A stretch of DNA of 64,000 nucleotides, from the NCBI GenBank assembly GCA_938045065.1, contig CALIOA010000068.1, positions 77,495-141,494 on the forward strand, given 5' to 3'. Under the pieces are notes generated by a model that ran no database searches, was not told the origin of the DNA, and worked only from the letters and a program-made list of their open reading frames with translations. This document shows positions 1 to 64,000 of the stretch, in pieces. The stretch's first letter is position 1; every line of letters starts with the position of its first letter. The DNA comes from an uncultured Collinsella sp. Lineage in GTDB: Bacteria > Actinomycetota > Coriobacteriia > Coriobacteriales > Coriobacteriaceae. The translations under genes and the position numbers were made by a program.

Positions 1-903
<903 letters not shown>

Positions 904-921
904 TCATCGTTGTGATTCTTG

Positions 922-1020
922 TGCAACCGGTTGTCCTTATCTTACGGGCGATGCAAAAAACTGTGCAACCGGTTGTCCGCTGAACGGTCGATTTGGTCGG
1001 GTTAACGGTGCAACCGGTTG
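922..1020. promoter_or_regulatory. three LacI-family operator-like palindromes TGCAACCGGTTG(T/C)A between divergent lacZ and lacI
   Basis: TGCAACCGGTTG occurs at 922-933, 964-975 and 1009-1020. It fits the LacI/GalR operator pattern TGnAAnCGnTTnCA. The nearest copy lies ~34 bp upstream of the lacZ ATG. Confidence 0.6.
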
Positions 1021-1264
1021 TACAACCGCGACACTTATGTCACCCTGAGTATCGAAACTCAGCGCAAGACATCGTTCTCAAGCTCGTAGGCAACCGCCAC
1101 GCCCGCTGATATCTCACCCATACGAGACGTATTCAATTGCGGCTTGGTTGCAAAACGACACCGGTCACCGGATATCATGAACGCTGTTCAGGCGCACTAT
1201 AGTAAGCTGTATCCGCACCAGCCCGTATCAGCGACAACATCGACCGCATTCTCCAGGAGACGCC

Positions 1265-2281
1265 ATGACCCAACCAGTTCGCACCGCACCTACGCTTGCC
1301 GAGGTTGCCGCAGCTGCCGGCGTGTCGCGCTCCACGGCATCGCGCGCTCTCAACGATTCGCCCCGCATTAGCGAGGAAACCAAAAGGCGCGTCCGCGCGG
1401 CGGCCAAGGAAGTCAATTTTGTCCCCAACGCTCGTGGCCGAGCGCTCGCTGTCGGGCGCACGGAAATCATCGCCGTGCTCGTGACCGAGCCCCTGAGTGA
1501 ACTCTTCAGCGACCCCACCTATAGCGAGTTTTTGAGCGGCATTACCGAGGAGCTGTCAGAGTCGTCCTACCTGCCCGTTATCTTGCAGGCGTCTTCTACG
1601 CATGAGCGCAACCGCGCACGCGAGCACTTTGAGCGCCGCTCGTTCGACGCCGTGATCGACGTCTCCCCCTACAAGGGCAGCGAGCTGCTCGAGGTACTGC
1701 GCGAGCTGGGCGTACCCACCGTGTTGTGCGGCCAGCTCGAGGGCCACCCCTATCGTGATGTGTTCTCGACAGTCTACTCTGACGACGAAGAGGGCGGACG
1801 CTTTGCGGCACTCGCCATAAAGGATCGCGGGCGCAAAGATATCGTCGCCGTGTTGGGACCGCAAGACAACCCCGCTGTTGCCGACCGCCTGCGCGGCTAC
1901 CGCGCCGTCTTGGGCGAAGACCTTCCAGACGCAAACGTTATCTATACCGGCTGGAACAGCGGAGACGGCTATCAGGCCATGCACCAGATTCTCGCGCGCG
2001 AGATCGCTTTCGATGGCGTGCTCTGCGGATCGGACCGTATCGCGGCTGGCGTCATCACCGCACTCAACGAGGCAGGCCTATCCGTTCCGGCGGACGTTTC
2101 TGTCGTCGGCTTCGACGATCACGAGATTGCGACGCGCTGCGTCCCCGCGCTCACGACCGTCCGCCAGCCCCTGCGCGAAGAAGGCCACATGGCCGCCAAC
2201 ATTGCGCTCGACATGATCAAGGGTGCCGAGCCGACCACCTCCGTGATGCACATGCAGCTGATCCAGAGAGACTCGCTATAA
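1265..2281 (+). CDS. LacI-family transcriptional regulator
   Basis: N-terminal HTH LAEVAAAAGVSRSTASRALN followed by a periplasmic-binding-protein-like sugar-binding domain; 338 aa. Confidence 0.9.
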   Translation: MTQPVRTAPTLAEVAAAAGVSRSTASRALNDSPRISEETKRRVRAAAKEVNFVPNARGRALAVGRTEIIAVLVTEPLSELFSDPTYSEFLSGITEELSESSYLPVILQASSTHERNRAREHFERRSFDAVIDVSPYKGSELLEVLRELGVPTVLCGQLEGHPYRDVFSTVYSDDEEGGRFAALAIKDRGRKDIVAVLGPQDNPAVADRLRGYRAVLGEDLPDANVIYTGWNSGDGYQAMHQILAREIAFDGVLCGSDRIAAGVITALNEAGLSVPADVSVVGFDDHEIATRCVPALTTVRQPLREEGHMAANIALDMIKGAEPTTSVMHMQLIQRDSL

Positions 2282-2287
2282 GAAACT

Positions 2288-2497
2288 GGGGCAGGCTTTC
2301 CGCCAGACAGTTGTTGCGGAAAGCCCGGCCCGTTTTGAGCGCTCATTCTGGGGCACAGTTTCCGTTAGACAGCTCTACCGGAAACTGTGCCCCATTATTT
2401 TGCCGAATTCTGGGTCGCGCTTTCCCAGAGGACCCCCTTTGGGAAAGCGCGACCCGTTCTGGACCCAGATTCCGGGACGCACTTTCCGCGACGCCCG
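2288..2497. repeat. tandem array of four GGG-N6-TTTCC / GGAAA-N6-CCC hairpin units (REP-like)
   Basis: Perfect 15-bp stems GGGGCACAGTTTCCG/CGGAAACTGTGCCCC and GGGTCGCGCTTTCCC/GGGAAAGCGCGACCC, plus two imperfect units. Spacers are conserved as ..TTCTG..ATTC.. and stem interiors vary with compensatory changes. The array sits between the convergent 3' ends of lacI and aspS. Confidence 0.7.
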
Positions 2498-2586
2498 GTC
2501 ACCCCATGCCCTCACAATCTCGGCGTATAAAAAACGAGGGAAGGCACGCGTCCTTCCCTCGTTACGGGCAATATGTAGCCGCTTGC

Positions 2587-4374
2587 CTACATCAGGCGCA
2601 GGCTGACGTCCTTGAGCTGGGCGCCGCTAACGGCACTCGGGGCGCCCGACATGAGGTCGGAGCCGCTGGCCGTCTTGGGGAACGCCATGACGTCGCGGAT
2701 GGAGTCGGAACCGGTGAGCAGCATGCACACGCGGTCCAGGCCCAAAGCGAAACCGCCCATCGGGGGCGCACCAAACTTGAGTGCCTCCATGAGGAAGCCG
2801 AACTGAGACTCGGCACGCTCCTCGGTAAAGCCCAGGAGCTTGAGCATGGACATCTGCATCTCGGCGTTGTGGATACGCATACCGCCGCCGCCGGCCTCAA
2901 AGCCGTCCATGACAAAGTCGTAGGTGCAAGAACCGGCTGCCAACGGATCGGCCTCGATCTTGGCGATGTCGGTCTCGGTCGGCAGGGTGAAGGGCTGGTG
3001 CTCGGCAGCGTAAGCCTTGCGATCCTCGTCCCAGTGGAACAGCGGGAAGTTGACGACCCACAGGAAGTCGTGGCCCTCGCGCTTGATCTCGAGTGCGTTG
3101 GCCATGTGAGAACGCATGCCGCCCAGGATCTCGTCGGAGAGCAGGCGCGGGCCGGCGGCGAACATCACAAGGTCGCCGGGCTCGACGTCCATGCGCTCGC
3201 GCAGAGCGGCCATCTCCTCGTCCGAGAAGAACTTGACGATGGGGCTGTTGATGGAGCCGTCCTCGCGGAAGGCGATCCAGGCCAGGCCCTTGGCGCCAAA
3301 CGTGGAGGCCACGCCGGCGAGCTTATCGATCTTGGCACGTGCCCAGGCACCGGCGCCCTTGGCGTTGATGGCCTTGACGACAGAGCCCTCCTCGTTTGCG
3401 GCAGTCGCAAAGACCTTGAACTTGGAGTTGGCAAAGATGTCGGTCAGGTCGACCAGGTGCATGCCATAGCGGGTATCGGGCTTGTCGGAGCCATAGGTGT
3501 CCATGGCATCCCAGTAGTTCATGCGACGCAGCGGCGTGGGCATCTCGACGCCCATGCGGCCGAAAGCATCGGCCAGGACTTCTTCGAGTGCGCTCATGAC
3601 ATCGTTCTGGTCCACGAAGGACATCTCGATGTCGACCTGGGTGAACTCGGGCTGACGGTCGGCACGCAGGTCCTCGTCGCGGAAGCACTTGGCAACCTGG
3701 TAGTAGCGCTCGACGCCACCGACCATGAGCAGCTGCTTCAGGAGCTGCGGGGACTGCGGCAGGGCATAGAAGTTACCCGGCTGAATACGGCTGGGAACGA
3801 TGAAGTCGCGGGCGCCCTCGGGCGTGGACTTAAACAGGGAGGGCGTCTCGACCTCCATGAACTCACGGTTGTGCAGCGCCTCGCGAATGGCAAAGGTGAA
3901 GTCGGAGCGCAGCTTGAGGTTGGCCATCATCTCGGGACGGCGGAGGTCCAGATAGCGATAGCGCAGACGGGTGTCCTCGCTGGTCTCGATGCCGTCCTCG
4001 ATCTGGAACGGCGGGGTGACGGACGTGTTGAGCACCTCGGCGTGGTCGGTCAGGACCTCGATCTCGCCGGTCGCGAGCTTGGTGTTGGTGGTCTCCTCGC
4101 CACGGGAGCGCACGACGCCGTGGATCTTGATGGGCCACTCGGGACGCATGGTCTCGGCGATCTTAAAGGCATCGCCATCGGAGTGCTCGGGGTCGAAGGT
4201 GAGCTGCGTGATGCCCTCGCGGTCGCGAAGGTCGCAGAAGATAAGGCCGCCGTGGTCGCGGCGACGGCTCACCCAACCGGTGAGGGTGACCTCTTCGCCC
4301 ACGTTCTCGAAGCGAAGCTCGCCGCAGGTACGGGTGTGCATGGAATGCTCATCGATGGGACGGGTCTGGCTCAT
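2587..4374 (-). CDS. aspS: aspartate--tRNA ligase
   Basis: 595 aa; full-length class II aaRS with OB-fold N-terminus, FRDEDLRADRQPEFTQVD and a GGG..R.HN motif region typical of AspRS. Confidence 0.95.
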   Translation of the reverse strand: MSQTRPIDEHSMHTRTCGELRFENVGEEVTLTGWVSRRRDHGGLIFCDLRDREGITQLTFDPEHSDGDAFKIAETMRPEWPIKIHGVVRSRGEETTNTKLATGEIEVLTDHAEVLNTSVTPPFQIEDGIETSEDTRLRYRYLDLRRPEMMANLKLRSDFTFAIREALHNREFMEVETPSLFKSTPEGARDFIVPSRIQPGNFYALPQSPQLLKQLLMVGGVERYYQVAKCFRDEDLRADRQPEFTQVDIEMSFVDQNDVMSALEEVLADAFGRMGVEMPTPLRRMNYWDAMDTYGSDKPDTRYGMHLVDLTDIFANSKFKVFATAANEEGSVVKAINAKGAGAWARAKIDKLAGVASTFGAKGLAWIAFREDGSINSPIVKFFSDEEMAALRERMDVEPGDLVMFAAGPRLLSDEILGGMRSHMANALEIKREGHDFLWVVNFPLFHWDEDRKAYAAEHQPFTLPTETDIAKIEADPLAAGSCTYDFVMDGFEAGGGGMRIHNAEMQMSMLKLLGFTEERAESQFGFLMEALKFGAPPMGGFALGLDRVCMLLTGSDSIRDVMAFPKTASGSDLMSGAPSAVSGAQLKDVSLRLM

Positions 4375-4630
4375 ACCAGTGATCCTCCTTTATGGATCTG
4401 TGCCGCCCCGTGTCGTTCCGGGCGGCGTCGTACAGATTTGCCCAGCCTGCGTAAACCGCGCAGCCAGACATGGCGTTCTATGTTATCGCACCCGCGTCGA
4501 TGTGCCGCGAAAAAGTAGCTCTTACCCAAAGACTTGACGGAGACGAAACAATTGACGCACCGCGGCACCCGCCCGCGCTATTCACGTGCGACAATATGCC
4601 CCAATAAAACAGCACTTGGAAAGGCCCATC

Positions 4631-5266
4631 ATGACTGCACGCCTCATTGTTATGGATATCGACTCCACGCTCATCAACCAGGAGGTCATCGACCTGTTGG
4701 GCGAGGAGGCCGGCGTGGGCGAGCAAGTTGCGCAAATCACCGAGCGCGCTATGTGCGGCGAGCTGGACTTTAAGCAGGCGCTCGAGGAGCGCGTGGGGCT
4801 GCTTGCCGGCTTGGACGAAAGTGTGTTCGAGCGCACCTTTGAGCGCGTGACGTTTACCCCCGGCGCGCTGGAGCTTGTGCGCTCGGCGCACAGCAAGGGC
4901 TGGAAAGTCGGCGTGGTAAGCGGCGGCTTTCACGAGGTCGCCGATAAGATCGTGGCCGCCGCGGGCATCGACTTTTGCCTCGCTAACCGCCTGGAGGTCG
5001 TGGGCGGCCAGCTCACCGGTAAGCTGGCGGCAGACATCGTGACCAAAGAGTCCAAGCTCATCCAGCTGCTGGACTGGGCGGTTGAGTGCGGTGTCGATAT
5101 GGCTCATACCGTCGCGATCGGCGACGGCGCCAACGACATCCCCATGATTCAGGCCGCGGGCACGGGCATCGCATTTTGCGCCAAGCCCAAGACGCGCGAG
5201 GCCGCCCCGTTTGCCATCGATGAGCGCAACCTGATGCTCGCCATGGACATCATCCTGCGTGACTAG
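4631..5266 (+). CDS. serB: phosphoserine phosphatase (HAD family)
   Basis: DIDSTL (DxDxT) motif I, GDGAND motif and HAD fold; start trimmed to the ATG at 4631, which has an upstream GGAAAGG RBS. Confidence 0.8.
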   Translation: MTARLIVMDIDSTLINQEVIDLLGEEAGVGEQVAQITERAMCGELDFKQALEERVGLLAGLDESVFERTFERVTFTPGALELVRSAHSKGWKVGVVSGGFHEVADKIVAAAGIDFCLANRLEVVGGQLTGKLAADIVTKESKLIQLLDWAVECGVDMAHTVAIGDGANDIPMIQAAGTGIAFCAKPKTREAAPFAIDERNLMLAMDIILRD

Positions 5267-5306
5267 TCAGTTTGCTTCACAACTTCATCTAATCTGACAT
5301 ATCAGA

Positions 5307-5338
5307 TTTCCGAACAATTATGCTCTAATGTTCGGAAA
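5307..5338. promoter_or_regulatory. perfect inverted repeat TTTCCGAACA-N12-TGTTCGGAAA, ~45 bp upstream of larB
   Basis: 10-bp perfect arms at 5307-5316 and 5329-5338; a candidate operator, possibly for the TetR encoded in the cluster. Confidence 0.35.
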
Positions 5339-5382
5339 CAACCCTTCGCGTGCTAAACTTTTCTGCGTCGAAGGGAACTTAT

Positions 5383-6165
5383 ATGGACAAACGAGATCTT
5401 GAGCAATTGCTAAGTGACGTGGCAGACGGAAGCATTACGCCGGCCGATGCCCTCACGCGCATCCAGACGGCGCCGACCGCCGACCTGGGCTTTGCACAGC
5501 TCGATCTTTCGCGCGGAGTGCGCCAGGGAGCCGGCGAGGTTGTCTACGGTGCCGGTAAAACCGCCGAGCAAATTGCCGCCATTATCGAAGCGCTGCGCGA
5601 TGCCGGCCAGGAGCGCATCCTGGTCACGCGCCTGGATGCCGAAAAGGCAGCCCGCACCTCGGAGTTCCTCGGCAACGGCATCGACCTGGGATATGTCCCG
5701 GACGCGCAGCTCGCCCTCGTGGGCGGCAAGCCCTCCCCTACCGGCAACGGACGCATCGTCGTCGCCTGCGCCGGCACGAGCGACCTGCCCGTCGCCGAGG
5801 AAGCCGCGTTGACGGCCGAGTTCTATGGCAACGAGGTCGACCTCCTCTACGACGTAGGCGTCGCCGGCCTGCACCGCCTACTCGCGCATGCCGAGGAACT
5901 TGCCCAGGCACAGGTGGTCATCGCCATCGCCGGCATGGAGGGCGCGTTGGCGAGCGTTATCGGCGGTCTGGTGAGCTGTCCGGTCATCGCCGTTCCCACC
6001 AGCGTGGGCTACGGCGCAAGTTTTGGTGGCGTAGCCGCACTGCTCGCCATGCTCAATTCCTGTGCCAGCGGCGTATCGGTCGTCAATATCGACAACGGCT
6101 TTGGCGCCGCTTACCAGGCAAGTCTTATCAATCATCTGAGCGCCGGCACACCCCGCGCCCGCTAA
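5383..6165 (+). CDS. larB: nickel-pincer cofactor biosynthesis protein LarB (PurE-like carboxylase/hydrolase)
   Basis: C-terminal PurE-like AIR-carboxylase fold (GMEGALASVIGGLVSCPVIAVPTSVGYG). It is clustered with larC, larD and larA. Confidence 0.8.
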   Translation: MDKRDLEQLLSDVADGSITPADALTRIQTAPTADLGFAQLDLSRGVRQGAGEVVYGAGKTAEQIAAIIEALRDAGQERILVTRLDAEKAARTSEFLGNGIDLGYVPDAQLALVGGKPSPTGNGRIVVACAGTSDLPVAEEAALTAEFYGNEVDLLYDVGVAGLHRLLAHAEELAQAQVVIAIAGMEGALASVIGGLVSCPVIAVPTSVGYGASFGGVAALLAMLNSCASGVSVVNIDNGFGAAYQASLINHLSAGTPRAR

Positions 6166-6175
6166 GGAGCATTCC

Positions 6176-7087
6176 ATGTCCAATCATCAGCACACGCTTA
6201 TCATCGACGGCACCTCGGGCATCAGCGGCGATATGACCGTCGCGGCCCTGCTCGACCTGGGCGCCAGCGAGGAGCACCTGCGCGAACAGCTCGCCACACT
6301 GCCGGTCGACGGCTTTACGATCGCCGTCACGCGCGTAAACAAGCATGGCATCGACGCCTGCGATTTCGACGTTCAGCTGGCAGAAGAGCTCGAGAACCAC
6401 GACCACGACATGGCATGGCTCTACGGCAACGAAGCAGCTGCCGAGCACACGCACGAGCACGAGCACCACCATCATGACCATGACGAGCATGAGCACTGCC
6501 ATGAGCATGATCATGAGACCCACGGCCATGGCCACGAGGGTCACCATCACGTCCACCACCATCACCACCGTTCTTTGGCGGACGTCACCGCTATCATCGA
6601 CGGCTCGCAGCTAAGCGATGGCGCCAAGCGTCGTGCGCTCGCCATCTTTACCGCGCTCGCCGCCGCCGAGGCAAAGGCCCACGGCAAAACGCCCGAGACC
6701 GTCATGTTCCACGAGGTAGGCGCCGTCGATTCCATCGTCGACGTCTGCTCTGTCGCCATCTGCCTCGATGACCTAGGTATTGAGGACATCGTGGTCGAGT
6801 CGCTCTCCGAAGGCCACGGAACCATTCGCTGCGCCCACGGCCTTATGCCCATTCCCGTCCCCGCTGTCGTCAACCTGTGCCAGGCGGGCAATATCGCCCT
6901 CACGCCCGCACCGGTCGCTGGCGAGCTCGTGACGCCCACGGGCGCCGCCATCGTCACCGCGCTGCGCACGTCCGAGCACCTGCCGGCACGCTACCACATC
7001 GAGGCCGTCGGCTACGGCGCCGGCAAGCGCCCCTACGAGGGTTGCTCCGGCACGCTCCGTTGTCTACTCGTTGACGTGGATGCATAG
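6176..7087 (+). CDS. larC: nickel insertion protein LarC, N-terminal (LarC1-type) domain with His-rich insert; the C-terminal CTP-binding domain is absent
   Basis: IDGTSGISGDM motif of LarC/DUF111 and a His-rich stretch HEHEHHHHDHDEHEHCHEHDHETHGHGHEGHHHVHHHHH. The ORF stops 2 nt before the TetR gene. Confidence 0.75.
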   Translation: MSNHQHTLIIDGTSGISGDMTVAALLDLGASEEHLREQLATLPVDGFTIAVTRVNKHGIDACDFDVQLAEELENHDHDMAWLYGNEAAAEHTHEHEHHHHDHDEHEHCHEHDHETHGHGHEGHHHVHHHHHRSLADVTAIIDGSQLSDGAKRRALAIFTALAAAEAKAHGKTPETVMFHEVGAVDSIVDVCSVAICLDDLGIEDIVVESLSEGHGTIRCAHGLMPIPVPAVVNLCQAGNIALTPAPVAGELVTPTGAAIVTALRTSEHLPARYHIEAVGYGAGKRPYEGCSGTLRCLLVDVDA

Positions 7088-7089
7088 CC

Positions 7090-7629
7090 ATGGATGCCCG
7101 CAAAGAAAAAAGCCGCGCTGCCATCGTTGCAGCGTTCTCCGAGCTGCTACGCGAAGTGGACTACGGCAAGATCACTGTCGGCGACATCATCGCTCGCGCC
7201 CACGTAGGCCGCGCGACATTCTACGGCCTCTTTAAGAGCAAAGACGACCTACTGTCCGAGCTCGTGAGCGACATCTGCACCCACGCCCTCGACGACGATG
7301 GTACGCCGCTCGACGACCCACTCGTGCAAGTCGAGCATATCCTCAACAACCTCTGGGAGCGCCGCCAGGGCGTCCGAGCCCTCGTAGCCGGCGCCGGCTC
7401 CCGCGTCTTCGCCGACTGCCTACGCAAGACCATCATGTCACGAGCAGCCGAAACCGTGCCCGCCGACCCCACAGGCCCCGCCGGCACCATGGACCGCAGC
7501 TTCTTACTACACCACATAGCCTCAAGCTTCGTAGCAACCGTCCAATGGTGGGCCTGGCACAACTTCCAAGCCCCAAAAGAGAACGTAGCCAAAGACTACC
7601 TATCAGCCATAAAACCCCTCTTCAGCTAA
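7090..7629 (+). CDS. TetR/AcrR-family transcriptional regulator
   Basis: N-terminal TetR HTH (ITVGDIIARAHVGRATFYGLFKSKDDL); 179 aa. Confidence 0.85.
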   Translation: MDARKEKSRAAIVAAFSELLREVDYGKITVGDIIARAHVGRATFYGLFKSKDDLLSELVSDICTHALDDDGTPLDDPLVQVEHILNNLWERRQGVRALVAGAGSRVFADCLRKTIMSRAAETVPADPTGPAGTMDRSFLLHHIASSFVATVQWWAWHNFQAPKENVAKDYLSAIKPLFS

Positions 7630-7787
7630 GTAAGAAACTCATCTCAAAGCACCGCCCCACCCCAAGGCGCCACGCATCCCAAAGTGTCACTCGCACTTCG
7701 ATGCCCCCAACAGCAACAAGCCCCTCCCATCCAAATTCAGATATATATATGTTGGGTTGCTTGTTCGAACACAGCCAAAAATGCCCA

Positions 7788-7912
7788 GGGCTCGGTAAGG
7801 GTTAACTTTCCAACGCACTCCGCAGGACGCAAAAAGGCTCGCCGCACGAAGTGCGCAGCGAGCCTTTTTGCATGTCCGAGGACGCGTTGGAAAGTTAACC
7901 CTTACCGAGCCC
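7788..7912. repeat. ~125-bp palindromic element, copy A (conserved centre, variable complementary outer arms)
   Basis: Outer arms GGGCTCGGTAAGGGTTAACTTTCCAACGC/GCGTTGGAAAGTTAACCCTTACCGAGCCC flank a core ACTCCGCAGGACGCAAAAAGGCTCGC-CGCACGAAGTGCG-CAGCGAGCCTTTTTGCATGTCCGAGGAC. A second copy sits at 10600-10726. Confidence 0.7.
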
Positions 7913-7936
7913 GGACCTTATAGAGCCGTCCTTAGC

Positions 7937-8668
7937 CTAGAACATGCCCAAGAAACCGTGCACAAACAGTGCGGCCAGAGCGGCACCGATAAACGGTGCG
8001 ATGCCAGGAACAAGCAGGCCATACTTCCAGTTGTTGTCGGCCTTGTTCTTGATCGGCAGTACCTGGTAAGCCATGCGAGGACCAAGGTCACGAGCCTGGT
8101 TCATGGCGAAGCCGGTGATGCCGCCCATGCCCATGCCAACGGCCCAAACGATCAGGCCGACGCAGACGGCGAGCATCAAAACGTTCTCACCAGCGCGGCT
8201 AGCGGCAGCAAGGATGGCGCTGATGAACACAAAGGTGCAGATAGCCTCGCAGAAGAAGTTACGGGCATAGTTCGTGCCCTCGGTAGTAGGGTTGGTCGAG
8301 AAGATGTTGCGCTGGGCAATAGGATCGACGACGCCCTCGGAAGCCTTGAACTCATCGGCATACATAAGCCAAGCGATTACGGCGCCCACAAAGCCGACGA
8401 GCATATCGGCAATCATGAAGGGGATGCAGCTGCTCCACGGCACCAGGCCTACGATGCACTGGGCAAGCACCATGGCGGGGTTCATGCACACGGCGCCGCC
8501 AAAGACAAACAGGCAGACCGAGATGCCAAAAGACCAGGTGGTGATGGCAAACATGTGACCGGAGCCCTGATACTTGGTGCCCTTGAGTACGGTATCGCAG
8601 TGCACGCCCACGCCAAAGATGATCATGAGGGCCGTTGCGCCGAATTCGCAGAGGAGTTTGGTAAGCAT
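7937..8668 (-). CDS. larD: MIP-family aquaglyceroporin (lactic acid channel LarD/GlpF-like)
   Basis: 6-TM MIP-channel architecture; adjacent to larA, as in lar operons. Confidence 0.8.
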   Translation of the reverse strand: MLTKLLCEFGATALMIIFGVGVHCDTVLKGTKYQGSGHMFAITTWSFGISVCLFVFGGAVCMNPAMVLAQCIVGLVPWSSCIPFMIADMLVGFVGAVIAWLMYADEFKASEGVVDPIAQRNIFSTNPTTEGTNYARNFFCEAICTFVFISAILAAASRAGENVLMLAVCVGLIVWAVGMGMGGITGFAMNQARDLGPRMAYQVLPIKNKADNNWKYGLLVPGIAPFIGAALAALFVHGFLGMF

Positions 8669-8717
8669 AAAACCTTATCTTTCTTGTCGGTTATAAACGA
8701 TTCGTTTAGGCCGCGTA

Positions 8718-9995
8718 CTAGTGCTGTGCGACGACAACGCCCAGGCCATCGGGAATGACGGCCACCTTGGCATCGGCACCCTTCATCTCAAAGGCGAGCT
8801 TGAGCGCCTCATCGAGGGTGTTAACCGGCGTCATGTGCATATCCTTGATCATCTGGTGATCGCACAGGTCGGTAACCATGATCACAGGGTGATGCGCGAG
8901 GATGCGGGCAAAGATCTGGCTCGTCCACTGGTCGGGCAGGGTCTCGTCCTTAGGACGGTCGATGCAGGCGCGCTCAAACTCTGCCGGATCATTGTCGGCG
9001 ATGTTGTGATAGAAGCCCTCGCCACCGTGACCGTCGGCACAACCGGCGACATCGATGATCACGCCGCCCTCGGGAAGTGTGGCCTCTGCAGAGCACATGC
9101 CCTTCACGGCCTGATAGATGTTCTGGTCGAGCGGGTAGCCGCCATTGGTGGTAATGGCAATCTCGCACTCGACGGGCTCAACGCCGGCAAGGCTCTTCAC
9201 GAACTCGCAGCCAGCCTCGTGCGCCTTGTGGATGTCGCCGGCAAAGGAGCCGATGACCTCGTGCTTGCCGTTGAGCACCACGTTAAGCACAAAGGCAAGG
9301 TGAGCCATCTCGGCAGCGGCAAACATGTCCTCGCTCACGTGGTTGTGGCACAGGTTGCCGGCACGCGAGTGGGAATCATTCACAAACTGACCGTTATGGT
9401 TGTACATGATGGTCTTGTAGCTGGCGATACCAGGCAGGACGGACTTGCGGCTACCAGAGAAACCAGCAAAGAAGTGCGGCTCAATAAAGCCCTCGGCAAG
9501 CAGCAGATCGCAATCGGCGGCAATCTTGTTGATGATGCACTCGCCACCAGAAGGCAGGGTGCCGATCTTTTTCATCATGCTGTCATCAGTCGCGACGTGC
9601 ATAACGATTTCCTCGTTGGCAACAATCTCCTCGCCGTACTTGTTGACGAGCTCCTCATGCGTCGACGGACGATGCATACCCGTAGCAACCAAAATACGCA
9701 CACGAGCCTCGGGTGCAGCAGTATGGATGTGATGCAGCAGAATAGGCATCGTCACACGCGATGGAACGGGGCGCGTATGGTCGGAGCTAATGATGACGAT
9801 ATCCTTCTTGCCAGCACAAAGCTCCTCGAGCGACGGCGAGCCATAAGGGTTGGCAAGCGACTCCTCTACCAGCTCTTCCTGCGATTTCGTGGTCTTAAAC
9901 TCGTTTTGATGACCTTCCATCACACCCGCGAAGTTCTTATCCTCGAGCTCCAGATGCAACGTCTTGTGGTCAAACGGCAGTTCACATTCAAACAA
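8718..9995 (-). CDS. larA: lactate racemase LarA (nickel-pincer dependent, DUF2088)
   Basis: 425 aa, the LarA family size and domain content; co-located with larB, larC and larD. Confidence 0.85.
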   Translation of the reverse strand: MFECELPFDHKTLHLELEDKNFAGVMEGHQNEFKTTKSQEELVEESLANPYGSPSLEELCAGKKDIVIISSDHTRPVPSRVTMPILLHHIHTAAPEARVRILVATGMHRPSTHEELVNKYGEEIVANEEIVMHVATDDSMMKKIGTLPSGGECIINKIAADCDLLLAEGFIEPHFFAGFSGSRKSVLPGIASYKTIMYNHNGQFVNDSHSRAGNLCHNHVSEDMFAAAEMAHLAFVLNVVLNGKHEVIGSFAGDIHKAHEAGCEFVKSLAGVEPVECEIAITTNGGYPLDQNIYQAVKGMCSAEATLPEGGVIIDVAGCADGHGGEGFYHNIADNDPAEFERACIDRPKDETLPDQWTSQIFARILAHHPVIMVTDLCDHQMIKDMHMTPVNTLDEALKLAFEMKGADAKVAVIPDGLGVVVAQH

Positions 9996-10599
9996 TGACG
10001 AGCGCCCTCTTCCTTTTCAACTGACACACTAGATAAACCGTTGGAAGGATACGCCGCTCACCGAAAAACACCACCGTCCACCGACTCATTAACACAACGT
10101 TCATATTTGACCCACAGCAAAACGGCCACGACCCCAAACGGGACCGCGGCCGCCTGTAAAAGACACAATAGACAGGATGACTTACGCAGCTCCGAGGCAA
10201 ACATCTACCCCGAGATGTACGCACGTAAGTCATTTTGCATAAATTCGTTAATTAATTGCATAAAATGGTGCAAGGATTTCTAGCCGTAACAGGGTAGTAC
10301 CCTCCGGAGCGTGCATTTTCGCGAGTATTCAGCATCGCCGGATAAGATTTTGGTGTCAAAAGTCTTTCAAAAGGTAGATAGTCCTCATGGCTCGTCCCAT
10401 CTGGATAGCAAGCGGCGAGAAACCAGCTATATATGGACATCGCCAAGGCCCAATTGGCGCGCAAAAGCATCAACAGGGACCGCAAACGCCACCTATGGTC
10501 CTATACATCAATCATTGGCTGCTGAAAACTCCGTTTTTTGCACGTCGCCCCAGGCACCACCCTCACCCAGCAGTAATCCACCGAAGACCGGACATCGCA

Positions 10600-10726
10600 G
10601 GGCCCGCCATTAGTTTACTTTTAGGCACACTCCGCAGGACGCAAGAAGCCCTCGCCGCACGAAGTGCGCAGCGAGGGCTTCTTGCATGTCCGAGGACGTG
10701 CCTAAAAGTAAACTAATGGCGGGCCC
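10600..10726. repeat. ~127-bp palindromic element, copy B
   Basis: Same core as copy A, with compensatory changes in the inner stem (GCAAGAAGCCCTCGC/GCGAGGGCTTCTTGC) and different but perfectly complementary outer arms (GGGCCCGCCATTAGTTTACTTTTAGGCAC/GTGCCTAAAAGTAAACTAATGGCGGGCCC). Confidence 0.7.
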
Positions 10727-10747
10727 GGACGACTACAGGGCTATCGA

Positions 10748-13573
10748 TTACCCCGTGTTCTGCAGTCCTGCCGAGACGCCGGTCACAGTCGAAAGAATCA
10801 GGCTCATGTATTCGGCCTTCTTCTCCTCGGCCATCTCGTCCTGGTTCATACGCACCTCGCGAAGGGCGCGGACCTGGGCGATGGACAGGGCGTCGACGTA
10901 GGGGTTACGCACGCGAACGGCGCAGCCAAGCACGCGGCGACGCTGCAGCGGCCACTCGTCACCGACGATGGCAAGGACCCACTTACGCGTGAGCTGCATC
11001 TCGGTGAAGACCTTCTCGGACAAATCATCGCGGTCGCCCAGGTGCAGATACATCTTGGCGATGCGCTGATCGGTCTTAGCGATCGACATCTCGATGTTGT
11101 CGATGAACGTGCGGAAGAACGGCCACTCCTGGTAGGCAGCCTTGAGCTGGTCAAGATCGCCAAGCTGCTCGCAGGCGGTGCCCAGGCCGTACCAAGCGGC
11201 CAGGTTAATGCGCGCCTGGCTCCAGCTGAAGATCCACGGAATGGTACGCAGGTCGTCGAGCGACTTGGCACCCAAGCCGCGCTTGGCGGGACGCGAGCCG
11301 ATCGGCAGCAGACCGACCTCGGTCAGCGGCGTCACGGTCGAGAACCACGGTGTAAAGTCCTCGGTGTTCAGCAGGTCCAGATAGCGCTCGTGGCTTGCGG
11401 TGTTGAGCTTCTCGGCCATACCCCAGAACTTCTGCGTGGTCTCGGTGTTGGTCTTCTCGACACTCGGGGCCGACTGCAAAAGCGTTGCGGCGGCAACGGA
11501 CTCAACATGGCGCTGAGCCAGCGTGCGGTTGCCGTAACGGGCAAAGATGACCTCGCCCTGCTCGGTGAGCTTAAAGAAGCAGTTGACCGAACCCTTGGGC
11601 TGCGCCAGCACGGCCTTGTTGGCCGGGCCGCCGCCACGGCCCACGGCACCGCCGCGACCGTGCATGAGCACCAGGTCGATATTGTTCTTCTCGGCCCACT
11701 TGGCGATGCGCTCCTGCGCGGAGTGCAGCGCGAGCATGGCCGTGGTAGGACCGGCGTCCTTGGAGGAATCGGAGTAGCCCAGCATAACCTCCATGCGGCG
11801 GTTGGTCTGGGCAAGGCGCTTCTGCACCACGGGCAGCGTAAGCATCTGGTCGAGCACGTCAACGCAGCCCTCGAGGTCCTCGAGCTGCTCGAACAGCGGG
11901 ATCACGTCGAGCTCGGGGACATCCTCCTCGTGCGCAAAGGACAGGTGGGCCAGCTCAAAGACGTCAGCCACATGCTGGGCGCTCTTGGTGAACGAGATGA
12001 TGTAGCGGTGCGCCATCTTCTTGCCGTAGCGCTTTTGGATGGAACCGATAGCGCGGAAGGTATCGATGACCTCGCGCGTCATGGGCTGCAGGTCGCCATG
12101 GATACCGTTCTCGTGGATATCCTTGAGGGCGCGGGCGTGCACCACGGAGTGCTGACGGAACTCCATCTCGACCATATGGAAGCCGAAGGACTCGACCTGC
12201 CAGATGATGGTCTGGACCGGGCCGTAGGCAGCACGGACGGCACCGCAGGCGGCCAGCGAACGCTGGACGACGCGCAGGTCATCCAGGAACTCGTCGGCGC
12301 TGTGGTACATGGTGTCGGTGATGCGACGGACGGTGGCGTTCAGACGGTCGGCCATGACGAGCATGACGGCGCGATGTGGCTCGTGCTCGGAGATCAACTC
12401 GGCACGTGCGGTGTACTGGGTGCTCATCTCGACCTGATGGTTCCACAGGTTGATGAGCTCGGCCGACGGCTTGCTGTAGGTGGCCTCGAGCGTGAGGTTA
12501 CGGCCGATGCGGCGGCATTTGTCCTCGAGCTTGAGCACCATGTGGGTGAAGTACTTGGCGGCGACCTCACGGCTCACCTTGGCGGTGACGTTGGGGTTAC
12601 CGTCGCGGTCGGAACCGATCCAGCTGCCGGGATGGAAGAACGCCGGGCACAGCGGCGGCACGGTACCGGCCTTGTCGCCCAGCACCCAGTCGTCAAAACG
12701 ACGGTAGATGACGGGGATAACGTCGAACAGCGTGTTATCGAAGATGTCGATGATGGTATCGGCTTCCTCGACCGGCGTGGGCTTCTTGAGCGCGATGGGG
12801 CTCGTACGCACCAGGGCGTCGATCTCCTGCAGCATATGGCGCTCGTTCTCCACCAGGTCGGAGCCGCCCAGACGCGGACGCTCCTCCAGCAGGTTGGAGA
12901 TACGGCGAATCTTGCCCTCGACGGCCTTACGACGGGCCTCAGTGGGGTGCGCGGTAAAGACGGGATGGAACTCAAGCTTGCCGAGCAGCTCGTTGGCGCC
13001 CTCGACGCCCAGCTCATTCACCAGCTGGTGATAGGCGACGGTGAGCTCGTTGGCGGGATCGACCTCGGTATCGGTCGACGCACCGGCCTCGCGCTCGCGC
13101 AGCTGCGCCACACGGTAGTTCTCCTCCGACAGGTTTGCCAGATGGAAGAAGCTCGTAAAGGCGCGGACAATGACCTGCTGCTTATCGAGCGGCAGGCTGT
13201 CGATCAAATCGACGACCTCACGAAATGCCACGGCAGTGGGTTCGTCGGCGGTGGGCACGCCCTGCTCGTCGACGGCCTCGTCGGCAGCACGGGTACCGGG
13301 GTTGCCGGCATTGGCCACAATCTCGGCCGACAGGATTTTGTCGAACAGGTCCGCGATCTCAGGATCATACTCGCTAAGCACACGACGCTCCAGGCGCAGG
13401 AACAACGCCAGATTGTCGCGCAGCTCCTCGGGGATCTCGATCTCGGCGAGACGCTCCCTGGACTCGGCATTCGAGCCGATTCGGTTAACGAGGCGGTTGA
13501 CCACGGCAGCGACGCGCGCCGCGGCTTCGGGTACAGACTGGTTGCTTAGGTTCTCAGCCACGTTTCCTCCCAT
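10748..13573 (-). CDS. ppc: phosphoenolpyruvate carboxylase
   Basis: 941 aa; VFTAHPTE catalytic motif and GYSDS..K motif region. Confidence 0.95.
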   Translation of the reverse strand: MGGNVAENLSNQSVPEAAARVAAVVNRLVNRIGSNAESRERLAEIEIPEELRDNLALFLRLERRVLSEYDPEIADLFDKILSAEIVANAGNPGTRAADEAVDEQGVPTADEPTAVAFREVVDLIDSLPLDKQQVIVRAFTSFFHLANLSEENYRVAQLREREAGASTDTEVDPANELTVAYHQLVNELGVEGANELLGKLEFHPVFTAHPTEARRKAVEGKIRRISNLLEERPRLGGSDLVENERHMLQEIDALVRTSPIALKKPTPVEEADTIIDIFDNTLFDVIPVIYRRFDDWVLGDKAGTVPPLCPAFFHPGSWIGSDRDGNPNVTAKVSREVAAKYFTHMVLKLEDKCRRIGRNLTLEATYSKPSAELINLWNHQVEMSTQYTARAELISEHEPHRAVMLVMADRLNATVRRITDTMYHSADEFLDDLRVVQRSLAACGAVRAAYGPVQTIIWQVESFGFHMVEMEFRQHSVVHARALKDIHENGIHGDLQPMTREVIDTFRAIGSIQKRYGKKMAHRYIISFTKSAQHVADVFELAHLSFAHEEDVPELDVIPLFEQLEDLEGCVDVLDQMLTLPVVQKRLAQTNRRMEVMLGYSDSSKDAGPTTAMLALHSAQERIAKWAEKNNIDLVLMHGRGGAVGRGGGPANKAVLAQPKGSVNCFFKLTEQGEVIFARYGNRTLAQRHVESVAAATLLQSAPSVEKTNTETTQKFWGMAEKLNTASHERYLDLLNTEDFTPWFSTVTPLTEVGLLPIGSRPAKRGLGAKSLDDLRTIPWIFSWSQARINLAAWYGLGTACEQLGDLDQLKAAYQEWPFFRTFIDNIEMSIAKTDQRIAKMYLHLGDRDDLSEKVFTEMQLTRKWVLAIVGDEWPLQRRRVLGCAVRVRNPYVDALSIAQVRALREVRMNQDEMAEEKKAEYMSLILSTVTGVSAGLQNTG

Positions 13574-13818
13574 TCCTCCTTCTATGCACGTAACATGCGG
13601 TATTCATTATAGGCGCTTGAGAAATACTTTCGACACTGATTGCGCTTTACCACACAAAAGTATTTTCTGCATTGCAAGGGTTTTTGCCCTAAATGGTCGT
13701 ATTTCTCGGTGGACGGCATACACAAACGGGGGCATTCAGCATAAATGCGAAACACCCCCGTAACAATCGCTCGCCGCGAGAGGGAAATGTTAGCGGGTCC
13801 GCAGCTCAAAAAGATGCG

Positions 13819-15138
13819 CTACAGGCGCTCGCGAACCGCCTCGACAACGTTGGCCAGATCGGCAAGGACCTCTTCATGGCTCTCCATGTCGCGCACCTTG
13901 ACCTTGCCGGCGGCAAGCTCGTCGCCGCCCAGGACCAGGATGAGCTTGGCGCCTACCTTATCGGCCTGCTTAAACTGGGCTTTGAGCGAACGGCCCTGAT
14001 AGTCGGCCTCGGTCACGATACCTGCGGCGCGAAGCTCCTGCGTAATGGCAAAGACGTTCTGGCGCAGCTCCTTGCCGGCGTTGGCGACATAAACGCACGG
14101 GGCCTCCTCGGCACCCAGATCGCTGCCAAAGGCCTGCAGGGCCAGCAGGGCGCGCTCAAAACCGACGGCAAAGCCGACGCCCGCCGTGGGCTTGCCGCCC
14201 TCGAGCTCGACGAGGCCGTCATAGCGGCCGCCGCCGCCGATGGAGCCGACGCCGGCGCCAGGGGCCTCGACCTCAAAGACAGTACGGGTGTAGTAGTCCA
14301 GGCCGCGCACCAAGGTGGGATCCTCGACATACTCGATACCGGCGGCATCCAGATAGCGCTTGACCTGCTCGTAGTGCTCGCGGCACTCGTCGCACAGGTT
14401 GTCGCCCATCAGCGGGGCGTCGGCCATGATCTCGCGGCAGTGGTCGTTCTTGCAGTCAAAGGCACGCAGCGGGTTGAGCTCGGCGCGCTCGCGGCACTCA
14501 TCGCACATCTCGTCTGCGTGATCGAGGATGAACTGCTTGACCTGCTCGCGGTAAGCCGGACGGCACTGGGCGTCACCCATCGAGTTGATGAGCAGACGAA
14601 GCTTGGAAAGGTCGAAGCCCAGGCGCTTGTAGAACTCCATGAGCATGATGATGCACTCGGCGTCTGCCGCCGGATCGGGAGCGCCGAGCCACTCGATGCC
14701 CACCTGGTGGAACTGGCGCAGGCGGCCCTTCTGGGGACGCTCGCCGCGGAACATGGCCTCGGCGTAGTACGCCTTAAACGGCGTGGAGCCCTGGGGCACC
14801 AGATTGTTCTCGACGACGGCGCGCACCACGCCGGCCGTGCCCTCGGGGCGAAGTGCCAGGCGCTGCTTGGGCTTGAGTTTGGTGTCGGTGCCCTCGGTAA
14901 AGACGCGCTCCAGGTTGGCACCGCTGAACACGCGGAACATTTCCTTGCGCACGACGTCGGTCGACTGGCCGATACCGTGGACAAACACGTCCACCTGCTC
15001 GATCGCGGGCGTCTCGATGGGTTTAAAACCAAACGGCTCGAACACGCCGGCCGCAATCTGCTGTATCTTTTGCCAGGCGCGCATCTCGGCGCCGATAAGG
15101 TCGCGGGTTCCCTCCGCCTTCTGTGCCTGCATGGGCAA
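13819..15138 (-). CDS. hisS: histidine--tRNA ligase
   Basis: 439 aa; class II aaRS motifs and C-terminal anticodon-binding domain typical of HisRS. Confidence 0.95.
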   Translation of the reverse strand: MPMQAQKAEGTRDLIGAEMRAWQKIQQIAAGVFEPFGFKPIETPAIEQVDVFVHGIGQSTDVVRKEMFRVFSGANLERVFTEGTDTKLKPKQRLALRPEGTAGVVRAVVENNLVPQGSTPFKAYYAEAMFRGERPQKGRLRQFHQVGIEWLGAPDPAADAECIIMLMEFYKRLGFDLSKLRLLINSMGDAQCRPAYREQVKQFILDHADEMCDECRERAELNPLRAFDCKNDHCREIMADAPLMGDNLCDECREHYEQVKRYLDAAGIEYVEDPTLVRGLDYYTRTVFEVEAPGAGVGSIGGGGRYDGLVELEGGKPTAGVGFAVGFERALLALQAFGSDLGAEEAPCVYVANAGKELRQNVFAITQELRAAGIVTEADYQGRSLKAQFKQADKVGAKLILVLGGDELAAGKVKVRDMESHEEVLADLANVVEAVRERL

Positions 15139-15191
15139 ACACCTTTCTTTTGTATCGCGTCATAGGTAACGGTCATTATACGGCACAAACA

Positions 15192-15401
15192 CAAACAGCG
15201 GCGGCGCGTCTGACCGAACGAGGGTATGGGGACTCGTTCGGCCAGATGCGCCGCCGCTGTTTGCGATCCGTTTTCCTCCGTCCCCTTCGAATCACGCGAC
15301 CCCTTGGGGACGGAGGAAAACGGATCATTTCGTAGGCCCGTGGCCGCCTTGGAAACCGAATGATGGTACGAGCATCCATTCGGCTTCCAAGGCGGCCACG
15401 G
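15192..15401. repeat. three consecutive long GC-rich hairpins (arms ~30, 21 and 25 bp) between a truncated MFS gene and the hisS promoter
   Basis: Inverted repeats at 15192-15263, 15265-15326 and 15338-15401; no T-box consensus is present. Confidence 0.5.
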
Positions 15402-15436
15402 ATAGAACGGGGCGAACAGAAAAGAGCGACGGACGT

Positions 15437-15886
15437 CTACTCCCCCGCCACGCTCGCGCGCAGCTTGGCGGCGATGGGCTCCGAGGCCAGCAGGAATACG
15501 AGCATGACCACAGAACACACCAGGCACACGATCCAGGCGCTCGCAAAGGAGCCAGAGACGGCAAAGAGCACGTAGACCTGCCACAGCTCACCGACAAAGC
15601 TCATGCTGGCAAGAACGGCAGAGGTAGCGATAACGGTTAGGGAGCCCAAAACGCGACCGCTTACTTTATCGGCAACATGGCCAATGACAAGCGATCCGAT
15701 AACGCTCACCACGGTAGAGATCGCATTGGAGATGTTGTACTGCGCAAGAGATATTCCCAAGTCGCTGACGATGAGCGGCTGGAACAGGCTCATGCAGTTG
15801 ACGAAAATCGTGTAGCACGTGGCCATGATCACGAAGCCGGAGGCCACCACGAGCCAGCCGGGGAAGAACTTACGCTGCTGGGGCAT
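15437..15886 (-). CDS. MFS transporter N-terminal fragment (first ~4 TM helices only; probable remnant or truncated gene)
   Basis: 149 aa of hydrophobic, MFS-like N-terminus that ends abruptly; it is followed by the hairpin cluster. Confidence 0.45.
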   Translation of the reverse strand: MPQQRKFFPGWLVVASGFVIMATCYTIFVNCMSLFQPLIVSDLGISLAQYNISNAISTVVSVIGSLVIGHVADKVSGRVLGSLTVIATSAVLASMSFVGELWQVYVLFAVSGSFASAWIVCLVCSVVMLVFLLASEPIAAKLRASVAGE

Positions 15887-16009
15887 ACTGCTCCTTATTT
15901 AACAAACGAATAGCCGGCGCCGGGCGCCGGTAGTGCCCAAGATTGCCTTGAAAGACAAGGGCATAGGCCTTATGGCCATGCCCGCAGGCTTGAAAGGCAA
16001 GGTTGGATG

Positions 16010-17305
16010 CTACCGGTGGTCGGCGATATAGCCCAAAGCGACGGCGGTATAGGCCGCAGCACCGAGCGGCAGCTCGGCATCGTTAAAACGTGCCTTGGGA
16101 TGGTGCTGGGCAAAATGCTCGTCCGTGTCGGTTACGGCCGCGCCCACGGTAAAGTACGCACTCGGAATCTCGCTCGAGATAAGCGCGAAGTCCTCACTCG
16201 CCATGGCATGGAAAAGCGGCAAGAAAGCCGCCTTGGGCAGCACTGCGCCCACGTAGCCAAGCGACGCCTGAGTCATATCGCTGTCGAGTACAAGCGGCGG
16301 AACATCCGAAAGCGTCTCGATGGTCGCCGGCGTACGATATGTTGTGGCAACGCCGTTAACGACCTCCGCGATGCGGGTCTTGAGGTGCTCCATGAGCTCG
16401 ACGTCGAAGCCGCGCAGCGTGCCTTCGAGCACGCAGGTATCCGGGATGACGTTGGCCGCTTGGCCACCGGCAAACTTACCCACGGTCAGTGCGACCTCCT
16501 TGGCGGCCGGCACCTCGCGAGCGATGAGCTCCTGAAGCGCCAGGTGCACATGGACGCCGGTCGTGATGGGGTCGATGCAGATCTCGGGGCTCGAGCCATG
16601 GCCGCCCTTGCCCTGCAGCGTGATGCGGAAACCATACACGCCCGAAAGCGCCGGGCTCCCATAGAGCACCAGGCCGAGCGGCGATTGGCTGTTAACGTGC
16701 ATGGCAAAGGCCGCCTGAGGGCGCGGGTTCTGCAGCAGACCGTCGGCGATGGCGGCGCGGGCACCCTCAAAGGTTTCCTCGCCCGGCTGGAACAGCAACT
16801 TAACCGTAGCGTTGGCATCAACAAGCTCTGCCTCGCGCGCTTTGAGCATACGAGCCGCACCAAGCAGCGCCGTCGCGTGCATATCGTGACCGCAAGCGTG
16901 CATGCAGCCGTTGGTGGATGCAAAGGGCTCGCCGGATTCCTCGGCAACGGGCAGGGCGTCCATGTCGCCACGAAGCATGATGACCGTACCGGCCTGCTCA
17001 TTCGTGCAGATGCCATTGCCTTGGGCCGCGGCGGCACCGGCGCCGACAAGGCCCACAACGCAGGAACCATCGACGAGCGTAGCAAATGGGATGTCCATCT
17101 CGGTCAGGCGCGCTTGGATATACGTAGAGGTCTGCGGGAGGCTATTACCCAGCTCGGGCATCTGATGTAAATCGTGTCGCCACGCAGCGAGCTCATCTGC
17201 AAAAGCCTGAGCTTCTGCAACAAGACCGTCACCGATAGCGGTCTGCGCCGCCGCGGTGGCCTTGGGCGCTGATTGCGGTTGAAGATCGGACAGTGCTGGT
17301 GCCAT
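16010..17305 (-). CDS. M20-family amidohydrolase (peptidase M20D / aminoacylase-like)
   Basis: Metal-binding motifs HACGHD and GGHGS are typical of M20D; start trimmed to MAPALS. Confidence 0.85.
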   Translation of the reverse strand: MAPALSDLQPQSAPKATAAAQTAIGDGLVAEAQAFADELAAWRHDLHQMPELGNSLPQTSTYIQARLTEMDIPFATLVDGSCVVGLVGAGAAAAQGNGICTNEQAGTVIMLRGDMDALPVAEESGEPFASTNGCMHACGHDMHATALLGAARMLKAREAELVDANATVKLLFQPGEETFEGARAAIADGLLQNPRPQAAFAMHVNSQSPLGLVLYGSPALSGVYGFRITLQGKGGHGSSPEICIDPITTGVHVHLALQELIAREVPAAKEVALTVGKFAGGQAANVIPDTCVLEGTLRGFDVELMEHLKTRIAEVVNGVATTYRTPATIETLSDVPPLVLDSDMTQASLGYVGAVLPKAAFLPLFHAMASEDFALISSEIPSAYFTVGAAVTDTDEHFAQHHPKARFNDAELPLGAAAYTAVALGYIADHR

Positions 17306-17420
17306 AGATGCCCTCCAGTAACGTTTTTGCAGCAAGCACTTTGATAGCGTAAAGTGCAAGGTACTACTTTAAGGGCGACGCATAAAAAATGCCGCCCCGG
17401 GAGGCGGCGCAACAAATTGT

Positions 17421-18404
17421 TTACAATTGCGGGCGCGGCTTTCGACGCAAAAAATCGAAATGCGTCTCGCTCAAGATAATCGAAAGAAAGATGAGCGCGA
17501 AGCCGGCGAGCAGGCGCGAGGTGAGCGCCTCCCCCATCAGCAGCACCGAGAACAGCACACCCGAAGGCGACTCCATCGAAAGGAGCAGCGAGCCCGTCGA
17601 GGCCGGGACATGCGCCAGGCCGACGTTTTGGATGAGCAGAGCCACACATGTGCAGCCCACCGAGAGAAACGCCATCACACTGATAAAGCTCGGCGTCCAA
17701 ACGGACAGCGGCGCTTGGGTCTCGAATAGCAGCGAGGAGATCAGGCTCAGCACGCCGTTGCCCACAAACATCCAAAACGTGATGACGTTGATGTCCATCT
17801 TGCGGCCATACTTGGCGGTCACCGCCATCTGGATGGCAAAGAAGACCGCACCGCCCAGTGTGATGACATCGCCGACATTGAACTCGACGCTATCGAGCGC
17901 CACCAGACCAATGCCCGCCAGGCACAGCAACGCGGCGCCCAAGTTGTAACGGGTAAGCTTTTCGCCGCTTAGAACGTAGCTCGCAAACGGAACCAAGATG
18001 CAGTACGTGCCCGTCAAAAATGCACTCTTGCCTGCCGTGGTCTGTGCCAGGCCGATCGTCTGCAAGCCGTAGGCACCCCACATGAGCGCGCCCATGCCAA
18101 GTCCAACAATCAGGTTTCGAGCGTTGAAATGGGCAACAATGCGCTCGTGGAAGATGGCAAGCATGACCAACGACGCCGGAAGAAAACGAATGTAGAGCAG
18201 CTCGAACACCGGAATGGTATCGAGCGCATCCTTCATGGTGGTGAAGGAATAGCCCCAGATGACCGCCACCGAAAGCAGCAAGACCTTCCAGAACAGCGGC
18301 GAGCGCGCACCGGCACCGCGAGAGGCACCGCCGGCACCTAGGTCTTCGCGGGCTACAGGGCTATCGGGCATATTCTCGATTTCGTTGGCAGCGTATTGGG
18401 CCAT
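17421..18404 (-). CDS. EamA/DMT-family transporter
   Basis: 10-TM protein with duplicated EamA domains. Confidence 0.8.
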   Translation of the reverse strand: MAQYAANEIENMPDSPVAREDLGAGGASRGAGARSPLFWKVLLLSVAVIWGYSFTTMKDALDTIPVFELLYIRFLPASLVMLAIFHERIVAHFNARNLIVGLGMGALMWGAYGLQTIGLAQTTAGKSAFLTGTYCILVPFASYVLSGEKLTRYNLGAALLCLAGIGLVALDSVEFNVGDVITLGGAVFFAIQMAVTAKYGRKMDINVITFWMFVGNGVLSLISSLLFETQAPLSVWTPSFISVMAFLSVGCTCVALLIQNVGLAHVPASTGSLLLSMESPSGVLFSVLLMGEALTSRLLAGFALIFLSIILSETHFDFLRRKPRPQL

Positions 18405-18471
18405 GGAACATCCTCACACTCAATCTGGGCGTGGTGTCCGCACGCGTATGGCTGCGTGCCGCCTCATGGTC

Positions 18472-18510
18472 AAATAAAAACGGGGCGCACCGGACCCCCG
18501 GCACGCCCCG
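18472..18510 (-). terminator. intrinsic terminator downstream of the YhgE/Pip operon
   Basis: GGGGCGTGCCGG-GGGT-CCGGTGCGCCCC hairpin followed by TTTTTATTT on the minus strand. Confidence 0.6.
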
Positions 18511-18604
18511 CTACTGTAGCAACAACCAAGCAGCCCACGCAATTCACCGCGCTAAAGCGTCGGCAGAGTAAACCTCGATGCTTCGTCAACACCACGCTGT
18601 TGCG

Positions 18605-20794
18605 CTAAATCAGTTTTGTACTCTCCAGTTTTTCGATGATCCAGTCGTTGGCTTTGATGACCGGGCGGCGGAAGACGACGCCCAGGGCCAGGGACGGGAT
18701 CAGATAGCTTGCCAAGATGCCCAGCTCAATCCAGTACTCCATATGGTACGCACCGGCCATGGCGGCGTGCATGGCGTTGATGCCGTGAGTAAACGGCAGG
18801 AACGGATAGATCGCCTGGAACACGGGGCCGGTCATCTCGATGGGGAACGTGCCGCCCGAACCGCCGACCTGCATGACCAGCAGCACGACGGCGAGCGCCT
18901 TGCCGATATCGCCAAACGAAACCGTAAGCGTGTAGACGATATTGGAGAACACGAGACTCGCGACCCAGCCCGCCAGCACAAACTGCAGCGGGTCGTCGCA
19001 CTGGATGCCAAAGAACAGGATGTCGCCCGCGCACACGAGCGTTGCCTGCAGCAGGGCCAGACCGCCAAAGAACAGGTAACGGCCCAGGTAGATCTCGTGC
19101 AAGCGCACGGGGATCAGCTCATTGATGAGTTCGTCGTCAACCGAGACCTTCATCATGGCCGCCAGCACGATCGAGCCGACCCAGAGCGACAGAATCGTGT
19201 AGAACGGTGCCATGGCCGAACCGTAGTTGCGGATCGGATAGACCGGCTTGCGATCGAGCGCGACGGGGCCGGAAAGCGACACGGCCAGACCCTCGGGATC
19301 ATTGCCGATCATCGTCTTGATCGTAGCGAGGTCATCCGACATCAAGGCGCCGTCGAGCTCGTCCTTAAACGCACTGATCTTGTCCGACGCCTCGCCCAGC
19401 TGATCGGAAGCCTTGTTGACCAGCTTGGCGGCCTTGGAGAGGCCCTTCGCCAACGAGCCGGATGCGTCGGTCAGGCCGCCTACGGCGCTATCCAGGTCGC
19501 CCGAGATGCCATCAAGCGAGTCCAGAATGCCCGAAACCGTCTTCTTGAGCTCCTTGGCCTTAACCGAGAACGTGGAATCGTAATCGGATTTGGCACCCGC
19601 GATGCCGGCCTTGGCATCAGCGATGGCCTGATCGACCTCGGCACGCAAGTTGTTGACCTCGGCCATGCTATCGGAGAGAGACTTCGCGGTAGCCGCCAGA
19701 TCCTTGGCATTGTTGCGGTACTCAACGGCGATTCTGCCCAGCGACGTCGCGGCGGACTTGAGGCCGTCCTTCAAATTCTCATCGCTCACCTGGTCGGCAA
19801 GGCTGCGGAGCTGATCGGCCATCGCATCGATATCCTTGGCGCGCGCATTGAGGGCCGCAGCGGCATCGTTGAGTTGGGACACCGTAAGGTCGACATGCTG
19901 GTTTGCGGTGTCGAACGCCTTCGCGAGCTCGGCAGACACATTGTCGAACGAACCCGCACTTCCATCGATTGCGGCATCGATGGCATCGTTTGCCGCCTTA
20001 AGCGCTTCTTTGGAATCATCGATGCCGCTTTTGGCATGTTCCATGAGCTGCTTTGTCGACTCATCGACGGCACCGGTCTGCTTGAGCATGCCGCTCGCCG
20101 ACGTCAGCGAATCGGACGTGGAGCTCAAAATGCCCGCCAGCGACGAAGCATTTGCCTGAACGTCTCGCAGGTCCTCAATCGAATCGCCAAGCGTCGAGGA
20201 CAGGTTGGCGATAAAGTTGCTGACCTGGTCGGTGCTCATGTAATCGAGCAGGCTGGACACCGTCTTAAGACCGATGCTCGTAATGGTCTCGGTAAAAGTT
20301 TCGTTAACCTGGCTCTGAACGGCACTCGAACCCTTCTCGGTCACGATCTGCGCAATGGCGTTGGCCTTCTGGTTCTCGTAAAACTCGATATCGGCGTGTT
20401 TCACGTCGGTCGAGAAAAGCGTCATCATGTCAGCGCTAAACGTTTTGGGGATAACGACGGCAGCATAGTACGCGCCCGACTTAACGCCCTCGATAGCCTT
20501 TTCGCGATTGTTGAGCACAACCCAATCGAAGCTCTCGTTGCCGCGTAGGGTGGCGGTCACGTTTTCGCCCACGTTAACCTCGACGGGGATCAAATCGCTC
20601 TCGTAACCCTCATCGGTGTTGACCACGGCGATCTTAAGATTGCCGGTGTTGCCGTACGGATCCCAGCTGCCGGCGATGTTAAACCACGCGTACAGACACG
20701 GTACGATAATGAGGCCCATCACGACAACCAAGCCGATCACGGAGCGAGACACGTTTTGGACATCGCGCTTAAACAGATGCAGGATGTTCTTCAT
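18605..20794 (-). CDS. YhgE/Pip domain-containing membrane protein
   Basis: N-terminal TM segment, a long Ala/Ser/Asp-rich coiled-coil extracytoplasmic region and a C-terminal multi-TM domain (ABC-2/Pip-like); 729 aa. Confidence 0.8.
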   Translation of the reverse strand: MKNILHLFKRDVQNVSRSVIGLVVVMGLIIVPCLYAWFNIAGSWDPYGNTGNLKIAVVNTDEGYESDLIPVEVNVGENVTATLRGNESFDWVVLNNREKAIEGVKSGAYYAAVVIPKTFSADMMTLFSTDVKHADIEFYENQKANAIAQIVTEKGSSAVQSQVNETFTETITSIGLKTVSSLLDYMSTDQVSNFIANLSSTLGDSIEDLRDVQANASSLAGILSSTSDSLTSASGMLKQTGAVDESTKQLMEHAKSGIDDSKEALKAANDAIDAAIDGSAGSFDNVSAELAKAFDTANQHVDLTVSQLNDAAAALNARAKDIDAMADQLRSLADQVSDENLKDGLKSAATSLGRIAVEYRNNAKDLAATAKSLSDSMAEVNNLRAEVDQAIADAKAGIAGAKSDYDSTFSVKAKELKKTVSGILDSLDGISGDLDSAVGGLTDASGSLAKGLSKAAKLVNKASDQLGEASDKISAFKDELDGALMSDDLATIKTMIGNDPEGLAVSLSGPVALDRKPVYPIRNYGSAMAPFYTILSLWVGSIVLAAMMKVSVDDELINELIPVRLHEIYLGRYLFFGGLALLQATLVCAGDILFFGIQCDDPLQFVLAGWVASLVFSNIVYTLTVSFGDIGKALAVVLLVMQVGGSGGTFPIEMTGPVFQAIYPFLPFTHGINAMHAAMAGAYHMEYWIELGILASYLIPSLALGVVFRRPVIKANDWIIEKLESTKLI

Positions 20795-23611
20795 TTATGC
20801 CTCACCTCCTTTGGAGTGCTTGCCAAGCGCGGTGGTATCTCCATCATTTGTGGCTGTGCTGTCGCTGCCCTGAGATTTATGGTGCGAGCCGATATGCGGC
20901 AAGCGGCCCGTGGACTGATCGCCGCCCTTGGCACCACGCTCGCTGGCGTTGAGGCCAAACATGTGGCGGGCGGCAGGAATGGCGGCCGTGTGTTCGCGCA
21001 TCTCGCGACGCAGGTCCTCATCCGAAAGCGCCGAGATGCGCATCTGGGTATTGAGGCTCGCTCGGATATATTCGATATTGATCAGCCAGCCGCAGATGGC
21101 AATAACCGAGATGATCCAAATGACAAGCAGGATGATCTTGCCGTTATTGTCGATATCGAGAACCGTCGACAGGACAAAGAGCAGGACCTGAACGCCCACC
21201 ACGGCGGCAAAACCGCCCTTGATGTAGTACGGGTAGCGATGTTCAAAGGCGACCGCATGATCGAGTAGTTCGCGACGGTACGAATCGGAATCGAGCATGA
21301 CGCGCATGGCCGTGCGCAGCGAGTAGCGCTGGCGCGGCAGGTCGTTGGACTCGCAAATCATCATACCGGTCGTGGAGAGCTGTTTATCAAAGAGCAGGTT
21401 AAGGTTGAGCAGCAGCGGACGCAGCTGCAGGCCGATAAAGAGCGCCACGATCAAGAACACGCCAAGAATGCACAGGTTAAACAGGTAGTTGAACGAATAC
21501 ATGCCGCCGACCGTCTCGCGCAGCAGATTGATGCCGTAGGTAAAGGGCAGCAGCGGGTGCAGCCACTGGAAGAAGCCGGGCATCATCTCGATGGGGTACA
21601 TGCCCGACGAACCCGGGATCTGCACGATGACGAGAATGACGCCGATAGCCTTGCCGATATGCTTAAACGTGGTGGACAGCGCATAGATGATATTGACGTA
21701 GGTGAACGAAATGGCGATGCCGCCCAGCACGAACAGCAGCGGGCTGACGCACTGCACGCCAATCACCAGATCGCCTACCGTAACGATGATGGCCTGCAAC
21801 GCGCCCAGGATCACCAGGAGCAACCAGCGGCCAAAGTAGCCCTGACGCGCGGTAAAGCCACCGATGCCTTCGCGATCGACCTCGAGCTTGTAGATGGCGA
21901 TAAGCACGTAGCCGCCCACCCAAAGCGCCAGGTTGGTATAGAACGGGGCAATGCCCGAGCCGAAGCTCTTAACCGGATAGATCGACTTGGACGTCAACTC
22001 AACCGGAGATGCCATAAAGTCGGCAACGTCATTGACATCGACGCCCATCAGATCAGACAGCTCGCCCATGGACTCGGAGGTCTGTAGCGCCGCGATGTCG
22101 TTGGCGGCGGTTGCGAGCTTGTCCTGGACCTTGGCAAGCGAGGAATCGGTCTGGGACAGCGTGGTCTTGGCCTGGCCGAGCGTAGCGTTAAGCTGCGAAA
22201 GCGTACCGCGCGCGCTTGCAATCGTGGGCGTGAGGCCAGATACGATACCCGTCAAATCACCCGAGACGGCGGCAAAGGAATCAAGCGCGCTCGAGGCCTT
22301 CGGCAGCGCGTTTTGACCCAGGTCCGTCTGGGCCTGGCCAAGGTTGGTCGCACCGGTCTGAATTGCGTTATTGATAGCGTCGCCGGCACCCGAGACAGCC
22401 GCGGCGTCATTCGCCATGGCGCTCGACTGCGCAGACAGACCGTCCTTGATGCTCTGAAGCTTTTCATTCTGCTCTCGAAGCAAATCGATGGTCGATACAA
22501 TGCGCGCGTCAATTTCCTCGGAACCTGTCGACGTGTCATTGGCGAGAATCTCTAAGTGCCCGATAACGGCCTTATTGTGGTCGATCGTCGCTTGGAGAGA
22601 CTCGAGCGAGTTGTCGATACGGGTGGTCGTAGATGTGACCGTGCCCGTCAGCTTGCCGATGGCAGCGTTCGCAGAGGCCGACGTCTTGGTAAGCGCAAGG
22701 CTGCCTTCCGAGAGCGCCTTGGAGAGCGAGGCGATAGAGTTGCCCGCCGTGGTGCGAGCTTCGCCCAGCAGGTCGTTGCCCTGGGAGATCGCCTGCGTCA
22801 GCGACGGCGCCTGACCCTGCAGGCCGGCAAGCGCTGCATCGGCCGAGGCGATGGCGCCACTCGTCTTATCGATGGCGGCATTCATGTCGCCAATCGAATC
22901 GCGCACCTCGCCCAAGGTATCGGATGCCTCGGAGACAGAACTTGCCAACGAATCCCGAGTCTGGGTTGCCTTGTCCTTTAAATCGACTCCGGCATCCTTG
23001 GCAATGCTGGCAACGGTCTCGCCCACCGTGGAGACAAATTCCGAGTTGATCTGCTCCTCGATGGTGCTTGCGCCGGTGTCGGTAACCTTGGGCGCAATAG
23101 CGCTCTTCTTCTCATTGACGTAGTACGTAAGCTTGGGCTGATGGTAGTTGCCGTCGAGCATCGAAACCAGGTTATCCGAGAAGTTCTTGGGGATTACGAT
23201 GGCCGCATAGTACTCACCACTCTCGACGCCCTCCTTGGCATCGGACGCCGAATCGACGAAGGTCCAGCCCAGCTGATCGTTCTCCTTGAGCTGATCGACA
23301 ACCTGATCGCCCGCGTTGAGCTCGCCCACCAAGTCGTTTTGGGTGCCCCGATCGTTGTTGGCGATGGCAATCTTGATACCCTGGGTATTTCCGTACGGAT
23401 CCCAGTTTGCCACGATGTTGTACCAGGCATACAGCGAGGGAATAACACACACGCCAAGGGTAACTACCAAGGCGACGGGGTTCACGAGCAATCGCTTGAT
23501 GTCACGCTTAAAGATCGCAAAGGACACCTTTGCATTGGATAGTTTGCTGCCGAGACTCACGCTTGGACCATCCATCCTGTCGTTGAATCGAATCGTACTA
23601 TCGACAACCAT
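20795..23611 (-). CDS. YhgE/Pip domain-containing membrane protein (paralog with C-terminal extension)
   Basis: Same architecture as the neighbouring gene; 938 aa; the two are tandem, with the stop and next start adjacent. Confidence 0.8.
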   Translation of the reverse strand: MVVDSTIRFNDRMDGPSVSLGSKLSNAKVSFAIFKRDIKRLLVNPVALVVTLGVCVIPSLYAWYNIVANWDPYGNTQGIKIAIANNDRGTQNDLVGELNAGDQVVDQLKENDQLGWTFVDSASDAKEGVESGEYYAAIVIPKNFSDNLVSMLDGNYHQPKLTYYVNEKKSAIAPKVTDTGASTIEEQINSEFVSTVGETVASIAKDAGVDLKDKATQTRDSLASSVSEASDTLGEVRDSIGDMNAAIDKTSGAIASADAALAGLQGQAPSLTQAISQGNDLLGEARTTAGNSIASLSKALSEGSLALTKTSASANAAIGKLTGTVTSTTTRIDNSLESLQATIDHNKAVIGHLEILANDTSTGSEEIDARIVSTIDLLREQNEKLQSIKDGLSAQSSAMANDAAAVSGAGDAINNAIQTGATNLGQAQTDLGQNALPKASSALDSFAAVSGDLTGIVSGLTPTIASARGTLSQLNATLGQAKTTLSQTDSSLAKVQDKLATAANDIAALQTSESMGELSDLMGVDVNDVADFMASPVELTSKSIYPVKSFGSGIAPFYTNLALWVGGYVLIAIYKLEVDREGIGGFTARQGYFGRWLLLVILGALQAIIVTVGDLVIGVQCVSPLLFVLGGIAISFTYVNIIYALSTTFKHIGKAIGVILVIVQIPGSSGMYPIEMMPGFFQWLHPLLPFTYGINLLRETVGGMYSFNYLFNLCILGVFLIVALFIGLQLRPLLLNLNLLFDKQLSTTGMMICESNDLPRQRYSLRTAMRVMLDSDSYRRELLDHAVAFEHRYPYYIKGGFAAVVGVQVLLFVLSTVLDIDNNGKIILLVIWIISVIAICGWLINIEYIRASLNTQMRISALSDEDLRREMREHTAAIPAARHMFGLNASERGAKGGDQSTGRLPHIGSHHKSQGSDSTATNDGDTTALGKHSKGGEA

Positions 23612-23761
23612 TGTAGTAGGCGCTTTAACGTCTCAAAGCACAATGGTGTTGAGTTTTGCGGGTAGCAATATACTACGAAGATGAGTTAGCGTACAGTTGT
23701 ACAGTATCTTAAATTTCAGCAGGTCACAAAACCACAACCCGCACAAATTATCAATCCGACC

Positions 23762-25227
23762 AGTCATTGGGTGTTCCTATAGTTTTGTCAACCGTCGGGG
23801 CTACTCCCGGTAGGGCACCCGGTCGCGCATCACGGCGTATATCGCCCTGAGCCGCTTCCTCGCGACGGCCTTGAGCGCCCGCCCGTGCCCCATGCCCCGC
23901 GCCCTGCAGGCCCGGTAGTACTCGCCGTAGCGCCCCGAGGACCTCACCAGGCTGTTGCACGAGAAGATCAGCAGGGACTTGAGCCTCGCGTCGCCGCGCC
24001 TGGACGCCCTGACCGACCTCACCGACGTGCCGGAGCTCCTCACCCTCGGGGCTATGCCGCAGTACGAGGCCAGGTGGTCGTGGTCCGGGAACCTCCCGAT
24101 GTCGACCGACACCGCGAGCTGCGCCGCGGTCCTCGGGCCGATGCCGGGCACGGTGAACAGGCACGCGTAGGTCTCGTCGCCCTCGAGCAGCGCCGCCGTC
24201 TCGGCCTCGAGGGCCCCGGCCTCGTCGAGGGCCTCCGATATCCGGGCGGCCAGGAACCTGACCTGCCTGTTCTCGGCCTCGACGAGCGCCGGCGGGGGCG
24301 CGGTGGAGGCGGCCGCGGCCTCCCCGGCGGCCTCGGCCCGCGGGCCCTCGGCCCCGGAGCGGGCGATCCCCCACGCCCCGCCGAACCCGGCGAGCAGCTC
24401 CAGCCACCGCCGGTCCGACAGGTCGACCGCGGCCTCGAGGGCCGGGCAGGACTCGAGCAGCACCGCGCGCAGGCGGTTCTTGTCCCTGGTCGCGCAGGCG
24501 ACGACGTGGTCGCGCTGCGACGAGAGGGCGCGAGCGGCCTCGAGGGCCTCGCCGCGGCCCGGGACCCCCGACAGGGAGTCCGGCACGCCCAGGGCGGTCC
24601 GCGCGATCACCGCGGCGTCGCGCTCGTCGGTCTTGGCCTCGCCGGCGAACAGGCCCGCGGCGCGGCTGGCGGCGAGGCCGGGCAGGTAGGCGACCCCGAG
24701 CCCCGCGGCGCGGGCCCGCCTCACGGCGAGGGACCCTATGTTGCGGAACTGGTCGACGACGACGAGCGTGCCGGCGGGCGCGGAGGCGAACAGCGCGTCG
24801 AGCTCGGCCTCCCTGTTGCGGACGGGGGCGCTGGCCAGCACCTCCCCGTCGCGGTCGATCAGGCAGGCCCAGTGCGACGACTTGCCGACGTCCAGGCCGA
24901 GCACGGCCGCGGGTCTGGTGGATGGCGCTTTCACGGTGGTATCCTTCCGGTAGTCGTTCGACCGGATGGCCTCCCCCTCGGCACTCACATTACCAGCCGC
25001 GGCGCCTGCCCGGCACTTTCCTATCAGCCGTCGGGGGCGGCGCGCCCCGCGCCGGCAGCACCCAACAGGCCCTCTCGGGGGCAGGGACGTTCGGCCGTGC
25101 GCGGGCGCCCGGTCGGCGGCCCGTTCTGGGCGCGCCTCAATCGTAGCCCGAGACGGTCCCGGGCTGACAATTTCGACTGTAATGGACGTTCTTAAACGAC
25201 TAGTCAAACAAAAACGTCCCCAATGAC
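23762..25227 (-). mobile_element. IS110-family insertion sequence (~1.47 kb), locally ~75% GC
   Basis: Carries a DEDD-type IS110 transposase. A 10-bp inverted repeat AGTCATTGGG (23762-23771) / CCCAATGACT (25218-25227) sits near both ends, and there is an abrupt GC jump relative to the flanks. Confidence 0.55.
23801..24934 (-). CDS. IS110-family transposase
   Basis: VLGLDVGKSSHWACLI N-terminal DEDD motif and GIGPRTAAQL C-terminal motif. A GTG start at 24934 is preceded by a GGAAGGA RBS; the longer ATG-initiated ORF is probably overextended. Confidence 0.85.
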   Translation of the reverse strand: MKAPSTRPAAVLGLDVGKSSHWACLIDRDGEVLASAPVRNREAELDALFASAPAGTLVVVDQFRNIGSLAVRRARAAGLGVAYLPGLAASRAAGLFAGEAKTDERDAAVIARTALGVPDSLSGVPGRGEALEAARALSSQRDHVVACATRDKNRLRAVLLESCPALEAAVDLSDRRWLELLAGFGGAWGIARSGAEGPRAEAAGEAAAASTAPPPALVEAENRQVRFLAARISEALDEAGALEAETAALLEGDETYACLFTVPGIGPRTAAQLAVSVDIGRFPDHDHLASYCGIAPRVRSSGTSVRSVRASRRGDARLKSLLIFSCNSLVRSSGRYGEYYRACRARGMGHGRALKAVARKRLRAIYAVMRDRVPYRE

Positions 25228-25273
25228 TACTTAGGACCACGGCAACGTCGATGTTTTGGCAATGCCAGCGAGC

Positions 25274-25369
25274 GGGCGCCAGAGCGAACAAATTGGCATG
25301 AAAAGAGGACGGCATAGACCTTCTGGTCATGCCGTCCTCTTTGAATGACAAGTTGTCGCTCTGGCGCCC
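25274..25369. repeat. ~96-bp imperfect palindrome between the IS110 right end and the htpG 3' end
   Basis: Outer arms GGGCGCCAGAGCGA and inner arms GAGGACGGCAT(A)GACC pair across a centre at ~25322. Confidence 0.5.
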
Positions 25370-25372
25370 GCG

Positions 25373-25456
25373 CAGCGTCGACCGGTCCGCCGTTCGTTAG
25401 AACGGCGGAACTGAGGGCAGCGTCGACCGGTCCGCCGTTCGTTAGAACGGCGGAAC
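25373..25456. repeat. tandem direct duplication (2 x 39 bp, 45-bp period) of a hairpin downstream of htpG
   Basis: CAGCGTCGACCGGTCCGCCGTTCGTTAGAACGGCGGAAC occurs at 25373-25411 and 25418-25456, each with a 10-bp stem TCCGCCGTTC/GAACGGCGGA. Confidence 0.6.
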
Positions 25457-25459
25457 CAA

Positions 25460-27484
25460 TTACATAAGTTCACAAATGGCGGCTGCGAAGGCTACGGGGT
25501 CCTCGGGGAGGATGCCCTCGACCAGCAGGGCCTGATCGTAGAGCAGACCGGAGTACTGCTTGATCTTGTCGGCGTCGCCTGCCTTCTGGGCAGCGACAAG
25601 CTTGTCAAAGACCGGGTGCTTGGCGTTGAGCTCGAGCACGCGCTGGCTCTTGGGCATGCCGTCGGGCGCGCCCTCGGGTCCCTTCTGGAGCACCTTCTCC
25701 ATCTCAAGCGAAAGCGGGCCCTCGGTGGTGATGCAAGCGGGGGCATCGGTCAGGCGCGCGGAGACGGCAACTTTCTCGACCTTGTCACCGAGCGCCTCCT
25801 TCATAGCGCTAAAGAGGTCCTCGTTTTCCTTGGTGGCGTCCTCGGCCTCCTTCTTCTCGTCCTCGGTCGCCAGATCAAGATCACCGGTTGCGACGTTCTT
25901 GAGCTCCAGGTGACGATCCTCAACCTCGGGCTCGGCACCATCGGCCACGGCCTTCTCGGCAGCCTCGCGGGCGGCATCGTCCTCGTAGATCTTGGGCATA
26001 TCGGCGGCAACGTACTCACGCATAGCCTGGAAGGTGAACTCATCCACGTCCTGCGTCAGCAGCAGCACGTCATAGCCGCGGTCGAGCACGCCCTTTACCA
26101 CGGGCATCTTGGCCAGACGCTCACGCGAGTCGCCGGCGGCGTAGTAGATGGCCTTCTGATCCTCGGGCATGCCCTTGGCATACTCGGCCAGGGTAATCAT
26201 CTTCTGTTCCTTGGCAGACCAGAACAGCAACAGGTCGGCGAGCTCATCGGCCTTCATGCCATAGCTCGAGTAGATGCCGTACTTAAGACCGCGACCAAAG
26301 TTCTCAAAGAACTTCTCGTAGGCCTCGCGGTCGTTGTCACGCATATCCTCAAGGTCGGCGGTAATCTTCTTTTCCACGCGCTTGGCGATGGCCTTAAGCT
26401 GACGGTTCTGCTGCAACGTCTCACGCGAGATGTTGAGCGACACGTCAGCAGAATCCACGACGCCGCGAACAAAGTTGTAGTAGTCGGGCAGTAGGTCGTC
26501 GCACTTCTCCATAATCAGCACGTTGGAGCTGTAGAGCGCCAGGCCCTTCTCGTAGTCCTTGCTGTACAGATCGAACGGCGCGCGGTCCGGCACAAACAGC
26601 AGGGCGTCATACTCGAGCGTGCCCTCGGCATGGAAGCTGATGGTGCGCGCAGGATCGTCAAAGTCGTGGAACGTGGACTTGTAGAACTCGTCGTAGTCCT
26701 TCTGCTCGACATCGGAGCTGCGCTTTTTCCAGATCGGTGTCATTGAGTTGACGGTCTCGAGCTCCTGGTAGTCCTCGTACTCGGGCTTGTAATCGTCGCC
26801 GGCGTCCTCGGGCTTGGGTTTCTGGCGGCTCTTGGACACCATCATCTGAATCGGGTAGCGCACATAGTTGCTGTACTGCTGAATCAGGCTCTTGAGGCCC
26901 CACTCGGTCAGGAAGCGATCGTAGGTCTCGGCCTCGCCGTCGGCATCGAGCTTCTCGTTCTCGCGCAGCGTCAGGATGACATCGGTACCGTGCTCGGCGC
27001 GCTCGCCGTCCTCGATGGTGTAGCCCTCAAGACCGTCGGATTCCCACACATGGGCGACATCCTCGCCGTAGGCGCGGCTGACGACCTTCACATGGCTGGC
27101 GACCATAAAAGCCGAGTAGAAGCCCACGCCAAACTGGCCGATGATGTCGACATCCGAACCCTGCTGCTCGGCGTTCTCGGTCTTAAACTCCTCGGAGCCG
27201 GAATGAGCGATAGTGCCTAGGTTGCGCTCGAGCTCCTCGGCGGTCATGCCAATGCCGTTATCCGAGATGGTAATGGTGCGGGCGTCTTTATCAAAGGAGA
27301 CGCGAATGGCCAGGTCGCCCTGGTCGATCTTGACGCTCGGGTCCTGCAGACTCTTAAAGTTGAGCTTGTCGACGGCGTCGCTCGCGTTAGAGATAAGCTC
27401 GCGCAGGAAGATTTCCTTATTGGTGTAGATGGAGTTGATCATGAGGTCGAGCAGTTTTTTGCTCTCGGTCTTAAATTGACGCAT
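25460..27484 (-). CDS. htpG: molecular chaperone HtpG (Hsp90)
   Basis: 674 aa; GHKL ATPase N-terminal motifs (ELISNASDA), middle domain and C-terminal dimerisation domain. Confidence 0.95.
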   Translation of the reverse strand: MRQFKTESKKLLDLMINSIYTNKEIFLRELISNASDAVDKLNFKSLQDPSVKIDQGDLAIRVSFDKDARTITISDNGIGMTAEELERNLGTIAHSGSEEFKTENAEQQGSDVDIIGQFGVGFYSAFMVASHVKVVSRAYGEDVAHVWESDGLEGYTIEDGERAEHGTDVILTLRENEKLDADGEAETYDRFLTEWGLKSLIQQYSNYVRYPIQMMVSKSRQKPKPEDAGDDYKPEYEDYQELETVNSMTPIWKKRSSDVEQKDYDEFYKSTFHDFDDPARTISFHAEGTLEYDALLFVPDRAPFDLYSKDYEKGLALYSSNVLIMEKCDDLLPDYYNFVRGVVDSADVSLNISRETLQQNRQLKAIAKRVEKKITADLEDMRDNDREAYEKFFENFGRGLKYGIYSSYGMKADELADLLLFWSAKEQKMITLAEYAKGMPEDQKAIYYAAGDSRERLAKMPVVKGVLDRGYDVLLLTQDVDEFTFQAMREYVAADMPKIYEDDAAREAAEKAVADGAEPEVEDRHLELKNVATGDLDLATEDEKKEAEDATKENEDLFSAMKEALGDKVEKVAVSARLTDAPACITTEGPLSLEMEKVLQKGPEGAPDGMPKSQRVLELNAKHPVFDKLVAAQKAGDADKIKQYSGLLYDQALLVEGILPEDPVAFAAAICELM

Positions 27485-27686
27485 GTGCAGTCCTTTCGCG
27501 CTACCCCCGTCCGCAAAAACGGCCCGGTCGCCCGAGCCGAATCGCAGACCTGCTATGTTCAGACTTAGATTTTATAACCCATTAGCGCGCATATATACAT
27601 ACGGAATCGAAAAACTGTATGTCTAAGCGCTCCGATGCGCCAATTGCCAAGGAGCGTCCCCAACTGCCGGCAGAAAAGGAACGTCC

Positions 27687-28205
27687 CTATCTGCCATCTA
27701 CGCGCTTGGCCATCCAGACATGGGGCTGGCCCTCGTCTTCGTAATCTACCGGGGCGATTTGCGTGTAGCCCGCCTTTGCATAGAGCGGCAACACGTATTC
27801 CTGCGCATGCAGCTTAATAAGCTTAGCGCCGGCATCGCGTGCACACGAAGCACTGGCCTCGACGATCGCACTCGCCAGTCCGCGACGACGCATAGCCGGC
27901 AGCACGGCGACGCGCCCCATAATGTAGGTCTCCCCCGCCGCAACGCCTTCGTCCATGTCGCATGCCGGCAACACCGGGGCCTCTGCGTCAGCCACGCGCT
28001 CAAGCTCTTCGGGAAACACGCGCGAGCAACCGGCAAGCTCGCCGTCTGCATAGAGCGTCACATGAATGCAGTTCGGATCCTCGTCGATAGCGTCGAACTC
28101 ATTCTCGTAGCCCTGCTCGTCCATAAAAACGACGCGGCGCACCAACGCCGCGTCATCAAAGCATCCCGTCTTAAGTTGGATATCCATGGCTGCCCTTTCA
28201 TTCAA
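27687..28205 (-). CDS. GNAT-family N-acetyltransferase
   Basis: Acetyl-CoA binding motif region (RRRGLASAIV) typical of GNAT; 172 aa. Confidence 0.7.
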   Translation of the reverse strand: MNERAAMDIQLKTGCFDDAALVRRVVFMDEQGYENEFDAIDEDPNCIHVTLYADGELAGCSRVFPEELERVADAEAPVLPACDMDEGVAAGETYIMGRVAVLPAMRRRGLASAIVEASASCARDAGAKLIKLHAQEYVLPLYAKAGYTQIAPVDYEDEGQPHVWMAKRVDGR

Positions 28206-28226
28206 TGCGAACGTTAGGGACAGATT

Positions 28227-28877
28227 TTAGCGAAAATGAGCTCCGCGTACGCTAAACTTCGCGCGAGCCTTCGCCAGGCAGTCGTAATGACCCACGTTAT
28301 GGGCATCGCTCGCGATGAAGCTGTACAGGTTCTGATCGAACAGGCGCTGTGCCGGCTTTTTCTCGCGACCAAAGCGACCGCCGGCAATAAAGTCCGCCGA
28401 AGCCTGCAGCTTGCAGCCCATATCGACCAGACGCTCCGCCACGCTTACATCCTTTTGAACCGCACGATAGCGCTCAGGATGAGCGATGATCACCTGGTAG
28501 CCACGGCACTGCAAATCGTAAATCGTGTTCTCGTACTCTCTAAACGCATACGCATCGGCATGCGTCGAAAGTTCGAGCAGAAACTCGTTGGTCCCATCGA
28601 AATGCAAGTGCTCCGCGGCATCGATACCAAGCTCAACGAGCTTTCGATGGTTGACCTCGAAGCCCATCTGGAGCGGAAAACCGTCAGCGTTATCACGCAG
28701 CAGCTCAAAGGCATCCCACATCTTGTCGTAATCAAAATAGGGATCACGGCAGTGAGGAGTGCAAACGATTCTGGTTACACCGGCCCGCTTGGCAGCCTCG
28801 AGCATCGCCAAGCTCTCATCGAGATCGGCGGCGCCGTCGTCTACACCCGGCAAGATATGGCAATGAATGTCACGCAT
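28227..28877 (-). CDS. cpsB: PHP-domain protein-tyrosine phosphatase (CpsB/Wzh/YwqE-like)
   Basis: HCHILPGVDDG N-terminal metal-binding motif of CpsB-type phosphatases. Confidence 0.8.
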   Translation of the reverse strand: MRDIHCHILPGVDDGAADLDESLAMLEAAKRAGVTRIVCTPHCRDPYFDYDKMWDAFELLRDNADGFPLQMGFEVNHRKLVELGIDAAEHLHFDGTNEFLLELSTHADAYAFREYENTIYDLQCRGYQVIIAHPERYRAVQKDVSVAERLVDMGCKLQASADFIAGGRFGREKKPAQRLFDQNLYSFIASDAHNVGHYDCLAKARAKFSVRGAHFR

Positions 28878-28894
28878 AGGTCAGCCTTAATCAA

Positions 28895-29632
28895 CTAAAC
28901 GTTTGCTCGGTTGGTGAAGATGCCCTTTTTGGAAGTCCCCTGATCGTCGGAGCCCTTCTTCACCTTCTTACCGTCCTTGGTGTAGTAGGAGAGGTAGTAC
29001 TCGCTGGTCTCGGTCTCGCAGTAGTTCATAACGGTACCGATGAGCTTGACCTTCTCGGACTTCTTAAGCTGACCGATGGCGTTGAGCGCCTCCTCGCGCT
29101 TGGTGAAATCCTCACGCACGACAAAAAGCGCACCGTCGGTCAGACTTGCGATCTCGGCAGCATCGATGAAAGTGCCGACCGGGGGAGCATCAAAGATGAC
29201 GTACTGGAACTTGGCGGACAGTGCCTTTACCAGCTTGGCAAAGCGGTGAGAGACGATGATGTCGGCAGGATTGGGAATATGCGGCTCGGCATCGAGGAAG
29301 TAGAAGTTCTTCTGACCCGTCTCGACAATTGCCTGGTCAATGGAGATCTGCTCGGAAAGAACCGCATAGAGTCCGCCGCGCGAACGAACGCCGAGCATAT
29401 CGGAAAGGGACCTGCGGCGCATATCGGCCTCGACCAGGAGCACGGACTTGCCGCTCGTGGCGATAGCCTGGGCAAGGTTAATGGAAACCGTAGACTTGCC
29501 CTCGTTGGGAATCGAGGAGGTAACGGTGATGGTGCGAATGGGGTCGTCCACACTCGCAAAGCGGATGTTGGCCAGAAGGGTCTTGGCGGCATTCTGTACA
29601 ACGAGCTTATCGGTGTTCTTTGCCTTAGCCAT
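28895..29632 (-). CDS. cpsD: BY-kinase cytoplasmic tyrosine kinase/ATPase (CpsD/Wze-like)
   Basis: Walker A region SSIPNEGKST, Walker A' and Walker B regions, and a C-terminal Tyr/Ser/Lys-rich tail. Confidence 0.8.
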   Translation of the reverse strand: MAKAKNTDKLVVQNAAKTLLANIRFASVDDPIRTITVTSSIPNEGKSTVSINLAQAIATSGKSVLLVEADMRRRSLSDMLGVRSRGGLYAVLSEQISIDQAIVETGQKNFYFLDAEPHIPNPADIIVSHRFAKLVKALSAKFQYVIFDAPPVGTFIDAAEIASLTDGALFVVREDFTKREEALNAIGQLKKSEKVKLIGTVMNYCETETSEYYLSYYTKDGKKVKKGSDDQGTSKKGIFTNRANV

Positions 29633-29634
29633 GC

Positions 29635-30291
29635 CTATTTACCACCTTTCATAGCCGGAATTCGGCCAACAACGGGAATACCCAGGAGCTCTTCTGCCTC
29701 TTCTGCACCGCGGATGCGGGTGTTGAGCATGTCTGCCAAAACGACATAGGCAACTGCGATAAAGATGCCCGCGAGGAACGCGACAGCAACGTACAGCGTG
29801 CGCTTGGGACCGCTGGGGGCTTCGGGGGTCTTAGCCTCGTCGATAACGTTGATGCTCTGGGCAGCGCCGACGTTCTGAGCGACCGTACTCACCGAGCTGG
29901 CCATGGCCTTTGCGACCTTAGCCGTCTCCTTGGCATCGGTGCCGGTAACCGAAAGCGTAATGACACGCGTGGTGGTCTCGGAGGAAACAGACACCTTGTA
30001 GTCATCCAGATCGGTGAGGCCCAGTTCCTTGGCGGCGCCGCTCTTAACGCTATCGCTATCCAGCAGCGTGGCGATATCGTTGGAAAGCATCTGACTCGCC
30101 GAGAGATCGTTGTAGCTCATCTGGCCGCTATCGTCGGTCTTGGCGAGAATGTACATGCTCGTCGTCGCGGTATAGGTGTTGTCCATCGCAACGAAGGACA
30201 CGATGCCCATGGCGATCGCGCAGACCACCGGAAGGGTGATGACCAGCTGAAGGTGCTTCTTCAGCAGCTGGAACAGTTCGAGAAGGGTCAT
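29635..30291 (-). CDS. cpsC: Wzz/chain-length-determinant-like transmembrane modulator (CpsC/Wzd-like)
   Basis: Two TM segments flank an extracytoplasmic domain; it lies immediately upstream of the BY-kinase. Confidence 0.7.
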   Translation of the reverse strand: MTLLELFQLLKKHLQLVITLPVVCAIAMGIVSFVAMDNTYTATTSMYILAKTDDSGQMSYNDLSASQMLSNDIATLLDSDSVKSGAAKELGLTDLDDYKVSVSSETTTRVITLSVTGTDAKETAKVAKAMASSVSTVAQNVGAAQSINVIDEAKTPEAPSGPKRTLYVAVAFLAGIFIAVAYVVLADMLNTRIRGAEEAEELLGIPVVGRIPAMKGGK

Positions 30292-30486
30292 GCAGCTTGC
30301 CTTTCATTTCCCCAGTTCGGATTGACAAAACTGTCCGTATGTTATCGCATCTTTTTACCGAGACCAAACTCTATACATAAGAAACAGGCTCTCCTGTAAA
30401 AATGTCGGAAGCAATCGTATAATTGCACAACAACGCCGCACCCGAAAGTCAAATGCGGCGTCTGCATCAATATCTATGTTGTATCG

Positions 30487-31911
30487 CTATGCGAATGGCT
30501 CGTCCTGCTGTATGGGAAACGTCACCGTAATGGTGGTTCCCACGCCCAACGCGCTCGACAAATCGAGCGTGGCGTGATGATACAGGGCCGCATGCTTGAC
30601 AATGGCAAGCCCCAGGCCGGTTCCGCCGCGTGCCTTGGACCTACTCTTGTCCACGCGATAGAACCGCTCAAATACCTTGCCCTGTTCTTCAGGCGCGATA
30701 CCGATTCCCGTGTCGGCGACCGCAAGGAACGGATGGCCTTCGTCGTTGGTGCCGCACTGCAGCGTAACCGCACCGCCGGGTCGATTGTAGCGGATGGCGT
30801 TGCTCGCCAGATTATAGATGAGCTCGTCAATCAAGCGCGACACGCCTTCGATGACCACAGGCTTGGTCTCATGACTTATCGTCACATTCGCCTGACGGGC
30901 GACCTGTTCAAGACGCTGCTCAACCGCGTAGATGGCACGCGAGAGCTCAATAGGCTCCGTGGAACCAATGGGCACCGCCTCGCCCTCAGTTGCACGCTCG
31001 GCCTCGTCCAAGTTAGACAGCGTAAGGATATCGTTGACAAGCGCTGCCAAGCGGCCCGCCTCACGATAGATGCGACCGCCAAAGTTGCGCAGGTCGCCCT
31101 CGCCCTCGACCATGCCGTTTGCGATGAGCTCGGCATAGCCCGAAATCGCCGTAAGCGGCGTCTTGAGCTCATGGGTGATATTCGCCGTGAACTCGCGGCG
31201 CATACGGTCGTTGTCCGCCAGCACCGCCATTTGGCGCTTGAGCTCCTGGCGCTGCGACTCAATACGCTCAAGCATGGGGACCATCTCGGCATAGGCGTGC
31301 TCATAGCTACGGCGCGGGTGGTCCAAATCCACCTCTTGCAAAGGCGCGATGATGGCACGGGACTCGCGGCGCGCCATAAAAAACGAGAGTACCGCACCCG
31401 CTGCTGCGATAAGCAGCATCGGCGCCACCATCGACAGCAAAATCGCCGCAACGCCAGGCTGGGCCTGCGCCAAGCGGACAACCTGGCCGTTATCAAGGGC
31501 GACGGCGCGATACAGCATAATCTCGTCGAGCGTAGAGCTTGCGCGCTCCGCGGAACCCGAACCACTCTCAAAGGCCTCGATGACCTCGGGGCGATCGCCA
31601 TGGTTGGGCAGTGTGGAAGGCGACGCCTCGTTGTCGTAGGCAACCGATCCATCCTTGTTAATCAGCGTGATGCGCAAGTCCTCTCGATCGAGGCTACGCA
31701 AGAACGGGATGGGCTCCTGCTGCTCGTCGAGGGCGGCAGCAATGAGCTCGGTTTCTTGCGCCAGGTTGGCACTCGTGGCATCCGCCAAGGTGTTTTGCAC
31801 AAAGAACGCACCCAGCACCGTAAACGCCACGATAACCGCCATGGCGCAGACAAAGATCGTCACAAAAACGCGGTGCGACAGCGTATGTTTTCCCTGGGGG
31901 GCGAAGACCAC
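30487..31911 (-). CDS. sensor histidine kinase (PhoR-like)
   Basis: HELKTPLTAISGYAEL H-box and a HATPase_c domain; adjacent to an OmpR-family response regulator and pstB. Confidence 0.85.
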   Translation of the reverse strand: MVFAPQGKHTLSHRVFVTIFVCAMAVIVAFTVLGAFFVQNTLADATSANLAQETELIAAALDEQQEPIPFLRSLDREDLRITLINKDGSVAYDNEASPSTLPNHGDRPEVIEAFESGSGSAERASSTLDEIMLYRAVALDNGQVVRLAQAQPGVAAILLSMVAPMLLIAAAGAVLSFFMARRESRAIIAPLQEVDLDHPRRSYEHAYAEMVPMLERIESQRQELKRQMAVLADNDRMRREFTANITHELKTPLTAISGYAELIANGMVEGEGDLRNFGGRIYREAGRLAALVNDILTLSNLDEAERATEGEAVPIGSTEPIELSRAIYAVEQRLEQVARQANVTISHETKPVVIEGVSRLIDELIYNLASNAIRYNRPGGAVTLQCGTNDEGHPFLAVADTGIGIAPEEQGKVFERFYRVDKSRSKARGGTGLGLAIVKHAALYHHATLDLSSALGVGTTITVTFPIQQDEPFA

Positions 31912-31914
31912 GGG

Positions 31915-32643
31915 TTACTCCTCCGATGCGGTGGCCGCGGTGTCGTCACCTTCGGCACCATCCCCGGCAGAAGGCTCGGCCAAGCGGTAGCCCACGCCGC
32001 GCACGGTCTCGATGGCGCTGGCATGCTCGCCCAGTTTTTGGCGAAGCGTCTGCACGTGCACGTCAACGGTGCGCGAACCGCCGTCGAAGTCCCAGCCCCA
32101 CACGCTCTGCAGCAACGACTCGCGGGTAAAGACCACGCCGGGCTTGCGCATGAGGTACTCGAGCAGGTCGAACTCGCGCAGGGTGAGCTTAAGCGACTCG
32201 CCGGCAACAGTCACCTCACGATGGCTGGGCGAGAGCACAATGTCGCCCACGCTGAGCACATCGCTTGCCTGCTTGACCATGCCGCCGCGACGCAGCAGTG
32301 CGCGGCAGCGGCTGGCGAGCTCCATGAGCGAAAACGGCTTAGTCAGGTAATCGTCGGCACCGCCATCGAGCGCCATCACCTTGTCGAGCTCGGTATCCTT
32401 GGCGGTAAGCATCATGATGGGCACCGTCGCCGTCAGGCGATCGGCACGCAGTCGACGCATAATCGCCAAGCCATCGGTATCGGGCAGCATGATGTCGAGC
32501 AGGACGGCATCGGGTACCCGTCGCGCCACAGCAGCCTTAAACTCACCGTCGCACGAAAAGCCCTCGGCCTCAATCCCCTGCTTGCGCAGCGCATAGACCG
32601 TCAAATCCCTGATGTTGTCATCGTCCTCGACGTAATAGATCAT
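31915..32643 (-). CDS. OmpR/PhoB-family response regulator
   Basis: Receiver domain with the conserved Asp, plus a winged-helix output domain; start trimmed to MIYYVEDD. Confidence 0.85.
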   Translation of the reverse strand: MIYYVEDDDNIRDLTVYALRKQGIEAEGFSCDGEFKAAVARRVPDAVLLDIMLPDTDGLAIMRRLRADRLTATVPIMMLTAKDTELDKVMALDGGADDYLTKPFSLMELASRCRALLRRGGMVKQASDVLSVGDIVLSPSHREVTVAGESLKLTLREFDLLEYLMRKPGVVFTRESLLQSVWGWDFDGGSRTVDVHVQTLRQKLGEHASAIETVRGVGYRLAEPSAGDGAEGDDTAATASEE

Positions 32644-32707
32644 GTTGAACCCCTTTGCGGCCGGCATGACCGCATCTTAACCCTAAAAGTACCTTTACTA
32701 GATGGTA

Positions 32708-33583
32708 TCAGCCAAAACGCCCCGTCAAATAATCCGCCGTGCGCGGATCGGTCGGATTCTTGAAGAGTTGCGCGGTGGGCGCGTGCTCCACCAGCTCACC
32801 CAGCAAAAAGAATGCGACCGAATCGGAGATACGCGCCGCCTGCTGCATATTGTGCGTAACGACCACGAGCGTGCAGGTCTCTTTGAGCTCGCAGGCCAGC
32901 TGCTCCACCACCAGCGTCGACACAGGGTCGAGTGCCGAGGTCGGCTCGTCCATCAGCAGAATGTCGGGCTGCACGGCAAGCGCGCGGGCGATGCACAGGC
33001 GCTGCTGCTGTCCACCCGAAAGACCCAGGCCCGACTCTTTGAGCTTGTCCTTGACCTCGTCCCACAGGGCAGCGCGACGCAGGGAGTCCTCGACCAGCTC
33101 ATCGAGCACGACGCGGTCACGCACTCCCATGCCGCGAGGACCGTACGCGACGTTGTCGTAGATGCTCATGGGAAACGGGTTGGGGCGCTGAAACACCATG
33201 CCCACGCGCTGGCGAAGGCGGCAGATGTCGTAATCGCCCAGGATATCTTGACCATCGAGCGCAATCTTGCCCTCGATGCGGCAATCCTTGATGCCGTCGT
33301 TCATGCGGTTAAAGCAGCGCAGCAACGTGGACTTTCCGCAGCCCGAAGGCCCGATGAACGAGGTGATCTGCTTGTCGCGGATCTTGATATTCACGTCCTT
33401 GAGCGCATGATGGTCGCCATAGAACAGGTCGAGGCCCTCGACGTCGATGCGCGTCGGCGAGGCGGCAAGATCCTCTGCCGTGGGGCGAGTCGCATCCCCA
33501 ACCTCGCGCTCGTGCGCGGCCTCGGCCTGCGCTTTCATGAGTTCTTCAAGCTCCGTGGGCTCCACAGCCGCAGCAGCCGTCAT
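32708..33583 (-). CDS. pstB: phosphate ABC transporter ATP-binding protein
   Basis: Walker [18 protein letters not shown] signature and Walker B DEPTSALD, with PstB-type flanking sequence. Confidence 0.85.
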
Positions 33584-33686
33584 ACCGCATACCTCCACAT
33601 CGATATCAATTCAGCAGTATCGATAGTAGAAATCGCGGCTCATATGTACGTGAGCGCATTGTCAAGTGTTTGTAAGGGCACGCTGG

Positions 33687-34925
33687 CTATGCGGCGGGCA
33701 GCTCGATGGTGAATATCGTGTGTTCGGGCGTCGATTCACATGCAACGGTACCGCCGTGTGCCGCGATGATCTCCTTGGCAATAGCAAGGCCCAGACCGGC
33801 ACCACCGCGATTGGTCGCACGCGCCGCATCCAGGCGATAGAACTTCTCAAAGATCACCTTGAGCTTAGCCGCAGGGATAGGATCGCCCTGATTGATAAAG
33901 CGCACGCGCACGCCGCCATCGTCTTGGCGCCCGGCCTCAATCGTGATAGTCGAGCCCTCATAGCTATAGGCGACGGCGTTTTTCATGATGTTGTTGAACA
34001 CGCGGGCCATCTTGTCGCCATCCACGAGCACCGTCAGGTCCTCGCGAATATCAACTTGGGCTTCCTTATGCTGCTCGTTGAGGATGGGATAGAACTCGTC
34101 AGCCACCTGAGCCAGCAGCAACCCCAGATCAACATAGCCGCGCGTGAGCACGATATCGTGGAAGTCAAAGCGCGTGATATCGAAGAACTCTTCGATGAGC
34201 GCATCGAGCCGGTGTGCCTTGTCGAGCGCCACGCCCGTAAAGTGCGCACGTTGCTCAACCGGCAGCTCAGGAGCCTCTTGCAGCAGCGAAAGATAGCCCA
34301 CCACACTGGCAAGCGGGGTGCGTAGGTCATGTGCCAAGTACGTGACCAGATCGTCCTTGCGATGCGACTCGTCACGCAGAGCTTGCTGCACCTTGCGCTC
34401 ACGGTCACGCACGCGGTTAAGGGCGCCCTCGACCTCCAAGAAGTCGCCGTCGATGTTGTCCCAGGTGTCGGGGTGATCGATCAGGCGATCTTGAATACGA
34501 ACAGCCAGCACACAATCGGCATGCTGCTCGCCCTGCTCGTAGCCCTGGTAGTACAGGGCGCAGCCGCACAAGAACAGCACGCACACGGCAAGCGCCAGCA
34601 CAAAGCCAAGCATGTTGAATACAAAGCCGACATCAAACAGCACCGGCCCTTCGATGCCGCCGAGCGCCATGGCGCCAATCGCCAACGTCATGGCCCACGC
34701 GGCGCCGCCAATCACCACGCAGCGGCACACAATCTCAAATCGATCGATCAGCAAAAAGCCAACAAGCAGCACCGCCAAGATTCCGACGATGTTGTCGATG
34801 CCAATCAGCAGCAGGCTCAGCAAAAAGAGCAGCACCGTTGCAAGCGCGCGGTTGTCGACGACCGACCTCACGTATTCAAAGAGCCGATCGGGCACCTCGA
34901 ACGCTTGCCTATCGTCTTTTGTCAT
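33687..34925 (-). CDS. sensor histidine kinase (VanS/intramembrane-sensing type)
   Basis: AHDLRTPLASVVGYLSLL H-box and HATPase_c; start trimmed to MTKDD. Confidence 0.8.
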   Translation of the reverse strand: MTKDDRQAFEVPDRLFEYVRSVVDNRALATVLLFLLSLLLIGIDNIVGILAVLLVGFLLIDRFEIVCRCVVIGGAAWAMTLAIGAMALGGIEGPVLFDVGFVFNMLGFVLALAVCVLFLCGCALYYQGYEQGEQHADCVLAVRIQDRLIDHPDTWDNIDGDFLEVEGALNRVRDRERKVQQALRDESHRKDDLVTYLAHDLRTPLASVVGYLSLLQEAPELPVEQRAHFTGVALDKAHRLDALIEEFFDITRFDFHDIVLTRGYVDLGLLLAQVADEFYPILNEQHKEAQVDIREDLTVLVDGDKMARVFNNIMKNAVAYSYEGSTITIEAGRQDDGGVRVRFINQGDPIPAAKLKVIFEKFYRLDAARATNRGGAGLGLAIAKEIIAAHGGTVACESTPEHTIFTIELPAA

Positions 34926-34951
34926 ATCAAGATCCTCACAAGCGAAAAGCG

Positions 34952-35647
34952 TTATTCGATGATGTAGCCGACGCCCCAGACGTTTTTGATAAAGCGTGGC
35001 TTTTGTGCGTCGTCGCCGATCTTTTCGCGCAAGTGGCGAATATGCACCATCACCGTATTGTTGGAGCCGGACATAAAGTCCTCGTTCCATACCGCGCGGA
35101 ACAGGTCCTCCACGGCCACCACGCTGCCGCGATGCTCGACCAGATACAGCAAGATTGAATACTCGGTGGGTGTGAGGCGTACCGGTGAACCGTCCACCGT
35201 TACGGAACGAGCATCGCGGTTGATCTCCAAGCCGTCGAGCTGAATGGTCGGCGACTCGGCCGCCTGCGCACGGCTACCGTAGCTGGTGTAGCGGCGAAGC
35301 TGAGCGTGCACACGCGCGATGAGCTCCAGCGGGCGGAACGGCTTAACCACGTAATCGTCCGCACCAAGCGAAAGGCCCTCGATCTTGTCTTGCTGGGCAT
35401 CGCGCGCCGTCAGCATGATCACAGGATAGGTATGGCTGGAACGGATCGTACGCAGCAGCACAAATCCATCGATATCGGGCAGCATGACATCCAGCAGCGC
35501 CAAATCGAACTCCTGCTCCAAGATTGCCTTGGCAGCATCGGCCCCGCTATAGGCAATCTGGACATCAAAGCCCTCTTTTGTAAGGTAGATACCAACCAAG
35601 TCGGCGATGGCCTTCTCGTCATCAACTACCAGTATGCGCTCGTTCAT
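34952..35647 (-). CDS. OmpR-family response regulator
   Basis: Receiver domain plus winged-helix output domain; 231 aa. Confidence 0.85.
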   Translation of the reverse strand: MNERILVVDDEKAIADLVGIYLTKEGFDVQIAYSGADAAKAILEQEFDLALLDVMLPDIDGFVLLRTIRSSHTYPVIMLTARDAQQDKIEGLSLGADDYVVKPFRPLELIARVHAQLRRYTSYGSRAQAAESPTIQLDGLEINRDARSVTVDGSPVRLTPTEYSILLYLVEHRGSVVAVEDLFRAVWNEDFMSGSNNTVMVHIRHLREKIGDDAQKPRFIKNVWGVGYIIE

Positions 35648-35775
35648 GCGTGCTCCTCTCGCGCTCCATTATGCCTGAGGCGACGCACGCCACACACAAC
35701 AAGCGTGGGTGATTAAGTCGGCCTTAAGCACCCTTGTGCCCGTTCGGGTGCGGATGTGGGCCAAGCGCGCACGCG

Positions 35776-37185
35776 ATGATCGCCGACGCCGGCAAACGAT
35801 ATACTCTAGTTTCAGAAGAGACCATCCCGTCGAAAGCGAAATCTGTGAAGTCCCTCACCTCTTTTGCAAAGCGCTCAGCCCAGCTTGCCGCCGGCTTTGT
35901 CTGCGCTATCGCCCTTGCCGCTGGCGCGCCCACCGTCGCCGGCGCCCAAGTGCTCACGACCGACAATGTTTGCGGCAAAACCGCCGATGCGCGCGGCATC
36001 ACGGCCGAAAACCTGCCCGATATCGATGCGACCAATGCCCTCGTCATGGGCAAAGACGGCACCGTCTACTATGGGCGCGGCGCCGATGAGCAGGTCAAGA
36101 TTGCCTCGATCACCAAGGTCATGACCGCAATCCTAACCGTCGAGAATTGCAAGATGGACGAGAAGGTCACGGTGAGCAACGCCGCAGCCACTGTGGGTAA
36201 TTCGACCGCCGGCTTGCTCGAAGGCGACGAGCTTACCGTGGAGCAGGCACTGCGCGGCCTGATGATTCCCTCGGGCAACGACGCCGCCATCGTGCTCGCC
36301 GAATATGTGGGCAAGAAAATCGACCCTAAGACCAAAGACGCCGAGGCCACATTTGTGAAGGCCATGAACGAGCGCGCTAAGAAGCTCGGCTGCACCGGTA
36401 CGGTCTTCGAGAATCCGCACGGTCTGGATTTTGACGAGTGGGCCGGCGATATGCACTCGACAGCACATGACGTGGCACTGATGATGCAGGAGGCCATGAA
36501 AAACGACACGATCCGCGAGGTCGTAGCGAGCGAGGATTCCTGGATCGAGGTCACGGGCGCCGACGGCACCGACCATTCGCATTCCATGGACACGCATAAC
36601 TATTTGCTGGGCCAAGATGGCAACATCGGCGGCAAGACCGGCACCACCGACGACGCGGGCTATTGCTTTACGAGCGCCTACAACCGCGACGGCGACGAGA
36701 TCTACACCGTCGTTTTGAACTCCACCACCACCGACCAGCGCTTTACCGATACCGCAACCCTTGCCAATTGGTACTACGGCCACAAGGTCACGGTCGCGAT
36801 CGCCAACACGCAGGAAAAGACCGCCAACGGCAACCCGCTTATGGCACGCATTAGCCAGACAGATTGGACGGACAAGGCGATCGACGCCACGCTCGCCGAC
36901 CCCACGGCGCAAGCGACCGTGTTTTCCCTTGCCGGCGAGGTGACCGAAAAGGTTAGCTACGACGATCTTTCGGGCACGGTGCATGTGGGCGACAAGGTGG
37001 GCAGCGTTACGCTCAAGCAGGACGGCACCAAGATCGCCGTCATGGACCTGGTCGCCGACGAGGAAGGCGCAGGGCCCAATCCCATCGAGTGGCTGCTCGT
37101 GAAGCTCGACCGCCTGGGCCGCCGCATCGACAACCGCCCACTTGCGGCAGAGAGCGAGACCGTAGCCAAGGCACCCGAGGTGTAA
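35776..37185 (+). CDS. serine-type D-Ala-D-Ala carboxypeptidase (S11, PBP5/DacA-like)
   Basis: SxxK (ASITKVMT), SxN (IPSGNDAA) and KTG (GKTGTT) motifs; start trimmed to the ATG at 35776. Confidence 0.8.
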   Translation: MIADAGKRYTLVSEETIPSKAKSVKSLTSFAKRSAQLAAGFVCAIALAAGAPTVAGAQVLTTDNVCGKTADARGITAENLPDIDATNALVMGKDGTVYYGRGADEQVKIASITKVMTAILTVENCKMDEKVTVSNAAATVGNSTAGLLEGDELTVEQALRGLMIPSGNDAAIVLAEYVGKKIDPKTKDAEATFVKAMNERAKKLGCTGTVFENPHGLDFDEWAGDMHSTAHDVALMMQEAMKNDTIREVVASEDSWIEVTGADGTDHSHSMDTHNYLLGQDGNIGGKTGTTDDAGYCFTSAYNRDGDEIYTVVLNSTTTDQRFTDTATLANWYYGHKVTVAIANTQEKTANGNPLMARISQTDWTDKAIDATLADPTAQATVFSLAGEVTEKVSYDDLSGTVHVGDKVGSVTLKQDGTKIAVMDLVADEEGAGPNPIEWLLVKLDRLGRRIDNRPLAAESETVAKAPEV

Positions 37186-37211
37186 GATCGAAGAACAATA
37201 CACTCGCTGAA

Positions 37212-37242
37212 AGGAGGCGTCCAACGGGGCGCCTCCTTTTTT
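37212..37242 (+). terminator. intrinsic terminator of the carboxypeptidase gene
   Basis: AGGAGGCG..CGCCTCCT hairpin followed by TTTTTT. Confidence 0.6.
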
Positions 37243-37274
37243 GAGGATTCGAATCCCCAGCCGCCATTCTTGAT
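37243..37274 (-). repeat. terminal fragment (T-arm-like end) of the tRNA-associated repeat element
   Basis: GAGGATTCGAATCCCCAGCCGCCATTCTTGAT parallels the end of the full Ser-locus element (CTCGGGTTCGAATCCCCAGCGCCCTTTCTCGAT). Confidence 0.4.
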
Positions 37275-37317
37275 AACAAAAAAGGGCCCCAAATGGGACC
37301 CTTCTTTCAATTCATAC

Positions 37318-37465
37318 TGGCGGAGAGCTGGGGATTTCCGGGCATGCTACGCATGCCCTCCGGCTTCAAAGCCTGGCGGCTTTTCGCCCACGGGCTACAA
37401 ACGCTTTCGCGTTTGCTTAACGCCCGTGCCCTCTCGGGTTCGAATCCCCAGCGCCCTTTCTCGAT
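37318..37465 (-). repeat. tRNA-associated structured repeat element (Ser-locus copy)
   Basis: Starts with a 19-nt duplicate of the tRNA-Ser 3' end (TGGCGGAGAGCTGGGGATT on the plus strand). The core carries hairpin AAACGCTTTCGCGTTT and ends with a T-arm-like GGGTTCGAATCCCC. It is bounded by terminators at 37277-37307 and 37467-37494. Confidence 0.7.
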
Positions 37466-37466
37466 A

Positions 37467-37494
37467 ATAAAAAAGGGCCCCCGATGGGACCCTT
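37467..37494 (-). terminator. intrinsic terminator between tRNA-Ser and the repeat element
   Basis: AAGGGTCCC-ATCGG-GGGCCCTT hairpin with a T-run on the minus strand. Confidence 0.55.
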
Positions 37495-37508
37495 CTTTAA
37501 AGTTAAAC

Positions 37509-37599
37509 TGGCGGAGAGCTGGGGATTCGAACCCCAGATGCCCTTTTGGGGCATACTCGCTTAGCAGGCGAGCACCTTCGGCCTCTCGGTCAGCTCTCC
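37509..37599 (-). tRNA. tRNA-Ser (anticodon GCT), CCA encoded
   Basis: GGAGAGC acceptor, anticodon loop CTGCTAA, long variable arm and T-arm TGGGGTTCGAATCCCCA; 91 nt. Confidence 0.9.
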
Positions 37600-37691
37600 G
37601 TAACAGCCGTTCTATAGTAACCAAACAGCCAAGGATGGGCAAGAGGAAATTTTCTAATTGCCTAGCATCCTTTCCTCCTTGGAGGCTTCGC

Positions 37692-40133
37692 CTACCCCAG
37701 CGAGCGGTTGAGGGAGCCGAGCTCGTCGTTGCCCATGGTGCGCCACATTTGGAAGATGCAACCGCGTGCCAGGAAAAAGAAGCCGTTGTCGACCAGTTGC
37801 ACAGCGGCATCTGCCAGCTGATTCGTCACGGCGGACACTGGCGGCAGCTCGAGTCCAGCCTTGCGGATGGTCTCGACCGCTTCCTCGAACGTCGGAGGCT
37901 CGCTAACGCCCATCTCGTTCATAAGGCCCTGCATTTCTTCCAGCGCGCTACTGCCCGACTCCTCGCCGCGCGGCACGAGACGGTAACAAGCCAGCGCCAG
38001 GTCGAGCTGATCGCAATTCCAATAGGCAAACGCCAAGCGATAGAACAGGTAGCCGATTGCAGAACGATCGCTGGCAATACGTAGGCCGTGGCGCGCCACC
38101 TCGATAATCTCGTCAAAGCGCTCCAGACGCGCAAGCACGTTGATGAGCGCAAAGTGCGATTGCATGGACGAGCGCGCCAGATCGTAAAGATGGCGCACCT
38201 CGGGCAGCGCTCGTTCAAAGTCCTCTTGCTCGGCGTAAAAGCTGCAGATCTCGTGCTGGGCAAAGTACAGCGCATCGGGCGCACGGAGGATTCGCACAGA
38301 GCGATCTTCTTCCAACACCGGTAGCACCATGCGCACCAGCTGGTTGTCACAAAACTGCGTTTGAACCGGACCTGTCGCCAAAAGCTCGGCGACGGCGCAC
38401 TTAGCCTCCAACTCCTCGACAAGACGGGAAAAGCCTTCAAAGGCACCTGTACGGTCGACTTTTGCCTGCTCGCGCAATTCAACAACGCGGGCCACGTATG
38501 GGTCGTCGTCCTCTTCCATGACCTCCAACTCGTCAGCCGTATCGGCAAGCAGCAGATCGCGCAGCGCCGGCGGCAGTGTGCGATGGTCATCACGCGGACG
38601 AGCATGAACCTCCGCAGGCTCAATCGTCTCCGGAGCGGTTGACTCATACGCCTCAAGCACACGCTTGCACGGCATATCGTCCATGTCCATGCTCTCAAGA
38701 TCCTTGGCGACAGGCACGCAATCGGCCAGATAGGCCGCGCGCCCAAAGAAATACGTTGCGACAACGCGCTCGCCCTGCTCACTGTCGGGAGCAGCAATCT
38801 GCACATAGCAGCGCGTGATGCAGGTGCCCGCGGCAAAACACGCTGCCGCAAGCGTAAGTGCCACGCGCGCATCGTGCTCCGCGGCCCAGACCGCGCGCAT
38901 GTCCTCGTCCAGCTCGCGCCAGGCGTCATCCTGAGCGTCGTATTCACGTTGCGGCATGGCATCAACGACAGACTGCCCAAACCGAACGAGCATAATCCCC
39001 TCGGCAACGTTTGCCCGATAGGTATAGTCGAGCCGCGTGACCACGTTGAGCGCCTCAACGATTCGCGCAAAACGGGTGCGCACGTCCCACTCGCCGCCCG
39101 GCTGGCAAGCCACCGTACCCGGCTTGCCCCACGGGTTATCGCTCGAAGCCGTATCGAGCAGTCGGGGAACATCGTTGGTCGTCTTGGCGATATGCCACGC
39201 ATCAAAGAGCGCGCAGCCCTCAAGGCTCGGCGAGGATGCCGCAGGGACCAATCCGGCCCCGATGCGCTCAAGGATGCCGGAGAGGCGGTTGAGACGGCAC
39301 TCGATGGCAAGCAGCATGTCAATCTCGTCCTGGTCCAACAGGCTACGATCAAAATTGAGATAGAAAATCTTTGAGCGATCAATGCGAGCCAGGCTCATCT
39401 CGGACTTGGCAGCGATGGTGCGCAGGCGGGGCAAGTCAATTTCGCTCATAAGGGCGGCGGCATAGCGCTCGATACCGCTCGGATTCTCGGCATGGTCAAC
39501 GCGGTAGAGCAGCGTCTCGATAGCATCGGGGAGCGGTGCCGTGTTAAAGCCCAAAAACACCTCGACCGGCTCGGGCAACTTTACGAGCTTGATCTTGTCG
39601 ACAACGTTTTGCATACCCTCGTCGAGTCCGCCGGCGTCCGCCGTGTTCACAATAGCGCTTTCGGAGTTGGCAAATATCACGTAGCGCAAGAACATCGAGG
39701 CCATGAACTCACCGTAAGGAAGGGCGCGGGTCGAATTCCATGTCTCGTGGTCGGACTGCTCGCGCATGGGGCCTTCGGGAGAGCCGGCAGTTTGCGCACA
39801 CGCGCGCATTGCACCGTTGGCTTTCCTTACCATAATCTCACCAATACTGGAATCCGACTCGTCAAGGACCAGTTCCATGTCGGGATCGTTGGGCAGCGGA
39901 GCCTCGCTGACGGGGCGGTCCACCTTGTACACCTCACCCGAAACGCTTACGTAGCCCAAAAGCGACACATGACTTTTGCCAACGAACTCGACGACATAAC
40001 AAGATTCATGCTGATCCTCGCCAAAGAGTTTCCAGACCACGCCATATGAGCGTCCCGCAGGCTGCTCGGGCATCGCCGGAAAGCGCTTCTTGGGATCGAG
40101 AAACCTGAGCTTGTATGTCGGACGCTCTGCCAC
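37692..40133 (-). CDS. hypothetical protein, 813 aa, no recognisable catalytic motif; C-terminal region TPR/helical-repeat-like
   Basis: Long ORF with GC3-biased codon usage and no P-loop or other motif that I recognise; flanked by tRNA-Ser and the tRNA-Arg cluster. Confidence 0.7.
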   Translation of the reverse strand: MAERPTYKLRFLDPKKRFPAMPEQPAGRSYGVVWKLFGEDQHESCYVVEFVGKSHVSLLGYVSVSGEVYKVDRPVSEAPLPNDPDMELVLDESDSSIGEIMVRKANGAMRACAQTAGSPEGPMREQSDHETWNSTRALPYGEFMASMFLRYVIFANSESAIVNTADAGGLDEGMQNVVDKIKLVKLPEPVEVFLGFNTAPLPDAIETLLYRVDHAENPSGIERYAAALMSEIDLPRLRTIAAKSEMSLARIDRSKIFYLNFDRSLLDQDEIDMLLAIECRLNRLSGILERIGAGLVPAASSPSLEGCALFDAWHIAKTTNDVPRLLDTASSDNPWGKPGTVACQPGGEWDVRTRFARIVEALNVVTRLDYTYRANVAEGIMLVRFGQSVVDAMPQREYDAQDDAWRELDEDMRAVWAAEHDARVALTLAAACFAAGTCITRCYVQIAAPDSEQGERVVATYFFGRAAYLADCVPVAKDLESMDMDDMPCKRVLEAYESTAPETIEPAEVHARPRDDHRTLPPALRDLLLADTADELEVMEEDDDPYVARVVELREQAKVDRTGAFEGFSRLVEELEAKCAVAELLATGPVQTQFCDNQLVRMVLPVLEEDRSVRILRAPDALYFAQHEICSFYAEQEDFERALPEVRHLYDLARSSMQSHFALINVLARLERFDEIIEVARHGLRIASDRSAIGYLFYRLAFAYWNCDQLDLALACYRLVPRGEESGSSALEEMQGLMNEMGVSEPPTFEEAVETIRKAGLELPPVSAVTNQLADAAVQLVDNGFFFLARGCIFQMWRTMGNDELGSLNRSLG

Positions 40134-40236
40134 GAAATATCACCCTGATCGGTCGTCTAGAGAAGGAGCGGTCGCGGATAGGCCGCGATACCTACTCGGA
40201 ATCTTACACGAGTCGATAAGAAATCGTCCGCTTCAC

Positions 40237-40270
40237 GCCCGCGCCTCGACCGAGGTTCGAATCCATGCAG
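40237..40270 (-). repeat. terminal fragment of the tRNA-associated repeat element (Arg locus)
   Basis: GCCCGCGCCTCGACCGAGGTTCGAATCCATGCAG is identical to the end of the full Arg copies. Confidence 0.4.
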
Positions 40271-40318
40271 TGCTTACGTAAAAGAAAAGCCCCCGTTGCC
40301 GGGAGCTTTAATCTCAAA

Positions 40319-40460
40319 TGGTGCGGCGTATAGGATTCCGCGCATCCGCTGCGCGGATCCGCACCGGCTTCGCCCGCCTGCCGGCGTGCTCGCCCGCTCG
40401 CTAAAAACGCTCCGCGTTTTCTTGGCGCTCGCGCCTCGACCGAGGTTCGAATCCATGCAG
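40319..40460 (-). repeat. tRNA-associated structured repeat element (Arg-locus copy 1)
   Basis: Begins with TGGTGCGGCGTATAGGATT, a 19-nt duplicate of the tRNA-Arg 3' end. The core carries hairpins GGATTCCGCGC..GCGCGGATCC, CCGGC..GCCGG and AAAACGCTCCGCGTTTT, and it ends with GGTTCGAATCCATGCAG. Confidence 0.7.
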
Positions 40461-40469
40461 CGGCGACAT

Positions 40470-40497
40470 AAAAGAAAAGCCCCCGTTGCCGGAGGCT
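40470..40497 (-). terminator. intrinsic terminator after tRNA-Arg; the same hairpin recurs after every element copy
   Basis: AGCCTCCGGCAACGGGGGCT hairpin followed by TTTCTTTT on the minus strand. Confidence 0.6.
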
Positions 40498-40508
40498 TCA
40501 AGTTCAAT

Positions 40509-40585
40509 TGGTGCGGCGTATAGGATTCGAACCTATGACGTTCTGATTCGTAGTCAGACCCTCTATCCAGCTGAGGTAACGCCGC
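40509..40585 (-). tRNA. tRNA-Arg (anticodon ACG), CCA encoded
   Basis: GCGGCGT acceptor, anticodon loop CTACGAA and T-arm ATAGGTTCGAATCCTAT; own promoter TTGACC-17-CATAAT upstream. Confidence 0.9.
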
Positions 40586-40743
40586 AACTTGTTGATTATT
40601 ATGCACATGGACTGAATAATGGTCAAGCGTTTTTTCAAAAAAAGTTATCGAATTTGATTTTTACTCATTTGGAGGGCTTGGCACGATCTTCGGTGCATCG
40701 CGATATAAGAAAAGCCCCCGTTTCCGGAGGCTTTAAATTCAAT

Positions 40744-40888
40744 TGGTGCGGCGTATAGGATTCCGCGCATCCGCTGCGCGGATCCGCACCGGCTTCGCCC
40801 GCCTGCCGGCGGACTCGCCCGCTCGCTAAAAACGCTCCGCGTTTTCTTGACGCTCGCGCCTCGAACGAGGTTCGAATCTCCGCAATGC
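40744..40888 (-). repeat. tRNA-associated structured repeat element (Arg-locus copy 2)
   Basis: Same architecture as copy 1, with a slightly diverged right end (CGAACGAGGTTCGAATCTCCGCAATGCC). Confidence 0.7.
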
Positions 40889-40933
40889 CCCCGTAAAGGA
40901 AAAGCCCCCGTTTCCGGAGGCTAAAAACCCAAT

Positions 40934-41010
40934 TGGTGCGGCGTATAGGATTCGAACCTATGACGTTCTGATTCGTAGTCAGACCCTCTATCCAGCTGAG
41001 GTAACGCCGC
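40934..41010 (-). tRNA. tRNA-Arg (anticodon ACG), second copy
   Basis: Identical sequence to the copy at 40509-40585; own TTGACC-17-CATAAT promoter. Confidence 0.9.
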
Positions 41011-41100
41011 AACGCACGGATTATTATGCACGCGAGCCCCCGATGGGTCAAGCGACAATTTGGAAAATTTTTACGAAGCGCTGATTAAGTTGTCATGCTG

Positions 41101-41212
41101 ATCCGCACCGGCTTCGCCCGCCTGCCGGCGCGCTCGCCCGCGGGCTAAAATCGCTCCGCGCTTTCTTGACGCCCGCGCCTCGACCGAGGTTCGAATCCAT
41201 GCGGCGTCCGCC
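41101..41212 (-). repeat. tRNA-associated repeat element, 5'-truncated copy (lacks the tRNA 3'-end duplicate)
   Basis: Starts within the core at ATCCGCACCGGCTTCGCCCGCC; the rest is identical to the following full copy. Confidence 0.6.
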
Positions 41213-41252
41213 TAAAAGAAAAGCCCCCGTTGCCGGAGGCTTTAAGTTCGAT

Positions 41253-41402
41253 TGGTGCGGCGTATAGGATTCCGCGCATCCGCTTCGCGGATCCGCACCG
41301 GCTTCGCCCGCCTGCCGGCGCGCTCGCCCGCGGGCTAAAATCGCTCCGCGCTTTCTTGACGCCCGCGCCTCGACCGAGGTTCGAATCCATGCGGCGTCCG
41401 CC
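41253..41402 (-). repeat. tRNA-associated structured repeat element (Arg-locus copy 4)
   Basis: Full copy, bounded by terminators at 41213-41250 and 41403-41440. Confidence 0.7.
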
Positions 41403-41442
41403 TAAAAGAAAAGCCCCCGTTGCCGGAGGCTTTAAGTTCGAT

Positions 41443-41519
41443 TGGTGCGGCGTATAGGATTCGAACCTATGACGTTCTGATTCGTAGTCAGACCCTCTAT
41501 CCAGCTGAGGTAACGCCGC
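41443..41519 (-). tRNA. tRNA-Arg (anticodon ACG), third copy
   Basis: Identical sequence to the other two Arg copies. Confidence 0.9.
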
Positions 41520-41599
41520 AGCGCAAGACATATAAAACCACTTTAGTTCGTTAGAGTCAAGCAAAATCTCAAACTTTTTTTCGCGCGAGCCACAATTTG

Positions 41600-41980
41600 T
41601 TACGCTGTGCCACGAGCATCAGCGCTTTTCGTGCGATCGATTGGCTTTTCGATCACATCGAACCCGGCGCCAAGCTCCCCCAGAAGCGACCGCACCCGTT
41701 GGGCGCAGTCGTAGTCGGCAAACGAGATGCTCAGCATTCGGGCCACCTGATTAGAAGTTCCAACGCCATAGAAGTGCTCAAGGACAACAAGCCCCTCATG
41801 CGCAACAAACGTCTCGACCACATGCGGCGACTCCTCATAGCACCATTGCGTCAATGGTCCCTCACTCGTCTGCCGAACCACCAAGCCACCCATACCCGAC
41901 GGCTCGCACGTTACCAGCAGGTGCTCCCCGCCCTCATCGCTCTGGAACAAAACAACCCGCTCGTCGAACAGCTCCATCAC
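41600..41980 (-). CDS. hypothetical protein (126 aa)
   Basis: ORF with a GC3-biased codon pattern; no family recognised. Confidence 0.5.
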   Translation of the reverse strand: MMELFDERVVLFQSDEGGEHLLVTCEPSGMGGLVVRQTSEGPLTQWCYEESPHVVETFVAHEGLVVLEHFYGVGTSNQVARMLSISFADYDCAQRVRSLLGELGAGFDVIEKPIDRTKSADARGTA

Positions 41981-42148
41981 ATCCCCTTTCTCTTGCTCTT
42001 AGTCAACAAAAGCATAGCAGGTAAATGCATGTATACAGAACGTTTGTTCGTGTGTTTTCTATCGAGCTGTCCGCACGGCATGGTATAGCCGCACACAAAA
42101 AGGGCGCCCCTAAAAGGAGCGCCCTCGCAAATCGCCTATGCAGCTAGT

Positions 42149-43432
42149 TTACGCGACCGGCTCGATCTTCTCGAGGCCGCCCATGTAGGGACGCAGAACC
42201 TCGGGGATCGTGATGGTGCCGTCGGCGTTCTGGTAGTTCTCTAGAATGGCAGCCATGGTACGACCAGCCGGCAGGCCGGAACCGTTAAGGGTGTGCAGGT
42301 AGCGCGAGCCCTTGAAGTTCTCGGGGTCGCGATACTTGATGTTGGCGCGACGGGCCTGGAAGTCGCCGCAATTGGAGCAGGAGCTGATCTCCTTGTAGGC
42401 GTTGTAGCTCGGCAGCCAAACCTCGATGTCGTAGGTCTGACGGGCAGAGAAGCCCAGGTCGCCGGTGCACAGGCTAATCACGCGATACGGCAGGCCCAGC
42501 TGCTGCAGCAGGTACTCGGCCTCGGCGGTCATGCTCTCGAGCTCCTCGTCGGACTCCTCCGGCTTGGCAAACTTGACCATCTCGACTTTGTCGAACTCGT
42601 GCTGGCGAATGATGCCGCGGGTGTCGCGACCGGCGGAACCGGCCTCCTCGCGGAAGCAGGGGGTGAAGGCAGTGTAGCGGCGAGGCAGAGTGTCGGCGTC
42701 CAGAACCTCACCGGCATGCAGGTTAGTCAGTACGACCTCGGCAGTAGGGATCAGGAAGTTGTCGCCCGAGACGTGATAGGCGTCGTCCTCGAACTTGGGC
42801 AGCTGGCCCGTGCCGAACATGGTCTGACGCTTGACGACGATGGGCGGCCACCACTCCTTGAAGCCACGGCTCGTGTGCGTGTCCAGGAAGAAGTTGATAA
42901 GGGCGCGCTCAAGGCGGGCGCCGGCGCCACCGAGAACGGTGAAGCGGCTGCCGGAGAGCTTGTTGCCACGCTCGAAGTCGAGGATGTCCAGATCGGTGCC
43001 CAGATCCCAGTGGGGCTTAAAGTCGAAGTCGAACTCGCGCGGGGTGCCCCAGCGGCGACGCTCGATGTTCTCGTCCTCGTCCTTACCGTACGGGGTAGCC
43101 TCGCACGGAATGTTGGGCAGGTGAGACATGAAGTCGTACTGCTCCTGCTCAAGAGCGGTACGGCGCTCGGACAGACCGTCGATCTTCTCGTTGACGGCGC
43201 GCACGGCCTCCTTGGCGGCCTCGGCCTCGTCCTTCTTGCCCTCCTTCATCAGGGCGCCAATCTTCTTGGACTCGGCGTTACGCGTGGCCTGGAGCTCCTC
43301 GACCTCGGTGATGACGGCACGGCGCTCGTCGTCGAGTTCAAAGAACTTCTCGCGATCCCAAGACGTCTGGCGATTTGCCATGGCGGTATCGATGGCATCG
43401 GGGTTCTCGCGAACAAACTTGATATCAAGCAT
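42149..43432 (-). CDS. serS: serine--tRNA ligase
   Basis: N-terminal coiled-coil tRNA-binding arm and class II catalytic core; start trimmed to [10 protein letters not shown]. Confidence 0.95.
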
Positions 43433-43543
43433 AAGATCCTCCGGCGATATACATTCCATTTAGGTTGCAACCTTGTACATGTATGGGCAAGTATATACTT
43501 ATGAGCGTTTACGACCCAACCCAACTACGCAAGAAGGCACCCA

Positions 43544-43717
43544 ATGGACGCAGTTTTTTCCTTTTTGTTTGGCACCCGCACCGGTTTTGCCATCCTTTTC
43601 GCCGGTGGCATCCTGCTATTTGCGATTCTTGCCTTTGTGATGGAGAAGCGCACCCATAAGATGTATGTCGACCGCGGCCCCAAGTCCGAGGACGAAGAAG
43701 ACAGCTTCTGGGACTAA
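43544..43717 (+). CDS. possible small membrane protein (57 aa)
   Basis: MDAVFSFLFGTRTGFAILFAGGILLFAILAFVMEKRTHK..; one TM helix; followed by a strong terminator. Below the ORF-track size cutoff; speculative. Confidence 0.3.
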   Translation: MDAVFSFLFGTRTGFAILFAGGILLFAILAFVMEKRTHKMYVDRGPKSEDEEDSFWD

Positions 43718-43728
43718 CCTGCCAAAAA

Positions 43729-43861
43729 GGGACAGGTTTATTTTGGTCGGTTTTATCTGGGCAAACGCAAGCGCCCCGCAACTGGAATTGAGCCAGTTGC
43801 GGGGCGCTTTTTGCTCAAGGTACAAAACCGCAGGAAAACCCTGCCAAAATAAACCTGTCCC
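43729..43861. terminator. bidirectional terminator: inner 16-bp stem plus TTTTT (plus strand), outer 18-bp stem plus TTTTT (minus strand, proC)
   Basis: AGCGCCCCGCAACTGG-AATTGAG-CCAGTTGCGGGGCGCT TTTTT; the outer GGGACAGGTTTATTTTGG/CCAAAATAAACCTGTCCC pair is followed by TTTTT on the minus strand. Confidence 0.6.
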
Positions 43862-43873
43862 TTATTGGCCAGT

Positions 43874-44644
43874 TTACTGGAGAGTAGCGTCGATGGCCTT
43901 GACGAGGGCGCTGCGCATGCCGGCGTCCTCGAGCGCGACGACGCCCTTGATGGTAGCACCGCCGGGCGAGCACACGGCATCCTTCATCGCTGCGGGATGC
44001 TGACCGGTTGCAAGCTGCAGCTTTGCCGTACCCAGCACCATCTGGCTCACAATGCGATAGGCATCGGCGCGCGGAATACCGTGTTTGACGGCCGCATCGC
44101 CCAGAGCCTCGATCGCCATGGCGACAAACGCCGGAGCGCAACCACCCACCGTGCCGCCCACGAACAGCAGGCTCGTATCGAGCTCGACCACCGTACCGAG
44201 CTTGCCAAGCAGATCAAGCACCACGGCGCTCTGCTCATCACTAAGCGTGGAAGCCTTCTCGCAAGCGATGACGCCCTCGCCCACCGAAACCGGTGTGTTG
44301 GGCACCGTCGAGATATGCGCGACGCCCGGCAGGACCTGCTCCCACTTGGCACTGTCCCAGGTCCAGGCAACCGACAGAACGACCTTTTTGGCAAGAGCAT
44401 CCTTGAGCGGGGCGAATACCTTCTCGACCATGTACGGTTTGACCGCAGCGACCACGATATCGGATGCGGCGACAACCTCGGCGGCATCGTGGCAAGCGGC
44501 CATCCCACGCGCCTCACAGCGCTCAACCAGTGCGTCGTAGCGACCCGCACAGGCGCACATGTCGCTCGCAGCTACACCGGCAGCGATCCAGCCATCGGCC
44601 ATGGCGCTCGCCATATTGCCAAAACCGACAAATCCAATCTTCAT
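43874..44644 (-). CDS. proC: pyrroline-5-carboxylate reductase
   Basis: N-terminal Rossmann motif GFVGFGNMA and a P5CR dimerisation domain. Confidence 0.9.
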   Translation of the reverse strand: MKIGFVGFGNMASAMADGWIAAGVAASDMCACAGRYDALVERCEARGMAACHDAAEVVAASDIVVAAVKPYMVEKVFAPLKDALAKKVVLSVAWTWDSAKWEQVLPGVAHISTVPNTPVSVGEGVIACEKASTLSDEQSAVVLDLLGKLGTVVELDTSLLFVGGTVGGCAPAFVAMAIEALGDAAVKHGIPRADAYRIVSQMVLGTAKLQLATGQHPAAMKDAVCSPGGATIKGVVALEDAGMRSALVKAIDATLQ

Positions 44645-44717
44645 ATCACATAGTCCTTTCAGACACATTCCTCAAAACGAAAGGTATTGTCCCACGCCAT
44701 TGTTTCGTATTGCCGAC

Positions 44718-45188
44718 CTATTTGTGATACGGCTCGCCACGGCTGATCTTGCAGGCACGGTAAATCTGCTCTAGCAGCACCACACGCGCCAGGTTATGCG
44801 GCAAGGTAATGCGTCCAAAGCTGAGCATCTCGTCGGCGCGGGCGCGCACCTCATCACTCACGCCGTCCGAACCGCCGATTACAAAGGCAATGTCGCTGCT
44901 GCCTCGCAGCATAAGATCGTCGAGCCGCACCGAGAGCTCCTCACTCGAACGCTCCTTGCCCTCGATAGCCAGCAGGATCACATGCGCCCGAGACGGCAAT
45001 GCAGCAAGAATTGCCGCCCCCTCCTTGTCGCGCGCGGCATCCACGCCGCCCGCCTTAGCCGGGTCGATATCGGCCACCTCGCGGATATCAACCTTGGCAT
45101 AGGCACCTAGGCGCTTGGTGTACTCAGCGCAGGCCTCCTTCCAAAAGCGCTCTTTGAGCTTGCCAACACAAACGACGGTGTATTTCAC
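44718..45188 (-). CDS. rlmH: 23S rRNA (pseudouridine1915-N3)-methyltransferase
   Basis: SPOUT family, 156 aa, YbeA/RlmH-like. Confidence 0.9.
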   Translation of the reverse strand: MKYTVVCVGKLKERFWKEACAEYTKRLGAYAKVDIREVADIDPAKAGGVDAARDKEGAAILAALPSRAHVILLAIEGKERSSEELSVRLDDLMLRGSSDIAFVIGGSDGVSDEVRARADEMLSFGRITLPHNLARVVLLEQIYRACKISRGEPYHK

Positions 45189-45194
45189 GCGTGT

Positions 45195-46133
45195 CTACTC
45201 CTTTGACTCGTTCTGAACCTTACCGGCAGCCAGCATCTGCTCGAACATAGAGGCCGACTGCGAAAAGTCGCTCGGCAGCACGACCGTCGAGGTTTTACCC
45301 GTGCGAGCGAACTCCGTCATCATCTCGGACCACTGCGTAAACATGAACAGTTGGTTGGCCTCGTCATTGCCGACACCCGTCTCCTGGATGATCTCGAGCG
45401 AATCTTTGATACCCAGCGCAATGGCCTTGCGCTGGTTGGCGATGCCCTCGCCCGCCTTTTCCATAGCCTCGGCCTCGGCGGTCGCCTCGGTGACGCGCTT
45501 GATACGGTCGGCCTCGGCGAGCTCCTGTGCCGCAGCGCGCTTGCGCTGGGCGGCGTTGATGTCGTTCATGGAGTTCTCAACCTCGGTCGGCAGTGCGATT
45601 TTGGTGATGAGCGTCGACACGAGGGTGAAGCCGTAGGCGGCCATCTGCTCGGAAACGGTAGCGTTGACATCCTTGGCGATGTCATCCTTCTTGGCAAAGA
45701 CCTCATCGAGTGTGTAGACGGGAATCGAAGAGCGCAGGGCGTCGGTGATGAAGTCACGCATCTGGTCGACGGGCTCCTGCAGCATGTAGTAGCTCTTGTA
45801 GATACCCGAATCTGCCGGGCCGGCGCCCATGTCATAGCTCACGTGGTACTGAGCAGAGACCTCAAGGCCGATGGTCACGTTGTCCTGGGTCTTAACGTCG
45901 ATGCCAAAACCGTTTTTCATGGTGCGCAGGCTCACCGTGGCGGCCTTGCGGTCAATCACGGGCACCTTCATGTGGAAGCCCGCGTTGACGATGCGGTTAA
46001 ACTTGCCCAGGCGCTCGATGATCACGGCATGCTGTTGTTCAACGACATAGCAGGCGTTGGGAAGCAGTAGCAACAGAATGATGATGGGAATCAAAAGGCT
46101 GGTAAGGGCGGCGATGATACCGGACAACAGCAT
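45195..46133 (-). CDS. SPFH/band-7 (stomatin/prohibitin-like) membrane protein
   Basis: N-terminal TM segment, SPFH domain and C-terminal coiled-coil. Confidence 0.85.
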   Translation of the reverse strand: MLLSGIIAALTSLLIPIIILLLLLPNACYVVEQQHAVIIERLGKFNRIVNAGFHMKVPVIDRKAATVSLRTMKNGFGIDVKTQDNVTIGLEVSAQYHVSYDMGAGPADSGIYKSYYMLQEPVDQMRDFITDALRSSIPVYTLDEVFAKKDDIAKDVNATVSEQMAAYGFTLVSTLITKIALPTEVENSMNDINAAQRKRAAAQELAEADRIKRVTEATAEAEAMEKAGEGIANQRKAIALGIKDSLEIIQETGVGNDEANQLFMFTQWSEMMTEFARTGKTSTVVLPSDFSQSASMFEQMLAAGKVQNESKE

Positions 46134-46249
46134 GGTCTCTCCTCTGATAGGCACACGTTGGCACTAGGATACCCGCACGAAGCAGCAACGTGACATCAAC
46201 AAGAGACCCATAACAAAAAAGCTCCCATCGCTGGGAGCCCTTTCATTCA

Positions 46250-46399
46250 ATGGTGCGGGCGAAAGGACGTCCGCGTATCCGCTTCGCGGATCCGCACCGG
46301 CTTCGGCCGCCTGCCGGCGTCCTCGCCAGCTCGCTAAAAACGCTCCGCGTTTTCTTTACGCTCGCTCCTTCACAGGTTCAAGTCCCTGCGATGGGCCCA
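46250..46399 (-). repeat. tRNA-associated structured repeat element (Leu-locus copy)
   Basis: Begins with TGGTGCGGGCGAAAGGAC, an 18-nt duplicate of the tRNA-Leu 3' end. The core is ~90% identical to the Arg copies (ATCCGCTTCGCGGATCCGCACCGGCTTCG..GCTCGCTAAAAACGCTCCGCGTTTTCTT). It ends with CAGGTTCAAGTCCCTG, a T-arm matching the tRNA-Leu T-loop. Confidence 0.7.
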
Positions 46400-46438
46400 T
46401 AACAAAAAAGCTCCCATTACTGGAAGCTCTTTCATTTA

Positions 46439-46525
46439 ATGGTGCGGGCGAAAGGACTTGAACCTTCATGGGGTTGCCCCCATACGGACCTGAACCGTAC
46501 GCGTCTGCCAATTCCGCCACGCCCG
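46439..46525 (-). tRNA. tRNA-Leu (anticodon CAG), CCA encoded
   Basis: GCGGGCG acceptor, anticodon loop TTCAGGT, long variable arm and T-arm AAGGTTCAAGTCCTT; 87 nt. Confidence 0.9.
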
Positions 46526-46569
46526 CGTGCAGGAATTAGAATAACGGAGCGCCACCACGAACGCAAGAA

Positions 46570-47487
46570 CTATTTTTGAAAAAGTTTGCAGGCATTCTCC
46601 CAAGCGGCTTGCGCGATTGTTTCGGCGTCCTCACCAGTGCGATCGACACGGTCGTTAACCAGCGCGTTTGCCGTAATGGAGATCATTGCGGGTTCGCATT
46701 CAAGACCGCGGATGGGCTCCGGAGCCATATACGGGCAATCCGTCTCGAACAAAATTCGATCGAGTGGGGTTGCCGCAAATGCCTCGCGCACGTCGTCGTT
46801 GCGCTTAAAGGTGGCCGCACCACCATAGGCGATATAGCAGCCCAGCTCCACAAAGCGCTCCATCGTGGCGCGGTCCTCGCCAAAACAGTGCAGCACACAA
46901 CCGGCCTGGGGCACACCCACCTCGCGCAGTACGTTGTACGCATCAACGTGCGAGGTGCGCTCCCCATCCGAGTCCTCGTGACGCAGGTGCAGCTCCACCG
47001 GCACATTGCGGCGCACGGCAAGCTCGAGCTGGCGCGCCATGCAATCAATCTGCACGTTATGGGGTGCCGGCGCGATATCGTCGTCATAGTCCATGTGATA
47101 GTCCAGGCCGATTTCGCCAATACCGGCGCATAAGGGGTCATCAAGTGCCGCAACGACCTGTGCATGAACGTCGTCGGTATAGTCCGGCGCGCCATACGGA
47201 TGCACGCCGGCAAGATACTTGATCTGCGGAATATCCTGCATCGGAAGAATCTCGCGCACCAGCCAGTCGCTATAGTCCGCCACGCTGCGCTTGTCGGCAA
47301 TGGGGTCGAACATCGTCACCAACAGGTCGACGCCCGCGGCTTTGGCGCGCACGAGCGTCTCGGGCACATCCTTGCCCCAAAACGAAAGCAGATGTGCATG
47401 CGTGTCGGCAAGCGGCGCCAAGGGCACGGGACAAGCAACCGTCTTCTTTTTCTTGGTAAACGTCACGCGTTCGGCATTAGGCGTCAT
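46570..47487 (-). CDS. tatD: TatD-family hydrolase/DNase
   Basis: TIM-barrel metal-dependent hydrolase motifs (DTHAHL, GEIGLD); in a metG-tatD-rsmA arrangement. Confidence 0.85.
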   Translation of the reverse strand: MTPNAERVTFTKKKKTVACPVPLAPLADTHAHLLSFWGKDVPETLVRAKAAGVDLLVTMFDPIADKRSVADYSDWLVREILPMQDIPQIKYLAGVHPYGAPDYTDDVHAQVVAALDDPLCAGIGEIGLDYHMDYDDDIAPAPHNVQIDCMARQLELAVRRNVPVELHLRHEDSDGERTSHVDAYNVLREVGVPQAGCVLHCFGEDRATMERFVELGCYIAYGGAATFKRNDDVREAFAATPLDRILFETDCPYMAPEPIRGLECEPAMISITANALVNDRVDRTGEDAETIAQAAWENACKLFQK

Positions 47488-48337
47488 GGATTAGCTCCCG
47501 GGCCAGACGGACAAAGTCGGCAACATCGAGCGTCTCGGCGCGCGTGGTGGGTGCGATACCGCAAACCTCAAAAGCGGCATCGAGCACGTCCTTGGCAAAA
47601 CCGTTGGCGCAGATGGAATTTCGGATGGTCTTGCGCCGCTGAGCAAATGCAGCGTCGATCACACGAGCCACGAATTCGCGATCGAGCCCCTCGGGCACCA
47701 CGCCGTCAACACGGTCGATACGCACGACGGCCGAGTCCACGTGCGGCGCTGGCATAAAGCAACGCGGCGGCACCTCAAAGCGACCCGTCACCTGCGCATA
47801 CAGGCCGAGCTTTGCCGTATAGCCGCCATAGGTCTTGTTGCCCGGCACTGCGGCAATGCGATCGGCAACCTCCTTTTGCACCATGACGACGGCACGCTTG
47901 AGCGCCGGCATCGTCTGGAAAAATTGCAAAATGATCGTCGCCGCCACGTTATAGGGCAAGTTCGCGACAAATACCGTGGGCTCGCCGCCGGCGGCCTGCT
48001 CAATCTGCTCCGGGCCCACCTTAAGCGCGTCGCTCATGATAAAGCGGAAGTTGGCATAGTCGGCGGCATGGGCGTCGAGCACCGGTTCGAGCTCGGGATC
48101 TGCTTCGATCGACGTGACGCACGCCGCCTCCTGCAACAGCGCAAGCGTGAGCGTGCCAACGCCCGGACCAACCTCGAGCACGCGCTCATCGCCCGCAAGC
48201 TCGGCAAGCTCGCAAATGCGCTCGATCACATGGTTGTCGATCAGGAAGTTCTGGCCCAGGCGATGCTTGGTCGCAAGGCCAAACTCCTCCAGCAGCTCCC
48301 TTGTTGCCGTGGGGTTTGCCAAAGGCGAAGTTGTCAT
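47477..48337 (-). CDS. rsmA: 16S rRNA (adenine1518/1519-N6)-dimethyltransferase
   Basis: GQNFL motif, SAM-binding VLEVGPGVG and the KsgA family fold. Confidence 0.9.
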   Translation of the reverse strand: MTTSPLANPTATRELLEEFGLATKHRLGQNFLIDNHVIERICELAELAGDERVLEVGPGVGTLTLALLQEAACVTSIEADPELEPVLDAHAADYANFRFIMSDALKVGPEQIEQAAGGEPTVFVANLPYNVAATIILQFFQTMPALKRAVVMVQKEVADRIAAVPGNKTYGGYTAKLGLYAQVTGRFEVPPRCFMPAPHVDSAVVRIDRVDGVVPEGLDREFVARVIDAAFAQRRKTIRNSICANGFAKDVLDAAFEVCGIAPTTRAETLDVADFVRLARELIHDA

Positions 48338-48444
48338 AGTTGCCTCCTTAGCATGATGGCGGCGTCTTGAAACGAAAGGGCATGGACCGTGGCGGCCATG
48401 CCCTTACATCTAAACAGCAAATTGCCGATATGGCGCGCCGCGTC

Positions 48445-50046
48445 TTAGCCCAGACGCGGGAACAGCGGCTCGCCCTTCTCGACAGGCTGACCGCCGGCAA
48501 GCAGGCCCCAAGCGCAAATGCCCTTGAGGTCGTCGGTCGCGGCCTCGTCCTCGCAGGACAGGCGGCGCAGGGCCTCGGCAGAGGTCTGAGGCATGAGCGG
48601 CATCAGCAGGTGGGCGGCAATGCGGATGGCCTCGAGCAGGTTGTAGATCACAAACGCCAGCTCGTCAGCCTTGGCCTCGTCCTTGGCAAGTGCCCAAGGC
48701 TCAGAGTCCTCGATGTAGTGGTTGGCGGCATGGATGAGCTCCATGACCTCGTCCTTGGCTCCACCGTAATCGAGCACGTCCATCTTGGCCATGTAGCGCT
48801 CGACCAGACCATCGGCGATCTTTGCCAGCGGGTTGTCGAACGCATCGAACGATGCGGGCTTGGCGGGCGCGCAACCGTCAAAGTACTTGCCGCTCATGTT
48901 GAGCAAACGCGAGATGAGGTTGCCCCAGCTGTTGGCCAGGTCGGCGTTGTAGACCTGCTCCATGCGGTCGAAGCTGATGGCACCGTCGGTGCCGGGGACG
49001 ACGTCGGTCATAAAGTAGTAGCGATAGCCCTCGACACCCAGCATGTCGATAACGTCCTGCGGAGCGATGGCGTTGCCGCGGCTCTTGGACATCTTCTCGG
49101 CCTTGCCGGTCTCGGCATTGCGCACGGTCAGGAAGCCGTGGGCAAAGACGTGCTCGGGCAGGGCCTCGCCGATGGCCATGAGCATGGCGGGCCAAATGAC
49201 GCAGTGGAAGCGGATGATGTCCTTGCCCACGATGTGGAACTGCGCGGGCCAGCGATAGGCCAGCTCGGCACGCGCCTCGTCGGTGTCGACACCGTAGCCG
49301 ACGGCCGTCATATAGTTGAGCAGCGCGTCGAACCACACATAGGTCACGTGGCCCTCGTCAAACGGAACCTGAATACCCCAGTCAAAGCTCGTACGGCTCA
49401 CGGAAAGGTCGTTGAGGCCGCCCTCGACAAAGCTGCGCACCTCGTTCATACGGAACGCGGGCTCGACAAAGTCGGGGTGCTCGTCATAGAGCTTGAGCAG
49501 CTTGTCCTGGAAAGCGGAAAGCTTAAAGAAGTAGGACTCCTCCTGCACGCGCTCGAGCGGACGGTGGCAGTCGGGGCACAGGTGCTGGCCGACGCTGCCG
49601 TACTCCTCGTCACCCTTCTGGACCTGCGTGTCGGTGAAGTAGGTCTCGTCAGGCACGCAATACCAACCGTCGTAGCTGCCCTTATACAGGTAGCCGGACT
49701 CCTTCATGCGCTCCCACAGGTACTGCACGGCATGATGCTGGCGCGGCTCGGTGGTGCGGATGAAGTCGTCGTTGGAAATCTCGAGCTTGCTCCAAAGCTC
49801 CTTGAAGTGCGGGGCCTGGCTGTCGGTCCACTCCTGCGGCGTCATGTTGTGCTTGGCTGCGGCCTCGGCGACCTTCTCGCCGTGCTCGTCCATGCCGGTC
49901 AGGAACTTGACGTTATAGCCGGCGGAACGGCGATAGCGAGCCTGAACGTCGGCGATGATGGTGGAATAAGCCGTGCCCAGGTGCGGATCGGCGTTGACGT
50001 AGTAGATGGGCGTCGTGATAAAGAACGAAGGCTTGCTTTGATCCAT
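48445..50046 (-). CDS. metG: methionine--tRNA ligase
   Basis: Class I HIGH-type motif (PHLGTAYS) and KMSKS; 533 aa. Confidence 0.95.
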   Translation of the reverse strand: MDQSKPSFFITTPIYYVNADPHLGTAYSTIIADVQARYRRSAGYNVKFLTGMDEHGEKVAEAAAKHNMTPQEWTDSQAPHFKELWSKLEISNDDFIRTTEPRQHHAVQYLWERMKESGYLYKGSYDGWYCVPDETYFTDTQVQKGDEEYGSVGQHLCPDCHRPLERVQEESYFFKLSAFQDKLLKLYDEHPDFVEPAFRMNEVRSFVEGGLNDLSVSRTSFDWGIQVPFDEGHVTYVWFDALLNYMTAVGYGVDTDEARAELAYRWPAQFHIVGKDIIRFHCVIWPAMLMAIGEALPEHVFAHGFLTVRNAETGKAEKMSKSRGNAIAPQDVIDMLGVEGYRYYFMTDVVPGTDGAISFDRMEQVYNADLANSWGNLISRLLNMSGKYFDGCAPAKPASFDAFDNPLAKIADGLVERYMAKMDVLDYGGAKDEVMELIHAANHYIEDSEPWALAKDEAKADELAFVIYNLLEAIRIAAHLLMPLMPQTSAEALRRLSCEDEAATDDLKGICAWGLLAGGQPVEKGEPLFPRLG

Positions 50047-50115
50047 GGGGTTTGTCCTCCAGAAAAACGTTGCATACAGAGGATGATTCTAGCGCAAGGG
50101 TTGGATATCCTCCAT

Positions 50116-50994
50116 CTATTGCATATCGAGCACCATGGCATAGACATCGCGCTTGCGGCGCGAATACTTCTGAGACAGGCGCTTGGCCACCGCAGAGGCG
50201 GGCTCCCCCTCCTCGAGCGCGGCGCGGATATCCTCGCGCAGGGCCTCGTCGGGATCCGCTGCCGCGGCGCCAACCGGCACGATACCGGCCTCCTCATCCT
50301 CGCTCGGCGGCGCGATGACCAGCGCAATCTCGCCCTTTACCTCGCCGCGAGCACGCAGCTCCTCGACAAGCTGGACAGCGGGCCCGCGCAAAACCTCCTC
50401 GTGCAGCTTGGTGAGTTCGCGGCAGACGGCAACCTCACGCTGGGGAAAGACCTCCGCCACGGCCTCGAGCGTCGCCACGATACGATGTGGAGACTCGTAG
50501 AAGATGAGCGCGCCGGGCACCACGGCAAGGCGCTGCAAACGGCGCACGCGGTCGCCGTTCTTTCGGCCCAAAAAGCCCTCGAAGAAAAAATGCTCGCAGG
50601 GAATGCCGGACGAAACGAGCGCCGTGACGCAAGCAGAGGGCCCGGGAATAACTTCGACGGGCACATCGGCCTCACGCGCCGCCTCGACCAGCGCCTGGCC
50701 GGGATCGGACACGCTCGGCATGCCGGCATCCGAGGCAAAGGCGAGGGTCTCCCCCGCCAGCAGACGGTCGACCAGGCCGGCGGCGCGGCTGGCGATCACA
50801 TTCTCGTCGCAACGGACAAGCGGCTTGGAAATGCCCAGGTACATCAGCAGCTTTGACGTCACACGCGTGTCTTCGCAGCAAATGGCATCGGCAGCGGCAA
50901 AGGCCTCGCCAACGCGCGGGGACAGGTCACCCAAGTTGCCGATGGGCGTGCCGACCACATAGAGTTTGCCCGTATGGGCGCTGTTTTGCGTCAT
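50116..50994 (-). CDS. rsmI: 16S rRNA (cytidine1402-2'-O)-methyltransferase
   Basis: Tetrapyrrole-methylase-like fold; LYVVGTPIGNLGD N-terminus typical of RsmI. Confidence 0.9.
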   Translation of the reverse strand: MTQNSAHTGKLYVVGTPIGNLGDLSPRVGEAFAAADAICCEDTRVTSKLLMYLGISKPLVRCDENVIASRAAGLVDRLLAGETLAFASDAGMPSVSDPGQALVEAAREADVPVEVIPGPSACVTALVSSGIPCEHFFFEGFLGRKNGDRVRRLQRLAVVPGALIFYESPHRIVATLEAVAEVFPQREVAVCRELTKLHEEVLRGPAVQLVEELRARGEVKGEIALVIAPPSEDEEAGIVPVGAAAADPDEALREDIRAALEEGEPASAVAKRLSQKYSRRKRDVYAMVLDMQ

Positions 50995-51000
50995 ATCAAC

Positions 51001-52062
51001 CTATTCAATCATGCCGCGCTCGAGCGTACCGAGCGCCGCGCGGGCGTCCCATGCTGCAATGCGCTTCTCGGTCTTCCACGTTTGGAAGAACCAACCGGCA
51101 GCCGGTGCAAACGAAGCCAGTTGGTTGGCGATAAACACGCGCTCGTAGGCATTGCGGCCCTCGGGCGTAACCGACGAGTTGGCAAAGATCGCCGCGCCCG
51201 ACCATTCGCCCACCAGCACGGGGAACCCAGTCGAAATCGCTTCTTTGAGCTCGCGCTTGTTGCGCGAAATCGCCGTCGTCAGCCCGCGAGGGCTCGTGAT
51301 GTCGAGCGCATACTCGTCGCGATAATGGTACAGGTGAAGGTCCATGTAGACGTTCTTGTACTTGGCGCCGCGCATAAAATGCTTCCACTCGTTGGGATGC
51401 CCCGACGACGAGAAGACGACGATCTTATCCTCGGGCATATACGAACGGACGAGCTCGTAGGCGTCGCGATAGAAGTTGCGCAGGTAGTGCGCCGGAATGC
51501 CATCCGTCATGGTGAAGAGGCTCTTGCGGACGCTCATCTGCGGCGTGTCCAGCAGCTCAATGCCCAGCAGGCTCTCGGCCTCGCCGTAGCGATCGGCCAG
51601 GCGCTCGAGCACGTCGAGCGCGACATGACGGCCGTTGGTGGACGAATGCCACTCGGCGACAGCCTCCGGCGTGGCGGGCGAATCGTTGGAATCGCCCTGG
51701 CCACCGGGCACAGTTGCCAGATCAAGCAGCACGCGGATGTCGTACTTGGCAGCCCACTCAATTGCACGGTCGATGTAATCGACAACCGAGATGTAGGACG
51801 CATCGGACTCCTGCGAGCCAAAGGCATACCAGGGCACCGGCAGACGCACGGCATTGAGACCGATCTGCGCCATGCGACGGAAATCGTCCTCGCTCACAAA
51901 CGTCTCGTAATGACGGCGCATGCGCTCGTTATAGGCGGCGGTGCCCATGGCCTCCTGCAGCTCGGCTGCGTTGGATGCACCGGTCGCCGCATACAGCGAC
52001 GGGGTCACCCAAGGCTCGGGAATAAACCAGCCAGAGAGATTAACGCCGAGTATCCTCTCCAT
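51001..52062 (-). CDS. glycoside hydrolase family 5 (cellulase/glucanase-like)
   Basis: GH5 (beta/alpha)8 motifs including NE.. (acid/base) and GEWSG-like (nucleophile region) segments. Start trimmed to MERILG at 52062; the longer ORF runs into the repeat array. Confidence 0.75.
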   Translation of the reverse strand: MERILGVNLSGWFIPEPWVTPSLYAATGASNAAELQEAMGTAAYNERMRRHYETFVSEDDFRRMAQIGLNAVRLPVPWYAFGSQESDASYISVVDYIDRAIEWAAKYDIRVLLDLATVPGGQGDSNDSPATPEAVAEWHSSTNGRHVALDVLERLADRYGEAESLLGIELLDTPQMSVRKSLFTMTDGIPAHYLRNFYRDAYELVRSYMPEDKIVVFSSSGHPNEWKHFMRGAKYKNVYMDLHLYHYRDEYALDITSPRGLTTAISRNKRELKEAISTGFPVLVGEWSGAAIFANSSVTPEGRNAYERVFIANQLASFAPAAGWFFQTWKTEKRIAAWDARAALGTLERGMIE

Positions 52063-52237
52063 CACTGCCCCCTTCGGATCGTGCAGGCCGAGCCTGCATC
52101 GTATTGCATAGGAAAAGTATCGTTTTGAGTATACCCGCGCGTGCGGATAGACGACCGAACGGTCTGTAAAGTGGCGCAAAAGCGGGAGGAATATCTGGGC
52201 GGGCCCGAGATGTGCACGCACGTCGGAAGTAAGCGCC

Positions 52238-52469
52238 GGAAAGCGCATCCCGTTTTTCGCAAAAGACTGGGATGTATTTTCCGTTCGAGGCCTCAATCGG
52301 AAAATGCATCCCGTTCTGAGCGCGAGATCTGGGACGCAGTTTCCGCCAAAGGCCGCAAAAGGAAAGCACGTCCCATTCTGACGCCGGATTCCGGGTCGCG
52401 CTTTCCCAAGCGACATCAAAGCGGAAAACGCATCCCACTCTGAAGCCAAATTCCGGGACGCAATTTCCG
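52238..52469. repeat. second tandem array of GGG-N6-TTTCC hairpin units (same family as 2288-2497)
   Basis: Units GGGATGTATTTTCCG/CGGAAAATGCATCCC, GGGACGCAGTTTCCG/GGAAAGCACGTCCC, GGGTCGCGCTTTCCC (identical to a stem in array 1) and GGGACGCAATTTCCG; conserved spacers ..TTCTGA..ATTCC. Confidence 0.7.
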
Positions 52470-52523
52470 CAGAGCCCTCGATAAAAGAAAAGGACCCCTT
52501 TGCAGAGGTCCTAGTCAATTCAA

Positions 52524-52668
52524 GGTGGCGGGGAAGGAAATCGCGCCCGCGCTCCGCGCGTGCGGACCGCTGCGGCGCTTGCGCGCCTTGCGAGCTCCGC
52601 TGGCAAACGCTCACGCGTTTACTCAGCTCCGCGCCCTCACGGGGTTCGATTCCATGTGGGGGCTGCAT
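52524..52668 (-). repeat. tRNA-associated structured repeat element (Phe-locus copy; more diverged core)
   Basis: Begins with GGTGGCGGGGAAGG, a duplicate of the tRNA-Phe 3' end. The core keeps hairpin AAACGCTCACGCGTTT, and the end carries GGGGTTCGATTCC, matching the tRNA-Phe T-loop. Bounded by identical terminators at 52483-52511 and 52669-52697. Confidence 0.65.
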
Positions 52669-52697
52669 AAAAGAAAAGGACCCCTTTGCAGAGGTCC
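52669..52697 (-). terminator. intrinsic terminator after tRNA-Phe (repeated after the element)
   Basis: GGACCTCTGCAAAGGGGTCC hairpin followed by TTTTCTTTT on the minus strand. Confidence 0.6.
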
Positions 52698-52709
52698 TAA
52701 ACAATTCAA

Positions 52710-52784
<75 letters not shown>

Positions 52785-52816
52785 ATTTGAGGTGTGCCTT
52801 GTTTCAAGGCTTGATT

Positions 52817-52844
52817 AGTATAACCAAGGACGCGTTCCGGTCAA
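52817..52844 (-). promoter_or_regulatory. candidate sigma70-type promoter of tRNA-Phe (TTGACC-16-TATACT)
   Basis: Read on the minus strand, ~35 nt upstream of the tRNA 5' end. Confidence 0.35.
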
Positions 52845-52907
52845 CCGAGAATTTTAAAAAAGATTTTTAGCACAGCCTCGGTTCTATAAATCGGCACGTC
52901 AGAGGCA

Positions 52908-53195
52908 TCAGCCGGCAGCAAGAAGTTTTTCACTCAGAGCCGCACGGGCAAACTCACTTGGCGTCATCCCCTCGGCAGCCGCCCGTCGACGAATGGCCTC
53001 CTTCATTCCCAGAGGAATCTTGACCGACAGCGTTGCCGTCCCCTCACCTGAGAGCGGGGGCCGTCCATGCACGATCCCACCAACGGTGTGTTCGCCATCC
53101 GGAAACTCTCCGCGCTCGTACGACTCGCACCACGCGTCAATCATTTCATCCGTTACAACCTGACCATTAGCGGCCGTATACGTCTTGCCCATCAT
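52908..53195 (-). CDS. RHH/CopG-type antitoxin (BrnA-like)
   Basis: C-terminal ribbon-helix-helix SVKIPLGMKEAIRRRAAAEGMTPSEFARAAL. Start trimmed to MMGKTY, overlapping the upstream toxin stop (ATGA). Confidence 0.6.
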   Translation of the reverse strand: MMGKTYTAANGQVVTDEMIDAWCESYERGEFPDGEHTVGGIVHGRPPLSGEGTATLSVKIPLGMKEAIRRRAAAEGMTPSEFARAALSEKLLAAG

Positions 53196-53458
53196 CGACC
53201 CCTCTGCCGAGCTCGCTCGATCTCTTGCCAGAATTTCTTCTGAACCGGAGACAGGGCATGAATAATGAGCCATCCACGAATTAGTTCGACCGCAACAAGT
53301 TCCACACTTCGACCATCTGGAAGCCATCCAATGGCAAGCCATCTCGGCGGCTCGTCCTCCGACTCGCGGCGAATGCACTCAGTAACCGCGAACCAGGCAC
53401 CTAGTACCTGCTTTTCCGTCAAGTGTTTTTTGGCGTTCGGATGGATCTCAACATCCAT
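53192..53458 (-). CDS. BrnT-like (DUF497) toxin
   Basis: 88-aa MDVEIHPNAKKHLTEKQV..RWLAIGWLPDGRSVELVAVELIRGWLIIHALSPVQKKFWQ resembles BrnT-family ribonuclease toxins. Toxin-first order with overlapping stop/start, as in brnTA. Confidence 0.6.
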   Translation of the reverse strand: MDVEIHPNAKKHLTEKQVLGAWFAVTECIRRESEDEPPRWLAIGWLPDGRSVELVAVELIRGWLIIHALSPVQKKFWQEIERARQRGR

Positions 53459-53517
53459 GCATCTTCTCCTCCATCTTACCCAATTTCGTATGACGAAAGT
53501 CCGCTGTCGCCAATCTC

Positions 53518-53898
53518 TTACGCCGGCACTTGCTGGAGGGCGGGAGGTGTAGCGAGGATTGAAGGGCGTTCCAATACCGCCCACGCGCCGGGACAGGAGC
53601 ACATACACCAGGGACATACGTTTTCGTAGCGCGCGAGGATATTGCCGTCGCGATCGATGAAGGCGATGTCGATGGGATAGGCCATAAAACACGTATGGAC
53701 CGAAGAGCAGCGTGGAAACGCCATGACGAGCGGCAGGCCGTTGGCGGCAACCGGACGCCGCCCCAGCATGCCGCGCAGACGCACGACAAACGACTCCGCC
53801 ACCGCAAACTCGGCCGGCGTCCAACCCAGCCTGTTGAGTGCCCGCGCGTAGGCGATGTAGGACGAGACCGCGGTCACATGACCACCCCCGGGCGCCAT
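53518..53898 (-). CDS. DUF192 domain protein
   Basis: MAYPIDIAFIDRDGNI motif typical of DUF192/COG1430; start uncertain. Confidence 0.55.
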   Translation of the reverse strand: MAPGGGHVTAVSSYIAYARALNRLGWTPAEFAVAESFVVRLRGMLGRRPVAANGLPLVMAFPRCSSVHTCFMAYPIDIAFIDRDGNILARYENVCPWCMCSCPGAWAVLERPSILATPPALQQVPA

Positions 53899-54350
53899 GG
53901 ATCGACCGTCACCGCGCGCTCGTGCGACAACGTTGTCGGCGCCCCCAGCGAAACGCCAGCGATGCTGAGAAAAGTCGGCCACGGCTCATAGTGCATGGTG
54001 CAGGTGTAGGTCCTAAACGTACCGGATAGGGAGAGCAGGCCACCATCCGATGCCTCCGCGCCTTGCTCGCTCGACACTTCGATCCGCAAGTCATAGCCTT
54101 CCATGGCATTCAGAATTTGAGTCTGAACCGTCGCCGAGGCATCGGCAGAGCTTTCGTCGCCCTCCCCCTCCGACGCCACGGCGTGCGCCAACACGATGTC
54201 GGGTACCACGCGGTCGAAGCGCGCGACAGCGCTGGCAAAGATCATGACGTTGTACACGATGAGTGCCAGCACCAGCAAAACGGGCGTAACCACCGCCATC
54301 TCCACCGTCGCCTGGGCGCGCTCCTCGCGCAGACGCATGCGGATACTCAT
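53874..54350 (-). CDS. TadE-like pseudopilin
   Basis: N-terminal RAQATVEMAVVTPVLLVLALIV (TadE/G motif with the conserved TVE and a hydrophobic helix). Confidence 0.7.
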   Translation of the reverse strand: MSIRMRLREERAQATVEMAVVTPVLLVLALIVYNVMIFASAVARFDRVVPDIVLAHAVASEGEGDESSADASATVQTQILNAMEGYDLRIEVSSEQGAEASDGGLLSLSGTFRTYTCTMHYEPWPTFLSIAGVSLGAPTTLSHERAVTVDPWRPGVVM

Positions 54351-56410
54351 TACGACCCACCGCCCAGAGCGCCAACCAGCGTGGCGACATCGACGGTGAG
54401 TGGGATGGAGCCGCCGCCGGGCAGAGGAATCTCCGCAAGCGTGAACACCGTACCGCTAATGGTGCGTTCGACTTGATATTCCAACGCCTCGCAAAGCGCC
54501 TTGGGATCGGTCACGCCCAACGGAATACTTCGCAGTTTGTCTTGCGCTTGAGAGAGACCAGCAATGTCAGACCCCGGACTCTTAATGACGTTGGCGGAAT
54601 CGGTCAGCACCGGCTTTCGCAGGCGCAAGTCGCACGGTTCCAGACCCAACGCCGCCATGGACGCCGAAACGGTATCGCCGAGCCACGATGCGATGGAACC
54701 CAACGCGCCGCTGCCCCCTCCTAGGCCTTTAATCATCTCGTCCATAAGTTCGTCGGCCGAACCTTGGATATCACCGTATCCTACGAGCAGCCATCCCCAA
54801 ACATCCATGACGCCGTCGAGCACGCCGGCAACGCCGCCCGAGCGTTCCTTCAATGTCGAGAAAAATCGCGAAAGCACGTTGTTTTGCGCCGTCGCCTCAT
54901 CGGGCGCCAGCACCGCGGCAGAGATAGCACCGCGATCGCCAAGCCTGACTGCCGTGTTAAACGAGGAGTTAAGTTGATCGGGGCTGGTAATGTCACCCGA
55001 AACTGCAAATGCGACCACGCCGTTGCGTCCAGGTGGGGCGATACGCGGGCGCTCGCCGGAAAGCGCTTTAATGGCCTGGTCAAACGCATTGCCCGCACGG
55101 TCGGCCTCATCCTCGGTCTGACGCATGAGCTCAAGCTCTTTGTTCCGACATTTGACGTATTCCTCCAAGGCCTTTTTGAACTCGTCGAAGTGATATTCGA
55201 AGCCGTTTTCGATGAACGACGGCGGCATGAGGGCGCGACCCAGGGTGACCACGTCGAATTCGCACTTATCGCATACATCGTGTCCGTCGTAATCGACAAA
55301 GGATGCCAACCCACCCGGCGATCCACTCTTATAGTTAGGACATTCGGTCCCATAGTGCAGGTACGTCTTGTCGCCGTTGGTACTTGTAGGCCACATGACA
55401 TCGGTGTAGAGCTGGGTTCCCTTCACCTCGCCCGGCGTGCGCGGCAGGAATGGGATCTGAGACGAAATTTTTTCACCATCGTCTTCAATGTATGAGTGTT
55501 CGAGTTCTTCAATTGCATAGATGTAGAACGTTTTCCGCGCGACGGACTCGGCCTCCATCTTCGTGCTCGAGCCTTGAGACTTTTCATTCGCTAGGCGCCG
55601 ATGGTAATAGGCCTTCGCTCGGTTGAGGGCAACCTGCGGCTCCCATGTGATACTCGAGGCATAGTGTGGATTCTCAATATCCGAAAGCTTTGCCAGACTC
55701 CCCGCGCGCTCCCACATACATGAGTACCTACCAACCGCGCTCTCATCCGACCCGCCACAGTCCGCAAGCCAGGCGCGCTCCTTTGCCTTCGCCGTCTCCT
55801 CCGAGGCCTTCCGCAGCTCCTCGGCCGCACGCTCTAAATCATCTGATGTGTCTTTAATGGTATCGGTCGAGATCTCTGACCCTTTGAGCGCAGCGAAGTC
55901 CGATTCGGATGTCCTGGGCACGGCAAGCGCCGTACCGGTATAGGCCACACTATCGGTATCCTGCGCCGACACCGCCTGCGTGGCACGCGCGGCGATCAGA
56001 TATGGCAGAGCCGTCTCGATTTTCTGTAAGCCTTCCGATGCGCTTTTGGCAAACTTGTTGCGCGTTTTAATGATCTCAATCCCGGTGTCGACCATATTGC
56101 CGGCAACTGGTTCGGCACCTGGGATGAGGATGGCGACCAGGCCCGTCCCGATTGTGGCAAACCCCGCCAGCCCCAGACTCAAGATGCTCGCATCAACCAC
56201 CGTGGCAGCCGTGTGATAGGACGACACTACGTTGGCACCCGCCAGCGCGCCGCTATCGGCCGCCACCTGGGTATCCCCGGCACGCGACATGCTCCATATC
56301 GCCGCGGTCGACGAAAACAACAACGTGAGCACCACTAGGATGACCACGGCAGAAGAAAGCGTGGTGTAGGCACCGTCTTCGATAAACAGATCGACACCGG
56401 CGCGGCCCAT
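54350..56410 (-). CDS. large membrane-anchored Tad-associated protein (TadG-like)
   Basis: N-terminal TM/pseudopilin-like segment and a large extracytoplasmic domain; located in the Tad locus. Start trimmed to MGRAGVD. Confidence 0.5.
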   Translation of the reverse strand: MGRAGVDLFIEDGAYTTLSSAVVILVVLTLLFSSTAAIWSMSRAGDTQVAADSGALAGANVVSSYHTAATVVDASILSLGLAGFATIGTGLVAILIPGAEPVAGNMVDTGIEIIKTRNKFAKSASEGLQKIETALPYLIAARATQAVSAQDTDSVAYTGTALAVPRTSESDFAALKGSEISTDTIKDTSDDLERAAEELRKASEETAKAKERAWLADCGGSDESAVGRYSCMWERAGSLAKLSDIENPHYASSITWEPQVALNRAKAYYHRRLANEKSQGSSTKMEAESVARKTFYIYAIEELEHSYIEDDGEKISSQIPFLPRTPGEVKGTQLYTDVMWPTSTNGDKTYLHYGTECPNYKSGSPGGLASFVDYDGHDVCDKCEFDVVTLGRALMPPSFIENGFEYHFDEFKKALEEYVKCRNKELELMRQTEDEADRAGNAFDQAIKALSGERPRIAPPGRNGVVAFAVSGDITSPDQLNSSFNTAVRLGDRGAISAAVLAPDEATAQNNVLSRFFSTLKERSGGVAGVLDGVMDVWGWLLVGYGDIQGSADELMDEMIKGLGGGSGALGSIASWLGDTVSASMAALGLEPCDLRLRKPVLTDSANVIKSPGSDIAGLSQAQDKLRSIPLGVTDPKALCEALEYQVERTISGTVFTLAEIPLPGGGSIPLTVDVATLVGALGGGS

Positions 56411-56474
56411 AAAGCCGCCTCGTTTGCGATGACAGCTCGGACGGCGCGTCAAAACGCATCTAGACCAGAAACGC

Positions 56475-57011
56475 TTAATCCCATGCAGCAATCCACGAAT
56501 CATAATCTCCCTCCAGCCATTCGGGACGCGATTGATACGAAACATCGACCTTGAGCTCAACGTAGCCGCCCTCGGCGGTACCACCCATAGCCTGCGCAAA
56601 CGCACCGATCACAGGCAACGGCTTGACCTCGCCGGAAACGGACACGGACGAGACGCCACCCGCACCGGCCCGGCCAAGCTCGATATCCCACGACAACGGC
56701 CCGCCGGCATGAAAGATCGAAACGTTGGGCACTGCGGCAAGCCGGCGGCGGGTGAACTCCTTAAGATCGTCGTCCTCCGCCGTCGTCGTGGTCATGAGCC
56801 GCGCGGTCTCGGCGGCGGCAGACTCCATGACCGCGCGCGTATAAAGCAGCCACACCGGTTGCAGTGCGAGAAGGATGAGCGTCAGAAACGTCGGCAGCAA
56901 AAAAGCGGCCTCGACCGTAGACTGCGCCCGGTCCTCGCGCGCGATATCAATACAACGCGATGTCCTTAGCGCCCGCAGCGGCGTCGATAACCGACGTCGA
57001 GGCAACGCCAT
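56475..57011 (-). CDS. TadE-like pseudopilin (start uncertain)
   Basis: REDRAQSTVEAAFLLPTFLTLILLAL motif. The annotated start overlaps the upstream small gene; a downstream alternative start is possible. Confidence 0.5.
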   Translation of the reverse strand: MALPRRRLSTPLRALRTSRCIDIAREDRAQSTVEAAFLLPTFLTLILLALQPVWLLYTRAVMESAAAETARLMTTTTAEDDDLKEFTRRRLAAVPNVSIFHAGGPLSWDIELGRAGAGGVSSVSVSGEVKPLPVIGAFAQAMGGTAEGGYVELKVDVSYQSRPEWLEGDYDSWIAAWD

Positions 57012-57165
57012 GGGATGCCGCCCGCTCAACCAGCGCCGCCAAGCGTCCATCGGTGCCAGCACGCCAAAGTCCCGCAATCGCCAGCACAATCGATAACAGC
57101 GCCACGGTGACGATGGCGTATTCGACGGTCGACTGAGCAGATTCCTCACGCAGGACATCATGCAT
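56947..57165 (-). CDS. small TadE/Flp-like pseudopilin (72 aa)
   Basis: REESAQSTVEYAIVTVALLSIVLAIAGL, trimmed from a longer ORF to MHDVL. Confidence 0.45.
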   Translation of the reverse strand: MHDVLREESAQSTVEYAIVTVALLSIVLAIAGLWRAGTDGRLAALVERAASHGVASTSVIDAAAGAKDIALY

Positions 57166-57166
57166 T

Positions 57167-57730
57167 TCACGACCCCTCCTTTGACTCCGTTGTTTGCGGA
57201 ACCAGACGCACGGCACGCAGGCGGCACGAGGCATCGCCGGTATCCGCGGCAACCGTCACCATATCGACCCAGCCGCGCCCATCGCGCACGATGGCGCCCC
57301 ATACGTTGCCCTTAATATCGAGATAGCCGCTCAGGGCGAGCTGGGCCGTTGGCACCTCGCGGTAGGCGCGTAACATATCCGCCGCTGCCTCGGTCATCGG
57401 TCGGTCCTCGGACCATGCAAGCCGGACCGCAATCGCGTTGTCCTCAGGCAAATCCGTCGCAGTGCCAGACCGCTTGTCGAGCGTCCGCAGAAAGGTTTGC
57501 GCCGTGACAGCGACATCCGAATCGTCCGCATCTCGCATCTCATCTTTTTGAGACGCCACCGCCGAATCTGAGCCCGAATCGAAGGCGGCCCCAGGACGCT
57601 GCTGCCGCGCGGCGTTAAGCCCCCAAAGCACCGCCGCTATCGCCACGGTCAGGCAAGCAAACACCAGCAGCACCCCGATGGGGCGCTCGCCCTCTACAGG
57701 CTGTTGATGCCCTCGCTGATCGCATCCCAT
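57167..57730 (-). CDS. hypothetical membrane-anchored protein in the Tad locus
   Basis: One N-terminal TM helix then a soluble domain; start uncertain (the ATG overlaps the flp 3' end by 37 nt). Confidence 0.45.
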   Translation of the reverse strand: MGCDQRGHQQPVEGERPIGVLLVFACLTVAIAAVLWGLNAARQQRPGAAFDSGSDSAVASQKDEMRDADDSDVAVTAQTFLRTLDKRSGTATDLPEDNAIAVRLAWSEDRPMTEAAADMLRAYREVPTAQLALSGYLDIKGNVWGAIVRDGRGWVDMVTVAADTGDASCRLRAVRLVPQTTESKEGS

Positions 57731-57927
57731 AGCTCTTTAACCTTGCCCTTAAATGCGACGATGGCGATAATCGCGATCACCACGAGCACGCCGACCAAGA
57801 TGGCATACTCGGTGGTACCCTGTGCACTCTCCTCCTGCAGTAGCTCCTTGGCGCGTTGATGAACATGTGCCGCCCGGCAAAACGCCCAGCCCTGGACCTT
57901 GCCAGCAGCGTCAGTCATCGTGTTCAT
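57694..57927 (-). CDS. flp: Flp-family type IVb pilin precursor
   Basis: G/TTEYAILVGVLVVIAIIAIVAF Flp motif (processing Gly then xxEY and a hydrophobic helix). GGGAGGA RBS 5 nt upstream; unusually long (~36 aa) leader. Confidence 0.75.
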   Translation of the reverse strand: MNTMTDAAGKVQGWAFCRAAHVHQRAKELLQEESAQGTTEYAILVGVLVVIAIIAIVAFKGKVKELWDAISEGINSL

Positions 57928-57937
57928 GTATTCCTCC

Positions 57938-58582
57938 CTACATCATCCCGCCTGCTCCCAGCAGCGGGCCCAATATGGACAGAAGCAACGCCGGCAAGAT
58001 GAGCGTGCCGGTGGGAATCAGCAGCTTGACGGGCGCACGCTCAATCTCGCGCTCGACCGCAGCGCGATGGGCCGCACGGATCTCGCGACTTTGAGCGGCC
58101 AGCGTCTCGGCAAGTGGGGCACCCAGGGCGAGCGCCTGCCCCACCGTGATGGCAAAGGTCTCGAGCGCTCGCACGTCCAGGTCGCGCGCGGCGGCCAACA
58201 ACTCGTCCTCACGCGTGCCCACGCCCACCTTCCACGCCATGCAGGCCCGCTCAAAGCGAAGAGCCAGCACTGACCGGCGGTTGGCGCAGAAAATCTCAAG
58301 CGCCGCATCAAACGAAAGACCGGCCGAAAGACCCAAGCGCACAACATCGATCATCTCGGACACTTCGCCGAGCGACACTCGCGCCGGGCCGCCCACTCCA
58401 ACCGCGCCCTTCACTCGCGCGGTCAGGGCATCGACCACTGAGCGACCCGCGGCAGCGACCAGCACCGCCTCGCGCTTGCAGGCCCCTGCGATCTTGCGTG
58501 CATCCGCCCGATCCAAACCCGTCGCGACAAATACACTCAGGGCGCACAGGCAAGCCGCAACTGCAACCGGGGCGCTCATAGC
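57938..58582 (-). CDS. tadC: TadC-like (T2SS-F/GspF domain) pilus assembly membrane protein
   Basis: GspF-like domain with TM helices; start trimmed to MSAPVAV. Confidence 0.7.
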   Translation of the reverse strand, partial: AMSAPVAVAACLCALSVFVATGLDRADARKIAGACKREAVLVAAAGRSVVDALTARVKGAVGVGGPARVSLGEVSEMIDVVRLGLSAGLSFDAALEIFCANRRSVLALRFERACMAWKVGVGTREDELLAAARDLDVRALETFAITVGQALALGAPLAETLAAQSREIRAAHRAAVEREIERAPVKLLIPTGTLILPALLLSILGPLLGAGGMM

Positions 58583-59502
58583 TCCACCCGCATAATGCGT
58601 CGGATAACCACCAGAGCAACGGCATTGAGGGCAAGACCCAGCACCACAGCGCCCACGCCGGCAGGCGTCGCAAGACCGCGACGAAAATCTGCCGAAAGCA
58701 GCGCCAACACCGCGCACATGCCCGCCGGCATCGCCGCGACCATATGCGCAGACATGCGAGCCTGCGACGTCTTGACATCCAGGCGGCGCTTGAGCTCAAT
58801 GCGCTCCCCCACCATGCTCGACGCCTCGGACAGTAAGTCGGCAAGCGGAGCACCGGTGCGCTGAGACACCTTAAGCGCCAAGGTCACAAGCGAAAGGCCG
58901 GGAGCGTCGATGCGCACGAGCAAGTCATCGAGCGCGTCGGTCGCCGAGATGCCGCAATCGATTGCCGCCGCCACCCGCAAAAACTCGGTATGCACCGGTT
59001 CTTGCGCATGAGCGCCCACAAAGCGCATGCCCTGGGCCAGCGAATGTCCCGAGGCAAGCGACATGGAAAGTGCGGTAAACGCCTCGGGCATGGCCTCTTC
59101 TGCATCGTGTTGCTCGCGCCGGCTCTCAAAGCCATCCCGAGCGGCGCCAACGGCAAACGGAGCAACAAGTCCCAAGGCAAATCCGAGGGGCGATAACGAC
59201 ACCATCGTTAGCAAAACGCAGCAGACACCGCTCGATAGCAGCAGAAACGCCAAACGCCCCGAAGCATCCTCGATTGCGAGGCCAAGGCGACGCGCCGGAG
59301 CCAGCGATGCCCACGAACGGGCGATCTTTTTCAGCAGATCGTTTTCCACCAGCTCACGCGGCAGCTTCTCTGCCACCGTCTCGAGCGCCTGACGCGCCAG
59401 CTCCGCCGGCGGTACCTGCGGCACACGAGGTTCCGCCCCGCACGCCGTCGCAACAGAAAACCCTGCCAAACCCCCTACGACGAGGGGCACAGCGACCTCC
59501 AT
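58576..59502 (-). CDS. tadB: TadB-like (T2SS-F/GspF domain) pilus assembly membrane protein
   Basis: GspF-like domain; paired with tadC downstream of tadA. Confidence 0.7.
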   Translation of the reverse strand: MEVAVPLVVGGLAGFSVATACGAEPRVPQVPPAELARQALETVAEKLPRELVENDLLKKIARSWASLAPARRLGLAIEDASGRLAFLLLSSGVCCVLLTMVSLSPLGFALGLVAPFAVGAARDGFESRREQHDAEEAMPEAFTALSMSLASGHSLAQGMRFVGAHAQEPVHTEFLRVAAAIDCGISATDALDDLLVRIDAPGLSLVTLALKVSQRTGAPLADLLSEASSMVGERIELKRRLDVKTSQARMSAHMVAAMPAGMCAVLALLSADFRRGLATPAGVGAVVLGLALNAVALVVIRRIMRVEL

Positions 59503-60803
59503 TCGTCCACCTCCTCTTGTGTGAGCGTCCCCGACCGCAGGCCTTCTGCGATAAACGGCGGCTCGCGGTCAAGCTTCCAGGTGCGCTCGGCGGCATCGAA
59601 AGTCACATAGCGCTCGAGCTCTACGCCGCCCGACGCGGCGCGACGCACCCCCGAATACGAGGAGACGAAACGCCTGCCATCGGCGTGGCGCTCGGACATC
59701 ACGATGCCGTCGAGCGCCATGGCAATCTGCTCCTCGATGAGCTCGCTCGGCAGATCGATGCCATAACGTGCAAGCAACGTCAGACGCACCACGGTCTCCT
59801 GCTCGGAACCCGCATGAAGCGTGGTGAGCGACCCGTCGTGGCCCGTGTTCATGGCCTGCAACATGTCGCAGCACTCGGCACCGCGCACCTCGCCCACCAC
59901 GATGCGGTCGGGACGCATGCGCAGGGCATTGGTCACCAGGTCGCGGATCGTCACCGCGCCCTCGCCCTCAATTGAAGCCTCGCGCGCCTCTAGGCGCACC
60001 ACGTGCGGATGATGCGCAAACTTGAGCTCGGCAGAGTCCTCGATCGTCACGATGCGCTCGCCGGTGGAGATCTCGCATGACAACGCGTTGAGCAGAGTGG
60101 TCTTACCAGATCCCGTGCCTCCCGCAACCGCCAGGTCCTGTCGCAGCGACACCGCGCACGACAGCAGCTGCGCATACCAAAGCGGCAGCGACCCCAGCCC
60201 CACAAGCTCGTCCAGCGAGCAGATACGGTCCGAGAACTTTCGGATGGTGAGAATCGGTCCGTCAATCGCCACAGGCGGAATCACCGCGTTGACGCGATAG
60301 CCCGTTTTGAGGCGGGCGTTGACGATGGGGCTGCGCTCGTCGATACGGCGGCCAAGTGGCGAGATGATGCGGTCGATAAGCACCCGGATCTGCTCATCAT
60401 CCTCAAACGCATGCTCGATGGGGTACAAGACGCCGCCGCGTTCAAAGAAAGCCGAGCGGCAGCCGTTGATCATGATTTCGGTAACGGTGTCGTCCTCGAT
60501 GAGCGGCTGCAACGGCCCCAAGCCCACCACGTCATCCAAAATCTCGTCGATGATAGTCTCGCGCTCGGGCGTCGCGAGATCGGTCGGCTCCTCAACATTG
60601 AGCGCCGCCTCCACCGCGGGACGCAATTCCGAGCGGGCAAGTGCCGGGTCGATATAGGCGCTGATACGCGCCACTTCGTCGTAACCCATGCGGTCCATCA
60701 CGGCGCGCTTGGTGCGTCGTTTCACCGCGCGGCGACGCCCCGCATCTACAGGCGCTGCCGCCGCTGCAGCGCCGGCAGCCTTAATCCTCGTTTGCAGGCT
60801 CAT
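59475..60803 (-). CDS. tadA: TadA/CpaF secretion ATPase
   Basis: Walker [10 protein letters not shown], Asp box, Walker B and His box of the T2SS/T4SS ATPase family. Confidence 0.9.
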
Positions 60804-62452
60804 CGCTGATCACCCTCGCGCGACCAAGGAAGGCGGATACGCGGGCGTTCGGTGCGCATTGCACGGTCGGCGACCATATCGCTCCAAGGGCCGACGGCGC
60901 ACCCCAGTTCCACGAGCATCTCGCGCGTGGCCTCGCGCACGCTGGTCGCAAAAGCGCTGGTCTGCCCCACTGCCTCGTCAGCGCGCCCAAACGCCATGAG
61001 CGCGGCGAGATCCTGCCCGCCATCGGCGATACGAATCTTGGAGCTCAACGCACAGGCAATCTCAAAGCGCATGGCGACGTCCTCGTCTGCCCCGCGCGCA
61101 CCGAACCGGTTGAACACGGCGCTCATGCGCGTGCGCGGCACACCTACTCGACTTGCCAGTTCAATGACGCGCGACGCCGATGTCGCGGACGACACCGCAG
61201 CATCGCCAACGACCAAGCAACGGTCGCTCGCCGCCACCGCAGCCGCCACGGCGTCGCCCCAAAAGACCGAGGTATCGATAAAGACCACGTCGGATTCGCG
61301 ACGCAGAACATCAAGCAGTAGCTCCACCGGACGTGCCATGAGCTCGGCTTGCTCGGGCGCCGCGACGGGACCCCAGAGCGTAACGCCCGGCGCCACGCGC
61401 ATCGATGCGGCCACGATATCCGGCTCGGCAAGCGCGCCCGCCACCGACGGCTCGATAAGTGCCGCCATATCGCGCGGAGCATCGACGCCTAACAAGTCGT
61501 AAAGGTTTCCAAACATCAGGTCCAGGTCGAGCACGGCGGCACGCAAGCCCAACAGCGACGATGTGTGTGCCATGGTGGCAATGATCGTCGACTTGCCGCA
61601 ACCGCCCGAACCCGAAATGGCGCAGATGACCGGAGCTCGATGCTGCGGAGCGGCAGCGTCTGCCGGCGGCATCGGAGGCGGCGGGGCGGGCGTCGGTGAC
61701 AGCGTCCCCGTCTCCCCCGCCGCAACCACACGCTGCGTCCAAGCCGGCATGGCAGCTTGTTCGGTCTGCGAGGCAGGCTCGTTCTGTGCAATCTGCTCAT
61801 GCTGCATCAGCGACAACTCGCCGCACCCGGCAAAGCCCTCAACTTCGTCGAGTTCATCCGCCAGATTCACGCCGTGCACGTATCCCATATCTACAGCCGG
61901 GGAGTCGCCAGCATGCTGCGCCGGCTCTCCAGCGTCATCGTATACAAGGGGGTTCCGGGGGCGCCGACCATGCTCGGCTTCCGCTTTTCCATAATCATCA
62001 ACACGCGGGCCTCTTGTAGCGCGAGGCGCCCCGGGTTCCCTATCAACAAAAGCATCGGGCTCAATCGTCATGCACCGATCGGAATCAACCGCTCCCTCGC
62101 CCGCGCGCCCGTTGCCGCATATACTGTGCGCAGCGATGACCTCGGTCGCCCCTGCGCGAAACAGCCCCTCGATATCCGATGGATCGAGTGCTTCTATCAA
62201 CACGACCACGCGACTCACGCGGCCTTCGGCCGTCAGGCGCGCAACAGTCTTGCGCACATCTTCGGTATCAAACAGAGACGCCGCGATGATGGCAGCCCCG
62301 CGGCGCGACGGAAACGCCCGCGCCATGGAAACCAGCCCGTCCAGGTCACCCACGCGAAGCACCTGTGCACCCGTATCACGGCCCTCGACTTCCCGCTGCA
62401 ACAGCCCGTAATCGCCGCACGCGCAGCACGCAAGCCAGATCGCCTTCATCAC
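60800..62452 (-). CDS. tadZ: TadZ/CpaE-like pilus assembly protein (receiver-like N-terminal domain plus ParA/MinD-like ATPase domain with a long Pro/Ala-rich linker)
   Basis: Deviant Walker A ICAISGSGGCGKST of the ParA/MinD type; position upstream of tadA. Confidence 0.75.
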   Translation of the reverse strand: MMKAIWLACCACGDYGLLQREVEGRDTGAQVLRVGDLDGLVSMARAFPSRRGAAIIAASLFDTEDVRKTVARLTAEGRVSRVVVLIEALDPSDIEGLFRAGATEVIAAHSICGNGRAGEGAVDSDRCMTIEPDAFVDREPGAPRATRGPRVDDYGKAEAEHGRRPRNPLVYDDAGEPAQHAGDSPAVDMGYVHGVNLADELDEVEGFAGCGELSLMQHEQIAQNEPASQTEQAAMPAWTQRVVAAGETGTLSPTPAPPPPMPPADAAAPQHRAPVICAISGSGGCGKSTIIATMAHTSSLLGLRAAVLDLDLMFGNLYDLLGVDAPRDMAALIEPSVAGALAEPDIVAASMRVAPGVTLWGPVAAPEQAELMARPVELLLDVLRRESDVVFIDTSVFWGDAVAAAVAASDRCLVVGDAAVSSATSASRVIELASRVGVPRTRMSAVFNRFGARGADEDVAMRFEIACALSSKIRIADGGQDLAALMAFGRADEAVGQTSAFATSVREATREMLVELGCAVGPWSDMVADRAMRTERPRIRLPWSREGDQR

Positions 62453-63123
62453 TCGTCGCCTCCGCTCTTTTTGCCGCGCGCCGTGGCGGGAATCGTCAAG
62501 CTGACCGTTCCCTTGCCCGATGCCCCCAGCAGTTCCTTGACGTCTTCGGGGTCAGCCGCCAGCGTCACCCATTCGATCTTGCCCTCGCGCGTGGCACCGG
62601 AATCTTCACTGGTATCGATCACGTACGCGCCGCACAACCGATCGGTTACGCCGTCTTTTTGCACATACACATCCACGTAGCTGCCCACGCCCGTAGCACC
62701 GCCGACCGAGTGCTCGGCATCGACCGCCACCGAAACGGCGACCTTGCCCTTAGGCACCTCGAGCTTGTGACTCTCGGCCTTGGTGTAGACATTGCAGATC
62801 ACGGCGTTTTTGGGAATACGCGAAGTCGTCACGTCGCCGCGCACCTGGCGCAGCTCGGTCGCCGCGTCACGCGGCAACAGGCTCGTCAGCCATTCCTGGG
62901 TTATGACATTGGTCTCATCGAGGGTCTCGCCCACATCGATATCGCGCGCCGCGACGCATACCTCGACGCGATCGTCACCGTACTTGGCCAAGGTCTCAGC
63001 CTGGACCTGTTCGGCTTGCGAGCGGATCGACGAGCCGTAAACCATGCAGAGCAGAGCAGCGAGCACGCCCGCGACCAGACTGATGGCGATGCGTTTGCTC
63101 TTGTTCACGGCCGCTCCTCTCAT
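62449..63123 (-). CDS. cpaB: CpaB/RcpC-like Flp pilus assembly protein (SAF domain)
   Basis: N-terminal TM helix and SAF-like domain; first gene of the Tad operon. Confidence 0.75.
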   Translation of the reverse strand: MRGAAVNKSKRIAISLVAGVLAALLCMVYGSSIRSQAEQVQAETLAKYGDDRVEVCVAARDIDVGETLDETNVITQEWLTSLLPRDAATELRQVRGDVTTSRIPKNAVICNVYTKAESHKLEVPKGKVAVSVAVDAEHSVGGATGVGSYVDVYVQKDGVTDRLCGAYVIDTSEDSGATREGKIEWVTLAADPEDVKELLGASGKGTVSLTIPATARGKKSGGDE

Positions 63124-63360
63124 GGCAGTGCCGGGCGAATGCCCGTACCACCATTGTCTGGGCGGTCAGAGTGCAAAGCGGCGCAATCGCGATCTTGGTT
63201 TTCGATGTCAAACCAATCGCTGACCAAAAGCTGACCAGCCCGTCAAGCTCGTGGCAAGGTTTTGGTCAGCACGTCAACAAACTGCATGTTTCGAGGCTTT
63301 TCCGCAGGAAAAAAGCCGTCTCCCGAACAGTTGGGAGACGACTGTCATAGGAAAAATCAA

Positions 63361-64000
63361 TTACAGATGAACATCGGGATCGAGCATTTGAGCGCTCACG
63401 CGCATGGATGACGCCAAGTTTTGGAACGTTTCCAGACGCAGACTGTCGATCTGCCCGGCGTCCTCGGCCTCGCGAACGGCGCAACCCGGCTCATGGGTAT
63501 GTGTGCAATCGCCAAACCGGCACGCGCGCGATGCCTCGACAATCTCGGGGAAGGCGCGCGCCAGACCCCGCTCGTGACCCACGAGCGGTAGGCTGCGCAG
63601 GCCCGGGGCATCGGCGATCACACCGGCGTCGCCCGGCAGCGCCACCATCACGCGCGCGACGGTAGTGTGACGGCCCTGGTCGTCGCGTTCGCGCACACCG
63701 CCGGTCGCCAACGTATCGTGGCCCAGCAGTGCATTGAGCAGCGTCGACTTGCCGGCACCCGACTCGCCCAGAATCATGGCGCAGCTCCCGGCAGGCACGC
63801 AGGCACGGACCTCGTCTAGGCCGCGGCCCTCGGCAGAGGACGTAACGATCACGCGCACGTCCGGACCCACCAGGCGGCGCACGCGGTCCAGATCGCGCTC
63901 GAGCTCCTCGGCATCGCAGCGGTCAGCTTTGGTGAGCACCACCACCGGCTCGGCATCGCAGTCGAGCGCCAACACCAGCGAGCGCGCCACGCGGTCGAGC
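63361..64000 (-). CDS. rsgA: ribosome small-subunit-dependent GTPase A, C-terminal part (gene continues beyond the window end)
   Basis: G1 motif GESGAGKSTLLNAL and the C-terminal zinc-finger cysteines C..C.H..C of the RsgA/YjeQ family. Confidence 0.8.
   Translation of the reverse strand, partial: LDRVARSLVLALDCDAEPVVVLTKADRCDAEELERDLDRVRRLVGPDVRVIVTSSAEGRGLDEVRACVPAGSCAMILGESGAGKSTLLNALLGHDTLATGGVRERDDQGRHTTVARVMVALPGDAGVIADAPGLRSLPLVGHERGLARAFPEIVEASRACRFGDCTHTHEPGCAVREAEDAGQIDSLRLETFQNLASSMRVSAQMLDPDVHL

Follow-up and report, generated by a model that had tools for sequence, protein, structure and literature searches.

The tRNA-Leu(CAG) locus

The window (the whole stretch of 64,000 nt that was analysed) contains six tRNA genes, and all six carry a copy of one element. 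At the tRNA-Leu(CAG) gene this element occupies positions 46251-46387, about 137 nt, and its tRNA-sense strand is the minus strand of the window (Table 1). Read in this sense, the layout found throughout the family is the tRNA gene, its terminator, a variable leader, an antisense copy of the tRNA T-arm (about positions 51-67; A'), four hairpins and a sense copy of tRNA positions 57/59-76 (t3), after which a second terminator is often present. Members of the family are about 135 nt in size and share a five-helix RNA fold.

As the original prediction had it, the Leu copy carries the last 18 nt of the tRNA: TGGTGCGGGCGAAAGGAC at 46251-46268 of the plus strand is identical to the 3' end of tRNA-Leu(CAG). 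A proposed T-arm mimic with a Leu-type loop was also found, as CAGGTTCAAGTCCCTG at 46373-46388 (plus strand), the Arg copies having the Arg-type loop. On the tRNA-sense strand the CAGGTTCAAGTCCCTG region is an antisense tRNA-Leu T-arm, with an exact match of 12 nt (GGACTTGAACCT, 46374-46385) that is the reverse complement of tRNA positions ~51-62. The earlier description missed both the antisense orientation of the mimic relative to the tRNA and its pairing with the duplicated 3' end of the tRNA. The Leu A' is made up of the 5' strand of helix P1 (AGGGACUU, 46380-46387), an unpaired GAA (46377-46379) and the three nucleotides with which P2 begins; the first 6-7 nt of t3 form the 3' strand of P1, and the remainder is a single-stranded tail of acceptor strand and CCA.

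Two terminators bracket the element, each consisting of a GC-rich hairpin with a T-run, and they lie in a 62-nt direct repeat (D4; 46207-46268 and 46396-46457) with 92% identity. The part of this repeat holding the trailer and terminator 1 diverges by 5.6% among 21 species. The terminators had been described as locus-specific, which is not strictly so, the Leu type of terminator and leader being present also in tRNA-Val-linked units of other Collinsella genomes. Hairpin 46220-46239 was flagged by prediction on the plus strand as well, and the Arg copies were all flagged; the element core is not itself an intrinsic terminator, this property being confined to the flanking hairpins. No promoter-like site belonging to the element was predicted, and the plus-strand sequence TTGACG-N17-TCGAAT was rejected as a promoter since it is not conserved across tRNA types. 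Given the strong intrinsic terminator upstream and no promoter-like site, production of an RNA from the element would have to rely on read-through.

Table 1. Features of the tRNA-Leu locus and further copies of the element in the window.
Feature	Coordinates	Strand	Remarks
tRNA-Leu(CAG) gene	46440-46526	minus	CCA encoded; ARAGORN; Rfam tRNA model 50.6 bits
tRNA trailer and intrinsic terminator 1	46399-46439	minus	hairpin 46409-46428, T-run; read from the sequence
Variable leader GGGCCCATCGC, terminator 1 to element	46388-46398	minus	unconserved
A', antisense copy of tRNA-Leu T-arm	46374-46387	minus	pairs with t3; interspecies divergence 0%
P2 hairpin CCU-GUGA-AGG	46367-46376	minus	GNRA loop; helix 3: 97% paired, compensatory changes in 3/3 pairs
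P3	46328-46366	minus	outer helix with tandem G·A pairs; internal loop GUAAAG/UA; apical AAAACGC-GGA-GCGUUUU; helices 4 and 5
P4	46299-46327	minus	3-bp outer helix GGC/GCC; internal loop GA/GAA; inner hairpin with GGCA loop; helices 6 and 7
P5	46273-46295	minus	10-bp hairpin, one purine-purine mismatch, GAA loop; helix 8: compensatory changes in 9/10 pairs
Junction GGAC	46269-46272	minus	GA pairs with UC of A'; C bulged
t3, sense copy of tRNA-Leu positions 59-76 (GUCCUUUCGCCCGCACCA)	46251-46268	minus	identical to 46440-46457
Second trailer copy and terminator 2	46210-46250	minus	hairpin 46220-46239
tRNA-Arg(ACG)-linked copy A	40319-40457	minus	cmsearch 136.7 bits
Truncated extra copy by Arg copy A (A' to mid-P3)	40227-40277	minus	nhmmer
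tRNA-Arg-linked copy B	40744-40882	minus	cmsearch 134.5 bits
tRNA-Arg-linked copy C	41253-41391	minus	cmsearch 133.5 bits
Copy adjoining Arg copy C, without P5 and t3	41048-41201	minus	cmsearch 88.4 bits
tRNA-Ser(GCT)-linked copy	37318-37450	minus	cmsearch 118.8 bits; D9 repeat
tRNA-Phe(GAA)-linked copy	52523-52656	minus	cmsearch 49.2 bits

Copies at other tRNA genes

The Leu copy scored 154 bits (E=2e-36) with the covariance model (CM), and the motif of core plus T-arm was matched 4 times in the window against 0 times in 100 shuffles, so the Leu element is not a chance resemblance. Its core is 86.9% identical to that of Arg copy A, 87.0% to B and 83.2% to C. The Leu and Arg cores are therefore homologous as claimed, at 83-87% identity and not the ~90% first given. 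The Arg copies are 91-96% identical to each other, and the Ser and Phe copies 63-69% identical to the other copies of the window. A solitary additional A' lies at about 37245-37262 of the Ser locus.

A recent segmental or local duplication moving the Arg spacer to the Leu locus could explain the identity of the cores. However, the Arg and Leu flanks share no sequence outside the element and the repeat families end at its borders, so that this objection to the original prediction fails. The Ser, Arg, Leu and Phe copies all have cognate ends in unrelated flanks, in agreement with the earlier view that a common core with locally matched ends is not the product of simple duplication. Moreover, the Leu copy is orthologous and already of the Leu type in 21 species whose flanks differ by 19-30%, and the duplication is regarded as refuted.

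In Collinsella/Coriobacteriaceae, elements of this family follow tRNA genes of at least 15 anticodon types, and one tRNA-Val locus in Mobiluncus also carries an element; among the 240 related loci collected, the ends are cognate each time. The same CM matches Arg, Leu, Gly, Ser, Phe, Val, Gln, Glu, Lys and Thr loci. The element is absent from some tRNAs (Val-GAC, Pro-CGG, Leu-GAG), and the loci of TatD homologues from other Coriobacteriia, compared for synteny, had neither a tRNA-Leu nor a CM match. Collinsella is a prominent genus of the human gut, and the element stands after most of the tRNA transcription units examined in the window and the related loci.

The element belongs to no family of Rfam 15, which includes tRNA, tmRNA, Collinsella-1 (RF01700), group I and II introns, HEARO and ribozymes. 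A cmscan of the 36-54 kb region at E<=1 returned six tRNAs and chance matches only, and the Leu and Mobiluncus copies, scanned with the laxer limit of E<=10, gave only weak terminator-like matches far under the gathering scores. Searches with ARAGORN and RF00005 for a tRNA gene or pseudogene in the element yielded only the six genuine tRNAs. No description of its architecture was found in the literature searched.

A five-way junction on the tRNA-sense strand

A' and t3 pair as helix P1, closing a five-way junction of P1-P5 and leaving single-stranded the GAA, which is the complement of U54-U55-C56, and a tail of acceptor strand and NCCA. RNAalifold recovered P1-P5 from an unbiased MAFFT alignment, and MFE folding alone led to this five-way junction in the Ser copy (z = -7.0) and the Mobiluncus copy (z = -4.6). 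Among 127 distinct CM-aligned copies, 90.9% of the cells are paired, against 75.5% after shuffling and 33-43% with slid partners, and compensatory (double) changes were found in 33/45 pairs, although the CM alignment behind most of these pair counts is biased towards the model structure. Compensatory changes preserve the fold between subfamilies and also in Mobiluncus.

The two strands of the element are not equivalent. On the tRNA-sense strand, and there only, nearly all hairpin loops are GNRA or GNA; G·U was counted 94 times on this strand and A·C 46 times, and 281 cells have G·A or A·G at positions that are G-C in other copies. The alternation of tandem G·A with G-C and the excess of G·U fit selection at the level of RNA. 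Compensatory changes combined with strand asymmetry, both of which the element shows, are what is generally expected of a structured ncRNA. GNA triloops closed by C-G are also a hallmark of stable DNA mini-hairpins, and a single-stranded DNA form of the element is possible.

In the outer helix of P3, the tandem G·A/A·G of some copies is replaced by G-C/G-C in others, and the apical stem of P3 is kept also in the Mobiluncus copy. The outer pair of P4 covaries (GC:65 / CG:52). P5 is preceded by a linker GGU (46296-46298), and its stem sequences are entirely unlike in the Ser, Phe and Val types. The junction hexamers are likewise type-specific (GCGGAC, CGCGGA, GGCTGA or ACGCGA). Readings of CUGAGGA and the GA/GAA loops as hammerhead or K-turn motifs were discarded because of misfit to the consensus geometry. 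A tRNA-like gene on the plus strand was also discarded: its 'T-arm + CCA' end is unpaired with the 5' end, the leader is unconserved, and neither ARAGORN nor Rfam gave a match.

Sequence constraint

Divergence at the Leu locus among 21 species was 3.7% in the core, 0% in A' and 1.7% in t3; it was 9.9% in the leader, 19-28% in the flanking ORFs and 29.5% in the intergenic DNA just beyond terminator 2. Corresponding values at the Phe locus were 4.9% for the core, 18% for the leader and 37% for the flank, and the leader of the Ser loci diverged by 37%. Constraint on the element sequence is about 5-8 times that on the flanks. Cross-locus gene conversion was rejected as the source of the low divergence: paralogues within genomes retain their type-specific differences. 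Both this strong constraint and the covarying five-way junction on the tRNA-sense strand had been overlooked earlier.

The tRNA-derived ends

Mismatch between t3 and the neighbouring tRNA is 0-4% per site in 14 types, and 0-2% in 22 distinct Leu loci. The match persists where the trailer that follows is unrelated (60-82% mismatch). The median match of A' to the antisense of its cognate tRNA is 12-17 nt long, that to non-cognate tRNAs 8 nt. The place of the junction is constant, between tRNA positions 58 and 59 (58/59), and NTYGA precedes both borders of the element. At one locus (L010) the tRNA-Gly gene has A59, yet t3 retains G59 and A' its complementary C. The identity of t3 and tRNA could stem from history and general constraint and not from a need to match.

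The tRNA-Phe gene of the window and its element copy both finish in ...GCCACC/TTGAA, so CCA is not fully encoded in either. The tRNA-Val gene of Mobiluncus also lacks a full CCA, and t3 follows it in this. Since t3 has no full CCA where the gene has none, it was probably copied from DNA and not from mature tRNA. A length of 18 nt is that of the classic m1A58 stop; an origin of t3 by reverse transcription from a primer binding site (PBS) was nevertheless rejected, because t3 follows the gene and not the mature tRNA and the Mobiluncus and Phe copies have no CCA. Insertion into a second tRNA copy with a decayed 5' part was rejected as well, the left flank being antisense and not sense, as the discriminating Leu and Gly loci show.

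Structured RNA module, mobile DNA or integration scar

We tentatively interpret the Leu element as one member of an old paralogous family that selection has maintained, consisting of structured RNA modules of ~135 nt located 3' of tRNA transcription units, a reading to which we give a little less than an even chance. The RNA would arise by read-through of the tRNA's own terminator and end at the second terminator where one is present. The pieces of cognate tRNA may confer specificity for the element's own tRNA, either by base pairing or by mimicry at the T-arm and 3' end, and candidate roles concern the way in which the 3' end of the tRNA, its read-through precursors or its gene are handled. 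Spread to other tRNA loci would have occurred by an ancient duplicative process copying both sides of the target T-loop at 58/59, probably from DNA and not from mature tRNA. If the RNA is functional, it forms a multi-paralogue family, each member matched to one tRNA, and implies a so far unrecognised biology of individual tRNAs, which might concern the handling of 3' ends, repair, surveillance or the targeting of genes.

Several features speak against such modules, as they resemble selfish repeated DNA: the element forms tandem arrays, its terminal copies are truncated, the number of copies varies between species, and some tRNAs lack it. It could instead be a non-autonomous mobile or integrative DNA element (MITE-like, a 'miniature integrative element') that is directed to tRNA genes at their T-loop or 3' end and depends on mobilisation in trans. 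Its hairpins would then serve a DNA or ssDNA transposition intermediate or render read-through transcripts harmless, and its tRNA-specific ends would come from the target site. We consider this unlikely on balance, though more probable than the other alternatives. Multiple copies at at least 15 tRNA types, with a preference for T-loops of the TTCGA type, are in its favour, as are the junction fixed at 58/59 and the C-GNA-G loops known from DNA mini-hairpins. The tandem arrays point the same way: their distal unit is truncated at locus-specific points, those at Val consist of 1-3 units, varying between species, with the two terminator types in either order, and there are 'solo' remnants at two Ser loci (L039 and L065) and inter-element recombinants at two further loci (L096 and L137).

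No autonomous copy and no adjacent transposase, integrase or RT gene was found at the ~240 genomic and metagenomic loci (L001-L240) whose sequence next to the element was read. A target-site duplication is missing, and terminal inverted repeats of the ordinary kind are not apparent. A' and t3 do form an inverted repeat of 7-11 bp (P1), but this varies between copies with the tRNA and is thus not a family-wide TIR; no short duplication flanks A'...t3, the only direct repeats being t3 with or without the terminator. IS200/IS605-type PATEs and omega-RNAs have subterminal hairpins, insert 3' of a fixed tetra- or pentanucleotide so that the uninterrupted target forms the left flank, and have tnpA/tnpB relatives in the genome; in the element, P2 and P5 are subterminal hairpins and NTYGA stands before both borders, and the left flank is the antisense, not the sense, T-arm (Leu, Gly). 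We know of no mechanism that gives both an antisense and a sense copy of a target, which counts against mobility as well. So do the 5-8 times stronger conservation of orthologous copies relative to their flanks, which the leader in the same block does not share, and the tandem G·A/G-C alternation with G·U excess, which fits RNA-level selection. If the element is selfish DNA after all, it copies the two strands of the target T-arm by a mechanism not yet described, and it accounts for the tRNA-locus rearrangements and arrays in the clade. Either way, the ~135-nt RNA, the junction at 58/59 and a covariance model suited to a genome-wide census offer an experimental handle.

An intact tRNA followed by a partial copy of its own 3' end is the classic signature of integration (10.1101/2022.07.05.498093) and is present here. 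Like the element, the tRNA att sites of prophages, ICEs and islands, which are targets of tyrosine integrases, combine an intact tRNA with a downstream direct partial copy of its 3' end; they likewise have a crossover-like border in a tRNA stem-loop and may form arrays at one tRNA. The clade's tRNA genes do serve as att sites (L032; prophage edges), and the element might be an attL/attR scar of prophage or ICE integration whose cargo was deleted. This origin is very improbable and largely refuted. The genuine island at L032 looks different: it has a 45-nt direct repeat from the anticodon loop and 5.3 kb of cargo, with the element left intact next to the original terminator. Typical att repeats are 44-45 nt (10.1101/2022.07.05.498093), and those of L032 agree, whereas the tRNA repeat of the element is only 18-20 nt (from 57/59). 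The element comes without integrase or cargo, has an extra antisense T-arm, and shares one structured core among at least 15 tRNA species, whereas the stretch between att repeats should be peculiar to the integrated element and differ from one tRNA target to another; covariation and purifying selection are further arguments against a scar. Partial tRNA 3' ends are accordingly not always integrase scars, which calls for caution in annotation.

The element is not phage-borne. It had no blastn match in 50,697 phage records, and a search of IMG/VR gave eight matches, all with the host-type arrangement of tRNA and flank, most of them within ~1.2 kb of the end of the returned stretch beside att-like junctions, which places the viral-contig matches at prophage edges only. 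A looser scan of viral contigs together with the CM added nothing more.

Possible action on the cognate tRNA

A more specific reading is that each tRNA unit has a cognate RNA device acting on its own tRNA or tRNA gene, be it a trans-splicing or ligation cassette, an RNase P external guide or a reprogrammable guide of a DNA enzyme. The antisense T-arm spans 58/59 and the spare sense segment covers 59-76, which could jointly enable such an action; a cassette or RNase P guide would replace or process the 3' segment of the tRNA. This is rather doubtful, but if true it would mean a hitherto unknown class of catalytic or guide RNAs with specificity for single tRNAs.

As a guide-RNA module, similar to a bridge RNA or omega-RNA, the element would direct an RNA-guided DNA enzyme encoded elsewhere to home or integrate by tRNA genes, its scaffold presenting A' for pairing with the sense strand across 58/59 and t3 for pairing with positions 59-76 of the antisense strand. 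We regard this as improbable. The scaffold is followed by an 18-20-nt 3' target-matching segment and then a terminator, GGTTC / TTCGA stands directly 5' of the t3 match in every target tRNA in the manner of a PAM or TAM, and the two segments address opposite strands of one site. TnpB omega-RNA, IS110 bridge RNA and the CAST homing crRNA directed at tRNA genes share several traits with the element: to a conserved scaffold is joined a short stretch with the sequence of the flanking or targeted tRNA DNA, they lie beside a tRNA gene, and one scaffold is reprogrammed to many targets. They differ from it in having an effector gene: no TnpB, IscB, Cas12 or IS110-type gene lies beside the element in the ~240 loci read, most of whose flanking ORFs are unannotated. 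In addition, A' ties up the initial 7-9 nt of the 'guide' in P1, the intact target gene directly upstream would lead to self-targeting, no guide-RNA family of Rfam was matched, and the copies are vertically inherited at fixed loci.

Still less likely is an intron-like or repair ribozyme cassette, with A' as internal guide or splint across 51-67 and t3 as 3' exon. A 5' fragment of the tRNA with A58 as its last nucleotide would be joined to such an RNA by splicing or by ligation (e.g. by RtcB), so that a read-through insert is removed or a damaged 3' segment replaced. Engineered trans-splicing group I ribozymes have the order 5' guide, structured core and 3' exon, which is that of the element, and group I/II introns and trans-splicing ribozymes in general share with it a guide that can pair with the uninterrupted target on both sides of the junction. 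The guide spans exactly 58/59, the constant unpaired GAA could offer U54-U55-C56 a toehold, identity of t3 and tRNA is maintained past what P1 requires, and the junction is compact, with GNRA loops and a receptor-like internal loop. However, no ribozyme or intron model was matched, the ~100-nt core has no known catalytic signatures or similarity to the catalytic core of introns, and the element is about half the size of the smallest group I intron, and a 5' exon is missing immediately upstream. The nucleotide preceding t3 also varies (C, A or U), often with an extra C, and no tRNA gene with the core inserted in its T-loop was found.

Relation to other tRNA-like RNAs and interspersed repeats

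In the tRNA-like domain of tmRNA, viral TLS and the external guide sequences (EGS) of RNase P, as in the element, the acceptor 3' strand and NCCA come after a helix that resembles a T-stem, and the '3/4 EGS' likewise has no acceptor 5' strand. In the element, by contrast, the T-loop is replaced by ~100 nt of hairpins and the acceptor 5' strand is missing in cis; no tmRNA or tRNA model matched it, and the Mobiluncus and Phe copies are without CCA.

ERIC, BOX, Correia/NEMIS and REP/BIME repeats resemble the element in being short, non-coding, multi-copy and intergenic, often near terminators, and able to fold as RNA, and some interspersed repeats, such as ERIC, are more conserved than their flanks. 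The element differs from ERIC, BOX, Correia and REP in that it shows no TIR/TSD signature, is found strictly at tRNA 3' flanks and folds into a five-way junction instead of a long hairpin; none of these repeats is known to carry sequence matched to the neighbouring gene, as the element does.

Cognate ends of the Leu element

The element at the Leu locus (see table) carries an antisense copy of the tRNA T-arm (A') at one end and a sense copy of the tRNA 3' end (t3) at the other. As originally predicted, the 18 nt of t3 correspond to the 3' end of tRNA-Leu (positions 59-76), and the core is homologous to that of the Arg copies. The identity, then put at about 90%, was measured as 83-87% to the three tRNA-Arg-linked copies, which are 91-96% identical among themselves. 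The T-arm mimic proposed for the other end is real, with an exact match of 12 nt, but it is antisense to tRNA-Leu (positions ~51-62). No common sequence was found between the Arg and Leu loci beyond the element borders, which supports the inference already made against simple duplication, and the probability of a segmental duplication as the source of the element is practically negligible.

Positions of the Leu element and of other features in the window and in single element-bearing loci (L numbers)
Feature	Position (nt)	Strand or place
tRNA-Leu(CAG) gene	46440-46526	minus
Trailer and strong intrinsic terminator (Leu)	46399-46439	directly 3' of tRNA-Leu gene, tRNA sense
Leader, 11 nt (Leu)		between first terminator and A', tRNA sense
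AGGGACUU-GAA (Leu)	46377-46387	after leader, tRNA sense
Reverse complement of tRNA-Leu T-arm	46374-46385	
Four hairpins (Leu)	46273-46376	tRNA sense
GGAC (Leu)		between four hairpins and GUCCUUUCGCCCGCACCA, tRNA sense
GUCCUUUCGCCCGCACCA (Leu)	46251-46268	tRNA sense
Trailer and terminator, second copy (Leu)	46210-46250	after GUCCUUUCGCCCGCACCA, tRNA sense
Three tRNA-Arg(ACG) genes	40509-41519	
Promoter-like sites (Arg)	40598-40626; 41023-41051	
Inverted repeat	43716-43874	
tRNA-Phe(GAA) gene	52710-52784	
Duplicated 3' end of tRNA-Phe	52516-52535	
Island in tRNA-Gly(CCC)	~1200-6600	L032
tRNA-Gln/Val chimera	~460-900	L096
tRNA-Arg(CCG)/Glu chimeras	405-672; ~450-726	L137; L224
Extra modules, Gly-CCC	7450-7620; 7540-7830; 1500-1660	L006; L020; L013
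MITE-2	6815-7140; 5170-5490; 4620-4940; 2270-2590	L001; L008; L002; L038

Generally, the first nucleotide of t3 corresponds to tRNA position 59 (57 if the preceding GA is included), and t3 shows 0-4% mismatch per site to the neighbouring tRNA in 14 types. At the Gly, Gln and Lys loci it still matches the tRNA though the downstream sequence is unrelated to the tRNA trailer (60-82% mismatch). The median match of A' is 12-17 nt to the cognate tRNA versus 8 nt to non-cognate tRNAs. The gene of tRNA-Phe(GAA) in the window, whose acceptor stem is mismatched at U4·C69, ends with ...GCCACC followed by T, so that CCA is incompletely encoded, and its duplicated 3' end has the identical ACC|TTGAA junction; tRNA-Val of Mobiluncus likewise lacks the full CCA in gene and copy. 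Since the copies miss CCA where the gene does, the template of A' and t3 was DNA or primary transcript and not mature tRNA, and a retroviral-PBS-type origin of the 18-nt length was ruled out on the same grounds. We know of no mechanism that explains paired antisense and sense copies of a target, and this pairing is the central unexplained fact.

Structure of the element

Helix P1 forms between A' and the initial 7-11 nt of t3 and closes a five-way junction. P1 is followed by the single-stranded GAA, P2 (CCY-GNRA-RGG), P3 (an outer helix, either Watson-Crick or with tandem G·A pairs, an internal loop and apical AAACGC-GNA/GNRA-GCGUUU), P4 (a 3-bp helix, a GA/GAA internal loop and a hairpin), a 3-nt linker and the 10-bp hairpin P5. 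The junction is the MFE fold of the Ser (z = -7.0) and Mobiluncus (z = -4.6) copies, and P1-P5 were recovered by RNAalifold from a plain MAFFT alignment. A covariance model trained on ten copies of the type I subfamily matched every subfamily full-length, including Phe, the Val/Glu/Gln type and Mobiluncus (61 bits). Among 127 distinct aligned copies, 90.9% of the pair cells were standard, versus 75.5% in shuffled controls and 33-43% when the partners were shifted by 1-3 columns, and 33 of the 45 pairs showed compensatory double changes. The architecture is well supported.

On the tRNA-sense strand nearly all hairpin loops are GNRA or GNA, G·U pairs exceed A·C (94 vs 46), and 281 G·A/A·G cells occupy positions at which other copies have G-C, evidence that this is the strand under selection. 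The motifs are those of a folded RNA, and the P3 internal loop GUAAAG/UA may resemble a GNRA-tetraloop receptor. C-GNA-G loops are stable in DNA too, and a single-stranded DNA form is therefore formally possible. Upstream of the element no promoter-like site was predicted, a good terminator being there instead, so the RNA, if made, would arise by read-through. Neither the Rfam 15 models of tRNA, tmRNA, introns, ribozymes and Collinsella-1 nor those of any other family matched the element. That it is an intron-like or repair ribozyme or an RNase P guide is very improbable. The element appears to be undescribed so far and is of high interest.

Distribution and constraint

All tRNA genes of the window (Ser, three Arg, Leu, Phe) carry a downstream unit, and a motif that covers core and T-arm piece together had 4 matches there versus none in shuffles. 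Species-representative genomes scanned with it gave at least 120 matches, of which nearly all those listed were from Collinsella or Coriobacteriaceae, with one from Mobiluncus curtisii; metagenomes, mostly human gut, gave further copies. Elements lie in constant orientation 3' of tRNAs that represent 15 or more anticodon types (~240 loci): Gly-CCC, Gly-GCC, Leu-CAG, Leu-TAA, Arg-ACG, Arg-CCG, Phe-GAA, Ser-GCT, Ser-TGA, Gln-TTG, Glu-TTC, Val-TAC, Lys-CTT, Lys-TTT and Thr-TGT. In related loci the element is missing after tRNAs inside operons, after Leu-GAG, and after Val-GAC and Pro-CGG, both with the T-loop TTCAAAT; the tRNA-Met of the Mobiluncus locus, the only one encountered, is also without it.

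A typical Collinsella tRNA-Gly-linked element was also present on a 2.5-kb contig titled Oscillospiraceae bacterium (L071, assigned to a Firmicutes MAG), probably mis-binned and not a true occurrence beyond Actinomycetota. The three identical tandem tRNA-Arg(ACG) genes of the window are separated by elements, and two of them each possess a promoter-like site, TTGACC-17-CATAAT; the Arg elements are thus interleaved with independently promoted tRNA genes. At three tRNA-Lys-TTT loci (L126, L131, L210) t3 lacks the second terminator, AAGGAA and the ATG of an ORF (MKTDRYGISGSTLKIIAAISMVLDH...) follow within ~20 nt, and the element lies inside a putative 5' UTR.

Mean pairwise divergence at the Leu locus among 21 Collinsella species-level genomes was 0% for the tRNA and A', 1.7% for t3, 3.7% for the core, ~6% for the terminators and 9.9% for the leader, rising to 19-28% for flanking ORFs and 29.5% for intergenic DNA directly beyond terminator 2. 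The Phe locus was similar (core 4.9%, A' 0%, leader 18%, flank 37%). Because Leu, Arg and Ser paralogues stay type-specific inside single genomes, the low divergence is not due to homogenisation among loci, and if the block were simply hitch-hiking with the tRNA, the leader inside it would not be expected to vary. Thus the copies are old, under constraint and inherited vertically.

Arrays, recombinants and origin

Units occur as tandem arrays whose outermost unit is cut off at a locus-specific point: after A' in Ser, in P2 in Val, in P3 in Arg and Glu, and in the leader in Leu. In two Ser loci (L039, L065) only tRNA-terminator-leader-A' remains. Val arrays have 1-3 units; their two terminator types may come in either order, and one of them, with its leader, is also found in Leu units. 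A tRNA-Gln is followed by an element with the tRNA-Val 3' end and Val-locus flank, and two tRNA-Arg(CCG) by elements with the tRNA-Glu 3' end; these chimeras look like rearrangements by recombination between elements of different tRNA loci. Arrays, truncations and recombinants point to duplication or mobility in the past. A miniature element mobilised in trans could explain the arrays, truncations and target preference, but constraint and RNA-type covariation do not fit, and we consider it rather unlikely. Across the ~240 loci read, from genomes and metagenomes, no transposase, integrase or RT gene was found beside the element. A guide RNA serving a DNA enzyme seems improbable.

A phage-borne origin was rejected after searches of phage records and viral contigs. 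As a control for true att duplication in this clade we used the 5.3-kb island in tRNA-Gly(CCC) of L032, with a 45-nt direct repeat from anticodon loop to 3' end and a 454-aa ORF adjoining attR, likely an integrase; it agrees with the published picture of integrase-derived tRNA fragments (10.1101/2022.07.05.498093). The element was undisturbed next to the original terminator. An ordinary att scar was rejected as scarcely credible, since the true island looks different and the element beside it is intact.

Quite possibly, and this is the reading we tentatively prefer, the element functions as a structured RNA module that is coupled to the tRNA it matches; its spread would date far back, through a process in which both strands around T-loop position 58|59 were copied. 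Two parts would be free to interact, the single-stranded GAA (complementary to U54-U55-C56) and the tail formed by the acceptor strand and CCA, and this suggests pairing with, or mimicry of, the tRNA T-arm and 3' end; read-through precursors, tRNA fragments or the tRNA gene are candidate partners.

Some neighbouring repeats were also recorded. Gly-CCC loci have 1-3 extra modules past the full element, each with ~85 nt of unrelated sequence and, of the element itself, no more than the linker, P5, GGAC and a tRNA-Gly 3' end that has degenerated slightly, so that P5-t3 acts as a separable module. A second repeat of ~230 bp, MITE-2, in related loci outside the window, has 28-35-nt terminal inverted repeats AAAAAATGGCAAATATGAGTACTGYTAC around ~170 nt of AT-rich sequence, which differs by locus but has a common ACGCAACATATGTCCA motif. 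Of 121 loci, 34 had it; it lies at the outer end of the tRNA-linked arrays that follow Val, Glu, Gln and Leu tRNAs, often where the last unit is a truncated one. The window also holds an unrelated inverted repeat (AACCTGCCAAAAAGGGACAGGTTTATTTTGG...), the longest of the 37-53 kb region, with 44-nt arms that are 82% complementary and 71 nt apart.
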